Positions 1 to 29,046 of a DNA stretch of 29,046 nucleotides are shown here, piece after piece; position 1 is the first letter of the stretch, and each line of letters begins with the position of its first letter. The stretch spans positions 1 through 29,046 of the IMG/VR virus record IMGVR_UViG_3300012940_000085. One strand, given 5' to 3'. The stretch is from a virus. Taxonomy: Duplodnaviria > Caudoviricetes. Both the position numbers and the translations under genes were made by a program. The notes below the pieces were generated by a model, which had not been told where the DNA came from, made no database searches, and saw only the letters and a program-made list of their open reading frames with translations.

Positions 1-153
1 ACTCCCATCCTGAAGTTTGGGGGTTGTCACTGCTCCATTAGCCAGACCATTACCCGCTGATAAAGCCTCAATATTCTCAACTATATCGTTCATTTCCTCA
101 GCAGTGAGGATGGCGAAGGGGCTGAATGACATATTTGGTACAGGTAACGACAT
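1..153 (-). CDS. N-terminus of probable tail fibre / receptor-binding protein (runs off the left edge)
   Basis: Not in the ORF track. Manual translation from ATG at 153 gives MSLPVPNMSFSPFAILTAEEMNDIVENIEALSAGNGLANGAVTTPKLQDGS, open to the edge. LTAxEMN anchor-like segment and GAVTTPKL repeat-like segment; lies downstream of the tail-tip genes. Confidence 0.6.
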   Translation of the reverse strand, partial: MSLPVPNMSFSPFAILTAEEMNDIVENIEALSAGNGLANGAVTTPKLQDGS

Positions 154-154
154 A

Positions 155-781
155 CTAACTGACCCTCTCTGTCAATGCTCTGTCAATATCCCATCCACTA
201 TTAATGCGGTAAGCGATGGTCTCTCTTCTAATCCCGGTTTTATCTGCCCATTGCTGAAGCGTCATAGTGATGCCTTTATATTCAATTAATCTATTATTTC
301 TTGTATTGTTTGCTTGCGCTTTAGGTGTCGCCCAACGGCAGTTAGATGGTTCATAATTCCTATTATTGTTTATTCTATCTATGGTAAGTTCATCACTATA
401 ACCATTTGTACGCGCCCAAATTGCAAAATTTCTATAATCCATCCAACTTATACAAACCGAGATACCACGGGCACCATAACTAGAATAATCAGGACAATTT
501 ATATTGAGGCAACGAGCCTTCATATGTGCCCAGATTCCATAAAGTCGAGTCCCAAACTCACCGTGTTTGACATTATTCTCCCTGTATTCACTACTCGGGT
601 TTTTAATTTTCTGCGCTCTCAATTTTTCCACGTATTTGGTCTTTAGTCTGATTGATATGCAAGCCTTACATTTACGGGATATACTTCCATTCGAGTTCAT
701 TTCATACTTAGTATTCTTTTCGCTATATTCATGTCCTCGTGGACAATGGGTTTTTCTGGCGTTGGCACTTATAGTATTCAT
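155..781 (-). CDS. HNH-type homing endonuclease-like protein with N-terminal Cys/His zinc module
   Basis: TRLYGIWAHMKARC...YGARGISVC...LTIDRINNNRNYEPSNCRWAT...QANN core typical of phage HNH-like proteins; N-terminal KTHCPRGHEY...RKCKAC; C-terminal HTH-like TLQQWADKTGI...RINSGW. Confidence 0.8.
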   Translation of the reverse strand: MNTISANARKTHCPRGHEYSEKNTKYEMNSNGSISRKCKACISIRLKTKYVEKLRAQKIKNPSSEYRENNVKHGEFGTRLYGIWAHMKARCLNINCPDYSSYGARGISVCISWMDYRNFAIWARTNGYSDELTIDRINNNRNYEPSNCRWATPKAQANNTRNNRLIEYKGITMTLQQWADKTGIRRETIAYRINSGWDIDRALTERVS

Positions 782-792
782 ATCTACTATCT

Positions 793-808
793 ATTATGGA
801 GGGGCTGA
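793..808 (-). promoter_or_regulatory. Putative late promoter motif, copy 1 (TCAGCCCCTCCATAAT)
   Basis: Exact motif; CATAAT -10-like box lies 11 nt upstream of the ATG at 781. Confidence 0.75.
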
Positions 809-838
809 GTTTCGCGCTAAAAATAGAGCAATGTTAGC

Positions 839-854
839 TGTGATCTACATCACA
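839..854. promoter_or_regulatory. CRP/FNR-family-like palindromic operator TGTGA-N6-TCACA
   Basis: TGTGATCTACATCACA in the divergent intergenic region; 15/16 match to the CRP core TGTGATCTAGATCACA. Confidence 0.45.
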
Positions 855-869
855 AGTCGTTGATATGTC

Positions 870-897
870 TTGAAAAATGGTAAAATTATGGTAAAAT
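870..897 (+). promoter_or_regulatory. Sigma70-type promoter for the 904 moron (probably leaderless)
   Basis: TTGAAA (870-875), 16 nt, TGgTAAAAT (889-897); ATG at 904 sits at the expected TSS. A second TGgTAAAAT at 878-886. Confidence 0.6.
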
Positions 898-903
898 ATT
901 GAC

Positions 904-1392
904 ATGAAGAAGAAATTATTGCTTGGAGTTCTAGTACCCGCGTTGGTTATTACGTCTGGCGCATCAGCGTATGTAATAACCAAGGATGGTGATAATAAAG
1001 ACAATAAAACAGCCTTGCGCATTGAAAATGTAAAGAAAGAAGAACCTAAAAAAGAAGAAGTTGAAACAAAGCCTGTCGAAGTGGCTCAGCCAGTCGCGCA
1101 ACCACAATCAACTCAAACACAGCAAGCCCCTGTTCAGCAACCTGTGGCTCCTACTCCAGAAGAAAATAAGGCTAAGATTATGGCTGTCATAACTGATTAT
1201 GCAAATTCAAAGGGATATGGGCAGAGTTTCATTTATGCCAATACCACATGCTTTGATAGAGCATTTTCTGGGAACAATATGTATAGTAATTATGAAAGTT
1301 TAGTAAGTTTTGCGCCATTGCAGCAATACCTCGACGGTACGCTTAGATTTGATGCTGTTTGCAAAGTTCAAATAGTCCCTAAGCAACCCTAG
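904..1392 (+). CDS. Secreted/surface protein moron (signal peptide, Q/P-rich linker)
   Basis: MKKKLLLGVLVPALVITSGASA signal peptide ending in A-S-A; low-complexity linker; C-terminal domain with two Cys; opposite strand to the late operon, with its own promoter. Confidence 0.8.
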   Translation: MKKKLLLGVLVPALVITSGASAYVITKDGDNKDNKTALRIENVKKEEPKKEEVETKPVEVAQPVAQPQSTQTQQAPVQQPVAPTPEENKAKIMAVITDYANSKGYGQSFIYANTTCFDRAFSGNNMYSNYESLVSFAPLQQYLDGTLRFDAVCKVQIVPKQP

Positions 1393-1813
1393 TCGGAATC
1401 CTATACAATGATGCGATACATTCAAGTGTGAATCCTGGCACACTAACAGTAGTAAAATACTGGTTTATAACATATGCATCGACTATTAAGCTGCCGCTGC
1501 TATAATAAGTTGATACTTGAATACTATACTGCCTAAAAGCAATATCTCTATTAGGGTAATCAATTTGAAAGTATCCGTTCACAACTCGAAAAAAAGTCTC
1601 AATTCCAGAAAGTCTAACTACTACATGGCTTATATCCTCAGAGTTATCTAATGAAATGCTTGCTCTGATTGGACCTACATAACTTCCCGAGGCGATATTC
1701 CCCCCTGAATAATTTGCTGAAAATGGTACATCAATTTCGTGATTTTCAAACCCACTTGCAGTACCTGCAAATTGAACTTTATTTGTATCAATCATAATAA
1801 ATCCTATATTCAA
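1379..1813 (-). CDS. Tail tip / minor virion protein
   Basis: Beta-rich composition; in the tail-tip gene run; begins MIDTNK like the upstream MIDRTK protein, so the true start may be the second Met. Confidence 0.6.
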   Translation of the reverse strand: MNIGFIMIDTNKVQFAGTASGFENHEIDVPFSANYSGGNIASGSYVGPIRASISLDNSEDISHVVVRLSGIETFFRVVNGYFQIDYPNRDIAFRQYSIQVSTYYSSGSLIVDAYVINQYFTTVSVPGFTLECIASLYRIPTRVA

Positions 1814-2525
1814 TCACTCCATTTGCACCTGCGGAAAAATCTGTTGCATCTACATAAAATGATAGAGTTGAGCTAGTTATACGAACTTCAATTTGCGAGT
1901 AAAGTCCTTCCGTATAATCGGGCAGTAACGGTCTGCATATATTTGGTGATGATTGATGGAAAAACCAAGCCCGTACTCTTGGGATTTTCCCCAGATTGTG
2001 AGGAGGTACACTCACACTACCCGCTGCTCCAGAGGCAACAGATATAGGAATACTGCTTGGGATTGCTATTTTTTCATAATTATTCCTGGCATTAAGCGAA
2101 TACTTTTGTAGGGTTGGTTTCGGGGTGATTGGCTTAGCCATGACGTTCTTTGCGATGGCGAATAGTTCATACTGTATGGTATAAGATCTGCCTATTGAAT
2201 TTCCATAGTCATACCAACTGATGCCTTTTACATATACGTTATTTTCATCTATGTACGCGTTACAATCAGCAGTTTGAAACGCGGGAACTGATCCAGAAAA
2301 ATTAGGAGTCATGGATCCAAAATCGTTCCATGTATTCCCATTATTTGTAGTAAATCTTCCTTGGAAATACGCACTATCACCAAAATTATGTGCGTGCGGA
2401 TTTGTCGTACTACGAAATACATCAGAAGATGTTGGTGAACTAATAGTCATACTTCCTGTAAATATATCTATAATCTGGTCCATTTTATCGCCACCATAAT
2501 AGCGTAGTTTTGTTCTATCTATCAT
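1788..2525 (-). CDS. Tail tip / minor virion protein
   Basis: 245 aa, beta-rich, HNFG and HNLGKIP motifs typical of tail-associated domains; ATGA overlap with the upstream gene. Confidence 0.65.
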   Translation of the reverse strand: MIDRTKLRYYGGDKMDQIIDIFTGSMTISSPTSSDVFRSTTNPHAHNFGDSAYFQGRFTTNNGNTWNDFGSMTPNFSGSVPAFQTADCNAYIDENNVYVKGISWYDYGNSIGRSYTIQYELFAIAKNVMAKPITPKPTLQKYSLNARNNYEKIAIPSSIPISVASGAAGSVSVPPHNLGKIPRVRAWFFHQSSPNICRPLLPDYTEGLYSQIEVRITSSTLSFYVDATDFSAGANGVIEYRIYYD

Positions 2526-2794
2526 GGTGTTATGCCATCTTCTATGCTTTCTCCCTGATTTGCTGCTGCTGTAGTATATGATTTATCAGGCAGCCTTCCA
2601 GTACGTGTTTTTTCCTTGCCGCCATCAGTTGGGTCAAATGTCTTAAACCCATCACCATCAATCTGTCCTAAATGACCGCCTGTAGCTGAATCGCTTACCG
2701 CTATCCTATTTCTGCCCTGTTCAAAGCGCACTTTGCCATCAAGTGAAGATATTATCCTATTACCAGGTTGAGTAATTTTAGTAATGATTGCCAT
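2522..2794 (-). CDS. Small virion-associated hypothetical protein
   Basis: 90 aa ORF directly downstream of late motif copy 2 and coupled to the next gene. Confidence 0.65.
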   Translation of the reverse strand: MAIITKITQPGNRIISSLDGKVRFEQGRNRIAVSDSATGGHLGQIDGDGFKTFDPTDGGKEKTRTGRLPDKSYTTAAANQGESIEDGITP

Positions 2795-2805
2795 GTCTAC
2801 TTATT

Positions 2806-2821
2806 ATTATGGAGGGGCTGA
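2806..2821 (-). promoter_or_regulatory. Putative late promoter motif, copy 2
   Basis: Exact TCAGCCCCTCCATAAT, 11 nt upstream of the ATG at 2794 (same spacing as copy 1). Confidence 0.75.
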
Positions 2822-2822
2822 C

Positions 2823-2852
2823 TTGAGCCGCACTAAATAGACCTGCTATAAT
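2823..2852 (+). promoter_or_regulatory. Sigma70-type promoter for a small antisense RNA
   Basis: TTGAGC (2823-2828), 18 nt, extended -10 TGcTATAAT (2844-2852); no ORF downstream. Confidence 0.7.
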
Positions 2853-2858
2853 TAGTAG

Positions 2859-2910
2859 TAGGGTTTCAAGCGCAAACAAAGAGCACACCACTTGGTGGCT
2901 CTTTTGCTTT
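2859..2910 (+). ncRNA. Putative ~50-nt small RNA antisense to the anticodon arm of the adjacent tRNA
   Basis: Bounded by a promoter and an intrinsic terminator; 2861-2874 (GGGTTTCAAGCGCA) is identical to 2953-2966 and so is complementary to tRNA nt 27-40. Confidence 0.6.
2878..2910. terminator. Bidirectional intrinsic terminator
   Basis: AAAGAGC-A-CACCA-CT-TGGTG-GCTCTTT hairpin; TTTTGCTTT tail on plus, TTTGTTT tail on minus. Confidence 0.75.
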
Positions 2911-2917
2911 ATTTTGG

Positions 2918-2992
2918 TGGTGGAACTACGGAGAATCGAACTCCGATCTTGCGGGTTTCAAGCGCATGTAATAGCCGTTATACTATAGCCCC
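2918..2992 (-). tRNA. tRNA with GAA (Phe) anticodon and Ala-type acceptor stem
   Basis: GGGGCTA TA GTAT-AACGGCTA-TTAC A TGCGC-TTGAAAC-CCGCA AGAT CGGAG-TTCGATT-CTCCG TAGTTCC A CCA; 75-nt cloverleaf with G3:U70, G4:U69, A73 and a C31/C39 mismatch. Confidence 0.85.
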
Positions 2993-3035
2993 ATTGCAAG
3001 GGCACTACTAAAAAACATAATGCCTTATACTATTT

Positions 3036-3051
3036 ATTATGCTGGGGCTGA
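3036..3051 (-). promoter_or_regulatory. Putative late promoter motif, copy 3 (drives the tRNA)
   Basis: TCAGCCCCAGCATAAT (14/16) immediately after the stop at 3053, followed by AAATAGTA, a leader hairpin (3001-3024) and the tRNA. Confidence 0.7.
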
Positions 3052-3052
3052 A

Positions 3053-4609
3053 CTATGGTGCGAGCACATGGTCACCGTTAAGCTGCGAAAAATCAAGTTG
3101 AAACCATGTCCTGAGGTTATATCTCTTACACTTAAGTATCTGTGTAAATTTAGCGTCTTGAATTTTGTTTGTTATACCAATCACTCGATAATCTCCGGAA
3201 AATTCATCATAATCCACCTCAATAATGTCTGATAATTGGATAGCTGGATTGCCTTTTACTTCAATAGTGATGATATCGTTATACTCTGAATATTCATCCA
3301 ATATGGTTAGTGCAAGTGAATCAGCCTGTGACACTGATTGGATGAAGCTATTGTCAATCGTGAGGACTTTGTCTTCGTATTTTGCCACTGACTCGTCGTC
3401 ATAAGCTTCATATACTGTCGGTTCAACGCTAATTTGTTTTGCAGGTTGCCCCCATAAATAGAGCTGATCTATGTTAACAGAAAAACCATTTGTATTACTG
3501 AAGATGATGTCAAACGTATTTGTTTTTAGTTCAGTAGAAACAACTGAAACTCCTGAATTAACAGGTGTTCCATCCGGTAATGCTGCTGTAAACCATGACA
3601 CTCCTGCATTCTCGCCAAAATCTGGGTCTTCTATACTTAAACATGGATCGGATAACTGGGCTGGAAGCGTGTATGTACCACCAGCAGGCACAACATGAAG
3701 GGTAGTATCTGTATCTGTTTTTGAGTAAACAGGTTGATACTCTTGTACCTCCCTGACATCGGTATTAATGATGACATGGTTAATAATCTCATCGTCTTCA
3801 CTCGTTTCGAGACTATTTATGCTGTCATGGTCGAAATAATATACTGGATCATCTGGCTGCTCTAACCTTGGACGGAACTTGATAATACCTTGCTCATCAA
3901 GCCATAGCATACCCATTTCAGCCTGCATTAAAGGGCGGATTATATCGCCAGCTGTTACTTGTTCTCGCTCAAAAAATAAGAAAGGTATCTTATTCCTACC
4001 TTTTGCAAGGTCATACTGGTCGGGTGTGAGGCCAAATTGTTCAAACACGTTAGCAAGTACTTCACCTGTATAAACGTCCTGCATGGCAATTGTATTCCTA
4101 ATTGGCATATCGTATATCCATGTCAGGAAATCCATTGCCGTAAACGTCGCTGTACCATCTATACGACTGATTTCTGGCATACCCTCGGTAAGGCCTACGA
4201 ATTGCGGTAGAACAGTATTATTGAAGCCTTGAAGCAGCCTAACTGGTCTCTTAGGCAATATGAAGTTAGATATTGGCGAACCAGAATTTGGGGTAAAGTA
4301 CTTATCGTAGTTATTTAGTTGGAAGTCAGCAATAGCAGACACGACCGAGTAGGGAAACTCAAGGCTTCGTTCTACTGACATGTAATTGAGCCGTTCAGAA
4401 TAATCCTGGTACTCATACTGCGACCAAGGAAGCAACGGGTTATCTTCTGCTACTCCAAGTACGTCATTACCGTTTAGTATTGATTGATCGAGCGTGAACC
4501 AATCAATATCGGGGTCGTATTGTTTATCAAATGATATATAGCTGCCCCAAGTAATTAGGCGCATATCTCCATTTGCTAGTTGATTAAATTGAGGGGAAAC
4601 CGCTTGCAT
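3053..4609 (-). CDS. Tail tip / baseplate hub (Tal-like) protein
   Basis: 518 aa, second gene after the tape measure; EMGMLWLDEQGIIKFRPR and GNPAIQLSDIIEV segments typical of hub proteins. Confidence 0.75.
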   Translation of the reverse strand: MQAVSPQFNQLANGDMRLITWGSYISFDKQYDPDIDWFTLDQSILNGNDVLGVAEDNPLLPWSQYEYQDYSERLNYMSVERSLEFPYSVVSAIADFQLNNYDKYFTPNSGSPISNFILPKRPVRLLQGFNNTVLPQFVGLTEGMPEISRIDGTATFTAMDFLTWIYDMPIRNTIAMQDVYTGEVLANVFEQFGLTPDQYDLAKGRNKIPFLFFEREQVTAGDIIRPLMQAEMGMLWLDEQGIIKFRPRLEQPDDPVYYFDHDSINSLETSEDDEIINHVIINTDVREVQEYQPVYSKTDTDTTLHVVPAGGTYTLPAQLSDPCLSIEDPDFGENAGVSWFTAALPDGTPVNSGVSVVSTELKTNTFDIIFSNTNGFSVNIDQLYLWGQPAKQISVEPTVYEAYDDESVAKYEDKVLTIDNSFIQSVSQADSLALTILDEYSEYNDIITIEVKGNPAIQLSDIIEVDYDEFSGDYRVIGITNKIQDAKFTQILKCKRYNLRTWFQLDFSQLNGDHVLAP

Positions 4610-4989
4610 TATGACCCTAACTGGCGTGTTTCACGGAAGGATACGGTAACATCTGAGACTTCGCCGCAGTCATCAATGATGTTTTTAGCGCCAAGCTCGA
4701 ATTTCACTATCAAGCCTGACACATTTTCGCCATCAATAGTAAGCTGCGGGTAGGTCCATTCTGCTTTCATGCGTTCGTAAATTGTGTCAAGTAGGTCGTA
4801 TTCATCTTTCGTTAGATATGCCCATGTATGCGCCCAGGCTCTTTTAGTTGCGATGAAGTCATCATAAACATTCCCGCTCAAAGGCTCTACAGTGGTCATC
4901 TTCTCATTCTTTACACGCGTTAAAGGCACTTCCAGCGGTGGAAGTTCGTGTGTCCCTGCTGAATCAGTGAGAAAAATTTTGTATGACAT
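4609..4989 (-). CDS. Distal tail protein-like
   Basis: 126 aa immediately after the tape measure; ends VTVSFRE; assigned mainly by synteny. Confidence 0.65.
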   Translation of the reverse strand: MSYKIFLTDSAGTHELPPLEVPLTRVKNEKMTTVEPLSGNVYDDFIATKRAWAHTWAYLTKDEYDLLDTIYERMKAEWTYPQLTIDGENVSGLIVKFELGAKNIIDDCGEVSDVTVSFRETRQLGS

Positions 4990-4990
4990 A

Positions 4991-7540
4991 TTATATCCCC
5001 GCTATCGCTGTGCTGCCAGTTTTTGCTTTAACTGCTTCATTTATGAGCTTGCCTATCCTTGTGGCAATTGCGCGCTCATCTGCTTTTGAAGATGTCATTA
5101 CACCACTCAGCGATAGATTTACTGTGACGCTTGTGCCTCCGCCAACTCCAATTTTGCTCCAGTCTGGCATTCCAGTAGACTGGTTAACTTGTTCTTTAGG
5201 TAAGACGTATTCGCCAGCGTGGACTATACCTGCTACGTCATTCTTTCCACCTCGGCCCGTGAAGCCACCTTGATCAAAACCTGGTACATAAAGGGTGCTT
5301 TTAGTTCCATCTGGCGCTTGGTAAGTTTGTTTATAGAACCCAGGCTTATAATTAAACGCGTTCTTGAAATACTTAGAAGCTTCATCTATTCCAATCTTTA
5401 TTGATTCCAACAAGCTATAGCTAAACGAATTACCAAGAGTATTACCTGCTAATGAACCGGTATCTCCAAGCTGACTGACTATATCGTTCCGCTGTTCTTG
5501 TAGGCTCTTAAGCTGGGCGTCTCTCTGCTTCTGAAGTGTTTGTATTTCATCGAGAAGCATCACATTGCGTACAGACAATACTTCATCACGATGCTTATTT
5601 AAGAGCGCAAGCTCTTCATCTAACTTCTTTTGATTCTCTGCACGTCTTGCCTCATATTCACTAGCAGCACTTTGAGTTTGAGAATCAAATTCAGCCTGCC
5701 TTAATTGGGTTGACTTTTGATACTCGGCGTTTTCACGGGCAAGAGCAAACTGTAGTTCAGATAGCTGTTTTTGGTTAGCGGATGTATTGTATTTAGTGAG
5801 AAAATCAATTTGATTTTGAAGCGCTCGTGTTTTTTGTTGATGTGTTAGTAATTCCTCGTTCTGAGTCTTATTAAAAGATGTAAGTCGTTCATTGTATGCA
5901 TTTTTATAAGCTTGCTCTTCTTCTGCTAGAGTCTTCGTAAGTGTAGCAATATTTTCATTCTTCTCAGCAACAAGTTGGGCTAAGGAGTAACGGTAATTCT
6001 CTCTAGCCTCATCCATTTGTTCATTTATCTTTGCAAGTTGTTTTGCTGTTTCTTTAGCATTTTTTGCTGAGTCACCCAGTCCACCTGCTACCGCGTTAAC
6101 ATTATTTGCTGCTTTATTCGATTCGTCTGCTGCATCGCCAAGACCATCTATTAGATTGTCTATATATGCACCAGCTGCAACACCAGCCACTGCCCCCAAC
6201 AAAACGGTCAATCCACCACTAGATAGTGCACTTGCTACTGTTAACGCCCTCATTGAAGCAATAATAGTCTTTATACCAGCCACTACACGTGGAGCGATGA
6301 ATACAAATCCTGCAAATGTAGCAACACCAGCGCCCCAAGCAATTATAGAGTTTTGTGTTTGAACATTTAATCCGCCCAATGATCTGATAAGTCCACCAGT
6401 AAGGGCATTGCTTACTTGACCAATCGTTACTTGCATATTTCTTAGAACAGCGTTTAACTCAGCTTGTTTTCCAGCGTTTGTCTGTGCATAGACTGCTGCA
6501 TCACCTTCTACAATATTATTCAGCCTTTGTTGACCTATAAGTTTTGCCTGTACTCGCTCTTTTGCAGTCAACTGAGACACGCTCTTTCCCAAGACACCGG
6601 CACCATACTCAAGAATTTGGTTCCAGTTCTCGGTTTGACCAGACAAATTACCTATTGCACTATTCTCGGTATAAAATGATTCTGCCAAATTACCCACAGC
6701 AGTATCGAAATCAATAGTAGACGATTTACCAAAAGCCGCCTGATCTTTATATCCCTGCATAAGCTTAATTGCATCAGGGAGACCAACGCCAGCTGTAAGT
6801 AATTTTTGTAATCCATTTGCAGCTGTTGATACAGTAATAAGACCATCCGAAGCTAGTTCTTTAGCTGCACTTGTCGCTTCTTTATTATCTTCGCCAAAAC
6901 GTTTCGATAGGCGCGCAAGTCCTGTCAGTGAGCCTTGATATTCATTTGCAGCCGTTACGCTACTCTTAATGACCTGGATAGTCGTCTGAAGGGTTAGAAT
7001 GCCAGCAACAACGCCCCCAATAGACACAATCGAGTCATCCATAGAGCTGGTGAAGTTACTTTGACTCTTATATGTGCCATCAATCATTGACGACAGTTTA
7101 GATTGTTGCTGCGCTTGATTTTGAGTAGCAATACTTAAAGCATTGGTAGCTGATACCGCTTGCGATGAGCCTGCACCATACTTTTGGATTGCGGCTGTAC
7201 TTCGAGCTGTGGCGGTTACTACTTGATTGTTTGCCCTTTCGACAGTGAGGAATTGCTTTTGTATTTGCGGAGTATACGTAGAAAGAGTTTTGGCAGTTTC
7301 TTGCGCTTCTCTTTTTATTGCATTTACACGAGTTTGAGCGTCATAAGCAGTTGTTCCGCCAGAAGACTTTGAGCTGGAATTTCCAGAGCTTGCCTGAGAA
7401 GCCTTTTTAGCAGCTTTCGCCTGATTCTCATATGATTTTTGAACGATTTTATCTGCTTCTGCAGCGGACTTCCTGAGCTGTGGCAGGTCAATATAAGCGT
7501 CATACTTAACGGCACCAACAGTAGTAGTACCAGTGCTCAT
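4991..7540 (-). CDS. Tape measure protein
   Basis: 849 aa, Ala/Gln-rich helical, central hydrophobic segments, coiled coil, C-terminal GFDQGGFTG...AGIVHAGEYV motif. Confidence 0.92.
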   Translation of the reverse strand: MSTGTTTVGAVKYDAYIDLPQLRKSAAEADKIVQKSYENQAKAAKKASQASSGNSSSKSSGGTTAYDAQTRVNAIKREAQETAKTLSTYTPQIQKQFLTVERANNQVVTATARSTAAIQKYGAGSSQAVSATNALSIATQNQAQQQSKLSSMIDGTYKSQSNFTSSMDDSIVSIGGVVAGILTLQTTIQVIKSSVTAANEYQGSLTGLARLSKRFGEDNKEATSAAKELASDGLITVSTAANGLQKLLTAGVGLPDAIKLMQGYKDQAAFGKSSTIDFDTAVGNLAESFYTENSAIGNLSGQTENWNQILEYGAGVLGKSVSQLTAKERVQAKLIGQQRLNNIVEGDAAVYAQTNAGKQAELNAVLRNMQVTIGQVSNALTGGLIRSLGGLNVQTQNSIIAWGAGVATFAGFVFIAPRVVAGIKTIIASMRALTVASALSSGGLTVLLGAVAGVAAGAYIDNLIDGLGDAADESNKAANNVNAVAGGLGDSAKNAKETAKQLAKINEQMDEARENYRYSLAQLVAEKNENIATLTKTLAEEEQAYKNAYNERLTSFNKTQNEELLTHQQKTRALQNQIDFLTKYNTSANQKQLSELQFALARENAEYQKSTQLRQAEFDSQTQSAASEYEARRAENQKKLDEELALLNKHRDEVLSVRNVMLLDEIQTLQKQRDAQLKSLQEQRNDIVSQLGDTGSLAGNTLGNSFSYSLLESIKIGIDEASKYFKNAFNYKPGFYKQTYQAPDGTKSTLYVPGFDQGGFTGRGGKNDVAGIVHAGEYVLPKEQVNQSTGMPDWSKIGVGGGTSVTVNLSLSGVMTSSKADERAIATRIGKLINEAVKAKTGSTAIAGI

Positions 7541-7541
7541 A

Positions 7542-7949
7542 TTAGTCTATAACCTCTGCTTTATCAGTAAATGGCTTCATGCCATTGTTGAACGACGTTC
7601 CAGGGCTTTTGCTGTACGTAGATGCATGAGCTACGAGGTTCCCGTGTGACTGTTCGATTACTTTTGAATACCAGACTTTCCTTGCTCCTTCAAGTAATAC
7701 CAATGCTTCATCAAGCGTGAATGGTTCTTTGATTGTCTTACCATATGCGTCAAGCTTTTCAATGTATCCTCGCTTAATAGCAAGCACGCCATCCCAGCCG
7801 AAGTAATACCCAAATTCTGCAACCATATAAATTTCCGGTGATACATCAAGACCTTTTCTGGTACGCTGACGCTCTAGGCGCTTACGCCCACGATCAATGG
7901 CTTTCTTGCGCTCATTTTCAGGCAACAGATCAAGAATTGACTTGCTCAT
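7542..7949 (-). CDS. Tail assembly chaperone (second, pre-TMP)
   Basis: Directly upstream of the TMP; AAGGA SD 8 nt before the ATG at 7949. Confidence 0.6.
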   Translation of the reverse strand: MSKSILDLLPENERKKAIDRGRKRLERQRTRKGLDVSPEIYMVAEFGYYFGWDGVLAIKRGYIEKLDAYGKTIKEPFTLDEALVLLEGARKVWYSKVIEQSHGNLVAHASTYSKSPGTSFNNGMKPFTDKAEVID

Positions 7950-8400
7950 CAATGTCTTCCTTTTCTTCTGGTTTTACTGATCCTGGCGTATCAATTTGTT
8001 TTGTTTTCCCAAATACAATCTTGAATAATTTCGCACGCTCTGTGTCAGTTAAAGTATTCATTATCACGTCAACAACTCTACCGTCACTATCATCAGACAT
8101 GCATCTTTTGTATGTTTCAAATTCAAATTTCTTTATTTCGCTCAATTCTTCTGATAGTGATTCGGCTTTTTTTGTAAGTTTATTTATTTTCTTAAGGTCT
8201 TCTGGTTTGCTCGGATTATATTTTGTGAAGTCAAGAGCGCTAAGTTCGTCGATTACCTTACCCAAACGCCTGAGTTTACGAGACAAGTCTAATTCTTCAC
8301 CTGCGCCCATTCGACGCACCTTAAGAGTTCCAACGCCCTCAATATTCACTGTTTTAATATTCTGTATATTATTCAGTGCAACGTTTACATCAGCTTCCAT
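7930..8400 (-). CDS. Tail assembly chaperone (first)
   Basis: Between major tail and TMP; AGGAGG SD supports the ATG at 8400 (MEADVN...). Confidence 0.65.
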   Translation of the reverse strand: MEADVNVALNNIQNIKTVNIEGVGTLKVRRMGAGEELDLSRKLRRLGKVIDELSALDFTKYNPSKPEDLKKINKLTKKAESLSEELSEIKKFEFETYKRCMSDDSDGRVVDVIMNTLTDTERAKLFKIVFGKTKQIDTPGSVKPEEKEDIDEQVNS

Positions 8401-8453
8401 ATAACCCTCCTGGATTATCAATGCTCTCGCACATATTATGTTTCCTACTATTA

Positions 8454-8469
8454 ATTATGGAGGGGCTGA
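8454..8469 (-). promoter_or_regulatory. Putative late promoter motif, copy 4
   Basis: Exact motif followed by TAATAGTAGG; positioned to restart late transcription after the 9136-9164 terminator. Confidence 0.75.
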
Positions 8470-8472
8470 GTG

Positions 8473-8497
8473 TGCTATAATCATCTGCAAATAGGAG
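8473..8497 (+). promoter_or_regulatory. Extended -10 promoter and SD for the membrane-protein moron
   Basis: TGcTATAAT (8473-8481) and AGGAG (8493-8497) before the ATG at 8502. Confidence 0.65.
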
Positions 8498-8501
8498 TAT
8501 T

Positions 8502-8795
8502 ATGGATAAGGATCAAGCTAACCAAGTTCTCACAGAAACACTTAACGGCTCTACCGCATCAGATGATTCATCGGCTGCTATTATCATGGTTTCAGTAGTA
8601 ATATGGTTTGTACTGTCAATGATTATGGGATTCGTAGCTTCAGCGATAGCAAACTACAACGAAAGAAGGCAAGTTCATGCTTTTTTTGCGGGATTCTTTC
8701 TTGGTCCGCTAGGTGTGATTGCTTATATGATAATGGGTGAATCTATTGATCTTAGAGTGCGGCTTGAGCAAAAAGCATTAAAGAAAATCAAATGA
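8502..8795 (+). CDS. Small membrane protein (moron), paralog of the next gene
   Basis: Two hydrophobic segments; AFFAGFFLGPLGVIAY; promoter and SD present. Confidence 0.8.
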   Translation: MDKDQANQVLTETLNGSTASDDSSAAIIMVSVVIWFVLSMIMGFVASAIANYNERRQVHAFFAGFFLGPLGVIAYMIMGESIDLRVRLEQKALKKIK

Positions 8796-9118
8796 TGCTG
8801 CGCAACATGAGTCATAAAGTAGACAACCCATATCAAACCAAGCAAATAGTCGTCGCGATAGCAATGATTGGTTTTACTGCGTTTTTAGTTAGTAGATTAT
8901 CTGTTGGCTGGGCATTGCTGTGGCTTGCGTCCTACCTTGTATGGGCTATTGTATGTGCTGATATGGCTAAGCGTAGAGGCAGGTCGCTTGCTGGTGGAAT
9001 AGTTGGCGGATATTATTTTGGTTTCTTGGCTATTTTTTACTATCTAATTGCTGGGGATTCGGTTGAAATGAGAGTAATTAAGGAAGAAGAAGCTAGGCGT
9101 AAGCACCATATCAGTTGA
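8792..9118 (+). CDS. Small membrane protein (moron)
   Basis: Three hydrophobic segments; MAKRRGRS...GYYFGFLAIFYY; ATGA overlap with the previous gene. Confidence 0.8.
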   Translation: MMLRNMSHKVDNPYQTKQIVVAIAMIGFTAFLVSRLSVGWALLWLASYLVWAIVCADMAKRRGRSLAGGIVGGYYFGFLAIFYYLIAGDSVEMRVIKEEEARRKHHIS

Positions 9119-9135
9119 GTTAAGAATGCTAAAGC

Positions 9136-9164
9136 AAAAAGCCCCTTCGAGATTGGGGCTTTTT
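9136..9164. terminator. Bidirectional intrinsic terminator
   Basis: AAAAAGCCCC-N9-GGGGCTTTTT between convergent genes. Confidence 0.85.
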
Positions 9165-9181
9165 ATTTAGGGCAGCTCTGC

Positions 9182-9655
9182 CTAGCTAGTAGCGGGAGTA
9201 CCGTAAGTAATCGCACCAACTGGATAGAAGTGTATTGTTACTGACTTATCGTCAGTGGCGTTGTCTGGGCCACTCTCTTCGAAGGAGACACGAGCAGTAA
9301 AACTTCTGTCACGATCTTCATCCTCTTCACATTCGTAGTGGAATACTACTGGCACTGGTTCTGGAATAGTACATGATCCACCATCTCCTATAACAAAGGC
9401 ATCTCCATCCATGTTATCAGGCATGAAGTATTGTAAATCACTCCACTTGTTAGGGAAGAATGAAATATCGTATGATGGGTTATCTAACTGATTGGTCGGT
9501 GTAGTTGTAGTACCGCTTAGACGTTCGCTAGTCCGAAGAAGCGGTGCAATGTTAGGCGTGATTTCACCAAGCATAAAGCTCGGAATAGTTACACCATTAA
9601 TATCAATACTGAGCTTCCCGCCCATTGGGTCTGTAAAAGTTGGTACAGGTGGCAT
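9182..9655 (-). CDS. Major tail tube protein
   Basis: 157 aa, acidic and beta-rich; strong AAGGAG SD; follows the tail terminator gene and precedes a terminator. Confidence 0.7.
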   Translation of the reverse strand: MPPVPTFTDPMGGKLSIDINGVTIPSFMLGEITPNIAPLLRTSERLSGTTTTPTNQLDNPSYDISFFPNKWSDLQYFMPDNMDGDAFVIGDGGSCTIPEPVPVVFHYECEEDEDRDRSFTARVSFEESGPDNATDDKSVTIHFYPVGAITYGTPATS

Positions 9656-9657
9656 AA

Positions 9658-10074
9658 TTATTTCTCCTTGTAAATTATTGTTCCTGTCATGCTGTAGATG
9701 ACTCTATTTTGGGCATCTAAGCCGACGTTTGTTATTGTTGATGGTTTCGAGAGTTCTACGTTTGTATACGCTGGTATAGTTACGTTTTGACCCTCTATTC
9801 TTATGGAAACAGCAGGTAATTCACAGATATTCTGGTAGTTGTTTATCAGAAACTTACGAATCTGAGATAACTTATAGCTACCATCCAAATCTGAATTACC
9901 CCTTGCAAGCAGCTCGTAGCTCTGCGTATCTCGGCCATGCCTCTCTACGGGGTCGCCTATATCTGCGATATAAATACCCTTCTTGTCAAGAGTGAGCTTT
10001 TGATAAAACAAATCTACGTCTATAGTGCCAAAGCCTTCTTCTTCAAGTAGCTTCAAAAAACTTAACGTAATCAT
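9658..10074 (-). CDS. Tail terminator / completion protein
   Basis: Synteny and size; FGTIDVDLF...YELLARG...GLDAQNRVIYS pattern. Confidence 0.65.
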   Translation of the reverse strand: MITLSFLKLLEEEGFGTIDVDLFYQKLTLDKKGIYIADIGDPVERHGRDTQSYELLARGNSDLDGSYKLSQIRKFLINNYQNICELPAVSIRIEGQNVTIPAYTNVELSKPSTITNVGLDAQNRVIYSMTGTIIYKEK

Positions 10075-10076
10075 AG

Positions 10077-10418
10077 TCAGCGACTCATATCCACGTATTT
10101 CTTAGGGTTTTCTTTTGCAACGCTATCACCAGCCTGTTTCAGGTAGTGTTTAGCCGTTATTTTTGTTTTGTAATTTCGGCCGGTCATACCACCTAATTCA
10201 TGGATACGACCGTACGGCACACCGTTGCCCCCAAACACCGCAGATGTAATACCGTTATCTTCCTCGACCCTACCGCTTTGCTGGAGGTCTCCAGTGTCCC
10301 TAGGAGCTAGCAAGATGCCTCGGATAACCATGGTGGCCGCCATCTTACCTTCAGCTCTCTTGAGAACTCTAGATTCGTCTGCAAGCCATTTGGCTGAGTT
10401 AGATATGAATCCACCCAT
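10077..10418 (-). CDS. HK97 gp10-like tail completion (neck) protein
   Basis: APRDTGDLQQS...PYGRIHELGG...KHYLKQA signature. Confidence 0.8.
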   Translation of the reverse strand: MGGFISNSAKWLADESRVLKRAEGKMAATMVIRGILLAPRDTGDLQQSGRVEEDNGITSAVFGGNGVPYGRIHELGGMTGRNYKTKITAKHYLKQAGDSVAKENPKKYVDMSR

Positions 10419-10828
10419 TATGATTCTTCCCTTGGCTCAATATATTCAGCGTAGTCAGCAGCCTGTAAAGTCAACTCGTAGTGCTCTATCACACCATCAT
10501 CTTGATTACGGCCTATGCCATAACCAACAATTTCATAGTCATTACCGCCTATACGAATACCGTTACCAACAAACTTCTTCGGATTGCTTGGTATAAAGCT
10601 TTCATCAGGGTAAATGTATAGGAGTGAATCTGACTGATGCGTTTCCTGATTATTTGATGTAATCATCCCGCCGTCTATGTCAGCCACTCCGAATGCATCA
10701 TGAGAATCTGTTATTCGATTACCGTAAACACCGCCCCTAGATATTTCTAGGTATTGGTAATTCACTTCCTCGAATATATCAAACACATCCACAGCTGCTG
10801 CTCCTATGCGTCTTACAGGTTTTCCCAT
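10418..10828 (-). CDS. Head closure protein
   Basis: Synteny; IRIGGNDYEIV...HYELTL ending; true start may be GTG at 10792. Confidence 0.65.
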   Translation of the reverse strand: MGKPVRRIGAAAVDVFDIFEEVNYQYLEISRGGVYGNRITDSHDAFGVADIDGGMITSNNQETHQSDSLLYIYPDESFIPSNPKKFVGNGIRIGGNDYEIVGYGIGRNQDDGVIEHYELTLQAADYAEYIEPREES

Positions 10829-11414
10829 GCAAGACGTACCCTATATTGCACATGCTGTACTTAGAGATTGTCCGTCGGTTGGCGTTCAAGAACGCCTCAT
10901 CGTCTGTAAGGTCTCCAAACGTTATAGAAAAGTTCCTTACATCTTTGCGTTTTACATTTCCTTTTCCAGCTTTGTACTTTTTCGATACATTCGCAAACAA
11001 CTGCGCCCATAGCATCTTCAAGTCATTAGGAACTATTGGGTTAAATCCCCATCTCGCATCTAATGTGACTTTATTGTGTCCACTAAGTTTCTTATCGAAA
11101 ACGATTGAGTTATAGTAGGTGTTATTTCGCTTATCCCAGAATGCAGGATAGTAGTCAGTTGTGACTTTACCATCAACTTTTACTTCCGTTATCTCTGTGA
11201 AAATACCAGTAAATACCGTACTATGACCCTCTCGTATATCGAACTCTTGGGTATGCTCCTCTGCATCGCCGCTTCCGTCAGGATTGACTTCAATGGTTAT
11301 ACAAAGCAGTTCCTCAAGACTCTCTTTTGCTATGTCAAGGTACAAATCAAAGTTTGTGTTTTCAGTAGGCGTAAGGGGTCGCCCTAATAATGCAGCTAAT
11401 TCTTCTTTAGTCAT
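10779..11414 (-). CDS. Head-tail connector / adaptor
   Basis: Immediately after the capsid gene; MTKEELAALLG...LDIAKESLE...WGF...VPNDLK pattern. Confidence 0.75.
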   Translation of the reverse strand: MTKEELAALLGRPLTPTENTNFDLYLDIAKESLEELLCITIEVNPDGSGDAEEHTQEFDIREGHSTVFTGIFTEITEVKVDGKVTTDYYPAFWDKRNNTYYNSIVFDKKLSGHNKVTLDARWGFNPIVPNDLKMLWAQLFANVSKKYKAGKGNVKRKDVRNFSITFGDLTDDEAFLNANRRTISKYSMCNIGYVLHGKTCKTHRSSSCGCV

Positions 11415-11443
11415 TTAGTTTGACCCCTTTTTTTCCTTATCTC

Positions 11444-13480
11444 TTAAGAACCTACCGTAATAGCAATAGCGGCTTTGCGGCCAGTAAGACCACCGCCTGC
11501 CCAAATTTCCTGCAAGTATTCTTGCTTGTTGGTCTTCAAGATGAAGTTCTGGAAGCCCTCTATTGTGGTATCACCAACAACTTTATACGCAGACAGGACA
11601 ACTACAACGGCATCTACATTCGGGGAGTTGGCATCGGTAAACCAGTCTGGCTCGATTATGGTATCAATGTCGAACACATCGCTTGCCTTTGATCCAAGCG
11701 GGAATAATAGACGACCATCGTTATCTTTTTCAAAACGTGCATCAGTGCTAAAGCCACTCTTAGCGATAAGGATAACCTCACCAGGTGTTTTTACCTGGTC
11801 TTTAGCTCGTGCTACAACTTCGGCAAGGCTTTGGTTCACACCGATCTCAACCACACCACCAAAGAATCCACCATCAATAGCGTCGGCTACGATTGGGTAG
11901 AAACCACGTGGGTTACCTTCTTTGATTTTGTAATCATTGTCAGAAGCACGGCCGTCCCCAAGTACAATAGCGCGCTCGACTTCGCGAACAATACGCTGCG
12001 GCAATTCGCTCAGAACGTAAGTTACCAGTGCTCCGGTTGAGCGCTGCTCTTTGATGTCTTCCTTATTAAGGGTGATGTATTTGTAAACGAACTGAGGACG
12101 CAAAATACGATCATCGAATGTCAGTACTTGTTCAGCCTTTTCCTCCTGATCAGCACGGTTGTAACCACGTGCGCGACCATCGTTAGAATTAACATCATCT
12201 TCTGTGTCCCAGGCAGCGTTCCACACATCTGCACCAACCTTTGCTACACGGTTCCAAATCTCACCACCATCTTCAAAAGCATTTTGAATAGCCTCTACAA
12301 GTGGTGTAGGCAAGAAGATTTCTGGGTTTGTTACACCGGCTTTTACTTCCAGGTGCTCTTTCCATGCGTTGCGTACTTTAGCAGAGCTTGAACCGTCACC
12401 CATTTGCCCAGGGTTTGCTGCGAGAATATTTGCGAATACATCCATTGCCTCATCGCTCTTCAAGTATGCTTTTAAATCTGGCTTAGGAGCAGCATTAGTT
12501 GGTTCAGCCTGATCTTTAGGCTCAATTACCTGTGCGGCTGCAATTTTTTCTTGTTCTGTCATTACAGTTTCCTTCTTATTGATTACTTTTTTTACTTCAT
12601 CGACGACCTTATCAGTGTCGATTTCTACGTCATAAGTCACCGAGCCATCATTATTTACCTTCGTGTTGGTAACAGTGGTATTATTTGCTACTGCTTGGTC
12701 AATAACTTCTTGCTCGACTTCGACGGTTTCTGCTTCTTCATCAGAGGCACTTGATGTCCCAGTATCATTTGAAGCAGGTACTTTGGTTGTATTGGTAGCA
12801 TCTTGCCCCTCCACTTCTTCCGCTTTAATCTTTTCGACTAAAGAGTTGATTGAGTCTTTGGTGGCACTCATGCTATAAGCAACTTTTCCGTTCACTAGAT
12901 TCTTGATGGCATCTGAAACGCTTACTTTTTCCTTTGCTTCGATTACTTCGTCCGCAAATCCCATTTCAACTGCTTCATCGGCTGTCATCCACGTTTCTGC
13001 GTTTAAAAGCTCCTTGATCTCTTCTTCACTTTTACCTGTACGGGCTGTATAGATTGGTAGCATTGATTTCTCTATTGAGTTCAATACCTCACCCACCTTT
13101 TCCATCTCGTTTGCATCGCCAATGGCGAGCGTCCACGGCTTGTGAATCATCATCATTGAACCTGGTGACATTACAATTTTGTCTCCAGCCATTGCGATAA
13201 TAGAAGCGATAGAAGCTGCTAAACCGTCAACACGGATAGTAACCTTACCATCATGTCCTCGAAGTGCGTTGTACATTGCGACACCTGCGAATACATCACC
13301 GCCACCACTATTTAGCGATACGGTGAGATCTCCTTGGTGTTCCTTAAGCTCATCTCGTAACATCTCTGGTGTAGCGCTGTCGCCCCACCAACTCTCTCTG
13401 CTTGAGATGTCTCCTTCAATGACAAGTTCGTTTCCGTTGCTCTCTACAGAGTTCTTCCACGACCAAAACTTCTTTGGCAT
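11444..13480 (-). CDS. ClpP-type prohead protease fused to HK97-fold major capsid protein
   Basis: LNSGGGDV, DGLAASIASII (Ser), MMIHKPW (His), ETWMTADEAVEMGFAD; acidic linker; C-terminal capsid domain with IVREVERAIVLGDG. Confidence 0.92.
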   Translation of the reverse strand: MPKKFWSWKNSVESNGNELVIEGDISSRESWWGDSATPEMLRDELKEHQGDLTVSLNSGGGDVFAGVAMYNALRGHDGKVTIRVDGLAASIASIIAMAGDKIVMSPGSMMMIHKPWTLAIGDANEMEKVGEVLNSIEKSMLPIYTARTGKSEEEIKELLNAETWMTADEAVEMGFADEVIEAKEKVSVSDAIKNLVNGKVAYSMSATKDSINSLVEKIKAEEVEGQDATNTTKVPASNDTGTSSASDEEAETVEVEQEVIDQAVANNTTVTNTKVNNDGSVTYDVEIDTDKVVDEVKKVINKKETVMTEQEKIAAAQVIEPKDQAEPTNAAPKPDLKAYLKSDEAMDVFANILAANPGQMGDGSSSAKVRNAWKEHLEVKAGVTNPEIFLPTPLVEAIQNAFEDGGEIWNRVAKVGADVWNAAWDTEDDVNSNDGRARGYNRADQEEKAEQVLTFDDRILRPQFVYKYITLNKEDIKEQRSTGALVTYVLSELPQRIVREVERAIVLGDGRASDNDYKIKEGNPRGFYPIVADAIDGGFFGGVVEIGVNQSLAEVVARAKDQVKTPGEVILIAKSGFSTDARFEKDNDGRLLFPLGSKASDVFDIDTIIEPDWFTDANSPNVDAVVVVLSAYKVVGDTTIEGFQNFILKTNKQEYLQEIWAGGGLTGRKAAIAITVGS

Positions 13481-13557
13481 GTTTAATCCTTTTATTAAAA
13501 TTTGTAGAACACTCCCTTGCGTTCTTAGTGAACTTTGCTTGTTCGGTCCTACTATTA

Positions 13558-13573
13558 ATTATGGAGAGGCTGA
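13558..13573 (-). promoter_or_regulatory. Putative late promoter motif, copy 5 (overlaps the portal stop)
   Basis: TCAGCCTCTCCATAAT followed by TAATAGTAGG; the portal TAA lies inside CATAAT. Confidence 0.75.
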
Positions 13574-15001
13574 GATTAGTGGTACTGCTAACACCTTGCA
13601 ACTACTGTTCCCACACTTATCTTTATCTGCGTAGTCTTTGTTGGTCGTCATGCCTAGGAACCTGTCACATTTAGCGCAGTGACGCTCGTATTCGACTTCG
13701 TTCAGAGGTGTAACACCATCTATCTTTGATGGGTCAGGCGCTCCATCTACCTCACCGCCTTCATCAACTTCAGGCTTATCATTATCTATAGTGGCTGCTC
13801 CGCTTCCGAGCTTAAGTAACTTGTAAGATTGAGATAATTGCAAAGCATCAACAGCACTATCAAGGCTGTACCCCATATCCATAAGATCCTTAATCATGGC
13901 TACTTCTTCGCGTTTGGTCTTGGCCTTAACTAATTCCGCATCAGAAACAGCGGGAATCTCATACTTGAACGTAATTGCTGCCCCTAAACCTCCAGTAATG
14001 CGGTTGAGTTCATGGGTAATCTGTGAATATATACGTAGTGCAAGAGGCTTTACAGCTCTCTTGGCAAATCCATTCTCAGATACTTCAGCGTTAGAATATT
14101 TAGCCGAACTATCGACTCCCTTAATGATTGATGAGACACCATAAGATTCAGATAATCGATTATCAACATGCTTAAGTAATGGGTCGAAATCAATCTCTTT
14201 GTTTGTTTGTGCAAATGGTATCCATTCAACTTGTGCGGGAGCCTGATTACCTTGTTGGTCAATAGGAACGTGTGTATAGGAAACGTTATTGTTATTTCCA
14301 GCACCCCTGTGCCGCTCTTGAAGCTTTGCAACCATATCCTTGTATTCTGGTACGCTTGGGGCTGCTACCTTAAATACGCCAGCCGGTATTGCGTTGTTTT
14401 CAAAGAAACCGTTTTGGAAATCTGCTATATGCCCGTCGAGCGTAGCCCACTTAGCAGCGGATAGATATGGCGAGTAGCCACCGTATAGGTTGCCTGGTTT
14501 TGCTCCTCCGGGAATTGCTATTACTTCATCTTCAGTAAACTCTTGAGCACCAATTTTGTAGTAGATTTTCCCATCACGATATTCAATTCCTGGGCACTCC
14601 AGGAAAGTGTAACCTGCGATATTCTTGCCTTTAAACCCAAACTCACCGCCTGGTTTTGCTACGCCACCTTCATTACGCCATACGAGCAGGTAAGTGTAGT
14701 CTTGGGCGAGCACAGACACGCCGAGCTTTTCCATAAATAGTGGCAGACTATCTCTCTTGTTCGGGTGAAATAATGCATCTAACGCCGCATGTGGCACAGG
14801 TTTCCCGTTGCCATTGATTGCATAAGGAACAATCCCCATGAGTTCATTAGTGATTGGCCTAACATTCGGATAGTGACTGGCGTATTTGTCAGATTTGTAA
14901 TGGTTGTATAGACCGTATGGGTTTACCTGAGCAAAACTAGGTGCACCTACAAGGTTCACTTGAGAATTTACGCCTTTGATGGCTGTACCGAGTATATTCA
15001 C
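13559..15001 (-). CDS. Portal protein (HK97-like) with C-terminal zinc ribbon
   Basis: GYSPY, FFENNAIPAGV, SYGVSSIIKG...KYSNAE, AVKPL motifs; between terL and the protease/capsid gene. Confidence 0.9.
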   Translation of the reverse strand: MNILGTAIKGVNSQVNLVGAPSFAQVNPYGLYNHYKSDKYASHYPNVRPITNELMGIVPYAINGNGKPVPHAALDALFHPNKRDSLPLFMEKLGVSVLAQDYTYLLVWRNEGGVAKPGGEFGFKGKNIAGYTFLECPGIEYRDGKIYYKIGAQEFTEDEVIAIPGGAKPGNLYGGYSPYLSAAKWATLDGHIADFQNGFFENNAIPAGVFKVAAPSVPEYKDMVAKLQERHRGAGNNNNVSYTHVPIDQQGNQAPAQVEWIPFAQTNKEIDFDPLLKHVDNRLSESYGVSSIIKGVDSSAKYSNAEVSENGFAKRAVKPLALRIYSQITHELNRITGGLGAAITFKYEIPAVSDAELVKAKTKREEVAMIKDLMDMGYSLDSAVDALQLSQSYKLLKLGSGAATIDNDKPEVDEGGEVDGAPDPSKIDGVTPLNEVEYERHCAKCDRFLGMTTNKDYADKDKCGNSSCKVLAVPLISASP

Positions 15002-15186
15002 TTGTTAGTTCCCTTTATGTACAGCAAGCCTATTACCGCCTGTGTGGTGAAAGATAGTAAAACGCCCCATTTGTATCCAGCTATAAGTCCTAACGTCACA
15101 GGAATAGCCAAAATGATTACTAGCAGAGTGTAATACTCTGTGATGTTTCCGAGCACATGTTTGAAGATTTTTTTAATACGATTCAA
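14998..15186 (-). CDS. Small two-TM membrane protein
   Basis: 62 aa hydrophobic ORF; TTG start with AAGGA SD; coupled to the portal start. Confidence 0.65.
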   Translation of the reverse strand: MNRIKKIFKHVLGNITEYYTLLVIILAIPVTLGLIAGYKWGVLLSFTTQAVIGLLYIKGTNK

Positions 15187-15214
15187 CCCAGTAATTCCTT
15201 TAGTTCTATATATA

Positions 15215-15230
15215 ATTATGGAGGGGCTGA
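15215..15230 (-). promoter_or_regulatory. Putative late promoter motif, copy 6
   Basis: Exact motif immediately after the terL stop. Confidence 0.75.
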
Positions 15231-15231
15231 A

Positions 15232-16437
15232 CTATAGGAGACCGCCGTACTCTATAGGTCTGAAGTTTAGCGCTCGATTCAGTAGTGCCAACGCCATAAC
15301 CTCATCATCGTGAAACCCCTCTGGAGCTGAATAGCTAAATTGCCCATTTGAGCGTTGTTCATAGGCATATAGAGCTAACTCATCTGTTAAGGTTTCTATT
15401 TTGGGATAGCTGATGTTCTGATTGTCCATAGCAATAGAGAGGTTACTAACTAACTCTTGCTTAGTAGTAGAGGTGAACTTAAAGCCCTCTAAATTCAGCC
15501 CTGCGTTTTGTAAATCGTCAAAGATTCCATCACCTACCCCTGTCGCATCGATAACGCCGCTCATGCACTTAAACTTCTGGTATGCGGATATAATGCGGCT
15601 CTTTTGCAAACCCCAATCTATCTGATTAAACCTGTCATGGTATACAACCTGTCGCTTCTCCACATCGGCTACCATAATTACTGTGAAGTCAGTATGTTTC
15701 GCTAGGTCAGCAGATAAGACATACCTACGCCCTACAATAGGTGAATCTAATAACTCACCACTTATATTCTCAAGAATATTACGAAATACTGCGCCCGCCC
15801 CATCGATAAACTCCGCTAATATCTCTTGCCTAAATGCCTCTTGGGTCATAGTGCGCTTTGCTTCTTCGATTTCCTTTTCCGTCCAAAATGGCGAATCATA
15901 AGCACTGAATGAATAATGCTGGTACTGGTGGTAAAGACTTTCAAACTTATTCTTTCCTTTTGGGGTACCGATAAGACGAGTGCGGGCATGCTTAATCATC
16001 GGATATATCGTGTTATCCCATAGCTTGGCTTTCTTAAGAACAATACCCGCCTCGTTTATAACAGCCGCATCATACCCAAACCCCTCAAGCAGTTCTGGGC
16101 GTTCAGCACTACCAAAATCAATAGTATTCCCGTTCCAAAGTGTAAGTATCTTTTTTTGTTGATTCCATTTGCAGTCTTGCCAATAATTCATCCTGATAAG
16201 TGTTGGCTTGAAATACCGCTCAATATACTTATCGATATTAGATTGCGTTGTGTCTATCCATAGTCCACGCTTGAGTTGGCCGTCCTCTTTTAGTTGGTCA
16301 AGCTCTTGCACTTCCCAGGTTACGAAATTCTTAGTTTTACCGGTTCGGCGCCCAGCTTTGATTGCAACTATAGGACTAGTGTCTTTGTATGCCTCCTTTA
16401 AAAAGGATGGTATGACCAAGCGTGTCTTCTGTTCCAT
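15232..16437 (-). CDS. terL: Terminase large subunit
   Basis: AGRRTGKT Walker A, AVINEAG Walker B, IGTPKG motif III, RNase H-like SADLAKHTDFT, IDATGVG and HDDEVMALAL. Confidence 0.95.
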   Translation of the reverse strand: MEQKTRLVIPSFLKEAYKDTSPIVAIKAGRRTGKTKNFVTWEVQELDQLKEDGQLKRGLWIDTTQSNIDKYIERYFKPTLIRMNYWQDCKWNQQKKILTLWNGNTIDFGSAERPELLEGFGYDAAVINEAGIVLKKAKLWDNTIYPMIKHARTRLIGTPKGKNKFESLYHQYQHYSFSAYDSPFWTEKEIEEAKRTMTQEAFRQEILAEFIDGAGAVFRNILENISGELLDSPIVGRRYVLSADLAKHTDFTVIMVADVEKRQVVYHDRFNQIDWGLQKSRIISAYQKFKCMSGVIDATGVGDGIFDDLQNAGLNLEGFKFTSTTKQELVSNLSIAMDNQNISYPKIETLTDELALYAYEQRSNGQFSYSAPEGFHDDEVMALALLNRALNFRPIEYGGLL

Positions 16438-16943
16438 TAGTCCTCTGGTGCCGGGTCATCTTCAAAGGTGATAGAAGCACCCTTTATGGCTCTACCACCG
16501 CTCGTAACATCTAAAGTAGCATCTGCCTTACCAAACGCACGGTCAAGCATGTCAGATATAGTTTTACTATCAGGCACTTTTGTTGTGATGAAGAAATAAT
16601 CGTCACATTTAGAGCCTTCTTCATAGTCTTTAACTTTCATGCTACCGTCTACACCCTCGTTCTCGTCAAGGAATCGACTTATTATGTCTGGGTCAGTAAC
16701 CAGCTCAGGCTTGCGCCTATTGCCCTTAGAATCGGTATGAATAACGAATAGCATCTGTGTGCCGGTAGCTAGGGATAGCTGGGCGTTGAAAAGCTTGTCT
16801 GCGTTTTTACGAACCCTATCGAGGTATTCACGCTTAACAGCCATAGCTTCAATGGTTGACTTATTGAGCTTACCTTTAGGTCGCCCACTACCTGGTTGAG
16901 GGCCGCCCTTCTTTCGTTTGACGGGTTGTTTATTATCTGTCAT
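16437..16943 (-). CDS. terS: Terminase small subunit
   Basis: GGPQPGSGRPKG N-terminus, MLDRAFGKA...DVTSGG C-terminus; coupled to terL. Confidence 0.8.
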   Translation of the reverse strand: MTDNKQPVKRKKGGPQPGSGRPKGKLNKSTIEAMAVKREYLDRVRKNADKLFNAQLSLATGTQMLFVIHTDSKGNRRKPELVTDPDIISRFLDENEGVDGSMKVKDYEEGSKCDDYFFITTKVPDSKTISDMLDRAFGKADATLDVTSGGRAIKGASITFEDDPAPED

Positions 16944-16976
16944 AGGTTAAAAAATCTAAAAACCTTCCTACTATAT

Positions 16977-16992
16977 ATTGTAGCTAGGGTGA
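16977..16992 (-). promoter_or_regulatory. Degenerate late promoter motif, copy 7, ahead of terS
   Basis: TCACCCTAGCTACAAT followed by ATATAGTAGG, the same spacing and downstream TAGTAGG as copies 4 and 5. Confidence 0.5.
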
Positions 16993-16996
16993 GATT

Positions 16997-17356
16997 TTAC
17001 TTGAGGAGTTCTGGGTTTTCATAGATGTTGCCGACAACTACAAACCAAATATTATCGCCCGATACATCAATAGGCATGTGTCCAAATAACCAACAGTGTG
17101 TATTGAATTGAGTTTCAAAAAATTCTCCGAAAGTTACCAACCCTCTTGTAGGTCTTAGGTCTCTACCTTGTTGCTCTACTATATCCCCCTCAAATATCTT
17201 TGTACCGTTTTTGTCGAGGAGGCCGGTGAATTGCATGATATGATGATCTTCACCGTCACCCCATTCACCAATAAGATCTAATACGAGACCTTGTTCATAA
17301 ACCATCTTCTTTTCTTCGACGAACCACGCCCTAAACTCTATAGGTCTGTTAGTCAT
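16997..17356 (-). CDS. YopX family protein
   Basis: IEFRAW...MQFTGLLDKNGTKIFEGDIV...VVGNIYENPELL. Confidence 0.92.
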   Translation of the reverse strand: MTNRPIEFRAWFVEEKKMVYEQGLVLDLIGEWGDGEDHHIMQFTGLLDKNGTKIFEGDIVEQQGRDLRPTRGLVTFGEFFETQFNTHCWLFGHMPIDVSGDNIWFVVVGNIYENPELLK

Positions 17357-17547
17357 GATAAGCTCTCCAGAACATCTTTAGTGTGTTGTTTTAAGTGCTC
17401 ACTACACAAGGCATTTCCAATAACTTTTCCGTTTCTATCAAATTGTGTCAGACATTTATCGCAGTCGTTGAATTCTTGTTTGTCAGTAAGTGCTGTGAAA
17501 TCATTTGATTTATTATCATTCATCTTTTTCTCGTCCATAATATTCAA
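17353..17547 (-). CDS. Hypothetical protein (CxxC...CxxH)
   Basis: Fills the gap in the operon; ATGA overlap with the YopX gene. Confidence 0.55.
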   Translation of the reverse strand: MNIMDEKKMNDNKSNDFTALTDKQEFNDCDKCLTQFDRNGKVIGNALCSEHLKQHTKDVLESLS

Positions 17548-18516
17548 TTATACCCCTAATAAACCGATAAGTTTATCTTTACTTACCCTTGCAATCCCAT
17601 ACTTACAGTCCCGTATCCCGAATGAGATAAGCAGATCGCCATTATGCTCAACCATCCCTGCAGCAAACTCAATATTTTCATGAGTACCGAATCTGAACGG
17701 TCTGCTAAGATGAGTTACTATTCCTTCTCTATCGTGTCTAGCGAGGTAATGCCTGTAAATATACTTATCGTAGATATTCTGAGTACGAACTAATCTCAAT
17801 GAAGAATCAATAACTTTGTCATGGACGACGCTTATATATGTTCCATCTTCTTGAAGAAGAAGCTGTGAACCCCCGTGTATGATCCCATCGTACTTAACAC
17901 CTAAAATGTGACCTCCTTGCCAAACTTGTGTTGGAGAATAGGTAAATTCAAAATAAGCTGTTTCTTCGTCAGGTGGTGACCAATTCTTTTCTACTAGGTT
18001 TGTATCAGGTTTTTGAAGCGTTCTAATATACTGTAGCGTGTCGCCCCTAATGACGTATTCAGCCAGTGAGGCAGAAGCATTATGCAGCGACCTGGTGAGC
18101 CTATCAGATTCAAAGCCAATAGCGTGCATACCATCTTTTCTTGAGAATAGGCGTACATCTTCCAGCCCTGCGGTGAGTATTGTATTCGGGGAATCATTAC
18201 TAAGCTTGAGCTTTTGCAAGTTTGATACCAATAGCGTTTCAGGGTCTAAATCACCATATAATACATCTGTCTTAGAATATGCGCTGCCATCCCTGAAATA
18301 CCATTTGCCGCGTCTTTCAACAGCAAAGTTACAACTTCTAATAGCAATTTTTAATATTCCGTTGTGCCACGCAATTGAAGGGTTAAAATATCGCATTGCA
18401 GGATCGTCTATTTCCCCGTAAATGCGGAGTTCTGTATCAAGTTCCTGGAGGTCTATCGTCTCAACCACACTTGGTCTTGTATTGCTTCGCCCCATTCGTT
18501 CTCTAGTGCGGTACAT
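17548..18516 (-). CDS. Five-bladed beta-propeller glycoside hydrolase/phosphorylase-like protein (GH130/GH43 clan)
   Basis: FNPSI, GLEDVRLF, EKNWSP, HGGSQ, IEFAAGM, ISFGIRD motifs; true start is probably a GTG near 18466-18469. Confidence 0.75.
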   Translation of the reverse strand: MYRTRERMGRSNTRPSVVETIDLQELDTELRIYGEIDDPAMRYFNPSIAWHNGILKIAIRSCNFAVERRGKWYFRDGSAYSKTDVLYGDLDPETLLVSNLQKLKLSNDSPNTILTAGLEDVRLFSRKDGMHAIGFESDRLTRSLHNASASLAEYVIRGDTLQYIRTLQKPDTNLVEKNWSPPDEETAYFEFTYSPTQVWQGGHILGVKYDGIIHGGSQLLLQEDGTYISVVHDKVIDSSLRLVRTQNIYDKYIYRHYLARHDREGIVTHLSRPFRFGTHENIEFAAGMVEHNGDLLISFGIRDCKYGIARVSKDKLIGLLGV

Positions 18517-19109
18517 ATATAACCCCTTTCCTGCATGAATAATGCTATATCTAAATTAGTTTTATCTCTCGCTACGCCTTCAATCTCTGTCTCTAGGTGA
18601 AATACTCGGACATTTCTGAGGTATTTGCCCAGCCCCTCCAGCGCCTCCCAGGTATAGTGCTCTATATCAATTTTCATAATATCTATCTCAGTATTTTGGT
18701 GGCCGAGTTCTTTTATGACATCATCAAGGCGGCGGGTTGCAACTTTGATGGTGATCGTATCTTTAACCCATGGTTCATTCGCCCGATTGAGGTTCATGCT
18801 GCTGGAGCCAACCATATTGTTGTCACCATGTATTTGCAAGAATTCAGCTTTACCCTTTTTGTTAGATATTGCTTCAGTGATGAGTATAGCTTTAGGGTAA
18901 TTCTGTTTTATTACTTCAACTTGAGGGGGGTTACACTCGAATAGGACTATATCTGCATCATCCCAAAGCCTTTGACCGTCATAGATGCGTTGTGCGAGTT
19001 CTTCACCATCTTTGCCGTCTCTGCTGCCTACTTCGTATACCACTGGATTTTTTGTCAGCCCGAAATTATCCGTATAGGTTTTTACAGCTGTATGGAGCCA
19101 TTTATTCAC
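18453..19109 (-). CDS. FkbM family SAM-dependent methyltransferase
   Basis: VYEVGSRDG, LFECNP, AISNKKG, RRLDDV, DIMKIDIE. Confidence 0.88.
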   Translation of the reverse strand: MNKWLHTAVKTYTDNFGLTKNPVVYEVGSRDGKDGEELAQRIYDGQRLWDDADIVLFECNPPQVEVIKQNYPKAILITEAISNKKGKAEFLQIHGDNNMVGSSSMNLNRANEPWVKDTITIKVATRRLDDVIKELGHQNTEIDIMKIDIEHYTWEALEGLGKYLRNVRVFHLETEIEGVARDKTNLDIALFMQERGYICTALENEWGEAIQDQVWLRR

Positions 19110-19326
19110 AATCTAAAACTCCTCGCATAACATCTGAACCTGATACAACCTCATTGCTTGTCAGCTTATATACATTTTCGCCATCAACAACACATATTTC
19201 TTGAATGCCGTATTTGGAACCATATATTAGAATATTCTCCCTTTCCCGTTGCGCTGATGGCTCAGTTGTAGGTACTAAGATGTCCTTTCCTGCGTGTATA
19301 AATCTGAACCATAAATCATCTTTCAT
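19102..19326 (-). CDS. Hypothetical protein
   Basis: Overlap-coupled ORF inside the glycan cassette. Confidence 0.6.
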   Translation of the reverse strand: MKDDLWFRFIHAGKDILVPTTEPSAQRERENILIYGSKYGIQEICVVDGENVYKLTSNEVVSGSDVMRGVLDCE

Positions 19327-19970
19327 ATCCTATACTCCTTATATTCTTTAGATGTTTTCGATTTCTTATACCGATCTCGGTTATTTATGAGGTTATTGCG
19401 CCTAACTTCTGGTGATATTGAACTAGCAATACTGGAATCTTGATCAAGGCAATATATAAGCTTATCGCTGTTCACTACATCCATAGCCCTGTATGTGGTC
19501 AAACCTGCGTTATGGATTCGATTTGTCCAGTCTGTGTGTTCATACATTGCTTGTCCATACTCGGTATCCATGCCGCCGACAACATCTAACACTCTCCGTT
19601 CAACATAGAGCATCGCTCCTCTAGTGTGAGAATAAGCAACTATTTCATCATCCCGGTATAATTCACGCATATCTGATGCTGGCTTCCCAGGTAGTTTGAA
19701 TTGGTACATAAGATGAGGTTCTTTGGATTCAACGTATGGCTTCCACCATTCCTTAGATATGGGCCAGCAGTCATCATCGAAAAGGAAAATATCAGTGCAT
19801 CCTTCATCATATAAATATGATAAGCATCGGTTTTTTGTAATAGCTACACCAGTATACCCAAAGTCATTAATAACAATACCTGCCGAATTATTTGGTATAT
19901 ATCCTTCCCACCTTGCTGTGTCATAAGGCGTACGTTTTGGGGTAGTGCTTATACCGATACCGATCTTCAT
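19323..19970 (-). CDS. Glycosyltransferase, GT-A fold (GT2-like)
   Basis: KIGIGISTT, GVAITKNRCL, IFLFDDDCWP (DxD), VGGMD...YEHTDW. Confidence 0.85.
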   Translation of the reverse strand: MKIGIGISTTPKRTPYDTARWEGYIPNNSAGIVINDFGYTGVAITKNRCLSYLYDEGCTDIFLFDDDCWPISKEWWKPYVESKEPHLMYQFKLPGKPASDMRELYRDDEIVAYSHTRGAMLYVERRVLDVVGGMDTEYGQAMYEHTDWTNRIHNAGLTTYRAMDVVNSDKLIYCLDQDSSIASSISPEVRRNNLINNRDRYKKSKTSKEYKEYRI

Positions 19971-20581
19971 ATTTTGCTCCGTATATATTCCCCAATAGGC
20001 TGCCTTTTGAACGACAACTCGGTGGTACTAAGGTATGTCTTACTCTCAAAATCCTTGACGTTTTTTACGTCATCCATACACTCGCCACCAACGTCATAAG
20101 TATTTCCATAATATGAACGAATAAGGGGACATTTCCTGTGTTCTATACTTGTTTCAAGCTCCTGAATAATGTTATGTAGTTTCTCTTTATTGAAAAGAAA
20201 CGGTATGTGCAGTTCATAGGAAAGACCACTGCCCAACCTATCACGAGTCTCGATTATTGCTCTGGTATAGCTATCCCTAGAGTGCCTCGACGCAATATGT
20301 TCGTCTAAAGTACCCCTATGCGCGTATTGTGTCTCTGGCACTGGATTCAAAACAAAGAAATCATCGTTAAATAAATAGAAATCATCGGTTAAGTCAAGAT
20401 TATCTATAGCCCATTTCAGCTTCATAATCTGGTCGATATGAGAGGCATACCTATATGGTGATCTATCGTGCTGCTCAACGACGTGTATGTTTCTATGCGG
20501 AAAGTTCTTATTAATTAGTGCAAGGCATGCCTCTAGTTCACCAGAGGAGTTTTTGATATAAGGGATTACGATATCATTCAT
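19967..20581 (-). CDS. Stealth-like / GT-A sugar-phosphotransferase-like protein
   Basis: DIVIPY, ELEACLALI, DDFYLFNDDFF and YELHIP resemble Stealth conserved regions. Confidence 0.6.
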   Translation of the reverse strand: MNDIVIPYIKNSSGELEACLALINKNFPHRNIHVVEQHDRSPYRYASHIDQIMKLKWAIDNLDLTDDFYLFNDDFFVLNPVPETQYAHRGTLDEHIASRHSRDSYTRAIIETRDRLGSGLSYELHIPFLFNKEKLHNIIQELETSIEHRKCPLIRSYYGNTYDVGGECMDDVKNVKDFESKTYLSTTELSFKRQPIGEYIRSKI

Positions 20582-20766
20582 AGGTTAACTACTCTCGGGG
20601 GTTTTGTTGTGTGGTGGTAGCACTCACACACAGTACATCGATAGCTTCTAGTGTGCTTATCCTTATATTTCCGATTTCTGCGTTGAGCCGCACGCTTGGC
20701 TGAGTCATACGTATAAAAGGTTTTCTTTCTATCGCACGTAGAATATCTGAAAAAGCTAGTATACAT
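20578..20766 (-). CDS. Small basic zinc-finger protein
   Basis: C..KKTF...AKRAA...RSYRCTVCECYHHT. Confidence 0.7.
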   Translation of the reverse strand: MYTSFFRYSTCDRKKTFYTYDSAKRAAQRRNRKYKDKHTRSYRCTVCECYHHTTKPPRVVNL

Positions 20767-21130
20767 AGTAAATCCCTAATTCCTGAGGCGTAGATTTTGC
20801 ATGACTGAATTTGTCAAACAACTTATTGTCATCATTTATAGCTATAATCTGCTCGTTAAACCACCTCTGAACCTCACGGTATTTGCTGTTTTTTGTCACT
20901 AACGTAAGGCCTTTGGTAACTCCTCGAATCGTTGCAGTACGGTGATAGATATGGATTTCATCTTCACCAGCTCTTTCAAGTGCGTTGTGGTTGGTGTATT
21001 TGTAACCTATACCTGGTTGATTTCGGCGGGTGAATTTAACTTTATGACGTGTTGCATAGACATAGAGTGAGTCGATCTCTGGTATTTTTTTGCTTATCGT
21101 TTGGCGTGATACTAATAATTCTCTACTCAT
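20756..21130 (-). CDS. Hypothetical protein
   Basis: 124 aa basic ORF coupled to its neighbours. Confidence 0.65.
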   Translation of the reverse strand: MSRELLVSRQTISKKIPEIDSLYVYATRHKVKFTRRNQPGIGYKYTNHNALERAGEDEIHIYHRTATIRGVTKGLTLVTKNSKYREVQRWFNEQIIAINDDNKLFDKFSHAKSTPQELGIYYVY

Positions 21131-21693
21131 TTTTTGTTATCCATTATTAATATGTCATGCTTACCACCAACAGATACGATGTAATCAGACGTAAGATCAA
21201 TCGCGAGCTTTAACCTATCCTCAACGCTTAAATCTGATTTGGCATTTTCAAACGTTGCCATTACTGCATGAGCATATACTTCACCTGAACCAGTGGTGTC
21301 GTATGGGAGTACAGTTTCTAGTAAAGCAAGATCGCCTTGCCATTTGTAAATACTACCTTCATAAATAAATATAAATTCAGATCGCATATTGTCTATGACC
21401 CCGTCTTTATTTCGAAGTGTTTCATGCTCCTTAAAAAACTTCTTTAATGCATGTGCAAATTGGTTATACATATACCCGCTGGCTGATTCACCAACATTAC
21501 GTTTTGGCGGTGTAAAGTCTTTCTCAAGTAGCTGTAATTCTTTATATGAACCACAGCCTCCGGCAAGTATGTCATCGCCTATCATGAATATTTTTTTATT
21601 CTTATAGATAGACCCTGAATAGCCATTCGACCCCATACTGTCGCTTGCAATATATGATTTATCTTTACCCACATATCCAATAATTAGTGTCAT
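21127..21693 (-). CDS. HslV / proteasome beta-like Ntn-fold peptidase
   Basis: M-T start (Thr nucleophile), IASDS, KKIF, AGGCGS, TGSGEVYA, SVGG. Confidence 0.8.
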   Translation of the reverse strand: MTLIIGYVGKDKSYIASDSMGSNGYSGSIYKNKKIFMIGDDILAGGCGSYKELQLLEKDFTPPKRNVGESASGYMYNQFAHALKKFFKEHETLRNKDGVIDNMRSEFIFIYEGSIYKWQGDLALLETVLPYDTTGSGEVYAHAVMATFENAKSDLSVEDRLKLAIDLTSDYIVSVGGKHDILIMDNKK

Positions 21694-21914
21694 TTCAATA
21701 GCCCCTCCAAAGGCTCATTTAAACTTAATGCTACGTTTTCATGTACGATAAATGGAAAATCAATCCCATAAGCCAATGCTTTTTCTCGGTGTTGTTGCTG
21801 CTTTCGTATGTCTATTCTTGTGAGCGGTAGCCCATGCTTGGCTGCAAAGCGTCGTAATTCCCTCCACTGTTGTTTTCGTACACAAGGAGTACAGACGTTA
21901 TCGTAAAGAATCAT
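21690..21914 (-). CDS. Glutaredoxin/thioredoxin-like small protein
   Basis: ILYDNVCTPC near the N-terminus and DFPFIV cis-Pro-like motif. Confidence 0.6.
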   Translation of the reverse strand: MILYDNVCTPCVRKQQWRELRRFAAKHGLPLTRIDIRKQQQHREKALAYGIDFPFIVHENVALSLNEPLEGLLK

Positions 21915-22237
21915 ATATGCCTCTCCAGTTTCGTTACTAACAATTCAAGCCCATACATCTGGCTATTCACACCAGGCCTAAACTTGCAGTAATCTATTAA
22001 ATCAGCGACGTTTTTTATCTTGCCAGATACAACAAGTTTCCTTATATTTGCGTACTGTTTTCTATAATTCCTGTGGTAATACTTAATTTTGTAAAGTTGT
22101 AATGGTGTAGCTACTAGAACTTCATCACTCTTAAATGCAAATAAGAGCGTATTACTCACTCTTCGGATTTCATAGTCACTTAATTGGCTAGAGCACGATT
22201 CAACCATATTAGGTACGCCGTGGATGGTCTGCATCAC
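21911..22237 (-). CDS. Hypothetical protein
   Basis: Coupled ORF, no recognised motif. Confidence 0.6.
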   Translation of the reverse strand: MMQTIHGVPNMVESCSSQLSDYEIRRVSNTLLFAFKSDEVLVATPLQLYKIKYYHRNYRKQYANIRKLVVSGKIKNVADLIDYCKFRPGVNSQMYGLELLVTKLERHI

Positions 22238-22485
22238 ACTAATCTCTCAAGTAAAATTACGATACCTACAGTCGCAAAATATCCGATTACTCCTATACCG
22301 TTGGCAACTGAGAATGGTATTGAAATCCACAGAGAAAGGCAGACGGTACAACTCAAGAAATTATGTAACGGCTCTATAGATCTAAGTCTTAGAAATACAT
22401 CAGCCACCCCATCATACTGAGAAATCAATGTAGCAATTCCAAAAGTCGCTAATGCAGTAAACAATACACTCAGAAAGTCAAACAT
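22234..22485 (-). CDS. DUF1360-like membrane protein with CxxC
   Basis: ALATFGIATLI...FLRLR...LSCTVCLSLW pattern. Confidence 0.7.
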   Translation of the reverse strand: MFDFLSVLFTALATFGIATLISQYDGVADVFLRLRSIEPLHNFLSCTVCLSLWISIPFSVANGIGVIGYFATVGIVILLERLV

Positions 22486-22499
22486 ACGCCCCCATCAGA

Positions 22500-22734
22500 A
22501 ATCAGCACTCAGTAGGGGTCTTACTCTAAGGGAGACGAGGCGACGTACCTATAACACCCCTTCGCGCAAGGGTGTTAATTATTAGGTGGATATAAAGCAG
22601 TCTCACACACCCTCAACTAATTGAGATATGCCCGCTCTATGTTTAGCCGCCTCATATGGATAAAAGAAAAGGAGTCCGAAGACTCCTACTAAATGCTGAT
22701 TTTAAAAACTAAAGAGTGTTGGTTTACCTTGATT
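22500..22734 (-). ncRNA. Structured leader / attenuator RNA
   Basis: 23-nt imperfect inverted repeat (22500-22522 / 22679-22701) enclosing GAGGCGGC/GTCGCCTC, CTCAA/TTGAG and TAACACCCTT/AGGGGTGTTA helices. Confidence 0.55.
22662..22687 (-). terminator. Intrinsic terminator with cUUCGg tetraloop
   Basis: AGGAGTC-TTCG-GACTCCT-TTTCTTTT on the minus strand. Confidence 0.8.
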
Positions 22735-22740
22735 ACTCGC

Positions 22741-22769
22741 ATATTACCATGAGCATTGTTATATTGCAA
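22741..22769 (-). promoter_or_regulatory. Sigma70-type promoter
   Basis: TTGCAA, 17 nt, TAATAT with extended TG. Confidence 0.65.
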
Positions 22770-22771
22770 TA

Positions 22772-22927
22772 CTAAAACGGATCCATTTCCGGAACATCCT
22801 GCTGCGGCATTGTCAGCCCACAATGCTTACACTTATTGGTCACCCCTCCTGCTGCCAAAGGTTTTACTTCTGGTTCGTGTTGGCCGTTCGGTCCGTAGAG
22901 GCAGTACTCGTAATTCACATCATCCAT
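22772..22927 (-). CDS. 51-aa hypothetical protein (C..H..CxxC), probably leaderless
   Basis: Manual translation MDDVNYEYCLYGPNGQHEPE...KCKHCGLTMP...; TGcTATCAT ends 6 nt before the ATG. Confidence 0.6.
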   Translation of the reverse strand: MDDVNYEYCLYGPNGQHEPEVKPLAAGGVTNKCKHCGLTMPQQDVPEMDPF

Positions 22928-22941
22928 GTATATATGATAGC

Positions 22942-22973
22942 AAAAGCGCCCTACTGACAGGGCGCTCCTTTTT
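22942..22973. terminator. Intrinsic terminator (probably bidirectional)
   Basis: AGCGCCCT-N6-AGGGCGCT flanked by A and T runs. Confidence 0.75.
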
Positions 22974-23022
22974 CGTGAACCTTCATACAGGTCTTACAGA
23001 GTTTTGTTGGCATAGCAATATT

Positions 23023-23142
23023 TTACCTCGTTTTACTCCAATATTCCTTTACCTTTGAACCGTATTTAACTTCCAAGGCTAACTTAATCCGTTTTATTTC
23101 AGACTTAAATGCTTGGAATTGGGTTTCGTTTACGTCGGTCAT
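23023..23142 (-). CDS. 39-aa hypothetical protein
   Basis: MTDVNETQFQAFKSEIKRIKLALEVKYGSKVKEYWSKTR; ATGA overlap with the upstream gene. Confidence 0.5.
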   Translation of the reverse strand: MTDVNETQFQAFKSEIKRIKLALEVKYGSKVKEYWSKTR

Positions 23143-23456
23143 GATCTGACCCTTTCAGGCTTTATATCAAATGTTTCGCCAAGTGATGCAGTGGCGTAGT
23201 GGTCACCGCAACACGAAAGATATTGACCGTTTTTAGCACCTTTCGGAGTACCGCAGGTAGCCCATTTATGACAGTTCATCACTACACATTCACCATCTGG
23301 GGCAGGATGTGGATCTGAATATCCTAATACATCAAATGCATGTTCCAGAGCCGATAAACCACCTGTGAATAAGCTCGCAGGTTTCTTCTCATCGCCATTT
23401 GCCTTATATGCGAATTGCCAGACCATATCCTCAAGGGCATCTTTGTATGTACTCAT
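23139..23456 (-). CDS. Hypothetical Cys-rich protein
   Basis: GGAG SD; CxxxxC...CCxxH. Confidence 0.7.
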   Translation of the reverse strand: MSTYKDALEDMVWQFAYKANGDEKKPASLFTGGLSALEHAFDVLGYSDPHPAPDGECVVMNCHKWATCGTPKGAKNGQYLSCCGDHYATASLGETFDIKPERVRS

Positions 23457-23678
23457 CTATTCTCCTTCCTTATTAGTAGTTGTCGGCTTGGAAATTGGTG
23501 CCAAAGCTAACACTTTTCCATACCTTTCACATTCTTGGTTATCGCAATAACTTAGGATTCCTTTCTTCCATGTAATCTTTGGATTTGAGAAAGACCCTCC
23601 ACTATCAAAGCTTTCTATATATTTCATTACTTCAAATGTTTCAAGCTTATCTCCACATTGAGTGCAATAATAACTCAT
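23457..23678 (-). CDS. Zinc-ribbon hypothetical protein
   Basis: YCTQCG...YCDNQEC. Confidence 0.7.
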   Translation of the reverse strand: MSYYCTQCGDKLETFEVMKYIESFDSGGSFSNPKITWKKGILSYCDNQECERYGKVLALAPISKPTTTNKEGE

Positions 23679-24007
23679 AGGATTTTCTCCGCTTCAAGTT
23701 TTTCATAGAGAGCCTTGGCTGCTTGGAGAGGGGTATCAGCTTCACAAAATGTATCATTGCTCCGAAAGTCCTTAGCATCTTCTTTTCTGACCACCCAGGC
23801 AGCATATGTATCACCAGATTTACTGATGTTTGATTTATCTGGCAACCTCTCTAAATACCATTCCAAGTTAGGATCGGTAGGTTGTTCGGAGATGGCTTGG
23901 TTAAACAATTCTACTAATGGATTAACGAACTCTGGGTATGGGTATACTCCACTTTCCTGCAACGTAAATGCTATCTTAGTTTTCAAGTCCTCTGTTGATG
24001 TGGTCAT
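23675..24007 (-). CDS. Hypothetical phage protein
   Basis: PNLEWYLERLP...ADTPLQAAKALY; coupled to neighbours. Confidence 0.7.
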   Translation of the reverse strand: MTTSTEDLKTKIAFTLQESGVYPYPEFVNPLVELFNQAISEQPTDPNLEWYLERLPDKSNISKSGDTYAAWVVRKEDAKDFRSNDTFCEADTPLQAAKALYEKLEAEKIL

Positions 24008-24094
24008 ACAAACCTTCCTAACTTATCTCTTTTAATCTTTCCGAGTGAACGACGGATGTGGAATCTGAATTGGTGGGTGGTCATGATTCCCTTC

Positions 24095-24403
24095 CTATAA
24101 TCTTTCTTTGCTCGTATGTAATGGGTATTTTGGTTCGAGTCGTTTTATCCATTCAATAGGGATAGTTTTACGCTTCGTGTCTGCTAAGTAATACATGGCT
24201 TGATTCCAAACCTCACTCATACCGTCTGTGAATCCTTGTTCATATGACTTAACATCACGCTCTTTCACTGCATTGTTGAGGGCTGATTTGGCACCGTCTC
24301 TAAAGCCTTTATAATCTCCTCTTCTTGTAACAACATTGAGAGAAAAGTCGTCTAAAATTTCATCTACCGCTTCATCCCATGTTTTAGGTGTAGGTGTGCT
24401 CAT
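24095..24403 (-). CDS. Hypothetical protein
   Basis: 102 aa with a YEQGFTDG motif common in small phage proteins. Confidence 0.65.
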   Translation of the reverse strand: MSTPTPKTWDEAVDEILDDFSLNVVTRRGDYKGFRDGAKSALNNAVKERDVKSYEQGFTDGMSEVWNQAMYYLADTKRKTIPIEWIKRLEPKYPLHTSKERL

Positions 24404-24607
24404 GCCATTAATATCCTTGTCATTCTGCTAACGCAATTAGGGTTATACAAAATTATTTGTTCTTTAGTTAAAACACTGTAATTGCTGCTGAGGTAATTTA
24501 TTGGTGTTAGTGTGCTCATTTCGGCTCTCCATAGCTACAGGGTACGTGGCTGCAAAAACCATATACCTGTGATTTAATGCAGAGATAAGGTGTAAGTGTG
24601 TTAGGCA

Positions 24608-25162
24608 TTACGGTTCCTTTCTTTCTACGGTAATTATCGTGTCATTCTTGCTGCCGCCGTGGGCTATTGCCATGACTTCTTTAATGCGGAATCCTCTGGC
24701 TTTTCCGAAGCCATTTGTATTCCAGCCAAAGCTAATAACGTAGCCACCTGGCTTGATCTTTTCACACAGTGCAGATTTAACGTGTTCGTAAGCACGCATG
24801 TCTGTCTTAGATTTATCTGGCTTAATGCCCATTATCCGGTAGTGTTGAGTTATCTGCGTAAAGCTATATGGTGGGTCGTAGAGTACCCCTTCGTAACGGC
24901 CGTCCAACATATTAGCGAAGTCTAATGCTTCCATATGGTATTTGGCTTTTCGTTCGGGGTTATGGTCGTTGGTAAATTCAGCAGGTGAATTATCCCCGGC
25001 AAAAGGGTCAATCCATCCTTTACCGTCGCCAACATATTTATCTAGGAGCACCTTAACCGGATGTATGGTAAATGTCCAAGGACTCGGCATAGCCCAAACA
25101 CGGGTGAAAGCGATTTCTACTTCTTCGTGCTTGCCTTTATAGAGTTGAGCTAGTTTCCCCAT
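24608..25162 (-). CDS. DNA amino-methyltransferase (N6-adenine / N4-cytosine)
   Basis: WIDPFAG SAM-binding motif followed by VLYDPPYS catalytic motif and IKPGG. Confidence 0.85.
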   Translation of the reverse strand: MGKLAQLYKGKHEEVEIAFTRVWAMPSPWTFTIHPVKVLLDKYVGDGKGWIDPFAGDNSPAEFTNDHNPERKAKYHMEALDFANMLDGRYEGVLYDPPYSFTQITQHYRIMGIKPDKSKTDMRAYEHVKSALCEKIKPGGYVISFGWNTNGFGKARGFRIKEVMAIAHGGSKNDTIITVERKEP

Positions 25163-25169
25163 ATCCCTC

Positions 25170-25376
25170 TTACTCCTCTCTATCGTCTATCTCTTCTTGA
25201 AGTTGTTCAGTAGTGTATAGTTTCAAACTTTGGGTAGAGCGTGAGTTACCGCTATTTTCTAACCGGTCTTCAATAATACCTGCATAACGTCCAATAACTT
25301 GACCCGGGTTGTTTGAATCCATAGCTTCGTTGTACATGTCCCATAACAGATTGAATATTCCTTTTTCTTTCCCCAT
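25170..25376 (-). CDS. Hypothetical protein
   Basis: GAGGAG SD; in the operon run. Confidence 0.65.
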   Translation of the reverse strand: MGKEKGIFNLLWDMYNEAMDSNNPGQVIGRYAGIIEDRLENSGNSRSTQSLKLYTTEQLQEEIDDREE

Positions 25377-25378
25377 AT

Positions 25379-25684
25379 CTACTCCTCTCTAGCTTTATTT
25401 GATAGGGTGGCTAAATATGATTCTGCAATTGGTTTTCCTATAGCCTCTGGCATAGCACCAGTCAATAACCCTTCTTGATATGCTTCTTTCTTGGCCTCCC
25501 GTACTCGCTGTTCTGTGTGGGCTAATATGTCTTTGACATACTGCTCGTAGCTTTCGCTTGAATGACCACAGCCCGCACACTTAACAGTTGTCCTAGGTGT
25601 GCCATCTTGCCTGAACTCACAACGGTGGTGTGATCTTGAGATTGATCTAATAAGCCATTCTAGTTTTAGCTCATCATTACTCAT
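25379..25684 (-). CDS. Hypothetical protein (CxxC)
   Basis: ATGA-coupled ORF. Confidence 0.65.
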   Translation of the reverse strand: MSNDELKLEWLIRSISRSHHRCEFRQDGTPRTTVKCAGCGHSSESYEQYVKDILAHTEQRVREAKKEAYQEGLLTGAMPEAIGKPIAESYLATLSNKAREE

Positions 25685-26229
25685 TGCTTGGCCTCCAATT
25701 CCTTTAGTTCAGCTTCGAGGGTGACTATGCGACTATTTAGCATTGAGTTAAAGAACCATCTTTCTGATTCCCTGATTTCTGTCGTAGCATCCATTTCTGG
25801 TCTACCAACCCGCTCCATATGCAAATCACCTATAAAATTCTTTGTATCTTTAGCTTCATCAATCTTCGCCCTCAACACCTGTTTCTGTGTGTGGAGGTAG
25901 ATAAATGGTATCAACGCATCTACTTCTTGTGGCGCACCAACTTCTTTGGCATGCTGCTCACGTATTAATTTGTTGAGGGCTTTGCGTAATTCATCGTCTG
26001 GGGTGCTTGTCCTCATAAGCCCCTCTGATGGGCTTGGACTACTGCTTTTAGCAGGGCGTATGGTGTCATCTGGGAGGCTGGGGATTGAGTCATTTTGAGC
26101 TGCGACTGCACCTGCTTTGTATCCGTTTGCGTATCTTTCAACGAACCCCACTAAATCATCTAACTGCTTCTCAGATAGTGTTGGTGTCTCAAGGACGTCG
26201 AGTATTTGTTGGGCGAGTGGTTTATTCAT
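25681..26229 (-). CDS. Hypothetical protein
   Basis: AAGGAG SD supports the ATG at 26229 (MNKPL...) rather than 26256. Confidence 0.7.
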   Translation of the reverse strand: MNKPLAQQILDVLETPTLSEKQLDDLVGFVERYANGYKAGAVAAQNDSIPSLPDDTIRPAKSSSPSPSEGLMRTSTPDDELRKALNKLIREQHAKEVGAPQEVDALIPFIYLHTQKQVLRAKIDEAKDTKNFIGDLHMERVGRPEMDATTEIRESERWFFNSMLNSRIVTLEAELKELEAKQ

Positions 26230-26383
26230 AAGTACATTCTCCTTTCTTAATTTCACTTAATGGTGTGTAGTTGCAATAGTCCTGCTGAGTGTGCTCGAGG
26301 TATTTAATAAGTAGAATCCCGAATAGCAAGGCCACTACTGAAGCGATGATTGCCGTTATGAGTACGTCTTTCCAAATGTTCAT
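26222..26383 (-). CDS. 53-aa single-TM protein
   Basis: MNIWKDVLITAIIASVVALLFGILLIKYL...; GAGG SD. Confidence 0.6.
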   Translation of the reverse strand: MNIWKDVLITAIIASVVALLFGILLIKYLEHTQQDYCNYTPLSEIKKGECTYE

Positions 26384-26395
26384 ATTCTGTCCTCT

Positions 26396-26557
26396 CTAAT
26401 TAATTGTGGTTAAAGCTTCCTCGGCTTCTTTTTTAGTGGCGTGTGTAGATAGAATTTTATGGCCTGCATACTTAGTTTCATGATTTCTAAAATATTCCAC
26501 TAGCATGAATGGCTTGCTTAATGTAAAGTCACCAACTATCCAAATTTCTCTTGTCAT
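26396..26557 (-). CDS. 53-aa hypothetical protein
   Basis: MTREIWIVGDF...THATKKEAEEAL; GAGGGGG SD. Confidence 0.6.
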   Translation of the reverse strand: MTREIWIVGDFTLSKPFMLVEYFRNHETKYAGHKILSTHATKKEAEEALTTIN

Positions 26558-26641
26558 ATAACCCCCTCGTTAAAATTTGTGTTACCTTTACATCTATTTA
26601 TTGAATGTTAAGTAAGGTTGGTTTTACTTACTGTTACTTGA

Positions 26642-27243
26642 AGCTGGTGATAAGAGTTCAGGCCATCGCCCCTGACAGCTTGGTTGACAGGCTTATCACC
26701 AGCTCTTAGTAGGCAAGGCATTAAACCGCGTTTGTGCAAGCCAGCATTTTTTCAGCCGCCCACAGTTCAATGTGTATCCTTGCCTAAATCAGGCAAATGG
26801 AGTGTCACTATCTCCTTGTCAATTGACTCGCGTTGACTTCCGCTAAATGCCTTGCAGTGTTATATGTTTATTGCCTAATGGTTGGTAAGTAGGGATTTGC
26901 CGAGGTAATATCTTTTCGTCACTCATTGCCGTAAGTGCATCTTTATTCAAGAGGATATTACATACCGCTTGGCTACTCGTATAGTCACCCTACATGCTTT
27001 GTCCTATAGACATCTGTTAGACTCAGCGTATCGGACTACTGCGTCTACCTATTCCGCCATTACCAACCATTCCAGCACTGTTCCGATTATCCTAACTACA
27101 TTCGTAGGTTCAGATATACAGCTGGTTCCCGCCAACCTAGTAGACGGGCAAAGGGTAATGGGCAATATGCTGGTAGCAACTCCCTGGCGGATTTTTATCA
27201 GGGTTTATTCCCACGATTACTACCAGCAATGCTACCCACTACC
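26642..27243 (-). ncRNA. Array of five self-contained structured RNA modules
   Basis: Closing helices at 26642-26704, 26713-26855, 26879-27069, 27072-27125 and 27154-27243; no minus-strand ORF in the track for this interval. Confidence 0.55.
26879..27069 (-). ncRNA. tRNA-like RNA with large insertions
   Basis: Acceptor-like TGGTTGGTAA/TTACCAACCA, D arm TGGCGGAATAGGTAGACGC, T stem GTAGGG/CCCTAC with a split loop. Confidence 0.6.
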
Positions 27244-27272
27244 AAATGTCCATCTAATAGGTGGATTAATTA

Positions 27273-27428
27273 TTAAAGTGCTTCTAGAACAGCCTTAGTT
27301 TGTAAATCGTTAGGCTGTTTTTTAAGATGTTTCAACATCTTGCGCTTTTTATTAGCTGCAACTCTGGTCGGTCCATTCGCATATCGAATCTTTTGGCTAG
27401 GGCTTGGACCAGTTAGGTGTTTAGGCAT
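27273..27428 (-). CDS. 51-aa basic hypothetical protein
   Basis: MPKHLTGPSPSQKIRY...NKKRKMLKHLKKQPND; AAGGAG SD. Confidence 0.65.
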   Translation of the reverse strand: MPKHLTGPSPSQKIRYANGPTRVAANKKRKMLKHLKKQPNDLQTKAVLEAL

Positions 27429-27447
27429 ATATTTCTCCTTTAGGCGA

Positions 27448-27546
27448 TTACGCCTTTTTTACCTTCTTCCGTAATTTATCCATCAGATACCCGGTAGGGC
27501 TTCCGATCTCTTCGTAATAGAGTTTGAAGTTATCAAGACTCGACAT
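27448..27546 (-). CDS. 32-aa hypothetical protein
   Basis: MSSLDNFKLYYEEIGSPTGYLMDKLRKKVKKA; AGGAG SD. Confidence 0.45.
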   Translation of the reverse strand: MSSLDNFKLYYEEIGSPTGYLMDKLRKKVKKA

Positions 27547-27736
27547 CTTTATATCTCCTTGAAATGCGGCCGCCTTTAGCACCGGCTAAGCTTGCAAGTG
27601 TACGGTTACTACCGAACCCTTTATTAGGACTCTTGATCTTGCCGCCTAGCGCCCCGGTCATCTTGTAGAAATCTTCGCCGTATTTCTTTTTATTGGTTTC
27701 AGCGGCTTTACGACCACCTTCTTTAGTTCCTGCCAT
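27533..27736 (-). CDS. KGG-repeat general stress-like protein
   Basis: MAGTKEGGRKAAETNKKKYGEDFY...GALGGK...AGAKGGRISRR. Confidence 0.8.
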   Translation of the reverse strand: MAGTKEGGRKAAETNKKKYGEDFYKMTGALGGKIKSPNKGFGSNRTLASLAGAKGGRISRRYKDVES

Positions 27737-27743
27737 AGTACCT

Positions 27744-27941
27744 CTATTTCTGCCTTAAGGCGTTACCAATTATTCCTAACAAAATGCTGAATGGTAATGT
27801 TTGCCAAAAACTTAGTGCGAACGCTGGTTTCTCTATAACCGACGCTATACCGCCCAAAACAAGCATTATTAACCACGTATTTATGAATATGATTAGTGGG
27901 ATTAGTAGAATAACTAGTACCACAACTATTAATTTCTCCAC
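27744..27941 (-). CDS. Small membrane protein
   Basis: Hydrophobic 65 aa; LSFWQ motif; GAGGAG SD. Confidence 0.7.
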   Translation of the reverse strand: MEKLIVVVLVILLIPLIIFINTWLIMLVLGGIASVIEKPAFALSFWQTLPFSILLGIIGNALRQK

Positions 27942-27942
27942 G

Positions 27943-28317
27943 TTATCTCCTCTGTTTAACTACTGTATAGGTGTGATCTAAATGATCTGGTAGCCATATT
28001 TCTTCTAAGAATTTGCGACGCATCTTATAATCAGCTGTCTCGACTCCTTTAGCTTCAATCAGTTCATACGAACCATCGTTGTTATGTACTCGAAAATCTA
28101 CCTTGTGGCTTACCTTAAAGGCTTTGAGGCCATTTTCTCGGTAGCACCAAATCTCCACCTTAAATTGACGATCATAGTCTTTAATATCTTTCGCTTTTTT
28201 CCGGAGCAGCAATTCATCTGCTACACCGGCTTCAAACTTGCTATCGTATTTAAACCCATCGTTACCAATCGTTCGTTTTGCACCATATTTATTGCCGTAA
28301 CGCATTTGGTAAACCAT
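27943..28317 (-). CDS. DUF1064-like PD-(D/E)xK endonuclease
   Basis: NKYGAKRT...YDSKFEA...RQFK...VDF...IEAKGVET...YKMRRK. Confidence 0.85.
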   Translation of the reverse strand: MVYQMRYGNKYGAKRTIGNDGFKYDSKFEAGVADELLLRKKAKDIKDYDRQFKVEIWCYRENGLKAFKVSHKVDFRVHNNDGSYELIEAKGVETADYKMRRKFLEEIWLPDHLDHTYTVVKQRR

Positions 28318-28691
28318 TACCAGCCCTCCGGTTTTATGACGTTATCTGGGCACGCATTTTGAAAATATTGCTTAACCCGGTCTTCACTGAAACCAGCAAT
28401 ACCACAACCAACCTTTGTGAGGTAAAACGTATATTCTGGCAGTGCTCGAGCCGTGGCCAGGAATCGTATGGCAGTCTGACGAAATTCAAGTTCGTTAACT
28501 TGTTTCATTCGCATATCGAGTGTGGGAAAAGCGTAAGATCTCCCACTTAAGCCTTCATCCACGCCCCACTCAAGTCCAAAATCATCTACTGCTTGCCGAG
28601 CGAGGCCACCTAAGTGTGACCCCATCCGATTGGTACCAACCACAATAATCTCTTTTTCCTTTAAACTAGTGATCTTTTCTGGAGTTGTCAT
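28317..28691 (-). CDS. Macro-domain-like phage protein (A1S_2505-type)
   Basis: IIVVGTNRMGSHLGGLARQA...FG...G...GRSYAFPT...FYLTKVGCGIAG. Confidence 0.75.
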   Translation of the reverse strand: MTTPEKITSLKEKEIIVVGTNRMGSHLGGLARQAVDDFGLEWGVDEGLSGRSYAFPTLDMRMKQVNELEFRQTAIRFLATARALPEYTFYLTKVGCGIAGFSEDRVKQYFQNACPDNVIKPEGW

Positions 28692-29046
28692 TTCACCTCC
28701 ACAAATTCACCGGCCTGAAGCATGTAGAATGTGTTGGCCTTGATTTTCTTGCCATCAACTTTTACGGTTTGTACATCAATACGTTTCCAGCCATATTTTG
28801 CCCGGCCATCTCGTTTCCATTCTGCAAGAGTAATCCAACCACCTTTTTTAGCGCGAGCCTTACCTTCGATACCGACCGATATAGCTACACCTTCAACACC
28901 AGTGTTGGTAGCTGCTGAGTAGTCACCAGTGTTGGTAGCTGCAGATTGGTAACCAGTGTTGGTAGCTGCTGAGTAGTCACCAGTGTTGGTAGCTGCAGAT
29001 CGTCCACCAGTGTTGGTAGCTGCAGATTGGTAACCAGTGTTGGTAG
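28688..29046 (-). CDS. C-terminus of nonapeptide-repeat phage protein (DUF7666-like), 5' end off the right edge
   Basis: Manual translation (SAATNTGxx)n-VEGVAISVGIEGKARAKKGGWITLAEW...VDGKKIKANTFYMLQAGEFVEVK*; stop overlaps the ATG at 28691. Confidence 0.85.
   Translation of the reverse strand, partial: TNTGYQSAATNTGGRSAATNTGDYSAATNTGYQSAATNTGDYSAATNTGVEGVAISVGIEGKARAKKGGWITLAEWKRDGRAKYGWKRIDVQTVKVDGKKIKANTFYMLQAGEFVEVK
28897..29046. repeat. 27-bp coding tandem repeat (about 5.5 units, truncated by the edge)
   Basis: ACCAGTGTTGGTAGCTGC core every 27 nt, encoding SAATNTG(YQ/DY/GR). Confidence 0.9.

Follow-up and report, generated by a model that had tools for sequence, protein, structure and literature searches.

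The window, meaning the whole 29,046-nt stretch of DNA analysed here, is a 29-kb virus record whose minus strand encodes terminase, portal, protease-capsid, tape-measure and tail genes, as assigned with PHROGs. A tail protein gene of 518 aa (3053..4609, minus strand), which has tail matches in PHROGs and is 58-82% identical to its relatives, is followed on the same strand by a 90-aa gene (2522..2794); a similar gene lies directly behind the tail gene in relatives, and searches of PHROGs and Pfam with the 90-aa gene returned zero matches. Because the tail protein shows 82% identity to a gene within a 263-kb Saccharibacteria contig, and because one relative is classed as a provirus, the phage is likely temperate and Saccharibacteria-infecting. 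In the syntenic viral relatives, the next gene follows the tail gene within 20 nt in 5/5 cases, so the cassette is absent there; no tRNA genes were found among relatives L001-L006 (L006 having a different gene order), and a search for the cassette DNA in five related records gave 0/5 matches. The 258-nt gap at this junction of the window therefore represents an inserted cassette. It is bracketed by an imperfect 24-nt repeat, the copies of which belong to a motif repeated in the phage. One DNA sequencing run, possibly the source of the record, yielded a single near-identical contig, with neither variants nor an empty-site joint.

The 24-nt motif occurs in six minus-strand copies (807, 2820, 3050, 8468, 13572 and 15229), all in the structural half, and is also present in relatives L001, L003 and L006; its distribution suggests that it is likely a late promoter. 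One copy (3028..3051, minus strand, with a -10-like hexamer at 3041-3036) is the predicted promoter of a tRNA gene at 2918-2992 (minus strand), from which it would be separated by a predicted 5' leader of about 37 nt that may form a hairpin (2993..3030, minus strand). A second copy (2798..2821, minus strand), absent at the junction in relatives, would restart transcription of the tail genes behind the cassette terminator. Elsewhere in the window, two small hydrophobic genes without PHROGs or Pfam matches are inserted against the tail operon (8502-9118, plus strand), and the motif copy at 8468 behind them would likewise restart late transcription; this gene pair is possibly a second add-on, for superinfection exclusion. 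A tandem repeat with a 27-nt unit (28897-29046) lies within an open frame at the end of the record.

The tRNA gene carries an encoded CCA end and is named tRNA-Phe(GAA) by ARAGORN, and it scores 54.1 bits against Rfam RF00005 (gathering score 29); the two programs thus agree with an earlier note on this DNA, which had proposed a complete minus-strand tRNA gene here. The same note had described a plus-strand unit consisting of a promoter, an exact complement of the tRNA and a terminator, and each element is present. The sigma-70-like promoter with an extended -10 element (TTGAGC-18-TG.TATAAT, 2823..2852, plus strand) scores 10/12, tied best among 10 sites in 1500-4500; shuffled sequences give 9.1 sites, so that the match alone is not evidence, and its assignment to the small RNA draws on a homologous stretch in locus L603 and on the promoter enrichment across the family described below. 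From promoter, fold and family pattern, an anti-tRNA small RNA of about 50 nt is predicted at 2859..2910 (plus strand), with a putative start at about 2859-2861; no Rfam family was found for it. Its 14-nt seed (2861..2874, plus strand) is the perfect complement of tRNA nucleotides 27-40, which comprise the 5' stem strand, the loop and the start of the 3' strand (2953..2966, minus strand). At the DNA level the seed is an exact, separate copy of 2953-2966, 92 nt apart; no third match with two or fewer mismatches occurs in the window, where 0.18 would be expected from shuffled windows.

Both units are predicted to end at one bidirectional intrinsic terminator (2873..2915, both strands), whose hairpin at 2878-2904 is accompanied by T-runs on either strand and has folding z-scores of -3.1 to -3.4 for the plus unit and -5.2 for the minus unit; a terminator scan reported it on the minus strand only. 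Some details of the earlier note had to be narrowed. The 14 nt are fully complementary as described; they had also been taken as unpaired, and the prediction leaves just the 9 nt starting at 2860 free (unpaired probability at least 0.74), the following 6 nt ranging from 0.08 to 0.54 if the RNA extends to 2912. The nine free nucleotides cover the anticodon. The statement that the two RNAs do not overlap holds for the mature forms, whereas the precursor trailer and the small RNA have the terminator in common. The C31/C39 mismatch to which the note drew attention exists in the window tRNA and is not conserved (C-G in L603, G-C in L174), although a 31-39 mismatch of some kind recurs in L411, L175 and L243.

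The chimeric tRNA and its predicted pairing

A search with the 5' end of the window tRNA retrieved 16 viral loci, all of which are ordinary tRNA-Ala(UGC) genes within tRNA clusters. The window tRNA is identical to phage tRNA-Ala(UGC) over the first 26 nt and near-identical in the acceptor, D- and T-arms, and it differs in the anticodon arm. Judged by its sequence, it is a chimera of a tRNA-Ala body and the Phe anticodon GAA; the earlier reading was right about the gene and overlooked the alanine body. The acceptor has G3:U70, G4:U69, A73 and the encoded CCA, so that the alanine-acceptor elements G3:U70, A73 and CCA end are all present; the geometry is a 7-bp acceptor stem with G1:C72 and a 5-bp T-stem, and the anticodon arm contains the C31.C39 mismatch. 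G3:U70 is described as sufficient for AlaRS, which ignores the anticodon (PMC11415595, as far as the available text goes). The window tRNA is therefore predicted to bring alanine to Phe codons, and this alanine identity supplies a reason why it could be toxic. GAA and A73 are elements also read by PheRS, so charging may be mixed.

Co-folding of the small RNA with the tRNA gives a predicted gain of -17.6 kcal/mol and leaves the terminator intact. The seed duplex with its own tRNA is predicted at -27.4 kcal/mol, compared with -10.9 and -10.4 kcal/mol for two Saccharimonadia tRNA-Phe genes, which may not be those of the true host, and with -15.3 kcal/mol for the strongest pairing among 21 further non-family GAA tRNAs. 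The best alternative seed site in the phage genome reaches -16.3 kcal/mol vs -26.8 kcal/mol for the seed's own target. A host tRNA-Phe pattern run on five genomes gave 0 matches, and L451, considered as a stand-in for the host tRNA-Phe, was dropped since ARAGORN makes no tRNA call for it. Across the family, the own duplex ranked first in 16/16 loci, a result that is partly circular. Because the seed pairs poorly elsewhere and persists where the tRNA is broken (see below), the small RNA more probably silences the tRNA than the reverse, and the suggestion of the earlier note that the tRNA might be a sponge for the small RNA is disfavoured.

Family survey and co-variation of the two RNAs

G3:U70 tRNAs with non-Ala anticodons were sought in viral contigs, metagenome contigs and Patescibacteria genomes. 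The sample comprised 120 of about 2500 metagenome stretches and about 780 distinct Patescibacteria genomes, and viral counts are given among the matches listed; the two Saccharimonadia draws contain essentially the same 400 genomes and two further Patescibacteria draws overlap mostly, and these draws are not independent. Genomes G250 and G346, flagged as unpublished, contribute to the scanned totals alone and support none of the claims. Most matches of an initial generic pattern were ordinary tRNA-Ala genes picked up through a slip in register, and these then served as a control. Because G3:U70, U33, purine 37 and W35 were built into the search patterns, their conservation is not evidence. A partner was defined as a perfect complement of 10-17 nt that includes part of the anticodon loop and lies no more than 400 nt from the tRNA, some of the scanned flanks spanning only 300 nt or less.

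Among the matches listed, 421 deduplicated candidates yielded 246 well-formed genes, 175 being dropped for poor stems, and a partner was found for 16/91 non-Ala G3:U70 genes vs 0/155 tRNA-Ala genes, where the longest complement was 9 nt. In an ARAGORN control with 790 unique tRNAs, a partner of at least 10 nt was present for 0/118 Ala, 14/54 non-Ala G3:U70 and 5/618 other tRNAs, two of the latter five being misfiled family members. A complete viral scan gave a partner in 3/14 well-formed genes. In the pooled final tally, a partner accompanies 26/106 non-Ala G3:U70 genes among the matches listed, corresponding to 25 clusters at 85% identity, with the anticodons GUC (11), AUC (4), GAC (4), GAU (2), GAA (2), GUA (1) and AAC (1). 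The remaining 80/106, partnerless at 10 nt among the same matches, include tmRNA ends, doubtful or poor hits and real partnerless chimeras. A search blind to the antisense added 13 further loci, eight of them with a complement of at least 10 nt and all of these with a promoter (8/8); as its pattern was tuned to the family anticodons (purine 34, A/C 36), the anticodon list of this search is partly built in. Within the Saccharimonadia, 2/400 genomes (G210 and G181) have pairing of at least 10 nt, as do further Patescibacteria genomes and several phages. No example from a cultured host with an antisense partner was found among the plasmid and INPHARED phage records searched; blastn of the cassette against INPHARED returned generic tRNA matches only, and the exact two-copy 14-mer pattern had 0 matches in viral contigs.

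The 25 clusters comprise nine convergent, nine tandem downstream, six tandem upstream and one divergent layout, and in 18/25 a promoter stands just upstream of the complement, which begins 4-8 nt behind the -10 box there. In 11/16 loci the complement is preceded, at a distance of 1-10 nt, by the end of a sigma-70-like site (background 1.5% of 2472 positions), and in 8/16 it is followed by a terminator-like hairpin (background 3.9%), the detector having missed the bulged hairpin of the window. The earlier proposal of a dedicated trans-acting anti-tRNA RNA is thus well supported, the antisense lying directly behind a promoter in four gene layouts. Only the window copy has its tRNA under likely late control; other members, for example L603, have an ordinary extended -10 element. 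A leader-trailer helix sealing the CCA reaches -10 kcal/mol in 8/16 family loci vs 5/68 tRNA-Ala genes and is absent in the window copy (-1.9 kcal/mol). Of 20 loci tested, 13 reached the Rfam tRNA gathering score, with L370, L396, L444 and L301 at 65-70 bits; since the other seven fell below it and several members have 8-10-nt loops, some family members may not decode. The neighbours of 12 annotated loci are mostly housekeeping genes, a MazE-like/Doc protein toxin-antitoxin pair being close to one locus, a serine recombinase to another and an integrase to a third.

The test that had been set beforehand, namely whether the 14-mer co-varies with the anticodon arm across homologous loci, is passed strongly by L603, G210 and L411. 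L603 lies in a 37.7-kb virus without the tail protein of the window; its cassette aligns with that of the window over the tRNA, terminator region, seed and promoter and has the anticodon GUC (Asp) vs GAA in the window; 7/14 arm bases differ between the two, and the antisense mirrors six of these exactly and one as a G-U pair, with one terminal mismatch. L411 keeps GAA, and both arm changes inside its 11-nt match are mirrored in the antisense. The Ile and Phe copies of G210 show four arm differences, 4/4 mirrored; in the Phe copy the promoter and the 5' end of the tRNA are lost and the antisense unit is intact. The four copies in G781 differ in anticodon, and a separate partner accompanies each. 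Since the pairing outlasts the change of layout from direct to inverted DNA repeat and stays at the 5' end of the transcript, these sequences argue clearly for selection of the pairing at the RNA level.

Several arrangements within the family were also observed. In L243, L447, L448, L174, L153 and L318, the leader can pair with the CCA end and the trailer, possibly delaying processing. A subtype (L445, L426, L425, L468 and L153) has a complement that covers the 3' side of the loop just before the terminator; in L445, L426 and L425 the tRNA lies directly behind the terminator and has inverted repeats on both sides, which hints that read-through sets the RNA ratio. In L517 and L516 the antisense runs on, with mismatches, into the D-arm, as if born by inverted duplication of the 5' half of the tRNA. 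In G447, an Asp-type cassette (L438/L475) sits between pnp and the gene pair of tgt and a class II synthetase.

A candidate RNA poison-antidote pair and its alternatives

The cassette is probably a toxin-antitoxin pair composed of two RNAs: a tRNA charged with alanine would mistranslate, and the small RNA would block its anticodon. Host AlaRS, blind to the anticodon, would load alanine on the tRNA through G3:U70, and the free tRNA would insert alanine at UUU/UUC codons and poison the proteome. The 50-nt RNA would be made continually with host sigma-70, invade the loosened anticodon loop with its free 5' end and open the arm, so that decoding is blocked and the duplex is possibly exposed to degradation. 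If antidote synthesis stopped, through loss of the element or host shut-off, or if tRNA output jumped through late-promoter activation, for instance when a related phage superinfects, the stable tRNA would win out and the cell would arrest. In a temperate-type phage such as this, the cassette would be an accessory element for addiction or abortive infection. That misincorporated alanine would be toxic is suggested by analogy with the Ser/Leu allo-tRNAs, natural mistranslators that cause arrest and death in E. coli (main text of PMC5389517), and with tRNA-ProX, which impaired growth of E. coli (PMC10404621, available text). The four copies of G781 and the tRNA-side decay in G210 would fit toxin-antitoxin-like behaviour. 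Counted against the toxin-antitoxin reading are the partnerless genes, 80/106 among the matches listed, and the mostly housekeeping neighbourhoods of chromosomal copies; a puzzle that also tells against it is that a late-driven toxin should be made in the phage's own lytic cycle too. G3:U70 chimeras are not always lethal, since a partnerless UCU tRNA sits on E. coli and Kluyvera plasmids. More tentatively, and with some doubt, the cassettes may form a widespread, reprogrammable class of all-RNA modules with a mistranslating-tRNA toxin and a 50-nt codon-mimic antitoxin, coupled in this phage to its late promoter so that infecting relatives would be trapped by abortive infection; alanine-loaded toxin tRNAs would read Asp, Val, Ile, Phe or Tyr codons, and a new specificity would arise when about 14 bases co-mutate.

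Other readings of the pair were weighed against missense toxicity. The synthetases for Asp, Val, Ile, Phe and Tyr read the anticodon, and these are the amino acids of the observed anticodons; this agrees with a toxin that acts without missense decoding, the tRNA stalling or frameshifting ribosomes or jamming an anticodon-reading synthetase as a non-productive mimic. The loosened or enlarged anticodon loops common in the family, the 7/20 loci below the Rfam gathering score and the finding that non-suppressing allo-tRNA variants were still lethal in 2/6 cases (main text of PMC5389517) point the same way. However, the window tRNA folds as a cloverleaf scoring 54 bits and has U33, a purine at 37 and CCA, the four loci named above score 65-70 bits, and G34 and A34 of the same box alternate (GUC 11, AUC 4; GAC 4, AAC 1), as expected if the codon matters, so that we regard a non-decoding toxin as rather unlikely. 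A regulated device for non-lethal mistranslation, or a decoy, appears less likely again: the small RNA would hold the tRNA off until stress or late infection, and the benefit would be tolerance or a decoy for anticodon nucleases. It finds support in the raised carbenicillin tolerance given by tRNA-ProX mistranslators (PMC10404621, available text), in copies within housekeeping regions, in partnerless chimeras on plasmids and in the likely late promoter of the window copy. A selfish or defensive module better explains the patchy presence at many unrelated insertion sites, the presence in a single genome of four copies that differ in anticodon and partner, and the decay of the tRNA half ahead of the antisense half.

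The small RNA could itself be the effector, against a host tRNA or mRNA, with the tRNA as its sponge or as a C4-like antisense regulator of a leader; in L445, L426 and L425, where no promoter is close by, the complement immediately precedes the tRNA and could act in cis. This is very unlikely given the weak seed pairing with the two Saccharimonadia tRNA-Phe genes, the 21 other GAA tRNAs and other phage sites, the lack of a C4 or other Rfam match, the occurrence of an ORF behind the antisense unit in only 3/25 clusters, binding that spares the terminator, and persistence of the small RNA beside a broken tRNA. Anticodon loops are frequent sites of phage integration, and the window 14-mer is a direct DNA repeat in a cassette bracketed by the imperfect 24-nt repeat, features that would suit a leftover of an attachment site or of tandem duplication of the anticodon arm without RNA function. 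Such an origin is hardly credible, because the copy is an inverted DNA repeat in 15/25 clusters, begins 4-8 nt behind the -10 box in the 18 promoter-bearing clusters and keeps G-U-tolerant changes, and because ordinary tRNAs lack such copies.

If true, the toxin-antitoxin reading would add a design with a tRNA as poison and an anticodon-aimed base-pairing RNA as antidote. At about 230 bp and protein-free, such modules would be invisible to protein-based defence catalogues, and they would account for a group of orphan tRNA genes labelled by annotation tools according to their anticodon. In addition, nature would have provided a sequence-specific means of switching off suppressor or mistranslating tRNAs. 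As recognition of G3:U70 is conserved, laboratory E. coli allows a direct test of the claim.

Relation to described systems and lone G3:U70 genes

In type VIII toxin-antitoxin systems (CreTA, SdsR-RyeA), both partners are RNA and lie close by on the same or opposite strands, and translation is the likely target there as here (available texts of PMC10767807 and PMC12737573). The cassette likewise consists of two adjacent non-coding RNA genes, the tRNA and a predicted promoter-to-terminator unit too short for a protein. In CreTA, however, a host tRNA is sequestered by CreT, and CreA uses Cascade to act on a promoter (same sources), whereas in the cassette a tRNA would itself be the toxin, and its putative antidote is encoded separately as a complement of the anticodon arm. 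The CRISPR-Cas setting of CreTA, with its crRNA-like antitoxin, is absent: the window flanks are tail genes, no Cas gene lies near the 12 annotated loci, and no Rfam CRISPR repeat was found in the window or the loci scanned. A weak Cas3-like domain match among the neighbours is a RecG helicase. SdsR and RyeA overlap on opposite strands, whereas the cassette has a separate copy 92 nt away, and in 15/25 clusters the two genes are on the same strand.

Allo-tRNAs of the 8/4 and 9/3 type show a comparable disagreement of identity and anticodon, some mistranslate and kill E. coli, and they occur near protein toxin-antitoxin genes (PMC5389517, PMC7609411); the window tRNA has a normal 7/5 fold, and the main texts of both papers contain no occurrence of 'antisense', while no RNA antidote is described in the passages covered. 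The tRNA-ProX genes of Streptomyces and Kitasatospora are natural bacterial dual-identity tRNAs, mis-annotated by anticodon and toxic in E. coli, with proline identity and a dedicated ProRSx gene (PMC10404621), whereas the cassette has alanine identity and no synthetase gene. They have C1:G72 and an adjacent ProRSx, whereas the window has G1:C72 and tail-region flanks; in the available text of that paper 'antisense' has 0 occurrences and no antisense partner appears. A preprint treats complementarity between E. coli tRNAs (10.64898/2026.09.02.748885, available part).

In the C4 antisense RNA of P1/P7 and the CI RNA of P4, a tRNA-like RNA pairs with a short complement encoded nearby, C4 being the regulator and its targets lying in an mRNA leader. 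Here, by contrast, there is a true Rfam tRNA with CCA, its partner is a predicted free-standing terminated unit, Rfam yields RF00005 only, and an ORF follows the unit in just 3/25 clusters. In the full-text literature covered, that is, main texts mostly of journals open without subscription, no description of a tRNA and anti-tRNA pair of such form was found. The tRNA/anti-tRNA module is thus real, selected and far from described systems, and it is likely an undescribed all-RNA poison-antidote pair.

Several G3:U70 genes of Patescibacteria with UAA, UCG, AUC or GUC anticodons are without a nearby partner (L171/L178 in G077, L152/L176 in G119, L306 in G066, L433 in G482 and L519 in G485), as are two genes of viral tRNA clusters with the Arg anticodon CCG (L033 and L090). 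A lone G3:U70/A73 tRNA with the Arg anticodon UCU occurs at L610:1633-1708 (E. coli plasmid NZ_CP116180.1), at L611:1001-1076 (Kluyvera plasmid NZ_CP123490.1) and in L337. On the plasmids, which are small and Rop-bearing, it has no partner of at least 10 nt within 400 nt, and it is not in the PLSDB gene table, which leaves out RNA genes. It lies between direct repeats, which we take to resemble Xer sites.

Follow-up and report, generated by a model that had tools for sequence, protein, structure and literature searches.

A phage tRNA with an alanine-type body and a phenylalanine anticodon, paired with a predicted antisense RNA in a recurrent two-RNA module

A tRNA gene and an adjacent copy of its anticodon-arm sequence, from which an antisense small RNA is predicted to be transcribed, form a recurrent two-RNA module and not a pseudogene. 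We found the pair in a 29,046-nucleotide phage contig (hereafter the window, meaning this whole stretch), and the same pairing recurs, with matched changes in both partners, in bacteria, archaea and phages. Judging from sequence, we hold it probable, with considerable room for doubt, that the cassette is an RNA-only toxin-antitoxin module in which a Phe-to-Ala mistranslating tRNA is blocked by the antisense RNA. We incline only slightly to the wider proposal of an undescribed type of toxin-antitoxin system, needing no protein and widespread among bacteria, archaea and phages, in which an AlaRS-charged tRNA with the wrong anticodon would be masked by a small RNA, arm swaps would give rise to new pairs, and the pairs would serve in abortive-infection defence.

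The tRNA gene and its predicted antisense partner

The cassette and its flanks comprise the following features (window coordinates, strand, basis).

2918-2992 (-): tRNA gene with a tRNA-Ala body (G3:U70, G4:U69, A73, encoded CCA) and a GAA anticodon; predicted toxin (ARAGORN, Rfam, folding, comparison)
2953-2966 (-): tRNA positions 27-40, i.e., the 5' anticodon-stem strand, the loop with GAA at 2959-2957, C39 and C40; complemented by the small RNA (14-nt exact match)
2861-2874 (+): 5' part of the small RNA, 14 nt, complementary to tRNA 27-40 at every base (sequence match, comparison with homologues)
2823-2852 (+): sigma70-type promoter match, 10 of 12, with a TG-extended -10 box; predicted start ~2859-2860 (promoter search)
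2859-2915 (+): predicted ~55-nt antisense small RNA; predicted antitoxin (folding z -3.6, pairing energy)
2878-2904 (either strand): hairpin flanked on either side by T-rich runs; predicted to terminate in both directions, for tRNA and small RNA alike (terminator call on the minus strand, folding)
3025-3055 (-): phage repeat copy, putatively late-promoter-like, overlapping the tail gene stop and ~40 nt before the tRNA (repeat family, 7 copies)
2795-2825 (-): second copy of that repeat, before the 90-aa gene, which would restart transcription past the cassette terminator (repeat family)
3053-4609 (-): minor tail protein gene, upstream flank of the insertion (annotation, comparison with relatives)
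2522-2794 (-): 90-aa gene, downstream flank of the insertion (comparison with relatives)

ARAGORN called a tRNA-Phe(GAA) at 2918-2992 on the minus strand, the sole tRNA gene in the 29-kb window, and Rfam RF00005 matched it with 54.1 bits (cut-off 29). The tRNA is a 7/5 cloverleaf with a short variable loop. Its acceptor stem is made of G1:C72, G2:C71, G3:U70, G4:U69, C5:G68, U6:A67 and A7:U66, followed by A73 and an encoded CCA. The anticodon stem consists of U27:A43, G28:C42, C29:G41 and G30:C40, C31 faces C39, and the loop reads U32-U33-G34-A35-A36-A37-C38. This anatomy (G1:C72, G2:C71, G3:U70, G4:U69, A73 and the GAA loop) had been described in an initial annotation and was borne out by ARAGORN, Rfam and our own reading; folding likewise confirmed its claim that the C31/C39 mismatch opens a 9-nt anticodon loop. 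A UGA (Ser) register with a 2-nt bulge was rejected, as it folds 4.4 kcal/mol worse than GAA (+1.9 versus -2.5) and lies off the register of the homologues. The tRNA leader (2993-3024, minus strand) could form a hairpin of its own or, in a shorter transcript, pair with the first bases of the tRNA; this is not conserved in the homologous cassettes L343 and L344.

The initial annotation had also proposed a chimera of an Ala body and a Phe anticodon, and comparison upheld this. Viral matches to the first 25 nt of the tRNA were all tRNA-Ala(UGC) genes in phage tRNA arrays (15/15). Likeness at the 5' end follows from the construction of the query; the 3' part, which was unselected, is alike at 25 of 29 positions and includes one compensated T-stem pair. 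The anticodon arm is alike at only 4 of 17 positions, yet its four pairs are kept. Since the 3' part agrees and the anticodon arm does not, the tRNA is an Ala body carrying a different anticodon arm.

G1:C72, G2:C71 and A73 are supporting AlaRS elements. All three are present together with G3:U70, and the Ala anticodon (NGC) is replaced by GAA. G3:U70 is the major AlaRS determinant and, when put into a plant tRNA-Phe, makes it an AlaRS substrate (PMC9976931). Conserved PheRS elements are G34, A35, A36 and A73, with U20 and U59 in E. coli (PMC9976931); here G34, A35, A36, A73 and U59 are present, and position 20 is C, followed by U. Because these elements stand beside G3:U70, both amino acids are probably loaded, and charging by both AlaRS and PheRS is likely. 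The tRNA is identical to Saccharibacteria tRNA-Phe at 40-42 of 73 positions, with an unlike acceptor. Housekeeping tRNA-Phe of two Saccharibacteria genomes carries C3:G70, which goes against the possibility, raised in the initial annotation, that G3:U70 is simply normal for tRNA-Phe of the host lineage.

A G3:U70 tRNA with a non-Ala anticodon is also the signature expected of codon reassignment, as in Ashbya mitochondria, where CUU/CUA are read as Ala through such a tRNA (PMC7609411). The same reading here, with UUU/UUC meaning Ala in phage or host, has a negligible probability. In the phage it was refuted: 20 of 20 terminase columns at Phe codons have a Phe majority in 102 homologues (91% Phe, 0.7% Ala), so the target codons align to Phe and not to Ala. 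Genomes carrying the module moreover keep a normal tRNA-Phe. Since phage Phe codons are not recoded, a GAA tRNA charged with Ala would mistranslate.

The antisense partner had been overlooked in the initial annotation. The 14 bases of the anticodon arm (2953-2966) recur as a direct repeat at 2861-2874, a match reached in 1 of 300 whole-window shuffles; no other match to the arm in the 29-kb window, itself a partial contig, exceeds 9 nt, the next best being 9 nt on the other strand. The complement begins ~8 nt past the -10 box and is followed by a hairpin and a U-run. Sigma70-type matches by themselves are common in the window (15 found, 9.1 expected); a -10-like box lies at the same place in L343 and L344. 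Predicted pairing of the small RNA with its own tRNA reaches -17.6 kcal/mol, against -3.7 and -5.0 kcal/mol with Saccharibacteria tRNA-Phe and 0 with phage tRNA-Ala. No ORF of at least 50 aa was found within 2795-3019, the 258-bp cassette holds no toxin ORF, and an Rfam search of 2780-3070 returned no family but tRNA. The sequence predicts two adjacent RNA genes, tRNA and small RNA, without a toxin protein.

Recurrence and co-variation of the pair

The homologue L343 shares its layout, its GAA anticodon and the C31-C39 mismatch with the window cassette. Its stem pairs 27:43 and 30:40 are swapped relative to the window, and each of the four differences within tRNA 27-40 reappears in its second copy. 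L344 has a GAA-to-GAU change that its second copy likewise reflects; this copy departs from its own tRNA at two positions. The C31-C39 mismatch was found in 4/5 high-scoring GAA tRNAs among the matches listed and is for that reason a family trait and not decay. With stems compensated and this mismatch held in common, the random decay of homologues that the initial annotation had considered does not apply.

To survey the family, viral, genome and metagenome collections were scanned for tRNAs combining G1-G2-G3/U70-C71-C72-A73 with an A or U as base 35; the genome and metagenome matches listed came out of an estimated ~460 and ~1200 stretches. Loci were kept if they had 6 or more acceptor pairs, flanks of 150 nt or longer to both sides and an arm of unique sequence, other tRNAs being masked, which left 97/152 (viral and genome, window included) and 73/119 (metagenome) of the matches listed. 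Among these, a complement scoring at least 13 within 300 nt was present in 29/97 and 16/73 loci, compared with 3/97 and 1/73 for a D-arm control, 1/97 and 1/73 for a T-arm control, and 0/1164 and 4/876 for arms set against the flanks of other loci. The loci are partly related, several being Acidobacteria and Nitrosopumilus relatives. Among the matches listed, a terminator followed the complement in 26/36 and 21/22 loci scoring at least 12 versus 6/54 and 7/44 low scorers, and a -10 box preceded it in 23/36 and 13/22 versus 8/54 and 4/44. High scorers came from Saccharibacteria, other Patescibacteria, Acidobacteria, Chloroflexota, Actinomycetota, Gammaproteobacteria, Nitrosopumilus, Pacearchaeota and phages.

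The DNA layouts were of four kinds (convergent, divergent, tandem up and tandem down), so that the copy is a direct repeat at some loci and an inverted one at others; it is always complementary as RNA. Among the matches listed, the whole anticodon is covered in 54/55 complements, and 51/56 tRNAs pair best with their own small RNA. Anticodons of partnered tRNAs are mostly those of Asp, Ile, Phe, Leu and Val. A purine occupies position 34 in 38/42 well-registered high scorers versus 24/65 low scorers; 25/42 of these high scorers have a stem mismatch, which falls at 31-39 in 13/42 versus 8/65 low scorers (all among the matches listed). In a subfamily (L135, L150, L196, L212, L227, L230, L352, L400, L417, L423, L426), mostly Patescibacteria where named, the small RNA lies ~65-135 nt upstream of the tRNA and is complementary to the loop plus the 3' strand. 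A further segment that matches the 5' strand is present in L426 and others, which suggests that strands are exchanged with the entire anticodon stem; whether the anticodon reads GAC or UGA is ambiguous in this subfamily.

A single Nitrosopumilus genome (G003) yielded 58 tRNA-model matches. Fifteen picked regions of it held 8 intact modules (5 GAA, 3 AAG) and one decayed tRNA with an intact partner (L337). These loci (L328, L329, L331, L334-L337, L340 and L341), some of which carry G32 or C33, include several that adjoin IS66, IS110, IS1595 or DDE_3 transposases.

These data bear directly on the reading of the cassette as a pseudogene or a DNA-level repeat (duplication, att site, operator or assembly artefact), which we regard as highly improbable and which the scans, layouts and co-variation have already largely refuted. 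The plain 14-bp direct repeat of the window and the decayed copy in G003 are what such a reading would lead one to expect. Stems are compensated, however, and the copy sits at a predicted transcription start; since the copy at other loci is an inverted repeat with G-U pairs, RNA pairing is the only sensible reading. An att site in particular was rejected, as the second copy lacks a tRNA 3' remnant and only ~80 bp separate the copies.

Ordinary tRNAs behaved differently from the partnered ones. None of 59 ordinary phage tRNA-Phe genes (kept of 121 loci) or 80 tRNA-Asp genes (kept of 122) reached a partner score of 11, and G3:U70 occurred in 0/139 of them. Of 102 tRNA calls in two Saccharibacteria genomes and one Nitrosopumilus genome (best 30 loci each), only 3 scored at least 13, all G3:U70 tRNAs with GAA. 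With a loose GAA pattern, 58 loci were obtained from viral contigs, most of them not tRNAs and 0 with a partner; Ala-body patterns gave 2 loci with G35, neither partnered, and 19 viral loci with C35, 14 of which were kept, 0/14 with a partner. Since G3:U70 was part of the search pattern of the family scans, modules of other identity entered the sample through the controls alone. Because an anticodon-covering RNA was found only beside G3:U70 non-Ala tRNAs, the small RNA is most simply an antitoxin.

A low score (<10), i.e., no detected partner, was obtained for 54/97 and 44/73 G3:U70 non-Ala tRNAs among the matches listed, and this majority of partnerless tRNAs speaks against the toxin reading, as do the 14 partnerless Ala-body tRNAs with C35. 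They include the GAA tRNAs L127, L128, L140, L191 and L429, for which a gapped longer-range search gave nothing convincing; a gapped search of 19 partnerless tRNAs added two plausible cases only, L345 and L169. Some partnerless tRNAs are probably damaged housekeeping tRNAs, and others look intact. Three further groups were noted. Phage tRNAs with a CUA anticodon and G3:U70 (L082, L084, L091, L106; ~1001-1076), in or near tRNA clusters, have no antisense partner and are possible Ala-inserting amber suppressors. UCU (Arg) G3:U70 tRNAs (L080, L083, L707, L711, L715, L157, L210), often isolated and with no partner detected, form a separate class of Ala-body chimera. Bacteroidota-type G3:U70 tRNAs (L117, L133, L140, L165, L182, L404), with GUC, GAA or GAU, have no nearby partner; L140 comes from a complete Flavobacterium genome.

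The same pairing could operate on a tRNA that is not a decoding toxin: the tRNA might be a tRNA-shaped antisense regulator of the P1 C4 or P4 CI kind, the short transcript being its target leader or a sponge, or might be toxic by ribosome stalling or frameshifting through the open loop. We rate this as improbable, although it deserves more weight than any other rival. The frequent stem mismatches and the copies with G32 or C33 are in its favour. A regulator is hard to reconcile with tRNA being the only Rfam match over 2780-3070, with the lack of any other match above 9 nt in the partial 29-kb contig, and with read-through in the window entering no sense gene. Partners found only with G3:U70 tRNAs point to charging, which weighs against both variants. 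Attenuation was rejected: among the matches listed, the terminator forms without the tRNA in 37/45 small RNAs, so no switch is seen.

Module neighbourhoods share no single context. Among 136 neighbour ORFs in Pfam, many were IS transposases, a few were PIN, HicB, DUF4258, others were housekeeping and most were unnamed. Housekeeping genes, and not defence islands, surround the two closest cellular homologues, a further point against the toxin reading. The initial annotation had suggested instead a decoy for anticodon nucleases or an Ala donor for non-ribosomal transfer, and we now consider either very unlikely. The open anticodon loop would suit a decoy, and phage tRNAs can counter tRNA-cleaving defences (PMC12409363). 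Neither role needs a cognate antisense RNA, however, which would be left unexplained; cellular genomes also carry the module, and no aminoacyl transferase was present among annotated neighbours.

Proposed mechanism and comparison with known systems

In the toxin-antitoxin reading that we favour, both RNAs would be expressed from the cassette. Host AlaRS would charge the tRNA with Ala through G3:U70, and the charged tRNA would place Ala at UUU/UUC codons unless the small RNA, pairing over the anticodon, blocked this mistranslation. Upon loss of the element, or when a phage shuts off host transcription, the small RNA, taken to be the shorter-lived, would decay first and release the stable tRNA, leading to addiction of a lysogen or to abortive infection. 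Release by faster antitoxin decay, with addiction or abortive infection as the outcome, is known toxin-antitoxin logic. Strand invasion would be easier through the open C31-C39 loop, which may also damp decoding; the possibly poor decoding of a 9-nt loop counts against the toxin reading. Swapping the anticodon arm along with the matching 12-20 nt would generate new, mutually specific pairs, so that one genome could stack many of them. Missense suppression by allo-tRNAs kills E. coli (PMC5389517). Toxicity here could be mild, given the intact PheRS elements and the tolerance of E. coli for as much as 10% mismade protein (PMC9976931).

If the proposal is correct, the cassette would be a natural tRNA under the control of its own dedicated antisense RNA, and a toxin-antitoxin system made from ~260 bp of non-coding DNA that annotation labels simply as tRNA-Phe, -Asp, -Ile or -Leu. 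It would give a role to natural 'wrong-anticodon' tRNAs, for which none is known according to PMC11415595, and would warn that such tRNAs are no evidence of recoding. Programmable kill switches and switchable suppressor tRNAs are possible uses.

In type I and type III toxin-antitoxin systems the toxin is a protein, and the antitoxin, a small antisense RNA or another RNA, has a promoter and terminator of its own and is often convergent; prophage morons are cassettes inserted between tail genes. The window cassette resembles these in its small antisense RNA with own promoter and terminator and in its insertion between tail genes, and differs from type I and III systems in that their toxins are proteins and its 258 bp hold no toxin ORF. 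P1/P7 C4 and P4 CI are tRNA-like phage antisense RNAs that pair with a nearby short sequence. There is no Rfam match to C4 or CI here, and the window RNA is a full tRNA with CCA and AlaRS marks; C4 and CI control a downstream gene by termination, whereas no regulated gene lies downstream of the complement.

TADB 3.0 describes two validated type VIII kinds, CreTA and SdsR-RyeA (PMC10767807). Both set an RNA toxin and an RNA antitoxin side by side, on the same or opposite strands, as is the case here (PMC10767807, PMC8501985). In CreTA, CreT sequesters a tRNA and CreA represses CreT transcription via CRISPR effectors; here the predicted toxin is the tRNA itself, and no cas gene was found among 41 window proteins scanned against PHROGs. 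In SdsR-RyeA the genes overlap on opposite strands, whereas here a non-overlapping small RNA pairs over the tRNA anticodon. From its sequence, the cassette would resemble a type VIII system in its working, and it is neither of these.

Allo-tRNAs have Ser or Ala identity (some with G3:U70) and mismatched anticodons, GUC and UAU being common, and in these respects are like the window tRNA; they have been found near toxin-antitoxin genes (PMC5389517, PMC7609411). They differ in their 8/4 or 9/3 acceptor branch, the window tRNA being a canonical 7/5 molecule with a short variable loop. The tRNA-ProX/ProRSx pairs of Streptomyces offer another likeness, as natural dual-identity tRNAs that mistranslate and harm E. 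coli, and odd anticodon-loop bases of tRNA-ProX are thought to damp decoding (PMC11415595). In contrast to the window tRNA, with Ala identity, G34 and no synthetase in the window, tRNA-ProX has Pro identity, A34 and a co-encoded ProRSx. The word 'antisense' has 0 matches in the main texts of PMC5389517 (whose supplements show allo-tRNA loci), PMC11415595 and PMC7609411, and a literature search covering mainly openly accessible papers turned up no account of a tRNA matched by an antisense RNA of its own.

Insertion in the phage genome

The window is a 29-kb phage contig whose minus strand encodes the terminase, portal, head and tail proteins. The genes flanking the cassette are 258 nt apart here and 8-16 nt apart in 5/5 related phages (58-79% tail protein identity); the cassette is absent from all five, and no tRNA was found in those records. 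An integrase is present in 2/5 relatives and 1/5 is classed as a provirus, indicating that the phage group is temperate; no tRNA lies near the relatives' integrases. Searching annotated phage records with the cassette gave partial tRNA matches only (0/91 cover 80%).

Saccharibacteria are a likely host, because the closest cassettes (L343, L344) and tail-protein relatives are found there. Such relatives occurred in 5/401 Saccharimonadia-class genomes, at 29-42% identity. By contrast, the only taxon-named terminase matches (P0033, P0074; 69-71% identity) lay in multi-megabase Actinobacteria records named Streptomyces and Prescottella, although the phage has ~41% GC.

On either side of the cassette lies a copy of a repeat that occurs seven times in the window, ahead of structural genes (782-812, 2795-2825, 3025-3055, 8443-8473, 13547-13577, 15204-15234 and 16966-16996). 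The repeat also occurs in the relatives L074 and L076, and the copy before the 90-aa gene is absent at that site in L074-L078. It is likely a late promoter, with one copy after each inserted plus-strand cassette. From its position and the late-promoter-like repeat upstream, expression of the tRNA late in infection is plausible, and a place on the late strand would be odd for a toxin.

Late expression would suit a tunable switch for beneficial mistranslation, in which the small RNA would hold Phe-to-Ala (or Asp-, Ile-, Leu- or Val-to-Ala) substitution at a low level that diversifies proteins, for example late tail proteins, instead of killing. The position of cellular copies between housekeeping genes and the likely double charging, which would dilute errors, also agree with such a switch. 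The spread of the module is patchy, however (3/401 Saccharimonadia-class genomes carry it), many copies lie in one genome beside transposases, and the anticodons are directed against core hydrophobic and acidic amino acids. These points fit a selfish or defensive toxin better, and we consider the beneficial switch doubtful, somewhat more so than a regulatory or stalling role.

Other features of the window were recorded alongside. Plus-strand moron-like genes at 904-1392 and 8502-9118 have no PHROG or Pfam match; a sigma70-type match (870-897) precedes the first, and another strong match (1479-1506) has no obvious gene. Two overlapping minus-strand ORFs (7542-8421) lie before the tape measure gene, the usual site of the tail chaperone frameshift. 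Glycosyltransferase and methyltransferase matches before the terminase genes (17548-20581, minus strand) possibly serve DNA or virion modification. At 28870-29046, a 27-nt tandem repeat runs off the contig end.
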